Below are positions 1 to 64,000 of a stretch of 64,000 bases of DNA, piece after piece. The position numbers and the translations under genes are program-made. Numbering within the stretch: position 1 is the first letter of the stretch; each line of letters begins with the position of its first letter. The stretch is from Candidatus Eiseniibacteriota bacterium (GTDB lineage: Bacteria; Eisenbacteria; RBG-16-71-46; SZUA-252): the NCBI GenBank assembly GCA_031370645.1, contig JANMQV010000009.1, positions 25,675 through 89,674 of the forward strand, read 5' to 3'. The notes beneath the pieces are model-generated. The model saw nothing but the letters and a program-made list of their open reading frames with translations, searched no databases and had not been told where the DNA came from.

Positions 1-1820
1 CCCGCCTGGTGTTCGTCGACCATTCTCTCGATGGTGGCGAAGTTGAAGATTCCGAGTTCGCGCATCGACGGCCCGAGCACCGCCTGGCGGACGCGCTCCC
101 GCAACGGTCCGCGGAACCACGACGTGAGCGGAACGGCGAAGCCCATCTTCGGCCGATAGAGAATGTCCGAAGGAAGGTAGGGTTCGAGCGCCTTCTTGAA
201 GATGTACTTCCCCTCGCTTCCTCTCAGTTTCATGGAAGAGGGAAGCTTCGCCATCCATTCGACCAGCGGGTGATCGAGCAGGGGAACGCGGACCTCGAGC
301 GAATGCGCCATGCTGGCCCGGTCGACCTTCGTCAGGATGTCGCCGGGGAGGTAGGTCTTGATGTCGAGGTACTGAACCATCGAGAGCGGATCCTCGACCG
401 GGGCGCGACGGGCGTGACGACGCAGCACCTCCACGGCGTTGTACCCCTGGAGCCCGCGGCGGAACGATTCGCTGAAGAGATCGCGCCGTGCCGCCGTGCC
501 GAAGAGCGACACGCTGTGGAAGTAACCGTCGACCGAGTCTCGCGCAATTCCCTGAAACGTCGTCTTCGCGCGCAGGAAGCGCGGCGCCCAGTCCGCTTTG
601 GGGTAAAGGCTCCCCATGAGGCCGAAGAGCGGCTGGCGAATCGCGCCGGGAAGCAGGCGACGAAGCCGTTCCTCGTAGGCGTGCCAACGGTAGCGGCGGT
701 ACCCGGCAAGATTCTCGTCGCCGCCGTCGCCGGAGAGGGCGACGACGACGCGCTTCCGGGCGAGACCGCAGACGCGATAGGTCGGAATGGCGGAGCTGTC
801 GGCGAACGGCTCGTCGTACATGTCGGCGAGCCGGGAGACGAGATCGAAACTGTCGGAGCTCACGCGCTCGACCTGGTGGCTCGTCTTGTATCGCGTGGCG
901 ACGTCCTGCGCGAAGTCCGATTCGTCGAAGCCGCGCTCCCCGAAGGCCATCGTGCACGTGTTGACCGGATCGGGCGAGAGCCCCGCCATGAGCGCGACGA
1001 CGGCGCTCGAGTCCACACCCCCAGAGAGGAAGGCGCCGAGCGGAACTTCGGCGACGAGACGAATGCGAACCGCCTCACGGAGGCGCTCGATCAACTCCTC
1101 GCCGATCTCCTGTTCGGAGCCGCGGATCGTGGCCTCGAACGTAACGTCCCAGTACTCGTGCGGCTCGGGAACCGGCTCGCCGTGGCGGATGGTCAGCGTA
1201 TGCGCGGGAGGGAGCTTTTTCACCTGCCGCAAGATCGTCCGCGGCTCCGGAACGTATCCGTACGCGAAGTATTCCTCGATGGCGCAGGGATCGAGTTCGG
1301 GAGAGACGTCCGGGTAACAGAGGATCGTCTTCATCTCGGAGCCGAAGAGAAAGGTCCCGTCGGGGAGGGAAGCGTAGTAGAGCGGCTTGATGCCGAGCCG
1401 GTCGCGCGCCAGGAAGAGCGTCCGGCGGTCCATGTCCCAAAGCGCGAAGGCGAAGAAACCGCGGAAGCGCTCGACGCAGCGTTCTCCCCACTCCTCCCAG
1501 GCGTGAACGACGACCTCCGTGTCGCAGCGCGTCTTGAAGACGTGGCCGAGGGCCGTCAGCTCCTCGATCAATTTCGGGAAGTTGTAGATCTCGCCGTTGT
1601 AGACGAGGACGATGCGTCCGTTCTCGTTGTAGAGCGGCTGACGCCCGCCAGAAAGATCGATGATGGAAAGCCGCCGATGGACGAGGCCGACTCCCGGCTC
1701 TTCGTGGAAGCCGAAGGCGTCGGGACCGCGGTGATGGATGATTTCGCTCATCCGCTCGAGGAGGGAGTGATCGGGGCTTCGACGACCGCGAGTGTCGATG
1801 ATGCCGGCAATTCCGCACAT
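1..1820 (-). CDS. asnB: Asparagine synthetase-like glutamine amidotransferase, XrtA/PEP-CTERM system type (3' end runs off window)
   Basis: Absent from ORF track; my minus-strand translation from ATG 1820 gives MCGIAGIIDT..HRGPD..HRRLSIID..YNGEIYN..ARDRLGIKPLYY..GAFLSGGVDSS..SGDGGDE..DRASMAHSLEVRVP, open to the window edge. Confidence 0.92.
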   Translation of the reverse strand, partial: MCGIAGIIDTRGRRSPDHSLLERMSEIIHHRGPDAFGFHEEPGVGLVHRRLSIIDLSGGRQPLYNENGRIVLVYNGEIYNFPKLIEELTALGHVFKTRCDTEVVVHAWEEWGERCVERFRGFFAFALWDMDRRTLFLARDRLGIKPLYYASLPDGTFLFGSEMKTILCYPDVSPELDPCAIEEYFAYGYVPEPRTILRQVKKLPPAHTLTIRHGEPVPEPHEYWDVTFEATIRGSEQEIGEELIERLREAVRIRLVAEVPLGAFLSGGVDSSAVVALMAGLSPDPVNTCTMAFGERGFDESDFAQDVATRYKTSHQVERVSSDSFDLVSRLADMYDEPFADSSAIPTYRVCGLARKRVVVALSGDGGDENLAGYRRYRWHAYEERLRRLLPGAIRQPLFGLMGSLYPKADWAPRFLRAKTTFQGIARDSVDGYFHSVSLFGTAARRDLFSESFRRGLQGYNAVEVLRRHARRAPVEDPLSMVQYLDIKTYLPGDILTKVDRASMAHSLEVRVPLLDHPLVEWMAKLPSSMKLRGSEGKYIFKKALEPYLPSDILYRPKMGFAVPLTSWFRGPLRERVRQAVLGPSMRELGIFNFATIERMVDEHQA

Positions 1821-1984
1821 GTCTGGTTTCGTTCCTCGACACTTGGAAGGGGTGACGCGTCTCGCGAGCACGCGCAAGCGGCCCCGGAATTTACAGTTAC
1901 CCCGGGCGCCGGGAAACACCTTATTCTATCGAAAATCTCGCTGCGCATGCTTCGGCATTTTCGACGACACAAGGAGACCCGACG

Positions 1985-3379
1985 TTGGGGCGTGACGCGT
2001 ACAGCGCGCTCGTAGCTGGAGTCCTCTTCCCGCTCCACGAGAATCTCAAAGGTCACGACACGAACCGCCGGCTCCGCCAGTTGGAGCGAAGCCAGTGGTG
2101 GGCCGCCGCCACGCTGGAGGCGGATCAACTCGCGCGGCTCCGCACATTCCTCGGAACCATCGGATCGAACGTCGCCTACTATCGCGACCTCTTTCGCCGC
2201 TCGGACTTCCAACCCGCCTCGATCCGAAGCGCCTCCGACCTGGCGCAATTGCCGATCCTCACGAAGAGCACCATCCGCGCCCATCACGCCGCCTTCCTTC
2301 GAGCAGGAGCCCGGGGCCTCACCACGTACAGCACCGGTGGATCGACCGGCGAGCCGCTCCAGCTCTTCGTGGGACCGGCGCGAATCACGGCCGACGTCGC
2401 CCATCGCCGCCGCGCGATGCGGTGGTGGGGGGTCGACATCGGCGACCCCGAAATCGTTCTGTGGGGGTCCCCGATCGAGGTGACGAGACAAGACCGCGTA
2501 CGGGAGTTCCGCGACCGACTCTTCCGGAGCACGCTCCTCTCCGCGGCGGGCATGACGCCGCGGCGCATGGACGAGTACCTGGACACGGTCGTTCGGGTCA
2601 GGCCGGCGCAACTGTTTTCACACGCCTCGGTCCTCTGCGAACTCGCGGCGCATGCGGAGCGAACCGGGCGAGCCCTCACCGGGCTCGGGACGCGCGTGGT
2701 GTTTGTCACGTCGGAGGAGCTCTACGACTATCAGCGCGTGCAACTCGAGCGCGTCTTCGGGTGCCCCGTCGCGAACGGGTACGGCGGACGCGATGCCGGC
2801 TTCATCGCCCAGGAGTGCCCGAAGGGCGGGATGCACCTGAGCGTCGAGGACATTGTGGTCGAGATCGTGGACGACCGCGGCGCCCCGGTCCCGCGAGGGA
2901 GCTCGGGCGAGATTGTCGTGACGCACCTTGCGAGCGACGACTTTCCGTTCGTCCGCTACGCGACGGGGGACATCGGCATTCTCCACGACACCCCCTGCGC
3001 CTGCGGACGGGGGCTACCGCTCCTGCGCGAGCTGCATGGCCGCGCCGACGACTTGTTGCTCGCGACGGACGGGTCGCGAGTCCCCGGGCAGATGGTCGTG
3101 CACCTGGTGAAGGGGCTTCCCGAGATCGAAGCCTTCAAGCTCATCCAGGAGACTCCCGATCTCGTGAGAATTCTGCTCGTCGCGTCGGCGGAAATCGCGG
3201 AGGAGGCGAAGTCGTCGATCGTCGCCGGCGTCCGCGCCCGTTTGGGCGAGGGAATGCGCGTCGAGTTCGAAAAGGTGGAGACGATCCCGCGAGAAGCGTC
3301 GGGGAAGTATCGAACCGTCGTGAGCCGACTCGGGCTCAGTCCCGCGCTGCAGGCGAAGCGCGCCGCTTCCGGTTCCTGA
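1985..3379 (+). CDS. Phenylacetate-CoA ligase family (CapK-like) adenylate-forming enzyme
   Basis: STGGSTGEP P-loop, GYGGRDAG, RYATGD, GRADD, SGKYR; AAGGAG upstream of TTG start. Confidence 0.85.
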   Translation: MGRDAYSALVAGVLFPLHENLKGHDTNRRLRQLERSQWWAAATLEADQLARLRTFLGTIGSNVAYYRDLFRRSDFQPASIRSASDLAQLPILTKSTIRAHHAAFLRAGARGLTTYSTGGSTGEPLQLFVGPARITADVAHRRRAMRWWGVDIGDPEIVLWGSPIEVTRQDRVREFRDRLFRSTLLSAAGMTPRRMDEYLDTVVRVRPAQLFSHASVLCELAAHAERTGRALTGLGTRVVFVTSEELYDYQRVQLERVFGCPVANGYGGRDAGFIAQECPKGGMHLSVEDIVVEIVDDRGAPVPRGSSGEIVVTHLASDDFPFVRYATGDIGILHDTPCACGRGLPLLRELHGRADDLLLATDGSRVPGQMVVHLVKGLPEIEAFKLIQETPDLVRILLVASAEIAEEAKSSIVAGVRARLGEGMRVEFEKVETIPREASGKYRTVVSRLGLSPALQAKRAASGS

Positions 3380-4547
3380 TTCGTCGTTCCCGCTCCAGCG
3401 CGAGTTCCGAGTAGAGCGCGGCGTAGGCCCGAATCATTCCGGGCATGGAATGCACCGCCTCCATGCGCGCCCGTCCCGCCGCCCCCATCCGCTCTCGGAG
3501 CGCGGCGTCATTTAGCAGTTCCAGGATTCGTCTCGCCATCGCCTCTGGTTCGACGGCCGGTACGAGGTAGCCGGTCACGCCGTCTCCGACGAGGTCCGGA
3601 TTTCCGCCGACCGCCGTCGCCACCACGGGCCTGCCCGCCGCCATGGCCTCCAAAATCGTATTCGACATTCCTTCGTAGCGTGACGAGTTGACGTAGACGT
3701 CGCACGTCCGAAGGAGCCGCGGGATGTCGTGCCTCACGCCGGCGAAACGGACGGCTGCGCCGACGCCGAGCGACTCCGCCTCCCGGTCGAGCCCGCCGCG
3801 CGGATTCTCCGGGCTCCCTTGCCCGATCAGAAGAAGCCTCGCCCGCGGCTCCGTGCGATGAACGAGGGCGAAGGCGCGAAGCAGGGTCGCGTGGTCCTTG
3901 ACCGAGCGGAAGCCGCCGGTGTTCATGACGACTCGGTCCTCTGGCGTCAGCCCCAGCTCGCCGCGCAACGCTTCCGAACGGTCGTCGCCACCGAAGGCAT
4001 CCAGGTCGACCCCGTTCGGAATCCAGCGGACGCGATCCGCGGGGACCTTCCAGTCCCGAACCACTTCCTCCGCGAGGTCCCGTGACACGGCACAGACACG
4101 GTCGGCGCCCATCGCCAGGAGGCGGCTCCCGAGCACGCGCTTCGGATGGCGAAGTGTGTCGTCCTTGCCGTGCTCTCCGTGGATGACGATCGGCACTCCG
4201 GCGAGACGGGCGGCGCAGACGGCGTAGAGGAAGGTCGACCAATTGTGGGAGTGGACGACGTCGATCTCCTGCTCCCGGAAGAGTGCCGCCAGCCGTCCGA
4301 TCACGCTCCAATTCCGCCCCGACTCCTTCCGCATCTCGAAGACGGCAACGTCGTGCGAGAGGAGCGCTTTCACGTCCTCGCGCTGATGGCGCATACAAAC
4401 GATGATCGAGCGAAACCGATCAGGATCGAGTCGGTTCACGAGCTTCACCACGCCGTACTCCATGCCGGCGAGCGCCAGCACGTCGACGATATGCGCGATT
4501 CGAAGGGGAGACGCCGGAGTAGCGACGGGCGTTCGCGGGGCGTGCAT
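3336..4547 (-). CDS. Glycosyltransferase family 4 (PEP-CTERM/exosortase-associated sugar transferase type)
   Basis: HSHNW..IHGEHG, IPNGVD, VKDHATLLRAF, EGMSNTILEAMAAGRPVVATAVGGNPDLV; start trimmed to ATG 4547. Confidence 0.9.
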   Translation of the reverse strand: MHAPRTPVATPASPLRIAHIVDVLALAGMEYGVVKLVNRLDPDRFRSIIVCMRHQREDVKALLSHDVAVFEMRKESGRNWSVIGRLAALFREQEIDVVHSHNWSTFLYAVCAARLAGVPIVIHGEHGKDDTLRHPKRVLGSRLLAMGADRVCAVSRDLAEEVVRDWKVPADRVRWIPNGVDLDAFGGDDRSEALRGELGLTPEDRVVMNTGGFRSVKDHATLLRAFALVHRTEPRARLLLIGQGSPENPRGGLDREAESLGVGAAVRFAGVRHDIPRLLRTCDVYVNSSRYEGMSNTILEAMAAGRPVVATAVGGNPDLVGDGVTGYLVPAVEPEAMARRILELLNDAALRERMGAAGRARMEAVHSMPGMIRAYAALYSELALERERRIRNRKRRASPAARD

Positions 4548-4553
4548 GGCTGC

Positions 4554-4583
4554 AGAGTACCAACCGGCGCTCGTGCCTGTCAC
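4554..4583 (-). promoter_or_regulatory. sigma70-type promoter, probably leaderless, for GT4
   Basis: Minus strand GTGACA-N18-TACTCT-N6-ATG. Confidence 0.5.
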
Positions 4584-4794
4584 CCCGCGCCTCCTTGGGG
4601 CGCTTGGATGTCTCGCCGGCGCGTGAGAGCGGCAACTTTCCCGTGGACTTTCCATCGGTCGGAATCTAGCCTCATCGGCTCATGAAGGATTCGCGCGAGT
4701 TCCTTCCGCGTTGCGCTCCGTCACCGATCCGACAGACTTCCATGGCCTCTCCCACAATCCATCTCGCCTTCGCGGCGCCGATCCCGGAGCAGCC

Positions 4795-6690
4795 ATGAGC
4801 GGCATTTGCGGCGTCCTGTCCAGGCCCGGCGGTCCCTCGATCGCTCCCGCGGGCATCGACGCGATGTGCCGGCGGCTTTCCTTGGGAGACGCGGGAGTCG
4901 ATCCTGTTGTCTGCACGACCCTCTCGCTCGGCCCCGTGGCGCTCGGCGCTTCCACGTTCGGGCGCCACCGGGGCGGAGTCGGTAGCCTCCAGCACGAGGG
5001 GCACACCGTCGCGATCGCGGTGCTCGGCAGTTTCTACGATCAAGACGCTCCGCGCGCGGCGATCCCCGAACACTTCCTGGCGCGCTACCTGGAGGAGGGA
5101 ATTCGATTCGTCGAAGGAGTTCGCGGCGAGGCGACGTTCGCGGTCTGGGACGGTCGGACCGAGGAGCTTCACGTCACGACCGATCGCTTCCGGTTTCACT
5201 CCATGTTCACGAGCGACCGGCCCGACCAATTCGCGTTCGCCTCCCGGATCGGCGCACTCCTCGCGTCGCCGATCCCGCTTGAGGCCACGCTTCGCCCCGA
5301 GGCGATCGTGGATGCCGTCGGTTCTTCGATCATTCCGACGCCCCACACCGCCTACCGGGAAGTATTCAAATTGCCGCCCGCGCACCGGCTCACGCACCGG
5401 GCGGGAAAGATCTCGCTCGCGCCCTATTGGGAAATCGACTTTCGAAATCCACGACGGGCGAGCGAAGCGGAGCTGGCGGAAGATCTTCGCGCGCGGTTCT
5501 CCGAGGCGATGGCGCGGCGCGTCCGGGTCGACGGGGAGCCCGAACGGCTCGGCTCGTTCCTGAGCGGCGGCGTCGATAGCAGCACCGTGACGGGGGTCCT
5601 TCAACAGGTCTCCGGTCGCCGCATGAAGAGCTTCTCGATCGGATTCGGGGAAGCGCGCTACAACGAGATCTCGTTCGCTCGTCTCGCCGCCGACGCCCTG
5701 AAGTCCGACTACCACGAATACTTCGTCGTGCCTCGCGACGTCTCCGAAGCGCTACCGACCATTCTCGCGTCGTTCGACGAGCCGTACGCGAATGCTTCGG
5801 CGATTCCGACCTATTTCTGCGCGCGGCTCGCGCGGAAGCACGGCGTGGACGTCCTTTACGCCGGGGACGGAGGGGACGAACTCTTCGCGGGAAACGAACG
5901 CTACGCCACGCAGAAACTCTTCGAGTACTACCGTCGCGTTCCGCGCTGGCTCGGTCGCGGGTTCGTCGAACCGACGGTCGGGGCGCTCGCCGATCTTCTG
6001 AAACTCGATCTCTTCGTCAAAGGTCGAAAGTACATCCGGAGGGCGCTTATCCCGCCGGCGAAGCGGCTGACGTCGTACGATTTCTTCCGGCTCGTCCCGC
6101 TCGAGGGGTTCCTGACCCCCGAGTTCATGGAGCACGTCGGGAAGCAGTACGAGCCCGGGGCCGCGCTGGAGGCACTCCACGGCCGCGCCACCGGGCCGAC
6201 CGAGTTGGATCGCCAGCTCTACGTCGATCTCCATCTCACCATCTCCGACAACGACATCGTCAAGGTGACGCGCATGACGGAGGCAGCCGGGGTGACGGTG
6301 CGATTTCCGTTCTTGGATCAGGCGTTCGCCGAGTTTGCCATGACCGTGCCGGCCGGCGTCAAGATGCGGGGCCGAACGCTACGAACCTTCTTCAAGGGGG
6401 CGTACGCGGACATCCTTCCGCCGGAAATCCGGTCGAAGTCGAAACACGGATTCGGGCTCCCGATCGCGGAGTGGCTCCGGACCGATCCGGCGCTCGCGGA
6501 GGTGATGAACGATGCGCTCCTGAGCCCGCGTTCGCTCGCGCGCGGCTATTTCCGACAGGAGGCCCTCGCGGAGCTGCTGAAGCGCCATCGCGAGGACCCC
6601 ACGTCCTTCTACGGGACCACGCTCTGGAATCTGGTCATCCTCGAGTTGTGGTTGCGGCGCCAAGAGGAGGAGGGAAGGAACCGGGCGTAA
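4795..6690 (+). CDS. Asparagine synthase-related amide ligase lacking the N-terminal catalytic Cys
   Basis: Starts MSGICG; SFLSGGVDSS, FDEPYANASAIP, GDGGDELFAG, RFPFLD, SKHGF. Confidence 0.88.
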   Translation: MSGICGVLSRPGGPSIAPAGIDAMCRRLSLGDAGVDPVVCTTLSLGPVALGASTFGRHRGGVGSLQHEGHTVAIAVLGSFYDQDAPRAAIPEHFLARYLEEGIRFVEGVRGEATFAVWDGRTEELHVTTDRFRFHSMFTSDRPDQFAFASRIGALLASPIPLEATLRPEAIVDAVGSSIIPTPHTAYREVFKLPPAHRLTHRAGKISLAPYWEIDFRNPRRASEAELAEDLRARFSEAMARRVRVDGEPERLGSFLSGGVDSSTVTGVLQQVSGRRMKSFSIGFGEARYNEISFARLAADALKSDYHEYFVVPRDVSEALPTILASFDEPYANASAIPTYFCARLARKHGVDVLYAGDGGDELFAGNERYATQKLFEYYRRVPRWLGRGFVEPTVGALADLLKLDLFVKGRKYIRRALIPPAKRLTSYDFFRLVPLEGFLTPEFMEHVGKQYEPGAALEALHGRATGPTELDRQLYVDLHLTISDNDIVKVTRMTEAAGVTVRFPFLDQAFAEFAMTVPAGVKMRGRTLRTFFKGAYADILPPEIRSKSKHGFGLPIAEWLRTDPALAEVMNDALLSPRSLARGYFRQEALAELLKRHREDPTSFYGTTLWNLVILELWLRRQEEEGRNRA

Positions 6691-6713
6691 CGGCCGGAAC
6701 CTTCGCCGGCGAC

Positions 6714-7787
6714 ATGGGCCCTACTCCGCCACGCTTCCGGGCGCGCCTCTTCGCGTTTGTCGCGCGAATCCTCCATGCCTGCGGCCTCGTCACCCTCGCG
6801 CGCCCCCTCGTGAACCGCACGCGGCTTGTGCTGGGCGCACCGGGGCGGGCGCGGCTCCCGCGTCTCGTCGAGCGTCCCGGGCGAAACGCGCAGATCCTCA
6901 TCTACCACCGCGTGAACGACGAGGGTGATCCCTACTTCGGCGGTATTTCCCCCGCTCTCTTCGAGCGACAGATGGCCTACGTCTCGTCACGCTTCACCGT
7001 CCTCCCCCTGGAGGAACTTGTGGCGGCCCTTGGGGCGCGGGCGGTTCCTCCGAATGCCATCGCCGTCACACTCGACGACGGGTACCGCGACAACTACCTC
7101 GAGGCGTTTCCCGTCTTCCAGCGCCATTCCATCCCCGCGACGATCTTTCTGGCGACGTCGGCCGTCGGGTCGGAGCAGACGCTCTGGCACGACGACGTCT
7201 TCTCGGCTTTTCGGGAAACGAAGTCGCCGACTCTCGACGCGTTCGGTCCGCGCTCGATCGGGGGTTCGCTCGCGAGCGTCGGCGATCGACTACACGTGAT
7301 GCGCCAAGTCCTCGAAACTGTTCGCGCCGTTCCGGACGACGAACGCGCCGAAGCCGTCGTGAAACTGCGCGAGGCTCTGAACGTGGGGCCATCCCGCCCC
7401 GTTCCGGGTCTCATGCTCACGTGGGACGAGGCGCGTGAGATGAGCCGCGGTGGAATCCGCTTCGGCTCGCACACGGTTTCACACCCCATCCTCTCGCGAG
7501 TCGATCGTGACCGCGCTCGGCGGGAGCTCTCGGATTCGAAAGCGGTGATCGAGGAGCGCCTGGGACTTCCGGTGGTCGGATTCGCCTATCCCAACGGGAC
7601 GCCCGCCGATTTTCGCTCCGAGACGAAGACCCTCCTGGACGAGTGCGGGTACCGATTCGCCGTGACGACCACCCCAGGCGCGAACGACGAAACGACCGAC
7701 CGTTTCGAGCTCCGGCGGGGCACCCCGTGGGACGACGACCTATTTGCATTCGGGGCACGGTTGCTCTACAATAAGTGGCAGTCATGA
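6714..7787 (+). CDS. Polysaccharide deacetylase (CE4/NodB-like)
   Basis: ILIYHRV, VTLDDGYRDN, FGSHTVSHP, FAYPNG. Confidence 0.9.
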   Translation: MGPTPPRFRARLFAFVARILHACGLVTLARPLVNRTRLVLGAPGRARLPRLVERPGRNAQILIYHRVNDEGDPYFGGISPALFERQMAYVSSRFTVLPLEELVAALGARAVPPNAIAVTLDDGYRDNYLEAFPVFQRHSIPATIFLATSAVGSEQTLWHDDVFSAFRETKSPTLDAFGPRSIGGSLASVGDRLHVMRQVLETVRAVPDDERAEAVVKLREALNVGPSRPVPGLMLTWDEAREMSRGGIRFGSHTVSHPILSRVDRDRARRELSDSKAVIEERLGLPVVGFAYPNGTPADFRSETKTLLDECGYRFAVTTTPGANDETTDRFELRRGTPWDDDLFAFGARLLYNKWQS

Positions 7788-7867
7788 ACCAACCTACGCG
7801 AGTTTGGCCCGCCGTCGAGCGACTCCGTCTCGACCCAGTCTTCGCATCCTGAACCGGATCGAATGCG

Positions 7868-8902
7868 GTGCCGCTGAAGATCCGGCCGGCGGACGTACAC
7901 GCGGACCGAAACGTGATCATCGACTGCCTCCGCCGCTTCCTGTCGCCCGATGCGGATGCCGGTCGTTACGACTGGCTCTACCTCCAGAGTCCGCACGGAC
8001 CGGCGGTCGCGTGGATCGCCTTCGATGAAACCAGCGGCGAAACGATCGGCGTCGCAAGCGCCTTTCCGCGACGCGCGCTCCTGGACGACTCGGAAACCGT
8101 CGCCTGGGTGCTGGGCGACTTCTGCATCCACGACCAATACCGCACACTCGGCCCCGCGCTTCAGCTCAATCGCGCCTGCCTCGACGCGGTGGGCCGCGGC
8201 GACGCCGCCTTCTGCTACGATTTTCCGAGTCAGAGCATGATGGCCGTCTATCGCCGCCTGCGCATCGCCCCGCTAGGAAACGTCGTGCGCCACGCTCGCG
8301 TCCTTCGGTGGGGGCGCCGGCTCGGGCAGGCGATTTCGGTCCCCGGCCTTCGCGAGGGAGTGACCGCAATCGCATCGATCGCCGACCTGGCGCCGCCATC
8401 GCGCGCGCGGGCACCCGAAGGACTTGCCGTCGGTCTCCAGACCGAAGCGTGCGGGAGCGAATTCGATGAACTCGACCGCGCGCGACGCGGACGGACGCGA
8501 GTCCACCTCGAGCGCTCGGCGGCGCATTTGAATTGGCGCTACCGAGGGAAGCCGGGATCGCGCCACGAACTCCTGGCCGCGCGAGACTCCCGAGGGCTAC
8601 GCGGCTATGCCGTCGTTCTTTCGGAAGGCTCCGAGGCCTCCATTTCCGACCTGGCCGCTCTCGATGAAGAGGCGGCCCAGGCGCTCCTCGATGAGAGCGC
8701 CGTCCATTCGTGGCGGCGGGGAGCGGTCACGCTGTCGATGTCGGTGTTCGCCTCGCACGCGATCGCACCCGTCTTGCAGCGCAGCGGATTTCGTCCCCGA
8801 GAGGAGCGCCCGGTGATCGCGCATGCCGGTCCCGATCTCGGGCGGCGCCCCGCCTTGCGCGAAGGCGACGTTCCGCTCACGGACGGAGACCGGGAGAGTT
8901 GA
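7868..8902 (+). CDS. GNAT-fold acyltransferase (probably tandem GNAT)
   Basis: YDWLYLQSP, LGDFCIHDQYRTLG, CYDFPS, ERSAAHLNWRY; directly upstream of ACP. Confidence 0.7.
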   Translation: MPLKIRPADVHADRNVIIDCLRRFLSPDADAGRYDWLYLQSPHGPAVAWIAFDETSGETIGVASAFPRRALLDDSETVAWVLGDFCIHDQYRTLGPALQLNRACLDAVGRGDAAFCYDFPSQSMMAVYRRLRIAPLGNVVRHARVLRWGRRLGQAISVPGLREGVTAIASIADLAPPSRARAPEGLAVGLQTEACGSEFDELDRARRGRTRVHLERSAAHLNWRYRGKPGSRHELLAARDSRGLRGYAVVLSEGSEASISDLAALDEEAAQALLDESAVHSWRRGAVTLSMSVFASHAIAPVLQRSGFRPREERPVIAHAGPDLGRRPALREGDVPLTDGDRES

Positions 8903-8920
8903 TCCCGGCCCGAATCGCTC

Positions 8921-9187
8921 ATGAACGCTGACACCACGACCGGACGGATCCGGCACTTCATCCTGAACCAGTTTCCCTTGGCCCGCCAACGCGCCATCGG
9001 CGATGACGACCCGCTGCTCCGAACGGGGATCCTCGATTCGCTCGGCATTCTCGAGGTCGTCGCTTTTATCGAGTCCGAGTTCCAGATCACGGTCGCCGAC
9101 GAGGAGCTCGTTGCGGAGAGTTTCGAGTCGATCGCCACGATGGCTCGGTTCGTGGACGGGAAACGCCAGCGCGAGGTCGGCGCGTAG
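8921..9187 (+). CDS. Acyl carrier protein
   Basis: 88 aa, acidic, GILDSLG phosphopantetheine site. Confidence 0.92.
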   Translation: MNADTTTGRIRHFILNQFPLARQRAIGDDDPLLRTGILDSLGILEVVAFIESEFQITVADEELVAESFESIATMARFVDGKRQREVGA

Positions 9188-9200
9188 CCGCCGGGACACC

Positions 9201-10772
9201 GTGGACTTCTTGATCCACCACATGCTGCGGTCGAGCGCCGCCCGCCTCCCGGAGAAAGAGGCGCTGGTGTGCGGCGATCAGCGCCTTTCGTACGCCGAGG
9301 TGTGGGCGCGCGTCCGTGGCCTCGCCGCGGGAATCCGCCGCGCCGGGATCGAGCGCTCCGATCGCGTCGGGATCTTCCTCGACGCCTCCGTCGAGCAGTC
9401 GATCTCGATTTTCGCCGTCTCGCGCGCCGAGTGCGTCTTCGTGCCGATCAGCGGCGTCTTGCTTCAAGATCAGGTGGCGCACATCGTCCGCGATTGCCGC
9501 ATGCGATGCCTCATCGTCTCCGCGTCGAAACTGGAGATCGTGGTGCCGGTACTCTCGTCTATTCCGACGCTGGAGCGGCTCATCGTGGTCGGGGGAAGCG
9601 CGCCCGCGGGGACGCCGCTTCCGGCCGACTCGTACGAGGCGCTCTGCGGCGACGTGCCGGCCTCCGACGCCCCGGAAGCATCGATCGAGAAGGATCTCGC
9701 GGCGATCCTCTACACGTCCGGGTCGACCGGGAAGCCGAAGGGCGTCATGTTGAGCCACGGGCAGGTGATGGCCGGCGCCACGATCGTCTCGACCTATCTC
9801 GAGATCACGGAATCGGAGCGGATCCTCGCGGTCCTCCCGTTCAGTTTCGATGCCGGCATGAACCAGATCATGACGGCGTTCCAGCGCGGCGCGACAATCG
9901 TCCTGAAGCCGTTCGTCTTCGCCCGCGAGCTGGTGACGGCGCTGAAGAACGAACGGATCACGGGCCTCGCCGGCGTGCCGACGCTCTGGGGTCTCCTCGC
10001 CCAGCCGAGCTCGTCGCTCAGCAAGGGGACCTACCCGCATCTTCGCTACATCACGAACACCGGCGGCGTCATGCCGCAGGACGTCCTCGCCACGCTTCGG
10101 GCGGCGCTCCCGACGACGAAGGTCTTCCTCATGTACGGGCTGACCGAAGCGTTTCGCTCGACCTATCTGCCTCCCTCCGAACTCGACAAGCGACCGACCT
10201 CGATGGGGAAGGCGATTCCCGATACCGAAATCCTGGTGATCGACGAGAATGGCCGGCGGTGCGGGCCCGGCGAAATCGGCGAACTGGTCCATCGCGGCCC
10301 GACGGTGTCGATGGGGTATTGGGGACAGCCGGAACTGACGGCGCGCGTGCTCCGACCCCATCCATTCCTTCCGCCGGAGCTCGGCGACACGGAACGGGTC
10401 TGCTATTCCGGCGATCTCGTCAAGATGGACGAGGACGGCTTCCTCTACTTCATCGGGCGGCGAGACAATATGATCAAGTCGTCCGGATATCGAATCAGTC
10501 CGACCGAGGTCGAAGAGGTGCTCTTCCAGAGCGGAATGGTCCAACTTGCCGCTGTCATCGGCGTCCCGGATCCGATGCTTGGCGCGATCGTCGTCGCCTT
10601 CGTCGTGCCGAGCGAAGGAGGGTCGTTCGACCCCGCTGCGCTCCAGGCCTACTGCTCCGCGAAGATGCCGCCCTACATGTTGCCGAAGACAATCGAGGTC
10701 CTCGACCACTTGCCGAAGACGAGCAGCGGCAAGGTGGACTATCCCGCGCTGCGCCGTCGAACGGGGAGCTGA
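9201..10772 (+). CDS. AMP-forming acyl-CoA/acyl-ACP ligase, exosortase A system-associated type
   Basis: ILYTSGSTGKPKGV, MYGLTEAFRSTYL, YSGDLV, IKSSGYRISPTEVE, SGKVD; GTG start 9201. Confidence 0.9.
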   Translation: MDFLIHHMLRSSAARLPEKEALVCGDQRLSYAEVWARVRGLAAGIRRAGIERSDRVGIFLDASVEQSISIFAVSRAECVFVPISGVLLQDQVAHIVRDCRMRCLIVSASKLEIVVPVLSSIPTLERLIVVGGSAPAGTPLPADSYEALCGDVPASDAPEASIEKDLAAILYTSGSTGKPKGVMLSHGQVMAGATIVSTYLEITESERILAVLPFSFDAGMNQIMTAFQRGATIVLKPFVFARELVTALKNERITGLAGVPTLWGLLAQPSSSLSKGTYPHLRYITNTGGVMPQDVLATLRAALPTTKVFLMYGLTEAFRSTYLPPSELDKRPTSMGKAIPDTEILVIDENGRRCGPGEIGELVHRGPTVSMGYWGQPELTARVLRPHPFLPPELGDTERVCYSGDLVKMDEDGFLYFIGRRDNMIKSSGYRISPTEVEEVLFQSGMVQLAAVIGVPDPMLGAIVVAFVVPSEGGSFDPAALQAYCSAKMPPYMLPKTIEVLDHLPKTSSGKVDYPALRRRTGS

Positions 10773-10774
10773 AC

Positions 10775-12079
10775 GTGGACCACGTCCGAGAGCTCGTGGC
10801 ACGGCACTTCGGCGAACGCGGCGGAGAGCTCTTGGTCGGCGGCATGGCGATTCGTGAATTGGCGGAGAAGTTCGGTACGCCGCTCTTCATCTACGACGCC
10901 GCCGCCATCGATCGGCAGATCGAGAATCTCCGCTCCACCTATCCCGCGCCATTCGAGATCTACTACTCAGTCAAGGCGAACCCCTGTCCCGCGGTGGTCC
11001 GCCACTTCGTGGAGCGCGGCCTCGGGCTCGAGATCGCCTCCGGCGGGGAATTCCACCAGGCGATTCGGGCGGGATGCGCGGCCGATCGAATTCTCTTCGC
11101 GGGTCCCGGGAAGAGCGAGCGGGAACTCGCCTACGTCCTCGAACACGGAATCGGCGAGATCCATCTCGAGTCGATCCTCGAGGGGAAGCGGGTCGCGTCG
11201 ATCAGCAAGCGATTGGGAATTCGAACGCGAGTCGCGCTTCGAGTCAATCCGGGCGCCGAAGCGCAGGGGGGCGCCATGCGAATGGGCGGGAAGCCGGCCC
11301 CGTTTGGCGTGGACGAAGAGCTCCTCGACGACGTCCTCAATCATTTGCTGGCCGAGTCGTCGCTCGATCTCCAGGGAATCCACCTCTACGCGGGGACGCA
11401 GATCCTCGACGACCGGATCCTCGTGACGCAGTACCGTCGAGGAATCGAGATCGCCCGGCGCGTTGCCGACCGGATGGGCCGCCCGCTCCGAACGATCGAT
11501 TTCGGGGGCGGGCTCGGCATTCCCTACTTCCCGAGCGAGTCGCCGCTGCCCCTCGCGCCGCTTGCGGAGGGTCTCGCGGTGATGGTGAAGGAGCTCCAGC
11601 CGGATGCTCGATTCGCGGGCACGCGTTTCATCATCGAACCGGGCCGCTATCTCGTCGGCGAAGCGGGGATCTACGTCACGCGCGTGAACGACATGAAGGT
11701 CTCGCGCGGGAAGACGTTTCTCGTCGTCGACGGCGGAATGAATCACCACTTGGCGGCGTCGGGAAATCTCGGCCAGGTCATCAAACGGAATTTCCCGGCC
11801 GCGATCTTGAATCGTCTTCAGGGCGATTCAACGCTGAAGGCCGACGTTGTCGGCCCGCTCTGCACGCCGCTCGACGTCATTGCCCGCGACCTTCCGCTTC
11901 CCGCCGCCGAGGTAGGGGATCTGTTCGGAATCTTCCAGTCGGGAGCCTACGGCCGCTCGGCGAGCCCACTCGGATTCCTGAGCCAGCCTACGCCCGCGGA
12001 AGTGCTGGTCCGAAACGGGGAGGCGATCCTGGCGCGTCGCGCCGGAACGTTCGAAGAGACCCTTGGAGACGTCCCCTGA
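10775..12079 (+). CDS. PLP-dependent fold-type III (LysA-like) decarboxylase, exosortase A system-associated type
   Basis: YYSVKANP, EIASGGE, FAGPGK, DFGGGLG, EPGRYLV, GPLCTPLD, GAYG; real start is GTG 10775 inside the 9269 ORF. Confidence 0.9.
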   Translation: MDHVRELVARHFGERGGELLVGGMAIRELAEKFGTPLFIYDAAAIDRQIENLRSTYPAPFEIYYSVKANPCPAVVRHFVERGLGLEIASGGEFHQAIRAGCAADRILFAGPGKSERELAYVLEHGIGEIHLESILEGKRVASISKRLGIRTRVALRVNPGAEAQGGAMRMGGKPAPFGVDEELLDDVLNHLLAESSLDLQGIHLYAGTQILDDRILVTQYRRGIEIARRVADRMGRPLRTIDFGGGLGIPYFPSESPLPLAPLAEGLAVMVKELQPDARFAGTRFIIEPGRYLVGEAGIYVTRVNDMKVSRGKTFLVVDGGMNHHLAASGNLGQVIKRNFPAAILNRLQGDSTLKADVVGPLCTPLDVIARDLPLPAAEVGDLFGIFQSGAYGRSASPLGFLSQPTPAEVLVRNGEAILARRAGTFEETLGDVP

Positions 12080-12110
12080 CCGCTGGAGGGATCGTGCCGG
12101 GGCAAACGGG

Positions 12111-13355
12111 TTGAAGCAAGTTCTCATGATCGCCTATCACTATCCTCCGCTTCGGGGGAGTAGCGGAATTCAGCGGACGCTTGCGTTCTCGCGCGATCTT
12201 CGCGAATTCGGATGGCAGCCGATCGTCCTGTCGGCCAACCCGCGCGCCTATCCCGGAACCGGCGCCGACCAGCTGCGCGATATCCCTGCGGATGTTCCCG
12301 TCTACCGCCCCTTCGCACTCGATACGTCGCGGCACCTGTCGATCCGTGGCGCCTATCCGCAGGCGCTCGCGCTCCCCGATCGGTGGTCGAGCTGGCTCCT
12401 CGGCGCGGTGCCCGCGGGGTGGGGCATCATTCGCCGGCATCGGCCCGACGTCATCTGGTCGACCTATCCGATCGCCACGGCCCACTTGATCGGTCTCTGG
12501 CTGCAGCGACTCTCCGGGCTCCCCTGGGTCGCCGATTTTCGCGACTCCATGACGGAGGCCAACTTTCCGCCGGACCCCACGCTTCGCCGCGTCCGCCAAG
12601 ACCTCGAACGGAAAACCGTGGAGCGCGCGTCGCGATCCGTGTTCACGACGCCCGGCGCCCGGCGTATGTATGCGGAGCGCTACCCGAACCTCTCGGCGGA
12701 GCGATGGACCGTGATCCCGAACGGATACGACGAGGGGCCGTTTCACGACGCGGAGGGCGCCGCCGGACCGACGCGGGCCGAGGGAGCGCCGACCGTGCTC
12801 GTCCACAGCGGGCTCCTCTATCCCAACGAGCGAGATCCCCGCGCGTTTTTCGATGCGCTGGCGTCGCTACGGCGCCAAGGGGCGGTCTCGTCGAGCACGT
12901 TGCAGGTCGTCCTCCGGGCAACCGGCTTCGACGATCCGTACCGTCCCATGCTGCGCGAGCGGGGAATCGAAGATCTCGTGCGTCTCGAGCCGCCGCTCGG
13001 TTACCGCGCCGCGCTCGCCGAGATGCTCGCCGCCGACGGGCTTCTCCTCTTCCAGGCCGCGAACTGCAATCATCAGATCCCGGCGAAGGTCTACGAGTAC
13101 CTTCGGGCGCGACGACCGATCTTCGCCATGACCGACTCCGGCGGCGACACCGCGCGCGTCCTCCGAGAAGCGGGAGTCGACAGCATCGTCCCGCTCGATT
13201 CCGCGGAGAAGATCGCTCAGGGTCTGTCGACCTTCCTCGACGCGCTCCGCCGGAAGGCCGCAGCGGTGCCCGGGCCCGAAGTGGTCGACCGCTATTCTCG
13301 TCGCGCGCGGGCACGCGAGCTCGCGGCGCTTCTCGATTCGATCACCGGAGGCTGA
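12111..13355 (+). CDS. Glycosyltransferase family 4-like
   Basis: VLMIAYHYPP..SSGIQR, WVADFRD, IPNGYDE, IPAKVYEYL. Confidence 0.85.
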   Translation: MKQVLMIAYHYPPLRGSSGIQRTLAFSRDLREFGWQPIVLSANPRAYPGTGADQLRDIPADVPVYRPFALDTSRHLSIRGAYPQALALPDRWSSWLLGAVPAGWGIIRRHRPDVIWSTYPIATAHLIGLWLQRLSGLPWVADFRDSMTEANFPPDPTLRRVRQDLERKTVERASRSVFTTPGARRMYAERYPNLSAERWTVIPNGYDEGPFHDAEGAAGPTRAEGAPTVLVHSGLLYPNERDPRAFFDALASLRRQGAVSSSTLQVVLRATGFDDPYRPMLRERGIEDLVRLEPPLGYRAALAEMLAADGLLLFQAANCNHQIPAKVYEYLRARRPIFAMTDSGGDTARVLREAGVDSIVPLDSAEKIAQGLSTFLDALRRKAAAVPGPEVVDRYSRRARARELAALLDSITGG

Positions 13356-13368
13356 CCGAGGAGCATTC

Positions 13369-14682
13369 ATGCGCGACTATCTCGTGCTGGCCATCATCCT
13401 TCTCGGGGCGCCGCTCGCCCTCTTCCGGCCGTATCTCGGCATCCTCTGGTGGTGCTGGATCAGCTACATGAATCCCCACCGCCTTACGTGGGGGATCGCC
13501 TACAACTTCCCGGCCGCCATGGTGATCGGCGGCGCCACGCTGGCGGGGCTCCTCTTCACCAAGGATCGAACGAAGGTCCCGTTCGAGCGAGAGACGATCC
13601 TTCTCATCATTCTCTACATCCTGTTCGTCGTGACGACGAACTTCGCCCTCGCTCCTATTTCAGCGTGGAGCCGCTTCACGGAAATCTCGAAGATTCTCCT
13701 GATGACGGTCGCCACGATGGCGCTCGTCACCTCGCGGCATCGGTTCCGGACGTTTCTTTTGGTGATCGCCTTGTCGGTCGGATTCTTCGGCGCGAAGGGA
13801 GGCCTCTTCAGCCTTCGGGGCGGCGGCGTGGACCGAATCTACGGCCCCCCGGGCTCGTTCCTCGAGGACAACAATGATCTGGCGCTCGCCATCGTCATGG
13901 TGCTTCCGCTGCTCTTCTACCTGACCCGCGACGAACCTCGAGCCTGGTTCCGGTGGGTGTTGCGAGGGACGGGCCTTCTTTCGATTCTCACCGTCATCTT
14001 CACCTACTCGCGCGGAGGGTTCGTCGGGCTCGCGGCTATCGCGGGGTGGTCGCTTCTGAAGTCGAAGAAGAAGTTTTTGGCGGTGATTCTGCTCGCGCTC
14101 GCGGTCGGAGTCGGATTCTTCTTCGTGCCGACGCAGTGGGTGGATCGAATGCAGACGATCGGCGACGTCGCGGACGAGTCGGCGCAAGGGCGGATCAACG
14201 CCTGGATGTTCGCCTACAATCTCGCTTCCGCCCGGCTCTTCGGCGGAGGCTTCGATGTCTGGTCGCCCGACCTCTTTCTCAGATACGCGCCGAATCCGAC
14301 GGATTTTCACGCCGCTCACAGCATCTATTTCGAAATGCTCGGCGAGCAGGGCTTCATCGGGCTCGGACTCTTCCTGGCCATCCTCGCCTCTTCGATCTTC
14401 AGTTTGCAGGGACTACGTCGCTACCGACACTGGCCGGAGATGCGGTGGGTATCGGACTACGCCGACATGCTGCAGATCGCCTTGATCGGCTACGTCACGA
14501 GCGGGGCGTTTCTCGGGCGCGCGAACTTCGACCTCTACTACCACTTGATCGCCGCCACGATCATCTTGAAAGCGCTCGCGAAACGGGAGGCGTGGGCTCT
14601 CTCGCAGGCCGCCGCGGAGCCGGAGCCCGCGTCCGAGATTCCCGCGCTGTCCCAGCCCGTGCCGGGACTACAACCGGGGTGA
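13369..14682 (+). CDS. Putative O-glycosylation ligase (O-antigen ligase-like), exosortase A system-associated
   Basis: Multi-TM; YMNPHRL, DNNDLAL, TYSRGGFVGL, SAQGRINAW, AAHSIYFEMLGEQG. Confidence 0.88.
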   Translation: MRDYLVLAIILLGAPLALFRPYLGILWWCWISYMNPHRLTWGIAYNFPAAMVIGGATLAGLLFTKDRTKVPFERETILLIILYILFVVTTNFALAPISAWSRFTEISKILLMTVATMALVTSRHRFRTFLLVIALSVGFFGAKGGLFSLRGGGVDRIYGPPGSFLEDNNDLALAIVMVLPLLFYLTRDEPRAWFRWVLRGTGLLSILTVIFTYSRGGFVGLAAIAGWSLLKSKKKFLAVILLALAVGVGFFFVPTQWVDRMQTIGDVADESAQGRINAWMFAYNLASARLFGGGFDVWSPDLFLRYAPNPTDFHAAHSIYFEMLGEQGFIGLGLFLAILASSIFSLQGLRRYRHWPEMRWVSDYADMLQIALIGYVTSGAFLGRANFDLYYHLIAATIILKALAKREAWALSQAAAEPEPASEIPALSQPVPGLQPG

Positions 14683-14723
14683 GCAGCACCGGCGACAAAC
14701 CGAGCGCCGGCTGAGGAAGGGAA

Positions 14724-16184
14724 TTACGGAGCGCGGAGGTTGAGGGGAACGCCGGGAGGTGTCGTATCGGCTCCCGTCGCGACCGACGACTTGAGAGCAG
14801 CCTGCAAGCGCCAGCCGGGATTCACGCCCTGTCCCGCATAGGCCCCCCGGTAGCGGAAGTCGGCCTTCGCGTCCGCATTGAAGTCGCGGTCGTAGGCGAC
14901 GTTGGTGGAAAAGGGTGAAAGATCGAGCGGCGTCCCGCTACAGCCGCTGCACGAAATCGCCGGGTAGAAGTCCATCTGCCCGAGGATCTCCGAGGGCGCC
15001 GTGAAGTAGGGGGAACCGTCCGAGGGGGTACCGATCACGTTGCTCCCGGCCGTCGGCACCGAACCGCCGAGTCCTGCCCCGCCGGTCACGATGAGATTCC
15101 CGCGCACGATTCCACCCTCACGCGGCGCGGTCGAGTACCGAATCCCGCCGCCGGAAACGCTGTAGACCGTGTTGTTGTAGACGTTCGTGAGCTTCAGCGG
15201 GCCGTTGTGATCGGTAAAGACCACCGACATCTGTCCGGCACCGGACGAAACGAACACGTTGTCGTGAACCGTCATTCGGCCCGTCGCCTGGAAAAGCGCT
15301 TCATTCGGGTTCTTGTAGAAGAAATTGCCGTAGATCTCGTAGAGGTCCTGGCTTCCCATTCCGGTGTCGGGGAAGGGATCGACGAGCAGATTGGGCCGCA
15401 CCGCGACCACCTGCCCCGGCGCCCAGTTGTTCTTCTCCTTGATGAAGACGTTGTTCCGGATGATCGTCCGATGAGGCTCCGGCGGGAGCGCGGTGGCCCA
15501 CGGCTGCGTTCCGTAGGCGAGTTGATTCTTGATCTCCATGTTGTAGCCGATGCTGTTGAGGAACAGATTCCCCTCGATCACGCCCGCGACGAACGGCTGC
15601 GTCCCGTCGGAGTTCCCGAGATAGATGCCGGTTCCCGCCTCGATGATCTTGTTGCCGCGAATCGTCCAGTTCCAAGCGGGGGACTTGGTGGAAATCGCGA
15701 CCGTCCCCTGACTGTTGTCCTGGCCGATCAGAGTGCAATTCTCGATGAGAATGTCGTGGGTTGGGTTTCCCTTCGCGTTGATGCCGTCGATGGCATCCAG
15801 ACCCGCGCTGTCGATCGTGACGTTCCGTAGCACGACGTACGATGTGCCGCCCAGCTGAACCGTGTTGCAGCAGGTCGACGCCGTCGTGATGGTCGCGGCA
15901 GGGCCCGACGCGGGCCCCGTGATGACGATCCACGCCGAAGGGGTGCCATTCTTTCCATCCAGAACGAGGCGATCCGGGTAATTGCCGGAAGGGAGGTAGA
16001 GCGTGTCGCCGGGCGCGAGCGATCCGACGAGCGTCCGATAGTAGCCTGCTTGGCCGGAGACCGCTCCCGGCGTCGCGACGAGGGTTCGAGACTCCGCCAT
16101 CGAAGGAAGGCTTACGCCCACCACGAGGAGCGCCAGAGCAACCGCGGCGCGAACCGGCGATGCCAATTCCACTCGACGATTCAT
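14724..16184 (-). CDS. Secreted right-handed parallel beta-helix protein (pectin lyase-like fold; polysaccharide-binding or lyase)
   Basis: Signal peptide, PGDTLYL start, repeated IxxNxI/F coils (IENCTL, IRGNKI, IEGNLF, IRNNVF, IYGNFF, VYNNTV); ends DTTPPGVPLNLRAP. Confidence 0.78.
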   Translation of the reverse strand: MNRRVELASPVRAAVALALLVVGVSLPSMAESRTLVATPGAVSGQAGYYRTLVGSLAPGDTLYLPSGNYPDRLVLDGKNGTPSAWIVITGPASGPAATITTASTCCNTVQLGGTSYVVLRNVTIDSAGLDAIDGINAKGNPTHDILIENCTLIGQDNSQGTVAISTKSPAWNWTIRGNKIIEAGTGIYLGNSDGTQPFVAGVIEGNLFLNSIGYNMEIKNQLAYGTQPWATALPPEPHRTIIRNNVFIKEKNNWAPGQVVAVRPNLLVDPFPDTGMGSQDLYEIYGNFFYKNPNEALFQATGRMTVHDNVFVSSGAGQMSVVFTDHNGPLKLTNVYNNTVYSVSGGGIRYSTAPREGGIVRGNLIVTGGAGLGGSVPTAGSNVIGTPSDGSPYFTAPSEILGQMDFYPAISCSGCSGTPLDLSPFSTNVAYDRDFNADAKADFRYRGAYAGQGVNPGWRLQAALKSSVATGADTTPPGVPLNLRAP

Positions 16185-16328
16185 GTCGTTCGCTCCGGGC
16201 TCGGCCGCACGAGAGTTAGGCGTAGGGAGTTGGATCCCGATGACCATCTCGCGCGTTGCGTGTTTGGGGTCGATCAGAACCGAGTACCCCGTTTTGGGCG
16301 AACTCGTTCCCGAATCCACCCGGAATTT

Positions 16329-16344
16329 AGCACGATTCGGGCCA
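16329..16344 (-). promoter_or_regulatory. sigma54 -24/-12 promoter for beta-helix gene
   Basis: Minus strand TGGCCCGAATCGTGCT (GG-N10-GC). Confidence 0.65.
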
Positions 16345-16608
16345 AGTCGCGCTCCCGTATGGAATCGAGCACTTGGCGCCGAATCATTCCCGATTCATCG
16401 ACAGAACGCGTGTCGCGGCTTGCACTCCGCGAGGGCGAAATCGCGAAGCGCGGTGAAAACCGAGCCGGTCGTTCCGCATCCAATGGTTCTACCCCTTCCG
16501 GCGGCAGGAAAAGGTGTGCCGTCTGGCCGGGGGACTAACGTCCCGGCAGGAAACGTGTTAGGCCGATCGATGCGCTCCCTGCAAACGCCGGGAGAAGCGG
16601 AGTGGCGT

Positions 16609-16624
16609 TGGTGCGAAATTTGCG
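16609..16624 (+). promoter_or_regulatory. sigma54 -24/-12 promoter for Fn3-CTD/xrtA operon
   Basis: TGGTGCGAAATTTGCG (GG-N10-GC), 55 bp before ATG. Confidence 0.6.
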
Positions 16625-16679
16625 TCATTCTTCGACGATCCTACCCTGTATGGGTTTAGCGTCCGATGCGGAGGCCTTG

Positions 16680-17723
16680 ATGAGAGTCCGATTCATGCCC
16701 GACGTGGTTCGCGCCCTGGCGTGCGCGGGTATCGTCTCAACCATGACGATTGCCCCGGCGGCGTTCTTCCTGCCGGCGACGCCTGCCTTCGCGCAGACCA
16801 GTGCCGCGAACAGCATGACACTACTTTGGACGGCGTCGGGAGATGACGGAGACCAGGGGCAGGTGAGCGGTTATGAAGCGCGCTTTCGCACCACCCCGCC
16901 TGCCGCGGGCGACACCCTCACCTGGTGGAATGGCGTGCCCTCCGGGCAACGAATCACCCTCGGCCCGCCTCGCGCGTCGGCTGGCGCCGATGATTCGACG
17001 AAAGTGACCGGATTGTCTCAGAACACTACGTATTACTTCGTGATTCGGGCCTTCGACGAACAGCCCAATTACTCCGCGTACTCGAACGTCGCTACCGGAA
17101 CTACCGCCTCATGCAACGCTCCCAGCGCGGCGCCAACCGGATTCGGAGCGGTTGCCGACACGGGACAGGTGACCGTCTCGTGGGGCGCCACGTCCGACCC
17201 GCTCGCGCTCTCCCTCCACTTGTACCGAGCTCAGGGTTCGACGGGCGCGTTCAACCAGATTCAGAATCTCTCGCCCGGCACGACCTCGTTCCTCGACACG
17301 TCCGTCTTGGCCGGCACGACCTATCGATATCGCGCGGCCTACATGGGCACGCTCTGCGAAGGCCCGACGACCGGCGTCGCGACCGTGACGCTGCCGGGGA
17401 CGCCGCCGCCACCGCCGCCCGCGGCCACGGCGGGCTCTTCGACCATTCACGCCTATCCGAACCCCGCGAGCAGCGCGACCGGATCGATTCGGATCGTCGT
17501 CGATGTGGACGCCACCGTGGCGACACCGGCCTACCTTCGTCTCTTCGACCTGAACGGACACTGGGTCGCCACGCTGGCCGATGGGAACTACCCGCCCGGT
17601 AAGACCGAGGTAGCCTGGAACCGGATCGGGCGCGACGGGCGAACCGTGGGACCCGGTTACTATGAAATCCTCGGGACCATAGGCATCACGCGGGTACGCG
17701 ACCGCATCGTCCTCCTTCCGTAG
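16680..17723 (+). CDS. Secreted protein with two Fn3 domains and FlgD/T9SS-like C-terminal domain
   Basis: GGAGG RBS; signal peptide; LLWTASGDDG..YYFVIRAFDE..SNVA; second Fn3; AYPNP..LFDLNG..W..G..VGPGYY. Confidence 0.8.
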   Translation: MRVRFMPDVVRALACAGIVSTMTIAPAAFFLPATPAFAQTSAANSMTLLWTASGDDGDQGQVSGYEARFRTTPPAAGDTLTWWNGVPSGQRITLGPPRASAGADDSTKVTGLSQNTTYYFVIRAFDEQPNYSAYSNVATGTTASCNAPSAAPTGFGAVADTGQVTVSWGATSDPLALSLHLYRAQGSTGAFNQIQNLSPGTTSFLDTSVLAGTTYRYRAAYMGTLCEGPTTGVATVTLPGTPPPPPPAATAGSSTIHAYPNPASSATGSIRIVVDVDATVATPAYLRLFDLNGHWVATLADGNYPPGKTEVAWNRIGRDGRTVGPGYYEILGTIGITRVRDRIVLLP

Positions 17724-19258
17724 TGAATCCCGCCCCTTCGCGCGGTTGGACCTCCGCGCTCGTCGCGTTCGCCGCGACGTTTGTCTTCGCGCTCCTCGTC
17801 TACGGGAGCACCATCGCGTCGCTCGTGAACATCTGGAGAATCTCGGACACCTTCGCGCATGGATTCCTCGTGCTGCCGGTCTGCGTCCTTCTTGCGTGGC
17901 GCTCGCGCGACCGGCTGGTAACGCTCCAGCCGCGACCCTACCCCCTCGCCCTGATCGGACTCCTTCCACTCGGCTTCGGGTGGATCATGGGCCGCGCCGC
18001 GAGCACGCTCTCCGTCGAACAGTTCTGTTTCGTGGCGATGATTCCGATCCTCGTGATTGCGCACTTCGGCCCGGCCGTCGCTCGCCGCCTCGCGTTTCCG
18101 CTCGCGTTTCTCTTCTTCGCCGTGCCGTTCGGCGATGTCTTCCAGCCGCGGCTCATGGAGATCACCGCCGGGTTCGCGGAGCGGACGCTTCGATGGAGCG
18201 GCGTGGAAGTTTCCCGGGAGGGGCTCTTCCTCGCCACGACGAATTCACGCTGGCGGGTCGTCGAGTCGTGCAGCGGGCTGCGATTCACGGTCGCGGGAGT
18301 CGTTCTGGCGACTCTCTTCGCCCACCTCTCGTACCGTTCGAATCTCAAGCGGGCCATCTTCGTCGCCTCGGCCGTGCCCGTTTCGATTCTCGCGAACGGG
18401 ATCCGCGCATACGTCCTCATCATGCTCGGACACCTGACCCACATGCGCCGTGGCGTGGGATTCGATCACTACATGTACGGATGGCTCGTCTTCACGCTCG
18501 TGATGGCCGCGTTCTTCATGATCGGCTCCGCATTTCGAGATCCTGAACGGCCGGCAACTCCCGCGGGTACGGGAGAAGGGGACGGTCCGCCGAGTGCGCC
18601 GCTCCCCCTCGGCCGTCGCGTCTCTGTCGCGGCTCTCGCGGCCATCTTCCTTGCCGCGTGGCCGGTGCTCGATGCGATCGGTTCGTCCCGCGGACTCGAT
18701 CGGACTCCCGTCGTTCTCGCCGCCCCGGCCCCGCAGCGTGGCTGGGTGCTCGAGGCCGTGCAGGACTCGCTTTGGAAGCCCCACTTTCTCGGCGCCACTT
18801 CCGAGCTGAATGAACGCTATGCCGGAGCCGGCGGCACCGTTCAATGCTTTGTCGCGTATTACACGAACCAGTCGCAGGGGCGGGAACTGCTGCACACGGG
18901 GAACCGGATCATCGTGATGGGAGATCCGACGTGGCTCGTCGTCGGGGAGGGGAGCCGCTCGTTGCCCGGCAGCTCGCCGCCCGCGTCGATCCGTGAGACC
19001 TCGGTTCGCGGTCCCGACGGTCCGATGGTCGTCTGGAACTGGTACTGGCTTCCCGACGAGTACACTTCCGACCCGTTCCGGGCAAAGTGGCTTCAAGCGA
19101 AGAGCCGCATGCTCGGCCGGGGAGACCGTGCCGCCGTGATCGTGCTCGCCGCGACCGCGCCCGATCCGCGCGACGCCGAACGGTTGCTGGCGCAATTCAG
19201 CGGCGACATGCTCCCTTCGATCCGACTCGCCCTTCGAAGCGCGCAACATTCCCGCTAG
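17723..19258 (+). CDS. xrtA: Exosortase A with C-terminal EpsI-like domain
   Basis: FAHGFLVLP, FLFFAVPFG, VVESCSGLRF (Cys), ANGIRAY (Arg), FDHYMYGWLVF (His); C-terminal QGRELL..WNWYW. Confidence 0.92.
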   Translation: MNPAPSRGWTSALVAFAATFVFALLVYGSTIASLVNIWRISDTFAHGFLVLPVCVLLAWRSRDRLVTLQPRPYPLALIGLLPLGFGWIMGRAASTLSVEQFCFVAMIPILVIAHFGPAVARRLAFPLAFLFFAVPFGDVFQPRLMEITAGFAERTLRWSGVEVSREGLFLATTNSRWRVVESCSGLRFTVAGVVLATLFAHLSYRSNLKRAIFVASAVPVSILANGIRAYVLIMLGHLTHMRRGVGFDHYMYGWLVFTLVMAAFFMIGSAFRDPERPATPAGTGEGDGPPSAPLPLGRRVSVAALAAIFLAAWPVLDAIGSSRGLDRTPVVLAAPAPQRGWVLEAVQDSLWKPHFLGATSELNERYAGAGGTVQCFVAYYTNQSQGRELLHTGNRIIVMGDPTWLVVGEGSRSLPGSSPPASIRETSVRGPDGPMVVWNWYWLPDEYTSDPFRAKWLQAKSRMLGRGDRAAVIVLAATAPDPRDAERLLAQFSGDMLPSIRLALRSAQHSR

Positions 19259-19437
19259 TTCCTCCCGCTTCACCTCCTCACCCCCAAACGATTCTCGTTC
19301 GATCGCGTGCAGCATGAGCGACCGCCGCGTGCGGATCGCGCCGTGCATCGTGCGCGTTCGGACACGCCTCGCGCGCTAGCTGCTTACCGACGACCGTGTT
19401 TGCAGCGTGCAGGGTGCACCGCGCGTACTCCGCGCCA

Positions 19438-19453
19438 TGGCACATTTCGTGCA
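19438..19453 (+). promoter_or_regulatory. sigma54 -24/-12 promoter for tandem Fn3 genes
   Basis: TGGCACATTTCGTGCA. Confidence 0.72.
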
Positions 19454-19682
19454 GACACTGGCGCGCGGTGGGATGGGGGTCCTGCCAAACATCAATCGAG
19501 TCCCATGAACGCATGCGACCCGCCCTCTCGGGTGGGGAGCAACACCGTGGGCAATCGGACCCAGGCGAACGCTCGCGTTCGGCTGGGTACAGAACTGCAT
19601 CTCGAGGAGGATCTCCATGCGCCGTTGCCTACCTGTTCCTCACCACCCCCTTCGCGGCCCTCGAATCGCGATGCGGGGAGTC

Positions 19683-20504
19683 ATGCGCCGTTCTCTCCTG
19701 ATCGGAGCGGCGATTCTCACCATGTTCGCGGCCGGAGTCGCGAAAGCACAGACCTCGGCCGACTCGTCGGTAGTTCTGCAGTGGACCGCGCCGGGAGATG
19801 ACGGCACGATCGGCCGCGCCACATCGTATGACCTTCGGTATCGCACGACCGCGATCTCGGCCACGGATACTCTGACGTGGTGGAACGGCGCGACTCCGGT
19901 AAGCGGCGAGCCCGTCCCGAGCACCTCCGGAGCGACCGATTCGATGCGAGTACGCGGTCTCACGCCCTTGACGACCTACTTCTTCATCGTGCGCGCGGCC
20001 GATGAGGTTCCGAATTGGTCGGGATACTCGAACGTGGCGAGCAAGACGACGTCCGGCGATGCGACGCCGCCGGCCGCCATTACCACGCTGGCGGTGACCG
20101 CTACGACCGGCTCCACCATGGCACTTCGGTGGAACGCTCCGGGTAACGACGGGAGCACGGGCACGGCCGCCAGCTACGATATCCGCTATTCGACGAGTCC
20201 CATCACCTCGGCCAATTGGACAACCGCAACGCAGGCGACCGGGGAACCGGCTCCCGCCGTCGCGGGGACGCAGCAGGTCTACACACTCCCCGGACTCTCC
20301 GGAAGTCAGACCTATTACGTGGCGATCAAGGCGACGGACGGCAGCGGTAACGTCGGAGCGCTGTCGAATGTCGTGAGCGGCACCACGGCCGACACGGTCG
20401 CGCCGGCCGCGGTTCGCGATCTCTCGATGCGCGATCTGCCGGCGGGCAATCAAGGGCCGCCGGTCGCGACGCTTCGCGGCGGCAACGAGCGTCATGATTC
20501 CTAA
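19683..20504 (+). CDS. Secreted tandem Fn3 protein without C-terminal sorting domain (alternative start 19617)
   Basis: Signal peptide MRRSLLIGAAILTMFAAGVAKA; LQWTAPGDDG and LRWNAPGNDG domains; tail DTVAPAAVRDLSMR. Confidence 0.8.
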   Translation: MRRSLLIGAAILTMFAAGVAKAQTSADSSVVLQWTAPGDDGTIGRATSYDLRYRTTAISATDTLTWWNGATPVSGEPVPSTSGATDSMRVRGLTPLTTYFFIVRAADEVPNWSGYSNVASKTTSGDATPPAAITTLAVTATTGSTMALRWNAPGNDGSTGTAASYDIRYSTSPITSANWTTATQATGEPAPAVAGTQQVYTLPGLSGSQTYYVAIKATDGSGNVGALSNVVSGTTADTVAPAAVRDLSMRDLPAGNQGPPVATLRGGNERHDS

Positions 20505-21459
20505 ACGTTCTCCTGGAGGTTGCTTCGGGGTTGCGAGGGCGGCGGCATTCGCCGCCCTCCTTCTCCCGGGATCGGCCGCGGCCGATTCAATCACGCTCTC
20601 GTGGACCGCGCCGGGCGACGACGGCAACACGGGCCGGGCGACCTCCTATGAGCTTCGCTACTCGGATCAGGCGATTGCGGGGCAGGACACGGTCTCGTGG
20701 TGGAACTCCGCCTCCGTGGCCGGCGCGCTTCCTTCGCCTCAGTCGGCGGGGGCTCGCGAGTCGTTCACGTTGCCGGGGCTGACGACCGGACTCACGTATT
20801 ACTTCGTCCTCCGCACGTCGGATGAAGTGCCGAACGTCTCCGGATTCTCGAACGCGCGCATGCGCCAGGTCGGAGCGGTCGCGCTCGCGACGCCGACCGG
20901 CTTCACCGCGCAGGCGGCGACGGGCGGAGTCCTGCTGTCGTGGCAAGAGCCGGCGTCGGGCGCGGGGGAGGGGTACCATCTCTATCGTCGCGAAGGCGCG
21001 AGCGGCGCGGACACGCTGCTTCGGACCTCACCGCTCGGCACGACGCGATGGACCGACCCGTCCGCCAAGGCGGGCACGGACTATGAATATCGGATCGCAA
21101 CCTATCTCGGCGCCGTGGAAGGCACGCCCGCCGTCGCGACCATCAACGTCCCGGCCGTCGCCATCGCCGAAGGCGTGACCGTGATCGAGGGCTATCCTAA
21201 TCCCGCTCACGGCAGCGTGACGTTTCGATTCCGCGCCGAGACGAGGGATGGATCACCAGGACACGCGCGAATCGTCGTCTTCGACATGGGCGGCCACCGA
21301 ATCGCTCAACTCCTCGATGGAGAGGTACCGTCCGGCGAGCAATCGATCCAGTGGCTCTGCCGCTCCGACCAGGGAAGCCCGGTGTCCCCGGGCCTCTACA
21401 ACGCCATCCTCGACGGACCCGAGGGGCGTTCCGTGATGCGCGTGGCTGTCGTTCCCTGA
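20494..21459 (+). CDS. Secreted two-Fn3 protein with FlgD/T9SS-like C-terminal domain
   Basis: Signal peptide; LSWTAPGDDG..YYFVLRTSDEVPN; GYPNP..VFDMGG..W..G..VSPGLY. Confidence 0.8.
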   Translation: MIPKRSPGGCFGVARAAAFAALLLPGSAAADSITLSWTAPGDDGNTGRATSYELRYSDQAIAGQDTVSWWNSASVAGALPSPQSAGARESFTLPGLTTGLTYYFVLRTSDEVPNVSGFSNARMRQVGAVALATPTGFTAQAATGGVLLSWQEPASGAGEGYHLYRREGASGADTLLRTSPLGTTRWTDPSAKAGTDYEYRIATYLGAVEGTPAVATINVPAVAIAEGVTVIEGYPNPAHGSVTFRFRAETRDGSPGHARIVVFDMGGHRIAQLLDGEVPSGEQSIQWLCRSDQGSPVSPGLYNAILDGPEGRSVMRVAVVP

Positions 21460-21568
21460 TCGAGCAATCCCCGCTTTCCGCCTTCCCGCACCCCCCCTAC
21501 AATGGCCAGGCGCGCGGCAACCCGCCGCGACTTCGCGTGGCGGATCGTAGACGGCGTCGAGGGGAACG

Positions 21569-22501
21569 GTGAAGGGGACGGAATCGAACTCGAAACGCTC
21601 CGCGGAGCCTCTCTTCGCGATGAGCGTCGACGTCGAGGAGCACTTCCAAGTTCAGGCGTTCGCGAAACTCGTCCCGCGAGAGTCGTGGCCGCTTCACCCG
21701 TCCCGTGTCGAGCAGAACACCCGCCTCTTGCTCGACCTCTTCGACGAATCCGGGACCAAGGCCACGTTCTTCACGCTCGGCTGCGTGGCGCGGGAACACC
21801 CGAGCCTCGTTCGCGAAATCGTGGTTCGCGGTCACGAGATGGCTTCGCACGGCATGGATCATCGAATGTTGACCGAACTCACCCCCGACGAATTCCGAAT
21901 TCAAGCACGCGATTCGCGCGCCCTCCTCGAAGATCTCACGGGGAAGCGGGTCCTCGGATTTCGAGCGCCCTCCTATAGCATCGGACGCTCGACGCTCTGG
22001 GCCATCGATTTGCTCGCGGAGACGGGGTACGAATATGATTCGAGCGTCTATCCGATCCGCCGGCGGCGGTACGGATATCCGGAGGGCCCGGTGGCGCCCG
22101 CGATGATTCGTGGGCCGGGCGGCGCGTCGCTCGCGGAATTTCCATTACCGACACTCGCGGTCGGTCCGTTGCGGATTCCCGTACTCGCCGGCGCATTCCT
22201 GCGCCTCCTTCCACTTCATCTCTCGCGTCTCGCGCTCGAGCTTCATCGCTCCGGTGCCCGCGCGCTCATCGTGAACGTTCACCCTTGGGAACTCGATCCC
22301 ACGCAACCGACCCTCGGTCCGTCACGCCGCGCGACCTGGACGCACTACGCGCGACTCGGCCGCGTGGAGGGAATTCTCCGCGCGCTACTTTCGCGCGCGA
22401 CATTTCGGACCGCGGCGACTCGACTGGGGCAACTCGGACTCTTGCCTGGCTCGAGGGGCTTGAACGAGATTCCGAGTGCCGACGTCAAATCGGGGGACTA
22501 G
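21569..22501 (+). CDS. Polysaccharide deacetylase, XrtA/PEP-CTERM system type (DUF3473-like)
   Basis: MSVDVEEHFQV, ATFFTLG, GHEMASHG, GFRAPSYSI, YDSSVYP, HPWELDP. Confidence 0.9.
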   Translation: MKGTESNSKRSAEPLFAMSVDVEEHFQVQAFAKLVPRESWPLHPSRVEQNTRLLLDLFDESGTKATFFTLGCVAREHPSLVREIVVRGHEMASHGMDHRMLTELTPDEFRIQARDSRALLEDLTGKRVLGFRAPSYSIGRSTLWAIDLLAETGYEYDSSVYPIRRRRYGYPEGPVAPAMIRGPGGASLAEFPLPTLAVGPLRIPVLAGAFLRLLPLHLSRLALELHRSGARALIVNVHPWELDPTQPTLGPSRRATWTHYARLGRVEGILRALLSRATFRTAATRLGQLGLLPGSRGLNEIPSADVKSGD

Positions 22502-22572
22502 CGTAGCAACTATCTGGCATGCAATGGGTTACGAGGGTCTAAAAATTCTTCACTTTCTACCCGAAAAGTTGG

Positions 22573-22601
22573 TTGACACTTTGTGCGGGGAAGAGTAGAT
22601 T
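22573..22601 (+). promoter_or_regulatory. Near-consensus sigma70 promoter of PEP-CTERM gene
   Basis: TTGACA-N17-TAGATT with AT-rich upstream DNA. Confidence 0.8.
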
Positions 22602-22768
22602 TATCAGTGCGCGAGGGAGTGCCGACGATTGTCGCCTAAAGATTTACGGTGACAAAGTGAGCGGCCACAGCGTACGATTCTCAGCACTTGAAGAAGCGCT
22701 GCGAACGTTTCCGTATTCGGATCGTAGTGAACGAGCGCCCCTAGCATCCACGGGAGAGGTAAACCGAC

Positions 22769-23497
22769 TTGAAGCAAAGCCGACTTTGGATCCCTGCTCT
22801 GATCATCGCCGTCATGGCGGTGAATGCTCCCGCGGCCTTTGCTATTCCCGCCCTGCAGCTTTATTGCCCGGACGCCACGTACGACCAGCTGAACGAAACG
22901 TGGGTGATCTCCGATAACACCTTCGAGCTCCAGGTCATCGGCGCCGTCGGGAGTTATGGATCGATCTACGACGTGACGCTCGCGGCCTCGTTCTACGGCA
23001 CCGGCGGCAACATGAGTATTCTCCCTGGACTCGCGGTCGACGCAGACTACGCCGACAAGCCGGGCTTCAAGGCAGGGGTCTCCAATCACGCCGAGTTCAA
23101 GAACGCGAACAGCCACGCGTTCTACGACATCGGCGACTTCACGAAGACGACCGACACGATTTACGATTACACTGGCGGACCGCTCGGTTCGGCGAAGCAG
23201 GGCGAGATCAAGTCGTACATGATCCACATCACTGGTTACGACGCGGTCCACTTCGACGCCTTCGACCACTACTACACGCAGCAGGGTCGGACGGCGACGT
23301 ACAAGCTCCACGGAGTCTTCGCCCCGTTCTCCCACGATGCGACGGGTGGCGGTGGTGAAGGTGGCAGCGGTGGAGGTGGCGGTAGCGGTGGTGGTGGCGG
23401 GAACGGCGGTGGCGGTGGCTCCACGGTTCCTGAGCCCGCGTCGCTGCTTCTTCTGGCTCCGGGTCTCGCGGGACTGCTGATCCGCCGCAAGAAGTAA
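22769..23497 (+). CDS. PEP-CTERM sorting-signal surface protein (resembles choice-of-anchor N family)
   Basis: Signal peptide; IPALQLY..YD..ETWV..HFDAF..FAPFSHDA; Gly-rich linker; VPEPASLLLLAPGLAGLLIRRKK. Family name is from memory and unverified. Confidence 0.88.
   Translation: MKQSRLWIPALIIAVMAVNAPAAFAIPALQLYCPDATYDQLNETWVISDNTFELQVIGAVGSYGSIYDVTLAASFYGTGGNMSILPGLAVDADYADKPGFKAGVSNHAEFKNANSHAFYDIGDFTKTTDTIYDYTGGPLGSAKQGEIKSYMIHITGYDAVHFDAFDHYYTQQGRTATYKLHGVFAPFSHDATGGGGEGGSGGGGGSGGGGGNGGGGGSTVPEPASLLLLAPGLAGLLIRRKK
23344..23419 (+). repeat. GGY-codon low-complexity repeat encoding poly-Gly linker
   Basis: ggtggcggtggtgaaggtggcagcggtggaggtggcggtagcggt... Confidence 0.8.
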
Positions 23498-23532
23498 TAG
23501 CAGTACCGAACATCAACGACGCGACACAACGA

Positions 23533-23570
23533 AGCCGGATCGACTCTCCAGTCGGTCCGGCTCTTCTATT
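23533..23570 (+). terminator. Intrinsic terminator after PEP-CTERM gene
   Basis: agccggatcgact-ctcc-agtcggtccggct hairpin then cttctatt. Confidence 0.7.
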
Positions 23571-23597
23571 GCGCGGTGAAGGGAACCCGCCGCGTCC

Positions 23598-23627
23598 TTG
23601 ACACGTCCTTCGGGCACCGCCTATAGT
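23598..23627 (+). promoter_or_regulatory. sigma70 promoter, near-leaderless
   Basis: TTGACA-N18-TATAGT-N8-ATG. Confidence 0.75.
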
Positions 23628-23635
23628 GCGCGGCG

Positions 23636-24727
23636 ATGGCCAAGCCTTCGATCCTTCCTCTGCTAATTCTCACCACGCTACTCGTCCCCACGTTTGCATC
23701 CGCGCAGGCGGCGGCCTCTGACGTTCCAGTTGCGCCGCAGGCGCCCCGCGAACTTCTCACGATTCTAGCCGAGCCGGCCCAGACACGCCTCCGCCTCGAC
23801 TCGAAGAGCGGCGAGATTCACGGCCTGGCCCCGCTCGACGTCGCCGCGACCTTTGAGGGGCCGTTCCGCGTCACCCTCGAAGGACCACGCGTGGCGCGCA
23901 CTCGTGGATCGATCGTCATTCCGGGTCACGGCGGAAGGGTATCTCTGCTCTCCGAGCCGCGTCAGCCTAGCTTGGAGCTTCTGGTGCGGTCGCTCAACTT
24001 CCCGGGCGTCGCCAATATCACGACTGGCCGGACGGGGCGCGGAATCGTCCTCGGCGTGGCGGCCATCGGCGGCCTGTTCGCTACGACTCGCGCTCACATG
24101 ATGTATCGCGATCGACTCGGGGAGTTCGGCGACTATGCGGCCGACCGTGCCCGCGACGAGCGCCTCTCTCGGAATTCCTGGGCGCGCTACAGCGCCGCGA
24201 CATGGGGGGTGAGCGCGGTCGACTACTGGCTCCGCCCGCGCCTCGCGATCGAAGAGGTCGCGAACCAACGCCTCGTCCTTTCCGCCCCGGCCGTCACGCG
24301 AACCTCCATCGTCTGGCGGTCGCTTCTGATCCCGGGCGCCGGGCAGGAATTCGCGAACCACAGCGGCCGCGGCGCGCTTTGGCTTGGAGCCACGTTGGCC
24401 GCCGGCGCGGGGCTCGTGGTGGCCGACGGCATGGTGGAGCGTGATCAGACTCGGGTCGATTGGGCGGAAATGCAGATCGACAGCGCGGGCCCGACGGAGC
24501 GTGTCGAGCGCGTGCGTGACTGGGAACGCCGGAAGCGCGATCTCCAATCCTCCGAAGACCTGCGACGCGGATTTCGCTACGGCCTGATCGGCTCCTATCT
24601 CGCGAACGTCGTCGATGCGATCTTCGTCCCCATGGGACGTCCCGCTCCGGTAGGGAAGGCGCGGCTCTCCACCTCGGCGATCATCCGACCGGATGGTCCC
24701 GAGCTCGTAACGACTCTCCACTTCTAG
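23636..24727 (+). CDS. Hypothetical exported/membrane protein with internal duplication
   Basis: Signal peptide; two copies RSLNFPGVANITTGRTGRG / RSLLIPGAGQEFANHSGRG, each followed by hydrophobic helices. Confidence 0.65.
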   Translation: MAKPSILPLLILTTLLVPTFASAQAAASDVPVAPQAPRELLTILAEPAQTRLRLDSKSGEIHGLAPLDVAATFEGPFRVTLEGPRVARTRGSIVIPGHGGRVSLLSEPRQPSLELLVRSLNFPGVANITTGRTGRGIVLGVAAIGGLFATTRAHMMYRDRLGEFGDYAADRARDERLSRNSWARYSAATWGVSAVDYWLRPRLAIEEVANQRLVLSAPAVTRTSIVWRSLLIPGAGQEFANHSGRGALWLGATLAAGAGLVVADGMVERDQTRVDWAEMQIDSAGPTERVERVRDWERRKRDLQSSEDLRRGFRYGLIGSYLANVVDAIFVPMGRPAPVGKARLSTSAIIRPDGPELVTTLHF

Positions 24728-24959
24728 GCAGCCCTCCTTACGGCGGCGCGCACGCGCCTGCATCGCGCACCCTCCCGGCGCGTTCGAGCCAATCTCTCTC
24801 CTTCTTCGAACCCTCATCGCGAGACGCCTCACTGTGCAATATGCGGCATCCGTACCGATCCGTGCGTGGCTGGTTCGACGCGCCGCCATGCGCGCGATGC
24901 ACCCCCTTGCGCCGCAACGAAGTCGAGGCTCGCGGAGCGCCGCAGCGCCGCTTTTCCCG

Positions 24960-24975
24960 TGGCACGCTAACTGCT
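24960..24975 (+). promoter_or_regulatory. sigma54 -24/-12 promoter for PorV-like gene
   Basis: TGGCACGCTAACTGCT. Confidence 0.7.
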
Positions 24976-25068
24976 TTAACGGGAAGTGGGTCTGCTGTGT
25001 CGCACCGCGCCAGGGGGTCGAAGGCCGGCGACCAGGCTATGGGGGATTCTTCAGACGGGAGATTTCTT

Positions 25069-26652
25069 ATGACTTGGTCCACTCCGGGTCGAACGACGCC
25101 GAAGCACGCGATGCTCCGACTCGCTCCTCTCGCTGTTCTGATGGCCACACTCCTGTACCCGGGGGTACGTGGCACCGCATCCGCCGCGCTCGTCGGCGGG
25201 TCGTCGGCGGACTTCCTTCAGTTCGAGGTCGGCGGTCGATCGGCGGGCATGGGCGGCGCCCAAACGGGCGTCGCGACGGGCGTGACGGCTCAGTTCTGGA
25301 ACCCCGCACTCTTGGCGACGCTTCAGAATCCGGAGGTCGGTGCGCTGCACGCCTCGTGGCTACAGGACCTGAGCTACGAGTGGGTCGGCTATGCGCGCCC
25401 CCTCGGATCGAGCCTCGGCGTTGGATCGGTCTCGGCGGCGTACTTCCATATGCCGAGCATCCAGGGCGTCGATGAGTTCAACAACCCGACCGGCACCTTC
25501 CGCGTCTACGACCTCGCGATCACGGCCGGACTCTCGCGGCCCGTCGCGCGCGGCGTGAACGTCGGCGCCAATCTCAAGATGATCCGGCAGAATCTCGCGA
25601 CCGTTTCAGCGACGGGCGTGGCCGCCGATTTCGGCGTCGCGGCGGCCGTGCTCGGCGGCACGGTCGGCCTCGCGGTCCAGAATGTGGGACCGAACATGGC
25701 GTACAGCGATGCCGCCTCCTACCCGCTACCGCAGCAGATCCGCTTCGGCGTGAGCCGCGGCTTTCTTCAAGAGCGCCTTCTTGTCGCGGCCGACTACAAC
25801 TCGCCCCGCAACTATTTTAACGACGTCCGACTCGGCACCGAGTTCAAGGCGCACCGGAACATCTCCATTCGTCTCGGTTATCGCTATGAACTCGGAAGCT
25901 CGAACGACCCGGTCACCGGGCTCTCGTACGGACTCGGCCTTCACTTCGGCCCGGCATCGCTCGATTACGCGATGACTCCGAGCAACGACTTCGACAACGT
26001 GCAGCGCTTCGCGTTCGGATACAGTTTCGGCGGCGGCGCCGAGGAGACGCCGGCGAAGCCGCAGGCGCCGAAGAAGCAGAAGCCGCTGCCGCCGGCGCCG
26101 CCGAAGAACCCGACCACGGTCGCCGCCGCGCCGAACGCGAAGAAGAATCCGAAGCCGGTCGCACCCGTGAGCATCCTTTCGGACACGAAGACGGTTGCCT
26201 CCGCGCCCGTGGCCCCGGTCGTGTCGCCTGATGTCCGCTCCGCGACGGAGACTGCCGCGCCGAAGTCGAACAACACTCCGACCGAGTCGGCGCCGAGCCC
26301 CGCTCCCGTCGTGATCGCGACGGCTCCGGAGAAGGCGCCCGAAACAATCGTGGAGAAGGCCGCTGAGAAGGCTCCGGAGAAGAGTGCCCCGAAGGAATCG
26401 AAGCCCGTGAAGGTCGTCCTCGAGCACCTCGTGTTGCTCCTCGGCTATAGCTCGATGGAAAGTGCTCAGTCCGAGATGAAGGCGCTCCAGCTACTCGGAT
26501 TCAGGACGAAGGACGCGTCGATAGTGGCCGACCCGAAGGGGGGCTACGCCATTCGCCTCGCGCAGATGAAGTCGAAGGACAGCGCGGAGGGAATGGTTTC
26601 GGATCTCGCTCGGATGTCGTTTCGGGCCGTGGTACAGACCGTCCAGCGCTAG
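25069..26652 (+). CDS. PorV/PorQ-family outer-membrane beta-barrel fused via Pro/Ala/Lys linker to SPOR-like domain
   Basis: ADFLQFEVGGRSAGMGGA..FWNPALLA, alternating barrel strands ending FAFGYSF; C-terminal LLGYSSMESA..YAIRLAQMKSKDSAEGM. Confidence 0.75.
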   Translation: MTWSTPGRTTPKHAMLRLAPLAVLMATLLYPGVRGTASAALVGGSSADFLQFEVGGRSAGMGGAQTGVATGVTAQFWNPALLATLQNPEVGALHASWLQDLSYEWVGYARPLGSSLGVGSVSAAYFHMPSIQGVDEFNNPTGTFRVYDLAITAGLSRPVARGVNVGANLKMIRQNLATVSATGVAADFGVAAAVLGGTVGLAVQNVGPNMAYSDAASYPLPQQIRFGVSRGFLQERLLVAADYNSPRNYFNDVRLGTEFKAHRNISIRLGYRYELGSSNDPVTGLSYGLGLHFGPASLDYAMTPSNDFDNVQRFAFGYSFGGGAEETPAKPQAPKKQKPLPPAPPKNPTTVAAAPNAKKNPKPVAPVSILSDTKTVASAPVAPVVSPDVRSATETAAPKSNNTPTESAPSPAPVVIATAPEKAPETIVEKAAEKAPEKSAPKESKPVKVVLEHLVLLLGYSSMESAQSEMKALQLLGFRTKDASIVADPKGGYAIRLAQMKSKDSAEGMVSDLARMSFRAVVQTVQR

Positions 26653-26714
26653 CCCCGGGCCTCCACGGCCCGCCGCCGCCAACCGGCTGCGACAGAATAG
26701 CTTGTCGCTGGCCG

Positions 26715-26743
26715 TTGACCCCGCGACCAAGGGAGCGTATACT
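26715..26743 (+). promoter_or_regulatory. sigma70 promoter upstream of sugar transferase
   Basis: TTGACC-N17-TATACT. Confidence 0.75.
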
Positions 26744-26929
26744 TAGGGATACGTGGGGGCATAACGGGGCACCGTGGTATACGTGCGCCCCTTCCGCCTT
26801 TGCTCCCGCCACGGTGGTTCATGGTGCCGGTGCCCATGGATGCCGCGCCCAGAGGGCGCCGCTCGTAGCATTCCTCGCGAGTGGATCATTCCGCCCGGCG
26901 CAGCTTCGAGCCAACGACGGTGGCCATTG

Positions 26930-27703
26930 ATGATTCTCCCATCAGGATATATCGGCCCCAAGGCAACCGCGGACACAAGCGTACGCCGCGACGCTCCCAT
27001 CAAGCGAGCCGTCGACGTCGCCCTCTCCATCATCGGCCTCATCGTCATGCTGCCCGTCTTTGCCGTCATCGCCATCGCCATCAAACTCGACAGCCACGGG
27101 CCGATCATCTACGCCCAAGAGCGGATCGGGCTGAATCGCCGCCGCGGCGCCTCGCGTCACGGGGGTTCGGGGACTGGCAACGGCAATGGCCACGAGAAAC
27201 ATGAAAACGGCAACGGCGCGACCATTCTGACGCTGACTCCGGAACGCCGTCGTCGCGACACGTACGGCCGTCCATTCAAGATCTACAAGTTCCGAAGCAT
27301 GGTGACCGACGCCGAGAAGAACACCGGCCCCGTCTGGGCGGCGAAGAGCGATTCGCGCATCACGCGGGTCGGCAACATTCTCCGAAAGACGAGGCTCGAC
27401 GAGTTCCCGCAGCTCTGGAACGTCCTCCGTGGCGACATGAGCATCGTGGGCCCGCGCCCCGAGCGCCCGACGTTCGTGGTCGAGCTGACGCAGTCGCTTC
27501 CGGACTATCCGCAGCGCTGCAACACGCTCCCGGGCATCACCGGACTCGCGCAGGTGAAGTGGCAGTACGACACTTCCATCGAGACCGTGAATCGCAAATT
27601 GGAATACGATCTCTACTATGTGCGCCATCGCCGCCTGCTACTCGATCTGAAGATCATGGCCGCCACGGTGAAGGTGATGGCCCGGGGAGAGGGCGCGCAC
27701 TAG
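26930..27703 (+). CDS. Priming phosphoglycosyl transferase (bacterial sugar transferase, WbaP/PglC-type catalytic domain)
   Basis: [53 protein letters not shown]. Confidence 0.93.
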
Positions 27704-27732
27704 TTCGCTTCTCGTCATCGATCGCGATTCGA

Positions 27733-27763
27733 AAGGCCGGCCACGCGCCGGCCTTCTTCATTT
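27733..27763 (+). terminator. Intrinsic terminator
   Basis: aaggccggc-cacgc-gccggcctt then cttcattt. Confidence 0.65.
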
Positions 27764-27821
27764 CGGGCCTTTTCCTTGACCCCCGTCGCGCCACGATGCT
27801 AGCGTGCGGCCCGAGACGCGG

Positions 27822-29717
27822 ATGCGGCATGCATGGAGCGATCGCCCCCTTCGCGATTCCACTTTGAGACAACCCACACGGAGTACGCAGCGAGCCACGG
27901 TCGAGCGGCTGTGGCGACGCGCCGAAGAGATCCGCTCGCTCTGCGGCCTTCCTCCCTTGCCGCCCGAGGTCCCGGGTTCGCCCGACGGGCCGGACGCGGC
28001 GTCGCTCGAATTCCTCGTCGATTATCTCCTTCACGACCTCGAAGGAAATTTTCGTCGCGAGCTCGCGACGCGCGTGCAGCTCGAAGGCCTCGCCGAACTC
28101 ATGGCCACGACCGCCGGGGGTTCGGAGCCCGGGCGGGGCTACGGCCTGCTCGTGAACTATCTCGCCCGCGCCCTCGACGAGCCGCGTCTTTGGATCGGTG
28201 TCGTCGACGGGCAGCCGCCGACCTTCACGCTCTTCCGGGCGGGCGATCCCACGCTTCACGACGTTCAGCCGGATCGGGTGCATCTCCAGTGGCTTCATCC
28301 CGACTGGCTCCAGTGGCTCGCCCTCGGGGAGGGGGAGCCGGCGCTCTGGTCGGACCCCACCGGTTCGCGGAAAGGCGGCCCATGGCACGCCGTGCCGATT
28401 CGAGGCGAGATCCCGCACGATCGTTTCACCGGCGAGGTGACGGCCTGTCCCGGCTCGCTCGCCTCGGGCGACGCCTGCGCGCTCTCGCGCGGCCCTCTCG
28501 AAGAAATGGCGGGCGGGCACCGAGCCTGCGGCCGCTGCCAATTCCGCCGCATCGCAGGTCTCGTCGGGATCGAGGGGACTCTTCCGACGGAGCGGCGCGC
28601 GAGCCTTGAAGCCGTCGCCCCATCGCTCGGGCCGATCCTCGTCACCCTCGCGCTCCGTGAGGCGCTCGATCTCGAGGCGCGCTTCCGGGACGGCGTGATC
28701 GAGGAACTTCCGCTCGGAATCGTGGCCATTGACGAGCGGGGCCGCGCCCTCGCCTGGAATCGCGCGGCGGAGTCGATCGTCGGTCTCTCGAAGGAGCAGG
28801 TGCGTTCCACGCCGCTCGCAAGACTGCTGCCGGACCGGAGCTGGCATCAATCGCTCGTCCGGAGCCTCGAACTCGGCGTGGAGACCGATCGGACCGAGCA
28901 CGACGTCGTCCGATCGGACGGGACCTCGCTCCCCGTGGAAGTCCGCACGTCCCCGCTCCGGGACGGCGAAGGGAGGATTCGGGGCGCCGTCGGAACGATG
29001 GTCGATCTCTCGAGCCTGAAGGGAATGGAGGAGCGGATCCGCCAACTCGACCGGCTGGCCGCGGTCGGCCGATTCGTCTCGAGCGTCGCCCACGAGCTTC
29101 GAAACCCCCTGACGGGGATCGCCACGGGCGTGCAGTACCTGAGCCGCGGGTTTCCCGAGGGGGACGAGCGCCACGAGAGCGTCACCTTCATTCTCCGCGA
29201 AGTCGTCCGGCTCAATACCATCATCCAAGACCTCTTCACGGCGGCGCGCCCTCGCGATCTCGTCCTGGCCCGTACCCCGGTCCTGGAAATCATCGACCGC
29301 GTCGTCCGGACCCTCTCCGGGGGGGCCGAAGCCTCGGGGGTCACGATCGCGCTGGAAGGTGCCGATAGGTGGCCCGATGCCATGATTGACGCCGACCAGG
29401 TCCAGCAGGTGTTCCTGAACCTGGTCGAGAACGCGATTCACGCCACCGCTCCAGGCGGAACGATTTCCATCCGCTCCGTCCGGCGATCCGCCCCGCCGGA
29501 GATCGTGGTGACCGTGGAGGACACGGGCGCGGGCATGCCGCCGGAGCAGCAGGCGCGCATCTTCGAGCCCTTCTATACGACGAAGGCGAAAGGCACCGGC
29601 CTTGGGCTCTTCGTGGCGCACGGTATCGTGCAGCGGCATGGCGGGGCCATCGAGGTCGAAAGCGAGCCGGGCCGCGGAACTCGATTCCGCGTCGCCCTCC
29701 CCGGCACCCAGGAATAA
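27822..29717 (+). CDS. Cytoplasmic PAS-domain sensor histidine kinase (NtrB/AtoS-like)
   Basis: PAS (WNRAAESIVG..RSDG..PVEV), VAHELRNPL, NLVENA, DTGAG, EPFYTTK, GTGLGL; no TM helix; upstream TTGACC-N18-TAGCGT at 27776-27805. Confidence 0.92.
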   Translation: MRHAWSDRPLRDSTLRQPTRSTQRATVERLWRRAEEIRSLCGLPPLPPEVPGSPDGPDAASLEFLVDYLLHDLEGNFRRELATRVQLEGLAELMATTAGGSEPGRGYGLLVNYLARALDEPRLWIGVVDGQPPTFTLFRAGDPTLHDVQPDRVHLQWLHPDWLQWLALGEGEPALWSDPTGSRKGGPWHAVPIRGEIPHDRFTGEVTACPGSLASGDACALSRGPLEEMAGGHRACGRCQFRRIAGLVGIEGTLPTERRASLEAVAPSLGPILVTLALREALDLEARFRDGVIEELPLGIVAIDERGRALAWNRAAESIVGLSKEQVRSTPLARLLPDRSWHQSLVRSLELGVETDRTEHDVVRSDGTSLPVEVRTSPLRDGEGRIRGAVGTMVDLSSLKGMEERIRQLDRLAAVGRFVSSVAHELRNPLTGIATGVQYLSRGFPEGDERHESVTFILREVVRLNTIIQDLFTAARPRDLVLARTPVLEIIDRVVRTLSGGAEASGVTIALEGADRWPDAMIDADQVQQVFLNLVENAIHATAPGGTISIRSVRRSAPPEIVVTVEDTGAGMPPEQQARIFEPFYTTKAKGTGLGLFVAHGIVQRHGGAIEVESEPGRGTRFRVALPGTQE

Positions 29718-29729
29718 GAGGCGACGCTC

Positions 29730-31161
<1,432 letters not shown>

Positions 31162-31172
<11 letters not shown>

Positions 31173-31671
31173 ACCTTTCGTCGCGGCGCTCCTCGCCGCG
31201 GCGTGTGCGGCCGGAGGCTGCGCCTACTCGGTGTCCGGGGTCCTCCCGAGCCACCTGAAGACCCTCGCCGTCCCGGTCTTCGGCAACAACACGGTCGAGT
31301 TCCGGCTGGCCGATGACGTCACCCAGGCCATCACCGACGCGTTCCTCGCCGACCGCCGGCTTCGCATCGTGCGCGAGCGTGATGCCGACGCCGTCCTCCG
31401 CGGCACCGTCGTGGCCTACCGGAATCAGGTCTACGGCTACACCGCGAAGGAGCGCGCCACCCAGTACGAAATTGTCCTCGTCGTCCAGGTGACGTTTCGC
31501 GACCAGGTGAAGAACCGCGTCCTCTGGAAGGAAGATCAGCTGGCGGTTCGGACGACGTACAATGTCGTCCCGCTGGGAGGGGAAATCGCGAAGACGGAGA
31601 CCGATGGACGGCGCGAGGTGATTCAGAAATTGGCGGACCAGATCGTGAGCCGAACGGTGCAGGGATGGTGA
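31162..31671 (+). CDS. lptE: LptE-family lipoprotein
   Basis: Lipobox AGGC-AY, KTLAVPVFGNNT, ADAVLRGTV; adjacent to holA and leuS. Confidence 0.75.
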
Positions 31672-32642
31672 CGGCGCGCTCCCGCGGCGGAGCCGGCGCG
31701 ACCGGAACGCCGCAGGCGCTCGCGCGGGCCTGGCGCGACGGCGCGGAACCCGCTCCCTTCCTAGTCGCCACCGGGCCGAGCGACTATTGGCGCGTGCACC
31801 TCGTCGAGGCGTATCGCGAAAGCGCTGCGGCGGCGGGGGCGGAGTTCCAACGGCTGGAAGGGGACGACCTCGACGCCGAGACACTCGCGGGCGCCCTCGA
31901 GTCGCTCTCCCTCTTCGCGACGTCGCAGAGGCTTTGGATCCGCGAAGGGGCCAAACTCGAGAAGGCGTGCGAGGAGCGGCTTCTCCGGTTGGCCGGCGCT
32001 CCGATCGCCGGCGTCACCATCCTCCTCACGACCGCGCGCGATCCGTCCGAGTTGAAGTTCCTCGGCTCGCTCGCCGCGAAGGCGGCCGTCGTGTCATGCG
32101 AGGAGCGTTCGGGCGACTCCATGAAGGAGGCCCAGCGCCTCGCAACCGAAGCCGGACTGAAGCTCCCTCCGGGGCTCCTGGAAGCGATCACAGCCCGCGC
32201 CGGGTCGCTACAGTCGCTCCGTCAGGAATTGGCGAAATTGGGGGTTCTGGCGGATGGGACGGGGAAGATCGAACTCTCGGCGCTGAACGCCGTCGCGGCA
32301 GGTCGGAGCGCCGCCTCGGTGGAGCGATGGGCCGTCGCCGCTCTTCAGCGAGACGCGGCCCGTGCGCGTGTGGAGGCCGCGGCCCTGAGCGCCGAGGGAT
32401 CGGCGACCGGATCCGCGCTCTGGGCGGTCGCCTCCATGGCTCTCGCGGCCCTCGAGCCACAGGCGTACGGATTTCGCCGTGGACCGTCCGGCCCGGCCCT
32501 TCGCCCCGCCGCGGCGCGGGCGGCGCTCGATGCGGTCTATCGGGCCGATCGCGCCATGAAACGGGGCGAGATCCGAGACGAGGAAGTGCTCGACGTGCTG
32601 GAACGAAGCCTGCAGGGAGGAACGAGTGTCCGAGACGCGTGA
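31665..32642 (+). CDS. holA: DNA polymerase III delta subunit (divergent)
   Basis: SLSLFATSQRL, LRQELAKL, ADRAMKRG; synteny with lptE/leuS. Confidence 0.72.
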   Translation: MVTARSRGGAGATGTPQALARAWRDGAEPAPFLVATGPSDYWRVHLVEAYRESAAAAGAEFQRLEGDDLDAETLAGALESLSLFATSQRLWIREGAKLEKACEERLLRLAGAPIAGVTILLTTARDPSELKFLGSLAAKAAVVSCEERSGDSMKEAQRLATEAGLKLPPGLLEAITARAGSLQSLRQELAKLGVLADGTGKIELSALNAVAAGRSAASVERWAVAALQRDAARARVEAAALSAEGSATGSALWAVASMALAALEPQAYGFRRGPSGPALRPAAARAALDAVYRADRAMKRGEIRDEEVLDVLERSLQGGTSVRDA

Positions 32643-35181
32643 CGCCATCAACCTGAACCGAGGCTCCGCCCCAGACCCGGAGGAGGGGAGCCGCGCCGGC
32701 TATCCCTTCCGCGCGCTCGAGGAGAGCGCCCAGCGCCGGTGGGCCGAGGAACGTCTCTTCGAATCGGGCGATCCGATGGCGGCCGAGAAACGCTTCTACT
32801 GTCTGAATATGTTCCCCTATCCGTCGGGCGACCTCCACGTGGGGCACGGGCGGAATTACATCTTGGGCGACGCGGTCGCACGGCTGAAGCGGATGCAGGG
32901 CTACACGGTCCTATCCCCGATGGGATGGGACGCGTTCGGGCTGCCGGCCGAGAATGCCGCGATCGCGAATCAGATCCATCCGGCCGTCTGGACGAAGCGG
33001 AACATCGCCCGCATGAAGGAGCAGTTTCACGCCTGGGGCGTCGGTTTCGATTGGACGCGGGAGATCGCGAGCTGCGATCCCGAGTACTACCGCTGGACGC
33101 AGTGGATCTTCCTCAAACTCTACGAGAAGGGACTCGCCTACCGCGCGAAGGGCGCCGTGAACTGGTGCCCCTCTTGCCAGACCGTGCTCGCGAACGAGCA
33201 GGTCGAGGATGGGAAGTGCGAGCGATGCGGCACCGCCGTCGTCCTGCGTGATCTCGAGCAGTGGTATTTCAAGATCACGCACTACGCGGACGCGCTCCTG
33301 AACGATCTATCGCTCCTCAAGCAGTGGCCGGAGAAGGTTCGCGTCATGCAGGCGAACTGGATCGGCCGTAGCGAAGGTGCCTCGATCCGTTTCGCGGGGG
33401 CGGGGGAGAAGGCGCCGCTCGAAGTGTTCACGACGCGTCCCGACACGCTCCTCGGCGCGACCTTCCTGGCGCTTGCGGCGGAGCATCCTTTCGTCACGAG
33501 ATGGAGGGAGCAGGGGAAGCTCGGCTCCGATGCCGCGGCGTTCATCGATCGCTTGAAGCGCTCCCGGATCGAGAACCGGTTCGCCATCGAAACCGAGAAG
33601 GAAGGATTCGACACCGGAGTTACGGTGGCGCATCCGCTGACCGGATCTCCGATCCCGGTCTGGATCGCGAACTACGTCATGATGGGATACGGCACCGGCG
33701 CGATCATGGCCGTGCCGGCTCACGATCAGCGCGACTTCGAGTTCGCGACGAAGTACCGGATCCCGATCGTGGAAGTGATTCGGCCGGAAGCGGGCTCCGG
33801 GTCGGCGTTCGACGGGAGCGGCGCCTACGAAGGCGAAGGAATCCTGGTGAATTCCGGAGCGTTTGACGGCCTCGCGAGTGCGCACGCGCGGGGCGCGGTG
33901 ACCGAGGCGCTGAGGGCGAAGGGGGCGGGGGAGAGCCGCGTGAATTTCCGGCTTCGCGATTGGCTGATCTCGCGCCAGCGCTACTGGGGCGCGCCAATCC
34001 CGATGATCCACTGCCCGAAGTGCGGCATCGTACCGGTTCCCGAGAAGGACCTCCCGGTCCTCCTGCCCGATCAGGTGGAGTTCAAGCCGACGGGTGAGTC
34101 GCCGCTCCTGTCGAACGAAGCCTTCCTCCGCGTCGATTGTCCGCGGTGCGGCGGTCCCGCGCGCCGGGAAACCGACACGATGGACACCTTCGTCGACTCT
34201 TCGTGGTATTTCATGCGCTTCCTGAGCCCTCGGCTGGAAACCGCTCCCTTCGCAACGGATGCGGTGAACCGTTGGCTCCCCGTGAACCAGTACATCGGAG
34301 GCGTCGAGCACGCGATTCTCCACCTCCTCTATTCGCGCTTCATGGTGAAGGTATTGCGCGACGTGGGCATGGTTTCGTTCTCGGAACCGTTCGAGCGCCT
34401 CTTCACGCAGGGGATGATCACGAAGGACGGAAACAAGATGTCGAAGTCGAAGGGGAACGTCGTCCCTCCCGATGCGCTCCTGCAGCGCTACGGGGCGGAC
34501 ACGGTTCGCCTCTACACGCTCTTCATCGGGCCGCCGGAGAAGGACGCCGAGTGGAACGATCGTGGCGTGGAGGGGGCCTATCGGTTCCTCACCCGCTACT
34601 GGAAGATGATTGAGGATGTGGCTGGGAACGGCTCGCTTAGGAAGAAGGAATCGGCTCCACCGACGCCTAATTGGGTCGCATCCGGACCCCCTCGGGAGCT
34701 TCGCCGCCGAGTCCACCAACTGACCCAGCAGGTCTGCGACGATATGGACCGGTTCCACCTGAACACGGCCGTGAGCGGCCTCATGCAACTGGTGAACGCG
34801 GTCCAGGAATACCAAGGGGCGGGCGGAGATTTGCGCCTGGCCGAAGTCCGTGAAGCGGCCGAGATCTCGACCCGGCTCCTGGCCCCCCTGGCCCCACACA
34901 CCGCGGAAGGCGCCTGGGAACTCCTGGGATACTCGAATTCGGTGGCGTTGGCGCCATGGCCGGCTCCAGCGCCGGAAGCCCTGGAAAGCGCCACAAAGAG
35001 CCTGGTGGTCCAGGTGAACGGCAAGCTGCGGGCCCACGTGATCGTGCCGGTGGGCGCCGATCAGGAGACGATTCGAAAGGCAGCCCTGGCGGACGAGAAG
35101 GTGGCGAAGATGGTCGAGGGGAAGACGGTGGCCCAGGTGATCGTCGTTCCGGGCCGCCTGGTGAACATCGTCCTGCGGTAG
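32626..35181 (+). CDS. leuS: Leucine--tRNA ligase
   Basis: MFPYPSGDLHVGH, FTTRPDT, DWLISRQRYWG, KMSKS, VQVNGKLR. Confidence 0.97.
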   Translation: MSETRDAINLNRGSAPDPEEGSRAGYPFRALEESAQRRWAEERLFESGDPMAAEKRFYCLNMFPYPSGDLHVGHGRNYILGDAVARLKRMQGYTVLSPMGWDAFGLPAENAAIANQIHPAVWTKRNIARMKEQFHAWGVGFDWTREIASCDPEYYRWTQWIFLKLYEKGLAYRAKGAVNWCPSCQTVLANEQVEDGKCERCGTAVVLRDLEQWYFKITHYADALLNDLSLLKQWPEKVRVMQANWIGRSEGASIRFAGAGEKAPLEVFTTRPDTLLGATFLALAAEHPFVTRWREQGKLGSDAAAFIDRLKRSRIENRFAIETEKEGFDTGVTVAHPLTGSPIPVWIANYVMMGYGTGAIMAVPAHDQRDFEFATKYRIPIVEVIRPEAGSGSAFDGSGAYEGEGILVNSGAFDGLASAHARGAVTEALRAKGAGESRVNFRLRDWLISRQRYWGAPIPMIHCPKCGIVPVPEKDLPVLLPDQVEFKPTGESPLLSNEAFLRVDCPRCGGPARRETDTMDTFVDSSWYFMRFLSPRLETAPFATDAVNRWLPVNQYIGGVEHAILHLLYSRFMVKVLRDVGMVSFSEPFERLFTQGMITKDGNKMSKSKGNVVPPDALLQRYGADTVRLYTLFIGPPEKDAEWNDRGVEGAYRFLTRYWKMIEDVAGNGSLRKKESAPPTPNWVASGPPRELRRRVHQLTQQVCDDMDRFHLNTAVSGLMQLVNAVQEYQGAGGDLRLAEVREAAEISTRLLAPLAPHTAEGAWELLGYSNSVALAPWPAPAPEALESATKSLVVQVNGKLRAHVIVPVGADQETIRKAALADEKVAKMVEGKTVAQVIVVPGRLVNIVLR

Positions 35182-35209
35182 CCGCGAGCCCGACCTGGTC
35201 CCGGTTCGT

Positions 35210-35237
35210 TGTTTACATAATACTCATTATACGACAA
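35210..35237 (-). other. dif site (XerC/XerD chromosome dimer resolution)
   Basis: Minus strand TTGTCGTATAA-TGAGTA-TTATGTAAACA, 11-6-11 layout, in an AT-rich intergenic gap between convergent genes. Confidence 0.88.
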
Positions 35238-35241
35238 ACCA

Positions 35242-35628
35242 CTAGAACTTGGGGGTAGGCTCCTCGACCCGCTCGGGGTCCGATTCGGTGGCCCGCCGCT
35301 CCGCCAGCTCCCCCAACCGGTCCCGCACCTGCTGCGTCAGCGTCGTCAGCTTCTCCAGAACGAATCCCGCGTGCTTCGTATTCTCCTCGACGGCCAGGAT
35401 CACCTCGATCGCCTGGGCCGCGAATACGACATAGAGAAAGAAGAGTCCGCCCGAGGCGCCATACTTCACCCAGTCCCAGATCTCCTCGCTGGAACCCCCG
35501 ATGATCGCCCGCGCGATGCCGACGGGCGTGATGAGGATCGTCAGGCCGAGCGCGACCCAGCCGACGACCGACAGGACCTTGCAAAGACGGCGGAGGAGCC
35601 AGAAGCGGCGTTCAGGTAGCCAAGACAT
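35242..35628 (-). CDS. Small hypothetical membrane protein (2 TM)
   Basis: Two hydrophobic helices then LAVEENTK. Confidence 0.65.
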   Translation of the reverse strand: MSWLPERRFWLLRRLCKVLSVVGWVALGLTILITPVGIARAIIGGSSEEIWDWVKYGASGGLFFLYVVFAAQAIEVILAVEENTKHAGFVLEKLTTLTQQVRDRLGELAERRATESDPERVEEPTPKF

Positions 35629-35634
35629 GGTTTG

Positions 35635-36021
35635 TTAGAACGGCACCTTCTCGATGCCGTCTCCTAGAAACGGGATTCGCGCGAAAGAACCACTCGCGCC
35701 TTTCGCGACGCCGTAAACGGTCACGGCGAGGAACAGCAAACCAACCGCCAATCGGGCCGCCGCCGTGATCAGGAGGCCGAGGAACGGAATACGACCGACC
35801 GAGACGTCGAGAATCCAGAGCGCGATCCACGCAGCAACCTCGACGCCGAAGAGAATCAGGCCTTGGCGGGCGTGGAATCGGACGTAGCGATTCGTGGGAG
35901 CCGCGGCGAATCCGACGAAGCAGAGGGCCGGGAGGTACGCCACCGCCGCAAGGATGCGCCCATCCTCGATCTCCTCGCTGCTGGCGTCCTCGAATCGGGG
36001 CGCGTCGGTCTCCGTCGGCAC
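35635..36021 (-). CDS. DUF4870/Tic20-like small membrane protein
   Basis: LAAVAYL..YVRFHARQGLILF..RIPFLG; real gene is the 3' part of the 35635..37056 ORF, GTG start. Confidence 0.75.
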   Translation of the reverse strand: MPTETDAPRFEDASSEEIEDGRILAAVAYLPALCFVGFAAAPTNRYVRFHARQGLILFGVEVAAWIALWILDVSVGRIPFLGLLITAAARLAVGLLFLAVTVYGVAKGASGSFARIPFLGDGIEKVPF

Positions 36022-36053
36022 CTCTAGATCATCGCATCCGCGCGCCGCGGGGG

Positions 36054-38213
36054 TCAAGTCGCCGACCCATGCGTGAGCCGCCGGTCGGCGGGAGGCCGCC
36101 CCACTCGAAACGAACCGTCGCGCGGCACGACGGCCACGGGGCGCCCTTGGCGTTCCACCAGGAGGCGCCATTCGAGCGACTTCCCTGGCGCGATTCCGAA
36201 TTTCTGGAACGGAAGTCTGGCCTCGACGTCGCCGTCGCGGGCGAATGCCCCCTCGTCCGGTTCGCCAAGGATCGCGCCACGCCAGGCCGGAGCACCCGAG
36301 ACGGGCCCCCCGAGCGGAATCTCCGCCGCGATCGACGCACCCGCTTTGCCGACCGCTTCGACGAGGAGGAAACCCGAGTCGTCGATCGCCGCCGCCTCGC
36401 ATTCGACGCGCACGTAGAGCGAGCGCTCGTCGAACCCGTAGCGAAGTTCCCGGATCACGACGGACGTCTGATGCATGCTTCCGGAGGTCGCCGCCGGGTC
36501 GACGCGCACGGCGTCCCGCCAGTCGAAATCGCCGGAGTCGCGTCCCTCGACGCGCGGGCGGATGGTAGGCGGAGAAGCCGCGGCGACGGGCGCCGTCTCG
36601 CGTAGCGAGCTCCGGAGTCGCGCCGGGATCTCGACTCCGAGAACTTCGTAAACGCGCGCGACATGTCCGCGGAAGAGCCGATCGAATTCGGCGGCGTGCG
36701 CGGTCGGATGATCGTCTCCGTACCACCAGAACCAATCGCTCGCCTCGGCCGCGTAGAGCGACTCGCGCGCCGCCTCGAGGCTCGCCGCCGCGACGCCGTG
36801 GCGCTCCGCAGCGCGAAGTTCTTCCCGCGCATGATGGATCTCGACCCACCCGCGATTCTTCTCCGCGTGCCCCACCCAAATTCCGAGATCGGCCCGAATC
36901 CAGGATCCGACGGGGAACGCGGTGAGCGTTTCGCGCGGAGGCGCGGCCGCCAGCGCTTCGCTCACGGTGACCGCTTCGATCCCCTCCGCCCGCTCCAGCG
37001 CGCCATAGAGCGCGTCGAGAAACGGCCCGCCGTCCTCCTCGTACGACTCCCAGCAATTCTCCCCGTCCAAGATCACCGTCACCAGTGCCGGGTCATCACC
37101 GCGCCGGCCGGCGGCGGCCGCGCGGACGCCGGCCACGAAGTCGGCCGCCGCGGCCGCTGGCTCGACGTGCATGTAGGTGAATCCGATGAGATCCGAGAGT
37201 CGCCGATCCCGGAAGAGCATCGCGATCGGCCGAGAATTCCCAGACCCGGTGTCCACCGACCACGCTTGAAGCCGCGCCGCCGGATCGTTCGCGCGCGGAT
37301 CTCCCATCGCGGCGAGGGCGCGGCCGAGCGTCTCTTCGTCGGAGGCCGCCCAGCGAAATCCCTCCTGCTCGAGAATCGCAAGCGACTCGCGGCTCACGGC
37401 TCCTTCCGCGGGCCACACTCCGCCCGGCGCCACGCCGAATCGCGCCTCATGGGACCGCCGCGCCGCGCGCACCTGCGCCACGGCGTCCTCGGGCGCGCGC
37501 GATCGCGGCGACGGGAGCGCGATCGTGGCCGAGACCTCTCGCGGCGCGTCGGTGTCGCACAGGAGCGGCAGAATGGGATGGTGGTACGGAACCGTCGCCA
37601 GTTCCACCTGGCCCCGCTCGAGCGCGGCGCGGTAGGCGGGGACGATTCGCGCCGCCAGGGCGATGCCCCAGTCGAGGAGCGCCCGCTTCTGTTCTTCGCT
37701 GAATCCCCTTCCCTGTCGCCAGAGCGACCGAATCGGTTCCTCCGCGCGATAGGTCGGATCGACCCAGGCGAGGTGAAACCACGTCTGGAGATCGCGTGCT
37801 TCCTCGACCGTGAGCGGCGCGCCGCCGGACCGCTCCTCCTCCGCACGGCTCGAGAGTTCGCGATAGCGCGGATGAGGATCGAGCATGCGAGTCCGCTGAA
37901 CGTGGAAGAACTCACGGAGGAGGAACTCGCGCTGCGTGGAGGTGAGCGCCTCGGAGGGGGTCCGCGCGAGCGCGAGATGCGGATCGTCGCCCGCCGTTCC
38001 AGTCGCGATGGCGTCGAGTTGATCGAGGAGGATGGGCGTCAGCGAAAACGTGACGTGGACGCCGGGGTGGGCTTGGAGCGCCGCCGCCATGTCGCCGTAG
38101 TCCTTCGTGGCGTGGAGACGGGTCCAGGGTAAGACGAAGCGGCCCGTCGCGGGATCGCGGTAGCTCGGCTGGTGCAGGTGCCACACCAGCGCCAGCATGA
38201 CCGGCGCCGCCAC
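36054..38213 (-). CDS. Glycoside hydrolase family 57 (amylopullulanase/glucanotransferase-like)
   Basis: WHLHQP, PWTRLHATKDY, YHHPILPLL, WPAEGAVS, ILDGENCWE, AEASDWFWWY. Confidence 0.93.
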   Translation of the reverse strand: MAAPVMLALVWHLHQPSYRDPATGRFVLPWTRLHATKDYGDMAAALQAHPGVHVTFSLTPILLDQLDAIATGTAGDDPHLALARTPSEALTSTQREFLLREFFHVQRTRMLDPHPRYRELSSRAEEERSGGAPLTVEEARDLQTWFHLAWVDPTYRAEEPIRSLWRQGRGFSEEQKRALLDWGIALAARIVPAYRAALERGQVELATVPYHHPILPLLCDTDAPREVSATIALPSPRSRAPEDAVAQVRAARRSHEARFGVAPGGVWPAEGAVSRESLAILEQEGFRWAASDEETLGRALAAMGDPRANDPAARLQAWSVDTGSGNSRPIAMLFRDRRLSDLIGFTYMHVEPAAAAADFVAGVRAAAAGRRGDDPALVTVILDGENCWESYEEDGGPFLDALYGALERAEGIEAVTVSEALAAAPPRETLTAFPVGSWIRADLGIWVGHAEKNRGWVEIHHAREELRAAERHGVAAASLEAARESLYAAEASDWFWWYGDDHPTAHAAEFDRLFRGHVARVYEVLGVEIPARLRSSLRETAPVAAASPPTIRPRVEGRDSGDFDWRDAVRVDPAATSGSMHQTSVVIRELRYGFDERSLYVRVECEAAAIDDSGFLLVEAVGKAGASIAAEIPLGGPVSGAPAWRGAILGEPDEGAFARDGDVEARLPFQKFGIAPGKSLEWRLLVERQGRPVAVVPRDGSFRVGRPPADRRLTHGSAT

Positions 38214-38227
38214 GGGCCGCGAACTCC

Positions 38228-38926
38228 CTACGGCGTCGCGCCGCCCTGGAGTTCTCCGAGGCGTGCGTTGGCGGCGTCGAGGATCGGCTGCTCGGCGAGC
38301 GGGAGGAGCACCACGGCCTTGTAGACGTCGATCGCCTTCGCGTTCTGTCCGGCGCGGAGGAAGCAGCGCGCCTCGGCGAGCATGGCCCGGCCCCGTTCGT
38401 TGTCGGTCGAGGATCGCTTCGCCGCGTCGCCGTAAGCGGCGGCTGCCTCGGCGAAAGCCTTGTTGTTCTCGTGCGCCGCGGCCAATCCCCAAACGCCCGC
38501 GAGCGCGGCAGCCTTGTCGCCGCCCGACTTGTCGATGAACTTCTGGTACCAGGACGCGGCATCGGCCGGCTTCCCTTGCGCGAGGGAGAGGTCGCCGAGA
38601 TAGCGCATCGCGTCGCGCGCCGCCTTCGTTCCGGCGGAGTTGTCGATGAGTTCCTTCAGCATCGGCCCGGCCGTGACGTAATCGCTCTGCGCGATCGAGA
38701 GGACCGCGCGGAAGAGTTCTCCCTGCGCCCGCTCCTCCGACTGAGCGCGCGTCCGCATGACGAAGAGTCCGAGCACCGCCACCAACACCAACGCGCCGAC
38801 ACCGATGAGAATGGCGCGGCCATGACGATCCCACACCTCGGTCGCCCGAAACGCGGCCGTGACGAGGGCGTCTTCCTTGATCGATCGCTTGGTCATCTTC
38901 TGGTGCTTCACCAGATGGGTCGACAT
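38228..38926 (-). CDS. Membrane-anchored TPR protein (YfgM-like)
   Basis: IKEDALV, one TM helix, TPR helices. Confidence 0.78.
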   Translation of the reverse strand: MSTHLVKHQKMTKRSIKEDALVTAAFRATEVWDRHGRAILIGVGALVLVAVLGLFVMRTRAQSEERAQGELFRAVLSIAQSDYVTAGPMLKELIDNSAGTKAARDAMRYLGDLSLAQGKPADAASWYQKFIDKSGGDKAAALAGVWGLAAAHENNKAFAEAAAAYGDAAKRSSTDNERGRAMLAEARCFLRAGQNAKAIDVYKAVVLLPLAEQPILDAANARLGELQGGATP

Positions 38927-38956
38927 GTCTGTTTCTCCCTTGGGGTTGAGCCCCCG

Positions 38957-38986
38957 AGTCTACCGGTGCACGGCCCCCGCTGTCAA
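38957..38986 (-). promoter_or_regulatory. sigma70 promoter for TPR-GH57 operon
   Basis: Minus strand TTGACA-N18-TAGACT. Confidence 0.72.
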
Positions 38987-39810
38987 ACGGACTTCCCCGC
39001 CTTCGCCTCCGTCACGGCCGCCAGAAGCGCCGCCGCCACGAGCCTCGCTTCGGTGTCGAGCGCGCGCTGGCGAATGGCGGCCGCCAGTTTTCGCTCCCAG
39101 TCTTCCTTCAATTGGAGCATCCGCCCCGCTTCGCGATCCTCCGCGCGGCGGCGCCGGCCCGACCGCTCCTCCGCGATGAGCGACCGAAAGTGAACCGAGA
39201 GTTGGCGCATCTCGCGATGGAGCTCTCGGCGCATCTTGTCCTCGTACGGCTTCATTCGCTGCCGGATGCGCGACTCGAGAAGCCGAAGCCCTCGAATCCA
39301 CGCGCCGGCGAGCGCCTCCGGATCGGGCGGCGCCAGACGCGCGCGTTCCTCAACGGTCGCTTCGCGAAACGCCGAGTCGGCCGGACGCCCTCCGACCCCA
39401 CGCCCGCCGAGCGGGAGCGTCTGCGTGAGCAACTCCTCCGAGACGTCGTCGCTGCCGTAGCGAATCCGCCAATGGAGACGCACCCAGTATTTCGGCTCCG
39501 GTGCGGCGCCTCGGCCCACCGCCGGCACGTGAGCCACGAGCCGCGTCACGGCACCACGGGACCGTCCCAGCAGGAGGATTCGTTCCGTCAGCGTGGCATC
39601 GTTTTCCGCCCCGCGTGCGGCTCTCCCCGCCGGCGAGGCGAGAATGCGGACTCGCTCCACGCCGAGTTCCTTCGCGAGCGGCGGCGGGAGTTCGGCCTCC
39701 CACGCGGTGCCGCGGCGGTGAACGGTCGCCTGCTGCGATTCGAGGATGGCCGCCAAAAGATCCGGGAGCTCCGAGCGCTCCGGCCCGCGGCGGTTACGGC
39801 GCGGTTTCAT
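38983..39810 (-). CDS. Hypothetical protein coupled to SNF2 helicase (YqhG-like position)
   Basis: Overlaps helicase 3' end; charged helical C-terminus. Confidence 0.6.
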   Translation of the reverse strand: MKPRRNRRGPERSELPDLLAAILESQQATVHRRGTAWEAELPPPLAKELGVERVRILASPAGRAARGAENDATLTERILLLGRSRGAVTRLVAHVPAVGRGAAPEPKYWVRLHWRIRYGSDDVSEELLTQTLPLGGRGVGGRPADSAFREATVEERARLAPPDPEALAGAWIRGLRLLESRIRQRMKPYEDKMRRELHREMRQLSVHFRSLIAEERSGRRRRAEDREAGRMLQLKEDWERKLAAAIRQRALDTEARLVAAALLAAVTEAKAGKSV

Positions 39811-41806
39811 CGGACGCCAGCCCGTCGAGGAGCTGCCGGTCGAGTTCCTCGACCGCGTCGTAGCGCTTCCGGCCGACGAGGAGTGCCGCGCCCAGTTTCG
39901 AGAATTCGCGCTCCAGGTCGCGGTCGCCGCGCGCCTGAGCCCAGATGCTGAACACGGCGTCCTCGAACGAGCCGGCCTCCGCGAAGGGGCCGAGCACCAT
40001 GTCCAAATCCCCGATCACGCTTCGGAAGAGATTGATCTTCTCGTGCACGATCTCGAGGACGTACGCCTCCACGGTGTTTCGCGCCGTGAAGTTGAAGACG
40101 TGGACGTCGTGATCCTGGCCGAGGCGGTGGAGCCGGCCGATGCGCTGCTCGATTCGCATCGGATTCCACGGGAGGTCGTAGTTTACGAGAAGATGGCAGA
40201 ACTGGAGATTCCGCCCCTCGCCGCCCGCCTCCGTGCTCACGAGCACGCGAGCGCGATCCCGAAACTGCGCGATGGCGCTCTCCTTCTCCCGAAGCGAAAG
40301 AGCGCCATGAAACGTCGCCACCTTCACGCCGCGGGCCCGGATCGAGCGCGTGATGAACTCGAGTGTGGCGCGGAATTGCGTGAAGATGACGATCTTGTCG
40401 CGCGACGCCTGCATCAGTTTCACGATCCCCTCGAACTTCGCGTTTGTCTCGATGCCGCGCGCCGCCCGCCACAGCGCTTCGACATCGGTGCGAAAGGCAG
40501 CCATCCCTTCCCGCTGGAGAAGTTTCGCCAGGGTCGGCGCCGCCGCGAACGAGGAGGAGCCGATTTCCTTCTGCAGCGTGAGGAGCGTGAGCTTGATGGC
40601 GCCGCGGCGCGACTCCCGCTGCCCCTGGACGAGGCGCCGCACCAGCTTCGTCACCTCGTCGTAGAGGAATCGTTCTGGCTCGGTGAGGTCGAAGTGGACG
40701 TTCGTCACCTGGCGCTTCGGGAAGCGGATCGAAGTGCTCGCCCGGGTGGTGCGAATCATCGTCTCCCCGAGGAGCGTGGCGAGACGCCCCGTGTTCTGCG
40801 GCATGCGCCGGTCGCCCCGCCGCATGAACTCCCGGCCGAACGTGCGGTAGGTGCCGAGGAGGCCCGGGCGGAGGAGTTGGACCAGGTTGTAGAGCTCATG
40901 GAGATCGTTTTGCACCGGCGTCGCCGTCAGGAGGAGGAGATAGCGCGGCGCCAAACGATCGAGGAACTTCCAGGCGAGCGTCTTCTGGTTCTTCAGGCGG
41001 TGCGCTTCGTCCACGATCACGAGGTCGAACGCGGCGGCGGCCACCTTGTCGCGATGCCGGAGGAGCTTGGCCGTGTCCATCGACGCGAGGAGAAGGGGCT
41101 CTTCCCACCACGCGGTGCCGTGCTTCAGGACGGCGAATTCGAGATCGAACTTCCGCCGGAGCTCCTGGTCCCACTGCTCGACCAGCGATGCCGGCACGAG
41201 CACGAGCGCCCGCTGCACGAGCCCGCGAAGGAGGTACTCCTTCAGCACGAGTCCCGCTTCGATCGTCTTCCCAAGCCCCACTTCGTCGGCCAGGAGCGCG
41301 CGCCCACGCATGCGCCGAAGCGCGGTCATGCAGGCCTGCACCTGATGTTCGTACTTCTGGACGTCGTGGAGGTGTTCGAGGCAAAGCAGCCGGTCGAAGC
41401 CACGGTGGAGCGAATAGCGCTCGGCGCGAAGCCGAACGTCGTGTTCCCGGAGCGGATCGAAGGGGCCGACGAGGAGACGTTGCAGCAGTTCCTCGGCGCC
41501 CGCCGCGATTCGGAATTGTCCGCGCGGCGTGAGTTCGACGCCGCCGGGGCGTGGCCCGACCGGCGTCGGCGCCGGCGCGGGAGCGCCGCCGCGGGGACCG
41601 CTTCCGAGCGGTTCGAGCGGATAGAGCGACGTGAGCCGGCGGATGCCGTCGGGAAACGCGATCTCCAGCACGTCGAAACCGTCGCGGTCTCGAACCTCGA
41701 CGATGAGCCCTTCGCCGAAGGTCTTGTGCACGACCCGGTCGCCAACCCGGAATCCGCGGTACGTCCCCCCCGCCCGGCGGACGTCGCGCCCTACCGGAGC
41801 TCCCAC
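39794..41806 (-). CDS. SNF2/RapA-family helicase (YqhH-like) with N-terminal Tudor-like domain
   Basis: LLADEVGLGKT, DEAH, LTATPVQN, STEAGGEGRNLQ, YDLPWNP, QRIGRLHRLGQ; GTG start 41806. Confidence 0.9.
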   Translation of the reverse strand: MGAPVGRDVRRAGGTYRGFRVGDRVVHKTFGEGLIVEVRDRDGFDVLEIAFPDGIRRLTSLYPLEPLGSGPRGGAPAPAPTPVGPRPGGVELTPRGQFRIAAGAEELLQRLLVGPFDPLREHDVRLRAERYSLHRGFDRLLCLEHLHDVQKYEHQVQACMTALRRMRGRALLADEVGLGKTIEAGLVLKEYLLRGLVQRALVLVPASLVEQWDQELRRKFDLEFAVLKHGTAWWEEPLLLASMDTAKLLRHRDKVAAAAFDLVIVDEAHRLKNQKTLAWKFLDRLAPRYLLLLTATPVQNDLHELYNLVQLLRPGLLGTYRTFGREFMRRGDRRMPQNTGRLATLLGETMIRTTRASTSIRFPKRQVTNVHFDLTEPERFLYDEVTKLVRRLVQGQRESRRGAIKLTLLTLQKEIGSSSFAAAPTLAKLLQREGMAAFRTDVEALWRAARGIETNAKFEGIVKLMQASRDKIVIFTQFRATLEFITRSIRARGVKVATFHGALSLREKESAIAQFRDRARVLVSTEAGGEGRNLQFCHLLVNYDLPWNPMRIEQRIGRLHRLGQDHDVHVFNFTARNTVEAYVLEIVHEKINLFRSVIGDLDMVLGPFAEAGSFEDAVFSIWAQARGDRDLEREFSKLGAALLVGRKRYDAVEELDRQLLDGLASDETAP

Positions 41807-43245
41807 GTCTCCCCTTCCACCGGAATTCGGACGATCGCCGGATTCGGCAGTCCGGCGCGCAGCGCCTCCGCCCGTTCGAGATCGGCGTGGACGATGGCGG
41901 TCCCCAGCGCGGCGCCGCACGAGCGGGCCTGCGCGACGAGCGCCGGATGATCGGCGTGCGCGCTGAACCCGTTCAGCACTTCGATCGTGGCGCGGACGGT
42001 GAAGAAGTCGCCGAGGATGCGCACTTCTTCGCGCCGTTCGACGAGCCGCTTCCCCAGCGTCCCCTCGGCTTGATAGCCGACGATGACGACGGTGTGGCGC
42101 GGATCTTCGATCGTGTGGCGCAAATGATGGAGCACGCGTCCCGCTTCGCACATGCCGGAAGCCGAGATGGTGACGAACGTCCCGGGGCGATCGTTCAAAC
42201 GCTTCGATTCCTCGGCTTCCCTCACCAATTTCACCCGGCGCATGCCGAGCGGGTCGCCCCCGCGGCGAAGGGCGCTGGCCGTCTCCGCGTCGTAGAGCTC
42301 GGGGTGGCGCTGCACGATCTCCTGCACGTTGGCCGCGAGCGGGCTGTCGATGAAGATCGGGATCTCCGGAATGCGGCGCGCGGTGATCAACGTATCGAGC
42401 GCGTGCACGACTTCCTGCGTCCGGCCGACCGCGAACGCCGGGATGACGATGCGCCCCTTCCGTTCGACCGCCTCGTGAACGACGCGCTCCAGGGCCGCGA
42501 GGAGCGAATCCTCGCCGGGGTGCACCTTTCCGCCGTACGTCCCCTCGGTGATCAGGTAGTCGGCCGCCGGGAGCGGCTCCGGGTCTTTCAGAATCGCGCG
42601 GCCGGGGCGGCCGAGATCGCCGCTGAACACGAGACTGCGGGCCCGCGCGCCGTCCTTCCATTTCACGAAGACAGAGGCGGAGCCGAGGATGTGCCCCGCC
42701 TCATGGAACGAGGCGGCGACCCCGGGGAGCGGTTCGAATTCCTTCACGTAGTCGTGGGTGACGAATTGCGAGAGCGCCCGCTCCACGTCGGCTGTGTCGT
42801 AGAGCGGCTCCACCGTGGCACCCGTTCCCTGCCCGCGGGATTCCGCCGCGGCGCGCCGGCCACCACGGTTGCCGCGTCCATTCGCGTCCCGTCCATGGCT
42901 GTTGCGGTGGCGGTTCAGATACTCCGCGTCCTTCATCTGGATGTGCGCCGCGTCGAGGAGCATGGCGCGGCAGAGATCGGCCGTGGCCGGGGTGGCGTGG
43001 ATCGGTCCGTGGTAGCCCGACTTGACCAGAAGCGGGATGGCGCCGCTGTGGTCGATGTGCGCGTGGGAGAGGATCATCGAGTCGACCGACATCGCGGCGA
43101 AGGGGAGCGCGCGGTTCCGCGCCTCGGATTCGGCGCGGCGCCCCTGGAAGAGGCCGCAGTCGAGGAGAATGGAACCCGACGGCCCCATCAGGAGATGCTT
43201 CGAGCCCGTGACGGTGCGGGCCGCGCCCCAGAACATCACCCGCAC
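41791..43245 (-). CDS. Metallo-beta-lactamase/beta-CASP ribonuclease
   Basis: GAARTVTGS, SHAHIDHSG, AGHILGS, FSGDLG, PAFAVGRTQE, FSAHAD. Confidence 0.93.
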   Translation of the reverse strand: MRVMFWGAARTVTGSKHLLMGPSGSILLDCGLFQGRRAESEARNRALPFAAMSVDSMILSHAHIDHSGAIPLLVKSGYHGPIHATPATADLCRAMLLDAAHIQMKDAEYLNRHRNSHGRDANGRGNRGGRRAAAESRGQGTGATVEPLYDTADVERALSQFVTHDYVKEFEPLPGVAASFHEAGHILGSASVFVKWKDGARARSLVFSGDLGRPGRAILKDPEPLPAADYLITEGTYGGKVHPGEDSLLAALERVVHEAVERKGRIVIPAFAVGRTQEVVHALDTLITARRIPEIPIFIDSPLAANVQEIVQRHPELYDAETASALRRGGDPLGMRRVKLVREAEESKRLNDRPGTFVTISASGMCEAGRVLHHLRHTIEDPRHTVVIVGYQAEGTLGKRLVERREEVRILGDFFTVRATIEVLNGFSAHADHPALVAQARSCGAALGTAIVHADLERAEALRAGLPNPAIVRIPVEGETWELR

Positions 43246-43248
43246 GCG

Positions 43249-43998
43249 CTAATCCCCGGGATAGAGATGGATGCCGAGACTCACCTCGCCGATCGAAGTG
43301 AATTCGGAGTTCGCGATCTCGCCGTAGGCGCGGATCGCGCCGTCGACCGATACCCGCGGCCGGATGAACCGTTCGAAGCCGATTCCGACCGTCAGGAAGG
43401 CGCCCTCGTTCACGCGGGAGGAGATCTCCGGCGTGTAGACGACGTCGGGATTCGCGTAGCCGAATCCGACGAGGAAGTAGGGGTGGAGCTCCTTCTCCCG
43501 ATGCCGGTAGAAGACCGCTTCGGACGAGATTGTCGTGATCACGACGTGACTGTCGGCGAAGTCGCCCGGCACGTTGATGGGGGGCTGAATGCTTCCGAAG
43601 CGTTGGTGCTCGAAGGAAAAGCCGAGTGCCGCGGCGCGGCTCAGCATGTAGCGGAAGCGGAGCGCGTACCCCGGTCCCTGATCGAATCCATCGGCGATTC
43701 GCGACGTTCCGCGCGCCACGCCGAACTGACCCTGGACACCGAGGCTGATCGTATTGGGACGAAGGCGCCGCATGACCGGCCCCCGCACCGTCGGTTCTGG
43801 CGCCGGCTGCCGCGCCGCGCTCGCCACGCGAAGGAAACTCTCCTGGCCTCCGACGGCCGCCACCAGTTCGCCATGGGCGGCGCTCCCCCACGACTCCGGC
43901 GCCCATGTCTGGGCATCGCCGGCGTGCGGCGCCGCGAGGATCAGCGCCGCGAGGAGCGCCACAGCGCCCCCCGTCACACCGCTACACATCCGATTCAT
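43249..43998 (-). CDS. Small outer-membrane beta-barrel protein
   Basis: Signal peptide, amphipathic strands, HPYFLVGFGY, terminal VSLGIHLY. Confidence 0.68.
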   Translation of the reverse strand: MNRMCSGVTGGAVALLAALILAAPHAGDAQTWAPESWGSAAHGELVAAVGGQESFLRVASAARQPAPEPTVRGPVMRRLRPNTISLGVQGQFGVARGTSRIADGFDQGPGYALRFRYMLSRAAALGFSFEHQRFGSIQPPINVPGDFADSHVVITTISSEAVFYRHREKELHPYFLVGFGYANPDVVYTPEISSRVNEGAFLTVGIGFERFIRPRVSVDGAIRAYGEIANSEFTSIGEVSLGIHLYPGD

Positions 43999-44021
43999 CC
44001 AACCTCCCCTTCCCGGCGGCG

Positions 44022-44921
44022 TCACGAAGCCCGAGGGTGGAACTTCGTGTGCACCTCGCGGAGATAATTCCGATCGAGGTGCGTGTAGATCTGCGTCGTT
44101 TCAATCGACCGATGCCCGAGAAACTCCTGAACCACGCGAAGGTCGCAACCCCCTTCGAGTAGGTGCGTCGCGCAGGAGTGCCGCAGCGTGTGCGGAGAAA
44201 CGGCCTGTACGATCCCGGCGCCCCGCGCGTGCGCCTGAAGAAGTTTCCAGTACCCCATGCGGGTGAACGGCCGTCCGAACCGCGTGAGGAAAATAGCCCG
44301 CTCCCCGCGATCTTTCAGAAACGCGCCGCGAAAGCCGTCGAGATACCGGACGATCGCTTCACGCGCCTTGCTCCCGAAGGGGACGATCCGCTCCCGCTGT
44401 CGCTTCCCGCGGCAGCGGACCAACCCCTCCTCGAGATCGATCTCCTCGAGCCGAAGTCCCGTCAGTTCGCTCGCGCGGAGCCCGGTCGCGTACGCCAACT
44501 CGAGCATCGCCCGGTCGCGGACCGGCTGCGGTCCCTCCCCGCGCGGCGCGGCGAGAAGCGACTCCACCTGCTCCACGGTCAAGACGTCGGGGAGCGGGCG
44601 CGCTCTTCGCGGCGGCCGGACCGAGAGCCCCGGATTGTCCCCCGCCCCCCCGCGCCGGCGCAAGAACTCGTGGAACGCCCGGATGGCGGCGATCTTTCGG
44701 GCGGCGGTCGATGCGGCCCACCCCCCGGTCGAGAGGAAGCGCTCCACGTCGGCCGGTTTCACCCGCTCGGGCTCCGTGATGCGCTGTCCGGCGAGATAGC
44801 GGCCGTATTGGGAAACGTCCTCGGCGTAGGCGCGCACCGTGTGCTCGCTCAGCCGCCGCTCCAGCGCGAGATGATCCCGGAAGCGCCCGACCAGCACGTC
44901 CCAGGCGGCCGGCTTGGTCAC
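44022..44921 (-). CDS. xerD: Tyrosine recombinase XerD
   Basis: RDRAMLELAYATGLRASEL, SPHTLRHSCATHLL, VQEFLGH, TTQIYTH; GTG start 44921. Confidence 0.88.
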   Translation of the reverse strand: MTKPAAWDVLVGRFRDHLALERRLSEHTVRAYAEDVSQYGRYLAGQRITEPERVKPADVERFLSTGGWAASTAARKIAAIRAFHEFLRRRGGAGDNPGLSVRPPRRARPLPDVLTVEQVESLLAAPRGEGPQPVRDRAMLELAYATGLRASELTGLRLEEIDLEEGLVRCRGKRQRERIVPFGSKAREAIVRYLDGFRGAFLKDRGERAIFLTRFGRPFTRMGYWKLLQAHARGAGIVQAVSPHTLRHSCATHLLEGGCDLRVVQEFLGHRSIETTQIYTHLDRNYLREVHTKFHPRAS

Positions 44922-45475
44922 GATTGGCTCCGACGGCGCGGCGCCTGCATGCCGAGTTCGAGCTGCCCCCGCTCGTGCTCGAGCAGGAATCGCTTCCAGC
45001 GGAGGCCACTCGAAAATCCGCCGATCCCCTGATCCGATTGGATGACTCGATGACACGGGATGACGATCGGAACCGGATTCGCGCCGAGCGCGTTCCCCAC
45101 GGCGCGGCTCGCGCCCGGCACTCCGATGCGCCGGGCAAGTTCGCCATACGACCAGACTCCGCCGACCGGAATGCGGCGCGCGGCGTCCCAAACGCGTCGC
45201 TGGAACGCTGTTCCCGCTTCGACGTCGAGCGGAAGCGCGTCGAGCGGCGCGCGCGACGCAAGGTAGCCCGAGAGCGCCTTCTCGGCGACGTCCGTCCAAG
45301 AGGGGCGGCGGACGAAGGAGATGCCGCGTTCCTTCCCTTCGCGCGCCGACGGGGCGCCCGTGCCGCCGAGCCTCAGCTCGCGAATTCCATTCTCCGTGCA
45401 AAGAATCCAGATCGCGCCGACCGGTGTCGCGACCGACGCCGTCGCGATCTCCACGCGAGGTGCATTCGATTTCAT
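44918..45475 (-). CDS. ogt: Methylated-DNA--protein-cysteine methyltransferase
   Basis: GTAFQRRVW, SYGELA, RAVGNA, IPCHRV. Confidence 0.93.
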   Translation of the reverse strand: MKSNAPRVEIATASVATPVGAIWILCTENGIRELRLGGTGAPSAREGKERGISFVRRPSWTDVAEKALSGYLASRAPLDALPLDVEAGTAFQRRVWDAARRIPVGGVWSYGELARRIGVPGASRAVGNALGANPVPIVIPCHRVIQSDQGIGGFSSGLRWKRFLLEHERGQLELGMQAPRRRSQS

Positions 45476-47400
45476 CGCTCTCCTCCGACGGGGGCGGCCA
45501 ACGCCTCCTGGATCCGGATCGCCATCGCGCGCCCGATACCCGGGACCTCGGCCAGCGCCTCGGCCGGTTCGCGGCGAATGCGCGCCACCGAACCGAAGCG
45601 GGCCAAGAGAAGCGCGCGGCGTCGCGGGCCGAGCCCCGGCACCGCGTCGAGCACCGACTCCTTGGCGCCCCGACCCCGAAGCGCACGATGGTACGTGATC
45701 GCGAAGCGATGCGCCTCGTCCCGCAGTCGCTGGAGGAGCCGGAGTTCCGGCGCGCGGCGAGAAAGGCGAAGCGGCGCGCCGGAAGGACGGACGATTTCCT
45801 CCAGCCGCTTCGCGAGCCCAACGAACGGTACCGTCTCGATGGGCGTCCCCGCCGCCGCGGCGCGCGCCGCGTTCAATTGTCCCGCGCCGCCGTCGATCAC
45901 GTAGAGGTCAGCCGCGGGGAGTGCCCCCTCCGCCACGCGCGCGGCGTGGCGCCGCACCGCTTCAGCAATCGAGGCGAAGTCGTCCTGACCTTCCACGGTT
46001 CGCATCCGGAAGCGGCGATACTCCGATTTCGCGGCACGCCCGTCGAGAAAGGTGACCATCGAGGCGACGACGAACGTTCCCTGCAGATTCGAAACGTCGA
46101 AGCAGCGGAGCCGCCGCGGAGGGCGAGCGAGCGAGAGGGCGCGCTGGAGCGCGAGCGATTCCTCCCCCACGACGCCCGAGAGACCGTCGGGCGCGTCGCC
46201 GCGCGCGCGGGCGAGAAGCATCGCCGCGTTTCGCCGCGCGCTGCGAGCCAAGGTGCGCTCGGCGAGGTCCCTCGGGGCGCGGATCCGAACCGGCGTCGCC
46301 GCACTTCGCGAGAGAAACGATTCCAACAGCTCGCGCTCCTCCGGCGTCTCGCCCGGGTCCGATTCAACGACCAGCGTCTCGGGGATGGCGTCGTCCGGCG
46401 CGTAGTAGAGCCCCACGAAGGCGCCCGCTACCGCGCCGTCCGAAGCCGACCCCGTGCCACGGAGCCAGCGCACGTCGCGCGCCACGACGCTCCGATCGCG
46501 AATTTTCAAGACGACGGCGCAGGCTTCCCCGTCGTCGCGCGCCACGCCGACGATGTCGACCGAGGCGCCGCTCACGTCGACCATTCTCTGGCGCGCCAAG
46601 ACCGACTCGAGCTTTCGGATCTGGTCTCGTAGCTTCCCCGCCTGCTCGTACTCGCGGCGCGCGGAGGCGTCCTCGAGAAGCGCGCGGAAACGCGCCACCA
46701 CCTCTTCGCGACGGCCGGAGAGGAAATCGCAGAACTGGCCGACCATCGCGCGATACTCCTCCCGCGATTGCGCGCCGATGCAGGGACCGGTGCAGCGCCC
46801 GATGTGGAAGTCGAGGCACTCGCGCTTCGCCGCGATGTGGCTGTCGATATCACGGCAGGAGCGCATCGGGAAGATGGAACGAGTCATGTAGAGGAGTTGC
46901 CTCAGCCCCTTCACCTCGGTGTAGGGACCGAAATAGCGCGCGCCGTCCCGAACCTGGCGCCGCACGAGCGTCAGACGCGGAAAGGGCTCGTTCCAGGAGA
47001 TGCGGACGTACGGGTAGCGCTTGTCGTCTTTCAGCCGGATATTGTATGGAGGCTGATTCTCGCGGACGAGCGTCGCTTCGAGCAGGAGCGCGTCGATCTC
47101 CGACTCGACCGCGATGTATTCGACGTCGTGCACCCGCCGGATGAGGGCCGCTTGCTTTGGCCCTACAGCGCCTGGATCCTGGAAGTGGGAGCGCACCCGC
47201 TGGTCGAGGCGTTTCGCCTTTCCGACATAGAGCAGATCCCCTTTCCGGTCGCGGAACAAATAGACACCGGGCTGGGGCGGCAACGCGGCCAGCTTCTCGG
47301 ACAAGGCGTGGGTCGGTGTGGACGCGGGGGACGACGCGAGCGAGTGAGGCGGGTCGGTGGGACTGCCGGCATCGCGCCGGCCCGGGCTGCGCGGAGCCAT
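45472..47400 (-). CDS. uvrC: Excinuclease ABC subunit C
   Basis: PGVYLF..YVGKAK GIY-YIG, PPYNIRLKDDK, CFDVSN, IDGGAGQL, RLRDEAHRFA, HhH. Confidence 0.96.
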   Translation of the reverse strand: MAPRSPGRRDAGSPTDPPHSLASSPASTPTHALSEKLAALPPQPGVYLFRDRKGDLLYVGKAKRLDQRVRSHFQDPGAVGPKQAALIRRVHDVEYIAVESEIDALLLEATLVRENQPPYNIRLKDDKRYPYVRISWNEPFPRLTLVRRQVRDGARYFGPYTEVKGLRQLLYMTRSIFPMRSCRDIDSHIAAKRECLDFHIGRCTGPCIGAQSREEYRAMVGQFCDFLSGRREEVVARFRALLEDASARREYEQAGKLRDQIRKLESVLARQRMVDVSGASVDIVGVARDDGEACAVVLKIRDRSVVARDVRWLRGTGSASDGAVAGAFVGLYYAPDDAIPETLVVESDPGETPEERELLESFLSRSAATPVRIRAPRDLAERTLARSARRNAAMLLARARGDAPDGLSGVVGEESLALQRALSLARPPRRLRCFDVSNLQGTFVVASMVTFLDGRAAKSEYRRFRMRTVEGQDDFASIAEAVRRHAARVAEGALPAADLYVIDGGAGQLNAARAAAAGTPIETVPFVGLAKRLEEIVRPSGAPLRLSRRAPELRLLQRLRDEAHRFAITYHRALRGRGAKESVLDAVPGLGPRRRALLLARFGSVARIRREPAEALAEVPGIGRAMAIRIQEALAAPVGGER

Positions 47401-47407
47401 CGGGCGG

Positions 47408-47460
47408 AGTATATCACGCGCTACCATGCGATTGACAGAAACGGACGGGTCCAGTAAGGT
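47408..47460. promoter_or_regulatory. Divergent promoters for uvrC (extended -10, leaderless) and rpsT
   Basis: Minus: TGaTATACT-N7-ATG; plus: TTGACA(47432)-N17-TAAGGT. Confidence 0.7.
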
Positions 47461-47505
47461 TCCTCGTTCACGTTGAAGAACGATTCGGACTCGTGGAGGT
47501 TAGGA

Positions 47506-47757
47506 ATGCCGCATCACAAATCAGCGGAAAAGCGCATGCGGACGACGCAGCGCGACCGCACGCGCAACATCGCCGTGAAGACGGGCCTCAAGTCGATGCT
47601 CAAGAAGGTCGCGGAAGCGCCTACGGACAAGGAACTTATCCGTAGCACCGTTTCCCTCGTGGATCGCGCCGTTCGGAAGGGTGTCCTGCCAAAGGCCGCC
47701 GCGAACCGCCGGAAGTCCCGCCTCGCGAAGGCGGCCAACCGAGCCGCTAAGAAGTAG
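47506..47757 (+). CDS. rpsT: 30S ribosomal protein S20
   Basis: MPHHKSAEKRMR..DRAVRKGVL..AANRRKSRL; GGAGGT RBS. Confidence 0.95.
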   Translation: MPHHKSAEKRMRTTQRDRTRNIAVKTGLKSMLKKVAEAPTDKELIRSTVSLVDRAVRKGVLPKAAANRRKSRLAKAANRAAKK

Positions 47758-49468
47758 CCGTCTTCAGCGCCTCGCGCACACGCGCGATCACGGCCGTGGC
47801 CGCGTCTCCAACCGGGACGCGCACCACGGCCGAAGTCTTTCGATCCCTCAACTCCACGATGCCGTCCGCCAGCCCCTTCTCTCCGATCGTCACTCGAAGC
47901 GGCACTCCCAGCAGGTCGGCGTCCTTGAACTTCGCGCCCGGCCGCTCGTCCCGATCGTCGAGGAGCGCTTCGATTCCCGCCTCCATCAGCGCCGCGTAGA
48001 GCGCCTCCGCGGTCTCTCGCGTGCGCGCCTCCTTGGCGTTCACCGGCACGATGTGGACCTGGTACGGTGCGATCGGCATCGGCCATATGATGCCGTTCTC
48101 GTCGTTCGACTGCTCGATGGCGGCGGCCACGATGCGCGTCACGCCGATCCCGTAGCACCCCATGACGATCGTCCGTTCGGTCCCTTCCGCGTCGAGAAAA
48201 CGCGCGGCCATCGATTCCGAGTACTTCGTGCCCAGCTTGAAGACGTGCCCGACCTCGATGCCGCGGCTGACCGCCATCACCTCGCCGCAGCGGGCGCAGC
48301 GATCCCCTTCCTTCGCGGTCGTCAGATCGGCCCGCTCCCCCGCAGTCACGTCGCGGCCGAGCCGAACGTTCAGCAGATGGGTGTCGCGCCGGTTGCCGCC
48401 CGTGACGTAGTTCCGCCCTTCCTGGATCGTCGCGTCGACGATCATGCGGATCTTCCCGCCGAGACCGACCGGCCCCGTGAACCCGAGCGGCCCGCCGGTG
48501 AGCTGCTCGATTTCAGCGCCGGTCGCAAGCCGTAGCGGCGCGCCTCCCAGGTGGCGCGCCAACTTCGCTTCGTTCAGTTCGCGGTCGCCCGGAACGATCG
48601 CCAGAATCGGCTCGTCGTCGCCAAAGAGGACAAGACTCTTCAGGAGGCGATCCGGCATGACGTGAAGAAACGCCGCCACCTCTTCAACGGTTCGCTTCTC
48701 CGGCGTCTCCTTCTCGGCGAGCGCTTCCGCTTTCTCCTCCGGAAACGGCTTCCATGCGAACTTGGCGCTCTCGGACGACGCGGCGTAGCCGCACGCCGAG
48801 GCGAAGATCTCCGCCTCGCCGGAATCGGCCGTCACCATGAACTCGTGGTTCACGTCGCCGCCGATGGCGCCCGAGTCTGCTTCCACCACGACGAAGGTGA
48901 GCCCGCAGCGGCGGAAGATGGTCGAGTAGGCGGCGTGCATCCGTTCGTACGTCTCATTGAGCTGCGCCTCGTCGACGTGGAACGAGTAGGCGTCCTTCAT
49001 GAGGAACTCGCGCGCGCGCATGAGTCCGAAGCGCGGCCGGATCTCGTCTCGAAATTTCACGCCGATCTGGTAGAGGTTCTGCGGCAGATCGCGGTAGGAA
49101 CGGACGTGGCTACGGACGAGGTCGGTGATCGCCTCTTCGTGCGTCGGTCCGAGCACGTAGTCGCGGTCGTGGCGGTCGCGCTGGCGAAAGAGCTCCTTCC
49201 CGTACTTCTCCCAGCGGCCGGTCTCCTTCCAGAGTTCGGCCGGCATCATGATCGGAAGAAGCACCTCCTGCGCGCCGGTGCGATCCATCTCCTCGCGGAC
49301 GATCTGCGCGACCTTCTTCGTCACGCGCCATCCGATCGGGAGGAGGCTGTAGATGCCGGCGGCGTGCTTGCGGAGCATGCCGGCGCGAACCATGAGCTTG
49401 TGACTCACGAGTTCGGCGTCGGCCGGGTCTTCCTTCAGCGTCGGGAGAAATGCCTGGGACAGGCGCAT
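47747..49468 (-). CDS. proS: Proline--tRNA ligase (bacterial type with editing domain)
   Basis: SHKLMVRAG, GPTHEE, FRDEIRPRFGLMRAREF, MGCYGIG. Confidence 0.97.
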   Translation of the reverse strand: MRLSQAFLPTLKEDPADAELVSHKLMVRAGMLRKHAAGIYSLLPIGWRVTKKVAQIVREEMDRTGAQEVLLPIMMPAELWKETGRWEKYGKELFRQRDRHDRDYVLGPTHEEAITDLVRSHVRSYRDLPQNLYQIGVKFRDEIRPRFGLMRAREFLMKDAYSFHVDEAQLNETYERMHAAYSTIFRRCGLTFVVVEADSGAIGGDVNHEFMVTADSGEAEIFASACGYAASSESAKFAWKPFPEEKAEALAEKETPEKRTVEEVAAFLHVMPDRLLKSLVLFGDDEPILAIVPGDRELNEAKLARHLGGAPLRLATGAEIEQLTGGPLGFTGPVGLGGKIRMIVDATIQEGRNYVTGGNRRDTHLLNVRLGRDVTAGERADLTTAKEGDRCARCGEVMAVSRGIEVGHVFKLGTKYSESMAARFLDAEGTERTIVMGCYGIGVTRIVAAAIEQSNDENGIIWPMPIAPYQVHIVPVNAKEARTRETAEALYAALMEAGIEALLDDRDERPGAKFKDADLLGVPLRVTIGEKGLADGIVELRDRKTSAVVRVPVGDAATAVIARVREALKTATS

Positions 49469-49483
49469 GGAGCTTCGTTCCTC

Positions 49484-50266
49484 TCAGGGGGTCCTGGAAT
49501 CGTGGATGAGATCGTCCACCGTGTAGAGCCCGGGCGCTCGGCCGTGCACGAACCGTGCGGCGCGGAGCGCTCCGCGGGCGAAGACGCTTCGATCGGTCAC
49601 CGTGTGAACCACCTCCAGCGTTTCGCCGTCGCCGCTCAGGACGACGCGGTGCGTTCCGGGAACGCTGCCGGCACGGATCGAATGAGTGGCCACCGCTCCT
49701 CCCGGCCGGCGCGCGGAGCCGATCGCACCGAGCGCCGCCGCCAGATCGAGTGCCGTCCCGCTCGGCGCATCCTTCTTCCCCGCGTGATGATGCTCCACGA
49801 TGTCGGCGACGTAGGCCGCGCGCGCCGCGGGTGGCAAGAGCGCGAGCCAGCGGCGCGCCACGGCGACGCCGAGGCTCAAGTTTCGCGCGCGGAGGATCGC
49901 CGTTTTCCGGCCGAGCGCTTCGATCCGCGATTCGAGCGGATCGGAGAGCCCCGTCGTGGCGAGCACGGCGGCCCGCGGCGTTTTCTCGAGCGCCGCAACA
50001 AGGGACTCCGTCCCCGCCGCAAGGCTCACGTCGAGCACGACCGCGTCGGGCGGGATCGCTTCGAGCGCGCCCGCATGGAACGCGGAAGCGGTGACCCAGC
50101 GGCAGCCGGGCGGGCACTCCCCCTCCGGACCTCCCGACGCGACGCATTCGGCCAGCGTGAAGTGGGCCGCTTCGTCCGATGCGGCGAGCAGTTTTCGGAT
50201 CTCCATTCCCATCCGGCCCGTCGCCCCGAAGAGAAGAAGAGGTATGGCGCTCACCGGCTCCTTCAC
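49484..50266 (-). CDS. dapB: 4-hydroxy-tetrahydrodipicolinate reductase
   Basis: GATGRMG, ATTG, EHHHAGKKDAPSGTA, RSVFARGA. Confidence 0.93.
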   Translation of the reverse strand: MKEPVSAIPLLLFGATGRMGMEIRKLLAASDEAAHFTLAECVASGGPEGECPPGCRWVTASAFHAGALEAIPPDAVVLDVSLAAGTESLVAALEKTPRAAVLATTGLSDPLESRIEALGRKTAILRARNLSLGVAVARRWLALLPPAARAAYVADIVEHHHAGKKDAPSGTALDLAAALGAIGSARRPGGAVATHSIRAGSVPGTHRVVLSGDGETLEVVHTVTDRSVFARGALRAARFVHGRAPGLYTVDDLIHDSRTP

Positions 50267-51174
50267 GCCCCCGCCCGCGCGGGCGCCGCGTGGCGAAGAC
50301 CGCATCGATCGAGCGCGTCCTCCACGGCCCGCGCCGTCTCGGGCCGGACCGGCACGAGCGGAAGGCGAAGCTCGCCCGACATGTGACCCAGCAGCGAGAG
50401 CGCGTGCTTCAACGGTCCCGGGTTGGTCTCGAGGAAGAGCGCCCGGAAGATCGGATGGAGCTTCCGATGGAGCGCCTCCGCCTCCGCCAGGCGGCCGGCG
50501 CGGAAGTGCCGCTCCAATTCCACCAACTCGGCGGGGGCCACGTGCGCCGCGACCGAGACGACGCCGCGCGCTCCGATGGCGAGGAGCGGCAGGAAGAGCG
50601 AATCGTCCCCCGCCAGCACCGCGATGTCGCAGCGCGCTCGGATGGCGCTCGCGTGGTCGACCGAGCCGCTCGCCTCTTTCACGGCGGCGATGCGCGGGTG
50701 TTCCGCCAGCCGCGCGATCGTTTCGGGCGACAGGAGAACTCCCGTCCGTGAGGGCACGTTGTAGAGCACGATCGGCTTATCGATGGCGTCGGCCACGGCG
50801 CGATAGTGCGCGATCTGTCCCTCCGGCGTCGGCTTGCAGGAGTAGGGCGTGATCACCATCACCGCATCGACGCCGAGCGAGATCGCCTCCCGGGAGAAGG
50901 CGATCGTCTCGTCCGTGCTCGCGGTCCCCGTGCCTGCCACGATCGCCGCCTTCCCCTTCACGGTCGCGACGACCGTGCGAATGACCAGGGCGCGTTCCTC
51001 GCGCGTGAGCGAGGTCGCCTCTCCGGTGCAGCCGCAGGGATACAGTGCGTGCACCCCGCGCGACACGAGATGCTCGGCAAGTCGCGCGAGCGCCTCCGCG
51101 TCGACGGCGCCCTTGCGATAGGGCGTGGCGATGGCGACGCCGACTCCCTCGAAGATCGAACTCGACTCGCTCAT
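50263..51174 (-). CDS. dapA: 4-hydroxy-tetrahydrodipicolinate synthase
   Basis: GCTGE, LYNVPSRT, VKEASG, ETNPGP. Confidence 0.95.
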   Translation of the reverse strand: MSESSSIFEGVGVAIATPYRKGAVDAEALARLAEHLVSRGVHALYPCGCTGEATSLTREERALVIRTVVATVKGKAAIVAGTGTASTDETIAFSREAISLGVDAVMVITPYSCKPTPEGQIAHYRAVADAIDKPIVLYNVPSRTGVLLSPETIARLAEHPRIAAVKEASGSVDHASAIRARCDIAVLAGDDSLFLPLLAIGARGVVSVAAHVAPAELVELERHFRAGRLAEAEALHRKLHPIFRALFLETNPGPLKHALSLLGHMSGELRLPLVPVRPETARAVEDALDRCGLRHAAPARAGA

Positions 51175-52316
51175 CGGGATTCCTCCTGCGGCGCGGGCTC
51201 CGGCGGTTTGGCGGCCGAAGCGGGCGGGAATGTGAGAACGAAGGGGCCCCGTACGTCCTCGGGGCCGACGGTGATCGTCGTATCGAGCGCGGCGGCGCCT
51301 TCCGGGATGGCGACCGTTGCCGCGACTCCCTGCCGCGCCGGTTTCGCCGCCGTCGCGATCCGCCTCGCCGAGAGTCGATAGCTCCCGGCAGGGACGCGGA
51401 TCCCGAACGGCCCGGGTCCGACTCGATCCGTGCGCGCGATCAAGATCGAATCGGCTGCGGCGCGGGCCTCGACCAGGAAACGGGCTGACGAATCGGGAGA
51501 GGCGATCGATCCGTTCAGGAGGGCCGGCGCCTTGGGGTCGACCGCGACGATGTTGATACTATCCGCGAGCATCCGTTCAGGTGTCAACCGCACGACCGCT
51601 CCATATCCCGCCACGACTTCCGTTTCCCCGTCGAGGTAGGAGTCGCCGTTCCGATCGTAGAAGGCGTGAACCGTGTAGCCCCGGTCGAGGGAGAGCCCCG
51701 AGAATCGGTAGACTCCCGCGGTGTCCGTCTCCGTCTGATACGTCGGCTCGAAATTCGACGTCGTATCGGGGCGAAGCCCGAGCGAGTCCGGAAAGAGAAG
51801 GATCGGGACGCCGGAGATTCCGAGCGTCTTCGCCCGAATCCTCCCTTCGATTCGTCCGGGCGCCATCGCGGGGCCGGTCGAGAACCGGAGCTGGAATCGC
51901 GTACCGAGAGGAACGCCGCGAAGATCGCGAGCCCGGCCGCTCAGGAACAGCTGATAGGTCGTCCCCCGAGCGAGCGAGTCACCCCACTCGATTCGGAAGC
52001 GATGCCCGCTCCACCGATAGTTGAGACGCCCCGGCGGCGGGTAGAGCCGCAGATTGTCGCGGACGCTCGCGCGATCCATCGCTTCCGAAAAGAGGATCTC
52101 GATTCCGGTGTCCGAGCCGACGTTCACGGAGCTATCGGCGGGAGACGTCGCCATGACCTGGGGCGGCGTCGTGTCGCGCGGCCCCCCCGGCGGAGCGATC
52201 GACCGGGCACAACCGGTGAACAGCAGGAGGAGGCCCGCGACGCGCACGAGTCGGCCGCGGGTCTGACTCCGCCCCGAAATCCTTGCTTGCGGTGAAGCAG
52301 CGAGCGCTCGGATCAC
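51171..52316 (-). CDS. Lipoprotein with bacterial Ig-like (Big_5) domain (alternative start 52247)
   Basis: Lipobox FTGC-A, PPGGPRDTTPP, ILFSEAMD, FSTG, DRNGDSYLD. Confidence 0.75.
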   Translation of the reverse strand: MIRALAASPQARISGRSQTRGRLVRVAGLLLLFTGCARSIAPPGGPRDTTPPQVMATSPADSSVNVGSDTGIEILFSEAMDRASVRDNLRLYPPPGRLNYRWSGHRFRIEWGDSLARGTTYQLFLSGRARDLRGVPLGTRFQLRFSTGPAMAPGRIEGRIRAKTLGISGVPILLFPDSLGLRPDTTSNFEPTYQTETDTAGVYRFSGLSLDRGYTVHAFYDRNGDSYLDGETEVVAGYGAVVRLTPERMLADSINIVAVDPKAPALLNGSIASPDSSARFLVEARAAADSILIARTDRVGPGPFGIRVPAGSYRLSARRIATAAKPARQGVAATVAIPEGAAALDTTITVGPEDVRGPFVLTFPPASAAKPPEPAPQEESR

Positions 52317-53389
52317 CGGCGCCGGGCGCCGCCGCTTCGCTTCTTCGCCGGGCGAGCCGGGCCGCGCTTCGCCATCGCCGGTTTTCGCGTCGCCGCCGTC
52401 GACGACTTCGTAACGGGCTTCTTCCCCGTCTTCCGGGTCGGAGCCTTCGCGCGTGAGGGAGCCGTCCTCGACGCCCCGGCGCCCATCAACTCCCAGAGAA
52501 CCGCCTTCTGCGCGTGGAGACGGTTCTCCGCCTGCGGGAAGACCATGGAGCGCGGGCCTTCGATCACGTCCTCCGTGATCTCCTCGCCGCGATGCGCGGG
52601 CAGGCAATGAAGGACAATCGCTGTCGGCTTCGCCTTGGCGAGTAACGCGGCGTCGATCACGTAGGGCCGGAAGATCGGGAGCCGCTTTTCGCGCTCCGCC
52701 TCCTGCCCCATGCTCGCCCAGACGTCGGTGTAGAGCACGTCGGCGCCGGCCGCCGCCGAAGCGGCCGAGCGATGGATCTCCACCTTCCCCGGGCCATGAG
52801 CGCGAACGCGCGCCATCAAATTCAAGTCGGGGTCGTATCCCTCCGGACAGGCGATCCGCACCGTGAGGCCGTAGAGCGTCGCCGCCTCGATCCACGAATT
52901 CGCCACGTTGTTCCCGTCCCCGATGAACGCCACGACGGCCTTGTCGAAGTCGATGCCGCATTCACGCATGGTGAGGAGATCGGCGAGGATCTGGCAGGGG
53001 TGGAGCCAATCGGTGAGACCGTTGATGACCGGGATCGACGCGTGCCGCGCCAGGTTGACGACCAATTGGTGGTCGAAGGTGCGGATCATGATGCCGTCGA
53101 CGTATCCCGAGAGAACACGTGCCACGTCCTGCGACGGCTCGCGCGAGCCGATACCGATCTCCTTCTCGGTGATGAAAAGTGAAGTCCCCCCAAGCTGCGT
53201 CATGGCGACTTCAAACGAGAGTCGGGTCCGAAGGCTCGGCTTGTGGAACAGGACCGCGAGCGTCTTCTGGGAGAGTTCCTGATGCGCCCGGCCGGCGCGA
53301 AGGTCGGCCTTGAGACGGAGGGCGACGTCGAAGAGGCGATCAGCCTGGGCCCGGGTCAGATCGGCGAACGACAGCAGGTCCCGCTTCAT
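52313..53389 (-). CDS. argF: Ornithine carbamoyltransferase with basic C-terminal tail
   Basis: KPSLRT, HPCQ, GDGNNV, DVWASMG, HCLP, QAENR. Confidence 0.93.
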   Translation of the reverse strand: MKRDLLSFADLTRAQADRLFDVALRLKADLRAGRAHQELSQKTLAVLFHKPSLRTRLSFEVAMTQLGGTSLFITEKEIGIGSREPSQDVARVLSGYVDGIMIRTFDHQLVVNLARHASIPVINGLTDWLHPCQILADLLTMRECGIDFDKAVVAFIGDGNNVANSWIEAATLYGLTVRIACPEGYDPDLNLMARVRAHGPGKVEIHRSAASAAAGADVLYTDVWASMGQEAEREKRLPIFRPYVIDAALLAKAKPTAIVLHCLPAHRGEEITEDVIEGPRSMVFPQAENRLHAQKAVLWELMGAGASRTAPSRAKAPTRKTGKKPVTKSSTAATRKPAMAKRGPARPAKKRSGGARRR

Positions 53390-53446
53390 GCGTGAGGCTC
53401 CCGTGGTGAGGGGGTGTGCGTCGAGTTCGGTTCCAAGAGGATTCCG

Positions 53447-54358
53447 TCAGGCGCGCGGGTGGGCGCGCTCATAGGCGGCCTTGAGCCGCCGACGGGTCAC
53501 GTGCGTGTAGATCTGGGTCGTCTGGAGATTTCGATGTCCGAGAAGCTCCTGCACCGCGCGTAAATCGGCGCCCCGCTCCAAGAGGTGGCTCGCGAAACTA
53601 TGCCGAAGGGCGTGCGGGTGGCTCGCCGCGTTCGGCCCGAGGCGCGCCAGGAGGCCGCGAATATCGCGCTCCAGCGTTCGCGTCGTCGCGGCGGAATTCC
53701 CGCGCCCAAAGACGATCGGATCGCCGGGGGCCGGTTCCCGCCCCAACGTCTCCCAGTATCGCCTCAGGGCCGTCAACGCGCGCCCTCCGAGCGGCACCAC
53801 ACGCTCGCGGGAGCCCTTGCCGAGCACGCGGACGAGGCGGCGCTTCTCGTCGAGTCCGCTCCGCGTCAATCCGGCGAGTTCCCCGACACGGAGCCCCGCA
53901 CCGTAGAGGCATTCGGCCGCCGCGACCGCGCGCCACGCTTTCGCGTCGTCCTTCGCCGCAACCGCCGCCTCGTCGAGGAGCGCGTTCAGCGCCTGCTCGC
54001 CGATGGCCGACGGGAGTGTCTCCGGAAGCGAGACCCGTGGGAATCCGCCGCGCGCCGCAGCCACCGATTCGCCCCTTCGCTCGATGTAGCGGAGAAACCC
54101 GCGCACCGCGGCGAGCGACCGGGCAAGGGTGCGAGCGTGGATGCGCTGGCGGGCGTCGACTCGCTCGAGGGAACGGGCGGCGGCGAAGGCGGCGATCAGT
54201 TCAGCGGTGAGGTCGCGCGGAACCGTTACCGGCCGCTTCAAACGAGAGCGGGCGAACTCCTCGAACCGGCGAAGTTCATGGCCATAGGCGCGCCGCGTGG
54301 CGTCCGCGTAGCGGCGCTCCGCGAGGTGCCGCTCGAACTCAGCAATCCACCGTTGCAC
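53447..54358 (-). CDS. xerC: Tyrosine recombinase XerC
   Basis: LYGAGLRVGEL, GKGSRERVVP, HPHALRHSFASHLL, TTQIYTH; directly downstream of topA. Confidence 0.85.
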   Translation of the reverse strand: MQRWIAEFERHLAERRYADATRRAYGHELRRFEEFARSRLKRPVTVPRDLTAELIAAFAAARSLERVDARQRIHARTLARSLAAVRGFLRYIERRGESVAAARGGFPRVSLPETLPSAIGEQALNALLDEAAVAAKDDAKAWRAVAAAECLYGAGLRVGELAGLTRSGLDEKRRLVRVLGKGSRERVVPLGGRALTALRRYWETLGREPAPGDPIVFGRGNSAATTRTLERDIRGLLARLGPNAASHPHALRHSFASHLLERGADLRAVQELLGHRNLQTTQIYTHVTRRRLKAAYERAHPRA

Positions 54359-56765
54359 TCAGCTCCTCCGCCCCTTCCGCACCCTCCTCGCCGAACTTCG
54401 CCTTGCACTTCGGGCACTGCTGGTAGTCGCCCTTCGACTTCGTGTGCTTCTGGACGAGGATCGGATAGGCGCAGGCCGGACAGGGCTGCTTCAGCGGCCG
54501 ATCCCAGAGACCGAACGTGCAGGCCGGGTAGGCGCTGCAGCCGAAGAAGTTCTTCCCTCGCTTCGTCCGGCGCTCCACCAGTTCTCCCTTCCCGCACTCG
54601 GGGCATTGAATTTGGAGCGTGAACGGGCGCGTACCCTTGCAGTCGGGATAGCTGGCGCAGGCGAGGAACTTGCCAAAGCGCCCCGTGCGAACGCGCATGA
54701 CCCCGCCGCACGTCGGACAGGGGACGTTCGGCGCCTCCACCGGCACTTCGTCCTCGAGCGGCATCGTCGTCTTGCACTCGGGATACTTCGGACAGGCGAG
54801 GAAGGGGCCGTTTCGCCCGAACTTCTTCACCATCTTCGAGCCGCACTTCGGGCACTCCTTGTCCGTTTCTTCCGCGAGCGACGCCTTCACCTCCGCCTGC
54901 GTCAATTCGGCGGCGGCGAGGTCCCTCTCGAACGGCTTGTAGAATTCCGTCACGACGTCGACCCACGGATCCTTCCCCATCTCGACATGATCGAGCCGAC
55001 CTTCCAGCCGCGCGGTGAAGGCGACGTCGAAGACGTCGGAGAAGGCTTTCGCGAGAATCTTCCAGACCGTCATGCCGAGTTCGGTCGGCACGAGCTTTCC
55101 CCGGTCTCTCGTGACGTAGTCGCGCGTGAGAATCGTCCCGACAATGGTGGCGTAGGTGCTCGGGCGTCCGATCCCCTTCTCCTCGAGCGTTTTCACGAGC
55201 GTGGCTTCGGTGTAGTGCGGCGGCGGCTCGGTGAAGTGCTGCTCCGGAAGGATTCCGTGCGAGGCGAGCGCGTCCCCCTGCGCCAGCGCCGGGAGCTTGC
55301 TCTTTCCTTCTTCGGCTTCCTCGATGAGGGCCGTCGCGTAGGCGCGGGCGAAGCCGTCGAATTTGATGCGGCTGCCCGAAGCGCGAAGCAGGAACGCCCC
55401 GGCGGTGATCTCCGCGGTGGTCGTCAGGACGAGCGCCGGATTCATCTGTGAGGAGACGAAGCGCTGCCAGACGAGTTCGTAGAGCTTGTACTGGTCGGGC
55501 TCCAGGTGCGAGCGCATGGAGGCAGGCGTCCGCGCGACCGCGGTCGGCCGGACGGCCTCGTGTGCGTCCTGCGACGTCTCGCGCGAGCGGTACTGGCGCG
55601 GCTCCTCCGGCAGGTAGGGAGCGCCGAAGGTATGCGTGATGTAGTTCCGGACCTCCGCGATCGCATCGGCCGAAACGCGAGTCGAGTCGGTACGCATGTA
55701 GGTGATCAATCCGACAGCGCCCTCGGCGCCGAGGTCGATTCCTTCATAGAGCTGTTGCGCCAGGACCATCGTCTTCTGCGCCGAGAAGCGGTGGCGGCGG
55801 AAGGCGTCCTGCTGCAGCGTGCTCGTGATGAATGGCGCCCCCGGGTTCCGCTTCTTCTCCTGCGTCCTAAGCGACGCGACCGCGAACGTTTCTTTCGCGA
55901 GTTCGGCCGCTTCCGCACGCGTGGCGGCCTCGTTCGTCAAGACGAGCTTCTCGCCGTTCTTCTTCTGAACGCGGGCGCGGAACGGCTCTCCCGACGGCGT
56001 TTCCAGATCGACGTCGATGGTCCAATACTCCTGCGGCGTGAAGGCGCGGATCTCGCTTTCGCGCTCGCAGATCAACCGAAGCGCCACGCTCTGCACCCGC
56101 CCCGCCGAGAGACCGTAGCGAACCGTCTTCCAGAGATAGGGGCTCACCTTGTACCCGACCAACCGGTCGAGGACGCGGCGCGCCTGCTGCGCCTGCACCT
56201 TCGCCATGTCGATCGAGCGGGGCTTCGTGAGCGCCTCTTCGATGCCCCGCTTCGTGATTTCATAGAACGCGAGTCGGCGGAGCTTCGACTCGTCTTCGCC
56301 GAGCGTCTCCGCGAGATGCCAGGCGATGGCCTCCCCTTCGCGATCGGGGTCGGGCGCGAGGTAGATGATCGCCGCGCGCCGGGCGCTCGCCTTCAGATCC
56401 TTGACGATGTTTCCCTTCCCTTTGATGAGCACGTACGAGGGCGCGAACCCGTCCTCCACGTCGACCCCGAGCTTGCTCTTCGGGAGATCGCGAACGTGTC
56501 CGTTCGAAGCGCGAACTTCGTAGCCGGGGCCGAGGTACTTCCCGATCGTCCGCGCCTTGGCGGGCGACTCGACGATGACCAGGTTCAAGCCGCTCCGACC
56601 GGACGAAGCGCTCGCCTTGGCGCGGGCCGGCTTCGCCGCTTTTTTCTTCGCGCCAGAGGCCTTCGGCTTGGCGGCGCGAGCGGCCACCTTCGCGGCCGGA
56701 GCCTCCGGCTCGGCGGGAGCTAGAATCGTCTTAACAGGAGGACGTTTGGATCGTTTCGCTGGCAT
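54339..56765 (-). CDS. topA: DNA topoisomerase I with C-terminal zinc ribbons
   Basis: IVESPAKA, DPDREGE, SAGRVQS, ITYMRTDS, multiple CPxCG. Confidence 0.97.
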   Translation of the reverse strand: MPAKRSKRPPVKTILAPAEPEAPAAKVAARAAKPKASGAKKKAAKPARAKASASSGRSGLNLVIVESPAKARTIGKYLGPGYEVRASNGHVRDLPKSKLGVDVEDGFAPSYVLIKGKGNIVKDLKASARRAAIIYLAPDPDREGEAIAWHLAETLGEDESKLRRLAFYEITKRGIEEALTKPRSIDMAKVQAQQARRVLDRLVGYKVSPYLWKTVRYGLSAGRVQSVALRLICERESEIRAFTPQEYWTIDVDLETPSGEPFRARVQKKNGEKLVLTNEAATRAEAAELAKETFAVASLRTQEKKRNPGAPFITSTLQQDAFRRHRFSAQKTMVLAQQLYEGIDLGAEGAVGLITYMRTDSTRVSADAIAEVRNYITHTFGAPYLPEEPRQYRSRETSQDAHEAVRPTAVARTPASMRSHLEPDQYKLYELVWQRFVSSQMNPALVLTTTAEITAGAFLLRASGSRIKFDGFARAYATALIEEAEEGKSKLPALAQGDALASHGILPEQHFTEPPPHYTEATLVKTLEEKGIGRPSTYATIVGTILTRDYVTRDRGKLVPTELGMTVWKILAKAFSDVFDVAFTARLEGRLDHVEMGKDPWVDVVTEFYKPFERDLAAAELTQAEVKASLAEETDKECPKCGSKMVKKFGRNGPFLACPKYPECKTTMPLEDEVPVEAPNVPCPTCGGVMRVRTGRFGKFLACASYPDCKGTRPFTLQIQCPECGKGELVERRTKRGKNFFGCSAYPACTFGLWDRPLKQPCPACAYPILVQKHTKSKGDYQQCPKCKAKFGEEGAEGAEELSATVDC

Positions 56766-57236
56766 CTAGTGCACCCACGTCGGGTTGCTGGGATCGAACT
56801 CGACGCCATGCTCGTCGTCGAACCAACGGATCAGCACGGACGTGGCGAGTTCCTTGGCGGTCGATTCGGTATCCAGGAGTGAGGCGTCCTCGCGGGCACG
56901 GGCCATGATCTCCTCGAACTGCTCGGGGCTCACGCGCCCCTTCTCCACGAGCCCGTAAAGATAGCGATAGCCGGGCGCGTCGAGATAGGCGCGCTCGGAA
57001 GCGGTCGGCACGCGCACGCTATGCCGCGGCGTCGACGGATCGGCCGAGAAATCTTCCCGAGCGTACGGCTCGAGCGCGCGGAAGATCAACTCGAACGCCT
57101 GATTGACCGTATCGGCGTCGTGACTTCCGGAGTCGAGCACGTGCGTCAGTTCCAGGAGCGCGTCCTCATCCCCGTCCACGTACGCCTTCAGCTGTTCCAC
57201 GATCAGAAACACCATCTCGCGAACGCTGTCATCCAT
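56766..57236 (-). CDS. Smg-like (DUF494) acidic protein
   Basis: Acidic; SVRVPTASERAYL..FEEIM; immediately upstream of topA as in smg-topA synteny. Confidence 0.62.
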   Translation of the reverse strand: MDDSVREMVFLIVEQLKAYVDGDEDALLELTHVLDSGSHDADTVNQAFELIFRALEPYAREDFSADPSTPRHSVRVPTASERAYLDAPGYRYLYGLVEKGRVSPEQFEEIMARAREDASLLDTESTAKELATSVLIRWFDDEHGVEFDPSNPTWVH

Positions 57237-57254
57237 CGGATGTCCTCCCTCGGG

Positions 57255-60200
57255 TTAGGCGCCGTGACATTTCTTGTATTTCTTCCCGCTGCCACAAGGG
57301 CAGGGGTCGTTTCGTCCGATCTTCGGTTCCGTCGGCTCCGTCGCTTTCGGCGCGCCCGGAGGGGGCCCCGCCGCGGCCGGCGTTCCGAACGCCGTGACGC
57401 TCGCGTGCGACGTCTGCATCCGCGCGGGACGAGGCGCCGCCGAAGGAGCCTGGCGCACCGCGCCGCGGCCTTCCGTCGCCGAAGCTCCCGACGTCAACTC
57501 ACCGCCCGACGTGCCGACGGGCGTGCCGCGCGGCGGCAACCGCTGCGGCTCCACGACGAGCGCGGCGCGGAAGAGCGTCCGCACCGTCTCCTCTCGGATC
57601 GAGCGCGTCAGCTCCTCGAACATCACGAACGCTTCCTTCTTGTACTCCACCAAGGGATCGCGCTGCCCGTAGGCGCGGAGTCCGATCCCTTCGCGAAGAT
57701 GATCCATTTCGCGGAGGTGGTCCATCCAATGCTCGTCGATCACCTGAAGATAGATGTGCCGTTCCGCCTCGCGGAGGAGTTCGGGAGTGAATTCCTGCTC
57801 CTTCTTCTCGTAGATCTCCCGGAACGTGCCCGTGAGCCACTCCTCCCAGTCGTCCGCCGTTCGAAGCGAGTCGGGATCGGGCGGCACCATCGGGCGAAGC
57901 GCGATCTGACTCGCATCATTGAGGAGCCGCTTCACGTCCTCTTCGTCGTATCGTTCGCCCGAGATGTGGACCGAAACCCGTTCGCGCACGGTCGCGTCGA
58001 TCAGTTCGAGCATCGTCTCGTGGAGGTCCCCCTCTTCGAGCGCGATCAGCCGCTGCCCGTAGATCACCGTACGCTGGCGGTTCATCACGTCGTCATATTC
58101 CAACAGGTGCTTCCGGATCTCGAAGTTGTGCGCCTCGACGCGCCGCTGCGCCCGCTCGATGGCGCTCGTCACGAGCCCGTGCTCGATGACCTCGCCCTCC
58201 TGGACGCCCAGGCGCTCCATGATCCCCGCGATTCGCTCCGACCCGAAGAGGCGCATGAGGTCGTCCTCGAGCGAAAGGTAGAAGCGCGAGTGGCCGGGAT
58301 CGCCCTGGCGACCGGCTCGGCCGCGGAGCTGGCGGTCGATGCGGCGGCTCTCGTGCCGCTCGGTCCCGATAATGTGGAGCCCGCAGAGAATCTCTTCCTT
58401 GCAGTGCGCCACGCCCTTCCAGACGCCGTTCTCGAGCTTGCTCTTCGGACCTTCCAGACAAGTGCGGTTGCAGCGGATGACTCCCGTCTCCAGCTTGATG
58501 TCGGTGCCACGGCCCGCCATGTTCGTGGCGATCGTGACCGCGCCGCGGTGTCCCGCCGTGGAGACGATCTCTGCCTCCTGCTGGTGATACTTCGCGTTCA
58601 GGACGTTGTGCGGGATCCCCTTTCGCTTCAGGAGCCGGCTCAACATCTCCGACGACTCGACCGAGATCGTGCCGACGAGCACCGGCACGCCCATGGAGTT
58701 CAGTTCCGCGATCTCTTCGACAACGGCGTTGAACTTCTCGCGTCGCGTCTTGAAGATCAGATCGTTCGCGTCATCGCGGCGGACCGGCTGGTTGGTCGGG
58801 ATGACGACGACGTCCCGCTTGTACGTGAACCAGAATTCGTTCGCCTCGGTCTCGGCCGTTCCGGTCATGCCGCCCAGCTTCTCGTAGAGGCGGAAGTAGT
58901 TCTGAATCGTGATGGTGGCGAGGGTCTGCGTCTCCCCTTCCACCTTCACGTTCTCCTTCGCCTCGATCGCCTGATGGAGACCGTCCGAGTAGCGCCGGCC
59001 CGGCATGAGGCGACCGGTGAACTCGTCGACGATCAGGATCTTTGCGTCCTGGATGACGTACTCCACGTCCTTCTCGTACAGCGAATAGGCCTTCAGGAGC
59101 TGGAGCACGTTGTGGACGCGTTCGCTCCGCTCGCCGTGCGAATGGTCGAGCGCGCGCTTCCGCTGCACCTTGTCGGCCGGCGTGAGCGTCTCATCCTCGT
59201 CGATGGCGCCCATTTCGAGCGCTAGGTCGGGAATGAGGAAGAGATTCGCGTCGCGCTCGGAGAGGAGTTCGCGCCCCTTCTCGGACAGGTCGATGGAATG
59301 CGACTTCTCGTCGATCGAGTAGTAGAGGTCATCGTCGACTTCCCCGAGGCGCTTGTCTCGGATGAAGTCCATCTCGACCTTTTGGATGAGACGCTTGAGA
59401 CCCGGTTCGTCGGAGACGAGCTTCAAGAAGCGCTTATTCTTGGGCGCTCCGCGCTTCACTTGCAGGAGCTTCAGGCCGACTTCGTACTCCTTCGCGGGAT
59501 CTTTCCGGAACGCTTCCGCTTCCGCCAAGATGCCGTTCACAACCTGCGTCTGGCCGCGCACGACGCGATCGACGTCGGGCTTCATCTCGTCGTACTTCTG
59601 GAGACTGTGCTCGACCGGACCCGAGATAATGAGCGGGGTGCGCGCCTCGTCGATGAGGACCGAGTCGACTTCGTCCACGATGGCGAAGTGGTGCCCGCGC
59701 TGCACGCGGTGGTCGCGATGGCGCGCCATGTTGTCGCGCAGGTAGTCGAACCCGAACTCGTTGTTCGTGCCGTAGGTGATGTCGCAGGCGTAGGCGGCGC
59801 GGCGGGCCGAGAATTCCATGGAGTTCTGAATACAGCCGACCGTGAGGCCGTGGAATTCGAAGATCTTCCCCATCCACTCGCTGTCGCGGCGGGCGAGGTA
59901 GTCGTTCACCGTCACGAGATGGACGCCTCTTCCCGTGAGCGCGTTCAGATACATCGGCAGCGTCGCGGCGAGGGTCTTTCCTTCGCCCGTCGCCATTTCC
60001 GCGATCTTCCCCTGGTGGAGGGCGATACCGCCGACCAACTGGACGTCGAACGGAACCATGTCCCACGTGAGCGGAATGCCGACCACGTCCCAGGACTTCC
60101 CGCAGAGCCGGCGGCAGGTTTCCTTGACGACGGCGTACGCCTCGACCAGGAGGTCGTCGAGCAGTTCACCGTCGGCGAGCCGCGCCTTGAACTCCGCGGT

Positions 60201-60338
60201 CTTCGCCCGGATCTCGTCGTCCGAAAGACCCTGGAGGCGTTCGACCTCGGCGTTGATTTCGCCGACGATCGGCCAAATACCGCGCACGTCGCGTTCGTGC
60301 TTCGTGCCGAACATCTTGGTGATGAGGTTGAGAACCAT
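57255..60338 (-). CDS. secA: Preprotein translocase ATPase SecA
   Basis: [65 protein letters not shown] 60338. Confidence 0.97.
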
Positions 60339-60544
60339 AGTCTCCCGTTCGATGAAATCAGCGGCTTCGGGCGGGCCGTTCAGCGGCCTCGCCGGGCCCT
60401 CGGCAACCCCGGAGCCGGATAGAGCGAAACCCCAGGAGCGCGTCGCCGCCGGGGCCTCCAAATCCGCAAGGTCGCTGTAAGTCTATCTAAATAAACCGCT
60501 TACGAGTACTCCCCGCGATCTTCGACGCCCATCGTATCGTGGGA

Positions 60545-60574
60545 AGTCTAGGAATCGGCTTAGATGCCTGTCAA
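60545..60574 (-). promoter_or_regulatory. sigma70 promoter for secA operon
   Basis: Minus strand TTGACA-N18-TAGACT. Confidence 0.72.
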
Positions 60575-60586
60575 GCGGGAAGCGAA

Positions 60587-61165
60587 CTATCTTAGTAGAA
60601 GGTCCATGGCGAACCCCGCGGAGAGCGGGATTCGGAAGTTGTCGTCGAGCGGGATGGGAAGAAGCTCGAAGACGGTCGCCACGGCGGCCCCCACCAACCC
60701 GACCGGGAACGGGATTCCCGGCACCAGCGCCGTCAGGCCGTAGCAGACGGCGAAGCAAGCAAGGCTCCCCTCGAGCGTCTTGCCGAAGAAGCGCACCCGG
60801 CCGAACGCCTTTCCCACAATGGCCGCCACCGTATCGCCGATGATCAAAAACGAAAGCGCGAGAACCGCCACCGGCTTCGTGAAGAGATGAATCGTCAGGA
60901 GGCAGGCGATGAGAAGGTAAGTCGAACCGAGGAGTGTCGCCTCCTCGTGATTGCGAAGCAATTCACCGAAGAAATGTCGGAAGATATTTCGCGTGCGCGG
61001 ATGATTCAGGCGGAAGACTTCGATGGCGAGCGAGAGGATCACCGAGGCGAGGAGTCCGCGCTCCCACCAACGCGACCACGACTCGGGGCTGACGTAATAC
61101 CCCACGGGGATGACGAGCGAGGCGAGGTGGATCGCCTTTCGCTTCAGTTCCGCGGCGAGGAGCAC
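60587..61165 (-). CDS. CTP-dependent polyprenol/diacylglycerol kinase family membrane protein
   Basis: ELKRKAIH, GDTVAAIVG, KTLEGS, DDNFRIP. Confidence 0.85.
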   Translation of the reverse strand: MLLAAELKRKAIHLASLVIPVGYYVSPESWSRWWERGLLASVILSLAIEVFRLNHPRTRNIFRHFFGELLRNHEEATLLGSTYLLIACLLTIHLFTKPVAVLALSFLIIGDTVAAIVGKAFGRVRFFGKTLEGSLACFAVCYGLTALVPGIPFPVGLVGAAVATVFELLPIPLDDNFRIPLSAGFAMDLLLR

Positions 61166-61187
61166 GGTCGCTTGAATCCTCCCTGAT

Positions 61188-63563
61188 TCACGGCGCGGGG
61201 ATCCGGTCGGGGCGAACGGCCGAACCGGATCCGTAGAGGCTCTCGTACCGGCGGCAGATCGCGTAGACCTGCTTCACGTAGTCGCGCGTCTCCCGGTACG
61301 GAATCCGCTCGACCCACTCATCATCGATCGGAACGCCGCCGGCGCTCCAGCGCCGGACCGCCTCTTCGCCGGCATTGTACGACGCCAGCACTGCCCGCAT
61401 GTCGCCGAACTCGGCCAGGAGCGCGCGGACGTAGCGCGCCCCGAGGCGAACGTTGAGCCCCGCCTCCCGGAGCGAGTCCTCCGGGACCTGCCGCTTCGCG
61501 AGCTGCGACGCCGTCGCCGGCATGAGCTGGAGGAGGCCGATGGCCCCTGCTTTGGAGCGCGCCTGGCGGTCGTAGGCGCTCTCCTGGCGCATGATCGCCC
61601 AGAGAAGGGCCGCCGACACGCTCTCCGCCGCGGCCGCCCTCAAGACTTCGCTCGGGTACGCCGGAGGGTAGTCGAGGCGCCCCTCGGGGACGAGCGCGCG
61701 CTGTCCGACGCGGAACACCCCGGACTCCTCAAGCGCGTTCGTGCTGGCGAGCGAATGCTCGGCGTCCCCTTCCCGCGCGATCTGCTTCACGCGCTCGGCC
61801 GCAATGGAGTTCCACCCGAGCGCCACGAGCACTCGGTTCTCCACCGAGCCGGAATCGAGGTCGTCGTTTCGGACGGAGCGCGCCACGCGAAGCGGCGACT
61901 TCGACAGGAGCGTCGGTTCGTCGGCTGCCCCCATCGCGCGTAGATCCTCCCCCGCGCGAAACCCTTCGTACGTGGTTGGCGCAAGGCGCGAGGCACTCCA
62001 AAATTCCGCGCGCGCCGAAGCGCTGTCACCGGCCGCGAGCGCCAGGCGTGCGCGCCAGAACGCCCCCGCGTAGTCGTCGGTGGGTGCCGTCGCCAGGAGG
62101 GCGCGAGCCGAATCGACCGCCCCCGTCCGCCTCCAGGCGATCGCCCCGTGCACTCGTCCCGCCGAGCGAAGCGGCCCACTCTTGAGATAGCCATTCGCCC
62201 ACGCGAAGACCGGCGCTGCCTCCACGGCGCTCCGCTGGTCTTCCCACTCTCGCGCTCGTTCCCACGCCGCCTGCTCGCCGGTCGGTCCCGCCGCGTCGAG
62301 CAGCACCGCGGACTGAAACGCCGAATCCATGGGCGCGAACGTCTTGGCGCCTCGAGCCGCGCGCGCGAAGCCGAGCGCCGCTTTCGCTCGGGTGGCCGGC
62401 GCCACGCCGGGAAGCGCTCCCAGCGTTCGATACGAGCCCATCGCGTCGGTGAATCGCCGAGCGCGAGCGTAGAGCCCCGCCTCAGTCTCGAGGCGGAGCG
62501 CCAGACCCGCGGAGTCCGCGGGAGCGCGGTGTCGTGCCGCGAGGAGTGCGAGCCCGCGCTCCGACTCCCCCGCTTCCCCGAGCGCGCGGCAGAGGTCGAG
62601 GTGGGAGCGTTCGTCCAGGGAGTCGGCCCGGCCCTTCGCGAGATCGGCCGCCCGGCGAAGCGCCGGATAGCGTTCGGAGAGAGCGGTGCCACTCCGGGTC
62701 CCGAAGCGCGAGAGCGCCTCGATCGCGCCGGTCGTGTCGCGTGCCTGCGTGTAGCTCTGTCCGAGGAGGAGCGCCTGCTCTCCGGAAGTCGGATCGCCGA
62801 GCAACGAGATCGCGAGCCGCGGCGTCCCCTCCGCGAGAAAACGTCGCGCCAGGAGACCCCGCGCCTCATCGCGGCCGGAAGGTCCCGCATCGGGCGAGGC
62901 GAGAAGGGCGAAGAGTGCGGCCCGCGACGCGCGGTCCTGGCCCATCGAATCGGCGAGCTCGGCGGCGGTCAAGAGATGCGCGGCGTCGCGGGCCGGCCCC
63001 CGCGTCGGCGATCCGAAGCCCGCGAGCCAGCGATCCCCCCGCGCGAGGCGACGATCGGGTGGCCAGGCGAGGAGCGCGAGGCCCTGCTCGGCCCGTCCGG
63101 AGCGGCCGAGGAGCGAGGCGCGGATCGGTAGTAGCGGCTCGTCGTCGCGGAGCGCCCCTTCGAGGAGGAGCGCCGCGCGTTGGGTCGACCCCTCGCCGAG
63201 GAGGTCGAGGGCCGCGCCGCGAAGATGCGGTAGCGGAACACGAATGGCGGAGGCATCGGGGACCCAGGCGCGAAGCGCCGCGCGATAGAGCGATTCGGCG
63301 GCGGCGGCGCGGAGGTCGGCCGTCGCCATGGCGGCGCTCGATTCGTTCCAGCGCGCAAGGCGCCTCGCCTCCCGCGCTTCGAGCCACGCCGCGCGCCGCG
63401 CGACCCACGCGGGCACGGCTCCGATCGGCGGTTGTGCGTTCGCGGGTCGCGATGCCGCGGAGGCCACGAGCAACGCGATCAGGAAGAGCGCGCGGAGCCG
63501 GCGATCCGATCGCCGCCACTCCGCGCGAATCGAGCCCTCGCGTGCCGCGGGCCCGAGCGTCAT
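61188..63563 (-). CDS. Soluble lytic transglycosylase (Slt70-like, helical repeats plus GH23 domain)
   Basis: AIMRQES, GLLQLMPATA, ASYNAG, IPYRETRDYV. Confidence 0.9.
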   Translation of the reverse strand: MTLGPAAREGSIRAEWRRSDRRLRALFLIALLVASAASRPANAQPPIGAVPAWVARRAAWLEAREARRLARWNESSAAMATADLRAAAAESLYRAALRAWVPDASAIRVPLPHLRGAALDLLGEGSTQRAALLLEGALRDDEPLLPIRASLLGRSGRAEQGLALLAWPPDRRLARGDRWLAGFGSPTRGPARDAAHLLTAAELADSMGQDRASRAALFALLASPDAGPSGRDEARGLLARRFLAEGTPRLAISLLGDPTSGEQALLLGQSYTQARDTTGAIEALSRFGTRSGTALSERYPALRRAADLAKGRADSLDERSHLDLCRALGEAGESERGLALLAARHRAPADSAGLALRLETEAGLYARARRFTDAMGSYRTLGALPGVAPATRAKAALGFARAARGAKTFAPMDSAFQSAVLLDAAGPTGEQAAWERAREWEDQRSAVEAAPVFAWANGYLKSGPLRSAGRVHGAIAWRRTGAVDSARALLATAPTDDYAGAFWRARLALAAGDSASARAEFWSASRLAPTTYEGFRAGEDLRAMGAADEPTLLSKSPLRVARSVRNDDLDSGSVENRVLVALGWNSIAAERVKQIAREGDAEHSLASTNALEESGVFRVGQRALVPEGRLDYPPAYPSEVLRAAAAESVSAALLWAIMRQESAYDRQARSKAGAIGLLQLMPATASQLAKRQVPEDSLREAGLNVRLGARYVRALLAEFGDMRAVLASYNAGEEAVRRWSAGGVPIDDEWVERIPYRETRDYVKQVYAICRRYESLYGSGSAVRPDRIPAP

Positions 63564-63567
63564 GGGA

Positions 63568-64000
63568 TCAGCGAACGACGACGAGTCGCGTCGTCTGCGA
63601 CTCGCCGAGGAGGGTCACCTTCGCGAAATAGACTCCCGCGCCGGCGGCTGCACCCGCGCGATCCCGGCCGTCCCACGACGCGCCAAACTCGTGCGCGAGG
63701 AGTGGATCGATGGCGGCGATCAACTCCCGCACCAGGCGTCCCTTCACGTCGTAGATGCGAACGACGGGACGCTCGCCCGGGTGCGGTAGCCCGTCGCGCG
63801 CGCTGAATCGGAACCGGAGCGATCCCGAAGAGGAAGTGCCGGCGAAGTACGGAATCGGCCCCGCGCGAAACGTCACGCGGTGCGGTGTCGGCGCCGGCGT
63901 CTGCCGGGCGGCCACCACGATGTCGTCGACGTACCAGCCTTCGTAGTAGCGGACGAGGCTCCCGAATTGATCGCGCGGTTCGTTCGCGTCGTCACTGGCA
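63568..64000 (-). CDS. 3' end of secreted protein with FlgD/T9SS-like C-terminal domain (5' off window)
   Basis: Frame open to edge (..EGWYVDDI..); VRIYDVKGRLVREL..WDGRD..GAGVYF. Confidence 0.8.
   Translation of the reverse strand, partial: ASDDANEPRDQFGSLVRYYEGWYVDDIVVAARQTPAPTPHRVTFRAGPIPYFAGTSSSGSLRFRFSARDGLPHPGERPVVRIYDVKGRLVRELIAAIDPLLAHEFGASWDGRDRAGAAAGAGVYFAKVTLLGESQTTRLVVVR

What the first reader, a model, noticed from the sequence alone, without database searches (positions are those of the whole stretch)
14724..21459. Candidate undescribed Fn3 donor-strand fibre (tip, shaft, anchors) wrapped around exosortase A
Seen: in all three Fn3 proteins (16680, 19683, 20494) the first domain starts almost immediately after the predicted signal peptide at the Trp-bearing strand B (NSMTLLWTASGDDG, SSVVLQWTAPGDDG, DSITLSWTAPGDDG). 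Their internal domains have a normal strand-A lead-in (DATPPAAITTLAV, APSAAPTGFGA, LATPTGFTA). Two proteins carry an orphan strand-A-like peptide at or near the C-terminus with no domain after it: 19683 (DTVAPAAVRDLSMR, from 20391) and the beta-helix protein (DTTPPGVPLNLRAP-stop). Established: donor-strand complementation builds chaperone-usher and type V pili. Inference: the beta-helix protein is a donor-only tip, 19683 is an acceptor+donor subunit able to polymerise head-to-tail, and 16680/20494 are acceptor-only caps carrying the FlgD/T9SS-like CTD for export or anchoring. All three transcription units have sigma54-type promoters.
Basis: partly seen in the sequence, partly recalled or inferred. 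Interest (0 to 1): 0.88.

Follow-up and report, generated by a model that had tools for sequence, protein, structure and literature searches.

The report
Split-Fn3 plug-and-socket surface docking system
Several secreted proteins of this soil bacterium end in a spare first strand of a fibronectin-type domain, while neighbouring surface-anchored proteins begin with that domain minus its first strand, so the parts probably snap together to hang enzymes on the cell surface.

Summary
Three secreted Fn3 proteins start at strand B directly after the signal peptide. The two-Fn3 protein and the beta-helix protein each carry an orphan strand-A peptide at the C-terminal end.

- **Conservation:** 104 of 105 orthologues of the two-Fn3 protein keep both features.
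- **Monomer models:** AlphaFold2 shows no strand A in the first domain and no self-complementation. The beta-helix tail is free.
- **Dimer model:** ESMFold2 puts one copy's orphan strand against strand B of the next, head to tail (ipSAE 0.59, best control 0.00).
- **New here:** in related Eisenbacteria loci, 17 neighbouring secreted proteins of unrelated folds (beta-helix, Kelch propeller, PcRGLX-like, metallophosphatase) end in the same tag. This genome has a second such protein elsewhere.

I therefore read it as a dockerin-like docking system. Two anchors with type IX secretion (T9SS) C-terminal domains present sockets, an adaptor has both socket and plug, and enzymes carry plugs.

A long homopolymeric fibre is possible but not shown. 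The exosortase is a positional neighbour with its own PEP-CTERM substrates. Only one sigma-54 promoter is firmly supported.

I found no description in print. This scan noted similar orphan-Fn3-strand tags on other DNA (e1-1187756, e1-4915111). No binding has been measured.

The parts
14724..16184 (-). Secreted right-handed beta-helix protein (486 aa from ATG 16184; the ORF is open to GTG 16319). It is a polysaccharide lyase/epimerase-like cargo.
   Evidence: Pfam Beta_helix 30.6 bits and NosD 24.5 bits, both over cut-off. AF2 pLDDT 93.8. Foldseek matches GH136, AlgE4, PL6 lyases and RbmB.
14727..14768 (-). C-terminal orphan strand-A tag of the beta-helix protein: its last 14 residues, directly before the stop.
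   Evidence: Conserved in 4 of 4 syntenic orthologues. 91 of 120 nearest homologues end in a tag-like tail by a loose pattern, 38 by the strict one. In the AF2 model the last 19 residues have pLDDT below 50 and no secondary structure.
16680..17723 (+). Anchor A (P0002): signal peptide, Fn3 lacking strand A (from about 16794), a complete second Fn3, a Pro-rich linker, and a T9SS-type CTD (about 17433-17720).
   Evidence: The fn3 match starts at profile position 10. The N-terminus is conserved in 10 of 11 orthologues shown. The CTD scores 37.6 bits, E 3.2e-10, against this genome's own CTD profile but only 16.2 bits against TIGR04183, cut-off 23.
17723..19258 (+). Exosortase A fused to an EpsI-like domain. 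It is a positional neighbour, not part of the Fn3 module.
   Evidence: TIGR03109 287.7 bits against cut-off 208, and TIGR02914 99 bits. Present in 12 of 17 related Eisenbacteria-type loci and absent from the Fn3 loci of other phyla.
19438..19452 (+). Sigma-54-type promoter ahead of the adaptor/anchor B unit.
   Evidence: One mismatch to TGGCAC-N5-TTGC. A like site lies upstream in 15 of 17 orthologous loci.
19617..20504 (+). Adaptor/extender (P0004): signal peptide (to 19748; alternative start 19683), Fn3 lacking strand A (19749 to about 20060), a complete Fn3 (to about 20387), the orphan strand A, and a variable tail.
20391..20432 (+). Orphan strand-A donor peptide of P0004 (mature residues 215-228).
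   Evidence: D215 and P219 are invariant; A220, R223, L225 and S226 are at 90% or more. This is the interface segment 214-228 in the dimer model.
20494..21459 (+). Anchor B (P0005): signal peptide, Fn3 lacking strand A (from about 20584), a second Fn3, and a T9SS-type CTD (about 21184-21453). Its start overlaps the P0004 stop by 11 nt.
   Evidence: The fn3 match starts at profile position 12. The gene follows the adaptor in 16 of 17 loci. The CTD scores 50.8 bits, E 2.5e-14, against the genome's own CTD profile.

Best explanation
This is a split-Fn3 docking system that works by strand complementation.

The parts:
- Two anchor proteins (P0002, P0005) carry a type IX secretion C-terminal domain. 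Each presents at its mature N-terminus an Fn3 domain that lacks strand A, the socket.
- Secreted cargo proteins end in a free peptide of about 14 residues that is an Fn3 strand A, the plug. In this genome they are the beta-helix polysaccharide lyase/epimerase-like protein and a PcRGLX-like protein on another contig.
- The two-Fn3 protein P0004 has both a socket and a plug, so it can sit between anchor and cargo as an extender and may chain with itself.

How it works: the plug pairs antiparallel with strand B of the socket and rebuilds a complete domain from two chains. The expected product is cell surface, then anchor, then zero or more adaptors, then an enzyme at the distal end.

What is shown: the complementary anatomy, its conservation, the co-location of plugs and sockets, the free tails, and a model of tail-in-socket pairing.

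What is inferred: actual binding, which plug fits which socket, chain length, and where assembly happens. Cargo and adaptor have only Sec signals, so they would have to dock in the periplasm and ride out with the anchor, or leave by another route.
For: Anatomy and conservation:
- First domains start at strand B. The orphan strand is kept in 104 of 105 adaptor orthologues and 4 of 4 syntenic beta-helix orthologues.
- The pieces add up. In 221 of 255 covalent domains, 13 residues lie between the strand-A Leu and the strand-B Trp. Cargo tags leave 3 residues after that Leu/Val in 17 of 19 cases, and sockets have 11 residues before the Trp in 93 of 105, a sum of 14.

A modular tag:
- 17 non-Fn3 ORFs in 12 related loci end in the tag.
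- Their folds are unrelated: beta-helix, Kelch, PcRGLX-like, metallophosphatase, and three with no Pfam family.
- 17 of 18 examined have signal-peptide-like starts.
- The strict tag hits 18 of 403 local ORFs, against 2 of 5924 genome-wide.

Plug and socket travel together among 107 complete Fn3 ORFs:
- 26 of 68 that start at strand B carry an orphan strand.
- 0 of 30 with a complete first domain do.
- 33 of those 68 carry the CTD.

Models:
- The AF2 monomer shows no cis complementation; pLDDT in the tail falls from 90 to 44.
- The last 19 residues of the beta-helix model are disordered.
- The ESMFold2 homodimer scores ipSAE 0.59, 0.56 and 0.62, against 0.00 for the best of 3 controls. The tool's calibration: the mark was reached by 20 of 30 proteins solved as pairs of one chain and 1 of 23 solved as single chains. 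These counts hold only roughly because my own alignment was used.
- The runs agree in at least 86% of contacts, and partner pLDDT is at least 82.
- The interface is residues 214-228 and 230 of one copy with 8-13, 15-20, 24, 65, 79-87, 89-97 and 99 of the other. It is asymmetric, and L225 pairs near W12 as L114 does near W128 inside domain 2.

Alternative modules in the same slot: beta-helix homologues carry there a T9SS CTD (P0243), MYXO-CTERM-like tails (P0220, P0226, P0245), PEP-CTERM-like tails (P0225, P0228, P0232, P0235) or a complete Fn3 in cis (P0241).

Secretion machinery: SprA scores 517 bits, PorU 445.6 bits, and 53 CTD matches pass the cut-off.

Other phyla: Zixibacteria and Ignavibacteria loci pair a socket-plus-plug Fn3 gene with a socket-plus-CTD gene, without XrtA.
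Against: - No binding has been measured.
- The complex model may simply complete a fold it has seen in every Fn3 structure, and only the adaptor-adaptor pair was modelled.
- Cargo and adaptor lack a CTD, so their route across the outer membrane is unexplained.
- The curated T9SS CTD model does not reach its cut-off on either anchor (16.2 and 16.1 bits against 23).
- In 80 metagenome loci of the beta-helix family, no CTD ORF was found and only one Fn3 hit of this type, a weak one in L117 (best domain E 0.004). About 8 of these loci, by my reading of the printed C-termini, have tag-like ends. The tail therefore also occurs where no socket is encoded nearby.
- Cargo-to-anchor counts per locus are not consistently equal. 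Several loci show 1 cargo and 2 anchors.
Confidence: 0.6

Rival explanations
1. P0004 polymerises head to tail into a long shaft, capped distally by the beta-helix tip and rooted on the CTD anchors, making a pilus-like appendage.
For: - P0004 has one socket and one plug.
- The dimer model is open-ended and asymmetric, leaving a free socket and a free plug.
- No cis complementation appears in the monomer model.
- Minimal loci in other phyla hold only a socket-plus-plug protein and a socket-plus-CTD protein, with no other tagged ORF within the flanks.
- L002 has two tandem adaptor genes.
Against: - Nothing shows more than two units joining.
- Plugs and sockets in this genome balance at 3 and 3, so a closed set without polymerisation is possible.
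- The diversity of tagged enzymes fits a display system better than a fibre with one tip.
- No assembly machinery such as an usher or a FimA family was found.
Confidence: 0.22
2. The C-terminal peptide is a sorting signal read by some export or anchoring machinery, not by the Fn3 sockets. The truncated first domains would be unrelated to it.
For: - The peptide sits at the extreme C-terminus of unrelated secreted proteins.
- In homologues the same slot holds recognised sorting signals: MYXO-CTERM-like, PEP-CTERM-like and T9SS CTD.
- Tag-like ends occur in beta-helix loci without nearby sockets.
Against: - The peptide matches the strand-A lead-in of the internal domains of this same Fn3 family.
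- The strand it matches is exactly the one missing next door, and the lengths are complementary.
- In P0004 the peptide is followed by 14-30 more residues, so it is not terminal.
- Among Fn3 proteins, orphan strands occur only in those that start at strand B (26 against 0).
Confidence: 0.12
3. There is no interaction. The tails and truncated domains are harmless leftovers of domain shuffling at Fn3 boundaries.
For: - Fn3 repeats recombine easily. The family is very large: 19,103 cluster representatives at E up to 0.001.
- Covalent multi-Fn3 forms with the same overall layout exist.
Against: Near-invariant conservation of both features sits beside a variable tail. The same tag occurs on unrelated folds next to sockets. 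The join also has a fixed length relation.
Confidence: 0.05

Closest known systems
Type V pili of Bacteroidota (FimA/Mfa1). The description of this family is recalled; I saw only search listings and abstracts.
   Same: A subunit whose N-terminal strand is absent is completed by C-terminal strand(s) of the neighbouring subunit. Assembly is head to tail on the cell surface, in the same bacterial superphylum.
   Different: - No FimA-family match in the genome.
- No lipoprotein signal and no protease-removed strand: the socket is made directly by signal peptidase.
- The domains are ordinary Fn3.
- Anchoring is by T9SS CTD proteins.
- The plug is also carried by unrelated enzymes.
Donor-strand complementation in chaperone-usher pili (Fim/Pap). 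Recalled; passages seen in PMC13278184.
   Same: An incomplete Ig-like fold is completed by a strand from another chain.
   Different: There the missing strand is the last one and the donor is an N-terminal extension. A chaperone and an usher are needed; no usher was found here.
Cohesin-dockerin docking in cellulosomes (recalled).
   Same: A short C-terminal module on many unrelated enzymes docks them to an anchored scaffold protein.
   Different: No cohesin or dockerin Pfam match on any of the five proteins. The proposed contact is fold completion by one strand, not two folded modules.
SpyTag/SpyCatcher (engineered split CnaB2 domain; recalled).
   Same: A strand-sized tag completes a truncated beta-sandwich catcher.
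   Different: That system is engineered and locked by an isopeptide bond. Here it is natural, and no covalent lock is indicated.
T9SS cargo with a C-terminal sorting domain (abstract of PMC11285876 seen in the listing).
   Same: The anchors end in an Ig-like CTD of this genome's T9SS type, and the machinery is present.
   Different: The curated model is below cut-off. The anchors' passenger is only a stalk with a socket, and the enzymes themselves lack a CTD.

Membership tests
Fibronectin type III domain (PF00041) | Profile match over the gathering score | tested here: met
   28.5, 56.3 and 51.7 bits against cut-off 25. Foldseek finds tandem FnIII structures at E about 1e-9.
Fibronectin type III domain (PF00041) | Complete seven-strand sandwich including strand A | tested here: not met
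   The first domains match from profile position 10-12 only. The AF2 model of P0004 domain 1 has no strand A.
T9SS type A sorting domain (TIGR04183 / PF18962) | Curated profile over cut-off at the C-terminus | tested here: inconclusive
   16.2 and 16.1 bits against cut-off 23, and PF18962 15.9 against 27. A profile built from 42 of this genome's own passing CTDs gives 50.8 and 37.6 bits over its full length.
T9SS | Translocon SprA and sortase PorU in the genome | tested here: met
   SprA 517.1 bits summed. PorU 445.6 bits against cut-off 420.
Exosortase A (TIGR03109) | Profile over cut-off | tested here: met
   287.7 bits against 208.
PEP-CTERM substrates of exosortase | C-terminal PEP-CTERM motif on the Fn3 or beta-helix proteins | tested here: not met
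   No such match. The five genome matches lie elsewhere, one at window 22769-23497.
Chaperone-usher pili | Outer-membrane usher (PF00577) | tested here: not met
   No match in a genome that is 95% complete. The PapD-like chaperone was not searched.
Type V pili (FimA/Mfa1) | FimA-family fold (PF06321) and a lipoprotein precursor | tested here: not met
   No PF06321 match. The P0004 signal peptide has an A-x-A|Q site and no Cys in its hydrophobic or cleavage region.
Cohesin-dockerin | Cohesin or dockerin domains | tested here: not met
   None in Pfam scans of the five proteins.
Donor-strand complementation (mechanistic class) | Incomplete beta-sandwich plus a spare matching strand on a partner chain, pairing in the native register | tested here: met
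   Met in silico only. Physical binding cannot be tested with these tools.

The most novel reading that the evidence does not exclude
A natural tag-and-catcher system. A strand-A peptide of about 14 residues at the C-terminus is enough to attach any secreted protein to Fn3 sockets on T9SS-anchored stalks. Untagged-for-T9SS enzymes would then ride out through the type IX translocon as passengers of their anchors. A socket-plus-plug adaptor would chain to set the distance from the cell. The same principle would operate across Eisenbacteria, Zixibacteria and Ignavibacteria, and possibly further.
Probability: 0.35. Interest if true: 0.88.

Novelty: new variant of a known kind. Interest (0 to 1): 0.8.

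Why it matters
If the plugs bind the sockets, this would be a third way of fixing proteins to a Gram-negative surface, besides covalent sorting signals and cohesin-dockerin pairs. It would rest on the pilus principle of fold completion but be used to display interchangeable enzymes.

It would explain how enzymes without a type IX sorting domain reach the surface in these uncultured soil phyla. It would give a testable function to a very common truncated Fn3 architecture. It could also supply a small natural peptide tag and protein socket for protein engineering.

Tried and rejected
**Rejected readings**
- P0004 as a frameshifted or truncated gene: about 105 orthologues keep the same length and end.
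- A beta-helix tail that packs on its own fold: it is disordered in the model.
- XrtA as part of the module.

**Searches that gave little**
- The strict sigma-54 consensus gave 3 matches in the window against 1.92 expected; 30 of 100 shuffles did as well.
- The representative-library search ranked only giant multi-Fn3 proteins, so it gave family size but little on architecture.
- The metagenome scan for beta-helix relatives found no neighbouring sockets, CTD genes or XrtA in 80 loci.
- The curated CTD model is below its cut-off.
- ESM Atlas gave only a lead, PcRGLX-like at score 0.95, for the second cargo, which has no Pfam family.
- C-termini that looked dockerin-like by eye in L024, L034 and L080 were not called dockerin by Pfam.

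**Not attempted**
- A cargo-versus-anchor count per locus gave no consistent ratio.
- Plug-socket covariation was not attempted, because only about 12 loci pair the two.
- Supplementary files of papers were not consulted.

Full report
**What is there**

The stretch holds five genes:
- A divergent beta-helix gene at 14724-16184 (-).
- P0002 at 16680-17723.
- An XrtA-EpsI fusion at 17723-19258.
- P0004 at 19617-20504.
- P0005 at 20494-21459, which overlaps the P0004 stop by 11 nt.

Pfam and NCBIfam confirm Fn3 domains in P0002, P0004 and P0005, a right-handed beta-helix, and exosortase A (287.7 bits against cut-off 208). Names given by public sources to close homologues place the organism in Candidatus Eisenbacteria.

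The surroundings are a polysaccharide locus. It has a Wzy-like gene, a polysaccharide deacetylase and a PorV-like barrel.

**The observation**

The three Fn3 proteins each begin their first domain at the Trp-bearing strand B, a few residues after an A-x-A-type cleavage site. Their Pfam fn3 matches start at profile position 10, 10 and 12 of 84. Their internal domains have a normal strand-A lead-in.

P0004 carries an extra strand-A-like peptide from nt 20391, after its second domain, with no domain behind it. The beta-helix protein ends in a similar peptide directly before its stop. Only these three ORFs in the 3.0-Mb genome (95% complete) carry this Fn3 subtype's Trp motif.

**Conservation**

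P0004 has 1417 relatives among the 8000 candidates scored. The set of 105 proteins of 270-320 aa, query included, is 64-88% identical to the query. Their features:
- The mature start is nearly invariant, with Gln at +1 in every row.
- 93 of 105 have 11 residues between that Gln and the Trp.
- 104 of 105 keep the orphan strand motif.
- A variable 14-30 residues follow the motif, with no further Fn3 motif.

A scan of one genome per species returned 80 loci. The 17 closest, L001-L017, are mostly labelled Eisenbacteria. Gene order there:

| Feature | Loci of 17 |
|---|---|
| Anchor B follows the adaptor | 16 |
| XrtA upstream | 12 |
| Anchor A present | 11 |
| Divergent beta-helix gene | 4 |

In those four the beta-helix tail is kept, including one orthologue only 29% identical. 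In a sample of 201 genomes of the phylum, 75 have a strong match to the adaptor profile: 30 of 40 in the window's own family and 41 of 87 in a second family.

**Structure models**

- AlphaFold2 of mature P0004 (pLDDT 85.9) gives a first domain without strand A and a second domain with one. The tail has no secondary structure, and its confidence falls from 90 to 44. It does not fold back.
- AlphaFold2 of the beta-helix protein (pLDDT 93.8, pTM 0.92) leaves the last 19 residues below pLDDT 50. Its nearest solved folds are GH136 lacto-N-biosidases, mannuronan C-5 epimerase AlgE4, PL6 alginate lyases, chondroitinase B and the Vibrio polysaccharide lyase RbmB.
- Two copies of mature P0004 folded with ESMFold2 scored ipSAE 0.59, 0.56 and 0.62, against 0.00 for the best of three controls.
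- On the tool's calibration, that mark was reached by 20 of 30 proteins solved as pairs of one chain and 1 of 23 solved as single chains. These counts hold only roughly, because my own alignment was used.
- The three runs agree in at least 86% of contacts, and partner pLDDT is at least 82.
- The interface is the orphan strand (214-228, 230) of one copy against strand B and the F/G face (8-13, 15-20, 24, 65, 79-87, 89-97, 99) of the other. It is asymmetric, and its register is that of an intact domain.

This shows compatibility, not binding. A model that has seen thousands of Fn3 domains may simply complete the fold.

In the Eisenbacteria-type loci the divergent upstream genes vary, yet they end alike. 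Seventeen non-Fn3 ORFs in 12 loci finish with the same tag, usually three residues after its Leu/Val. Their families:
- Beta-helix.
- Kelch propellers.
- PcRGLX-like proteins.
- Purple-acid-phosphatase-like metallophosphatases.
- Three with no Pfam family.

Seventeen of 18 examined have signal-peptide-like starts. A strict pattern for the tag hits 18 of 403 ORFs in these loci, 1 of 852 in the other 63 loci, and 2 of 5924 in the window's genome. The two genome hits are the beta-helix protein and a 708-aa secreted protein on contig C166. That protein has no Pfam family and resembles PcRGLX-like proteins only by language-model features, which is a lead, not a test.

The lengths fit:
- 13 residues separate the strand-A Leu from the strand-B Trp in 221 of 255 covalent domains.
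- The split pieces supply 3 + 11 = 14.

Among 107 complete Fn3 ORFs, orphan strands occur in 26 of 68 that start at strand B and in 0 of 30 with a complete first domain. 33 of the 68 end in the CTD. Many of these ORFs are orthologues, so the counts are not independent.

**Anchors**

The curated T9SS CTD model stays below its cut-off on both anchors. A profile built from 42 of this genome's own CTDs matches P0005 at 50.8 bits and P0002 at 37.6 bits over its full length.

The genome has SprA, PorU and 53 CTD matches over the cut-off. After CTD processing such proteins are held by their C-terminal end; this is established knowledge of T9SS, recalled. The socket would then point outward, and each added unit would attach by its own C-terminus. 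That leaves the enzyme distal.

**The tag's slot**

Of the 120 nearest beta-helix homologues, 91 end in a tag-like tail by a loose pattern and 38 by the strict one. Others carry something else at the same position:
- A T9SS CTD.
- MYXO-CTERM-like or PEP-CTERM-like tails.
- A complete Fn3 in cis.

This supports a surface-anchoring role for the slot.

In 80 metagenome loci of a wider branch of this family, about 8, by my reading of the printed C-termini, have tag-like ends. No CTD gene or XrtA lies in the flanks, and the only Fn3 hit of this type is one weak match in L117. So the tail also exists where its partner, if any, is encoded elsewhere.

**Other phyla**

Zixibacteria and Ignavibacteria loci hold socket-plus-plug proteins with one to three Fn3 domains, next to socket-plus-CTD proteins and without XrtA. 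Single polypeptides of about 585 aa there align first with P0004, through its orphan strand, and then with P0005 from its strand B. The covalent equivalent of the proposed joint therefore exists. This follows partly from their being tandem repeats.

**Exosortase and promoters**

XrtA has its own candidate substrates: five PEP-CTERM matches, one at window 22769-23497. None of the Fn3 or beta-helix proteins has that motif. I treat XrtA as a neighbour.

The sigma-54-type site before P0004 is conserved in 15 of 17 loci. The sites before P0002 and the beta-helix gene are 2-mismatch matches of modest weight.

**Verdict**

The most likely reading (0.6) is a strand-complementation docking system of anchors, adaptor and tagged enzymes. 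A long fibre is a sub-case that remains open (0.22).

It is not a chaperone-usher or type V pilus by family: no usher and no FimA family were found. It works most like type V pili in topology and like cohesin-dockerin in use.

**In print and in this scan**

Searches for donor strand with Fn3 and T9SS, for strand complementation with Fn3, and for Eisenbacteria with exosortase found no description. I read passages of PMC13278184, a CPR pilus with donor-strand exchange that is a different system. I also read passages of PMC12646305, which has nothing relevant. For the Q-rule papers I saw only the listing and abstracts.

Earlier notes of this scan report orphan Fn3-strand tags on other DNA, including a Parcubacteria locus and a set of beta-helix paralogues. 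I saw them after finding the tags here. They agree with this reading, but they are not independent evidence.

Noticed in passing
G000 contig C166:8302-10539 (+), locus L081:4417-6540: A second plug-only secreted protein (708 aa) in the same genome, far from the locus, ends in the same tag. It has no Pfam family. It is PcRGLX-like by language-model features only.
   Followed up: partly
window 22769-23497 (+): A small protein with a PEP-CTERM motif (24.7 bits against cut-off 20.7), a likely substrate of the neighbouring XrtA. Four more PEP-CTERM matches lie elsewhere in the genome.
   Followed up: partly
window 19749 (mature +1 of P0004) and 16794 (P0002): Gln is invariant at the first mature residue in all 105 adaptor sequences. 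This recalls the Bacteroidetes Q-rule, whose abstract says it does not hold across the whole FCB group.
   Followed up: no
L024:10262-10873, L034:7001-7636, L080:8061-9293: Short proteins with a strand-B-first Fn3 end in Asp/Gly-rich repeats that look dockerin-like by eye. Pfam did not call a dockerin.
   Followed up: partly
L010:5878-7637 and L006:4233-6057: In two related genomes, XrtA (three ORF pieces) and anchor A (two pieces) are broken across frames. These are either assembly errors or decaying genes.
   Followed up: no
L002:7920-8864 and 9232-10161: Two tandem adaptor genes in one related locus.
   Followed up: no
window 24841-26652 (+): A PorV-family (UPF0164) barrel gene lies just downstream of the module.
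   Followed up: no
proteins P0174, P0396, P0242: Beta-helix homologues with a tag-like end occur in cultured Lentisalinibacter species (Gammaproteobacteria) and in Acidobacteria bacterium Mor1. T9SS anchors are not expected in Gammaproteobacteria (recalled; not checked in these genomes). Their partners are unknown.
   Followed up: no
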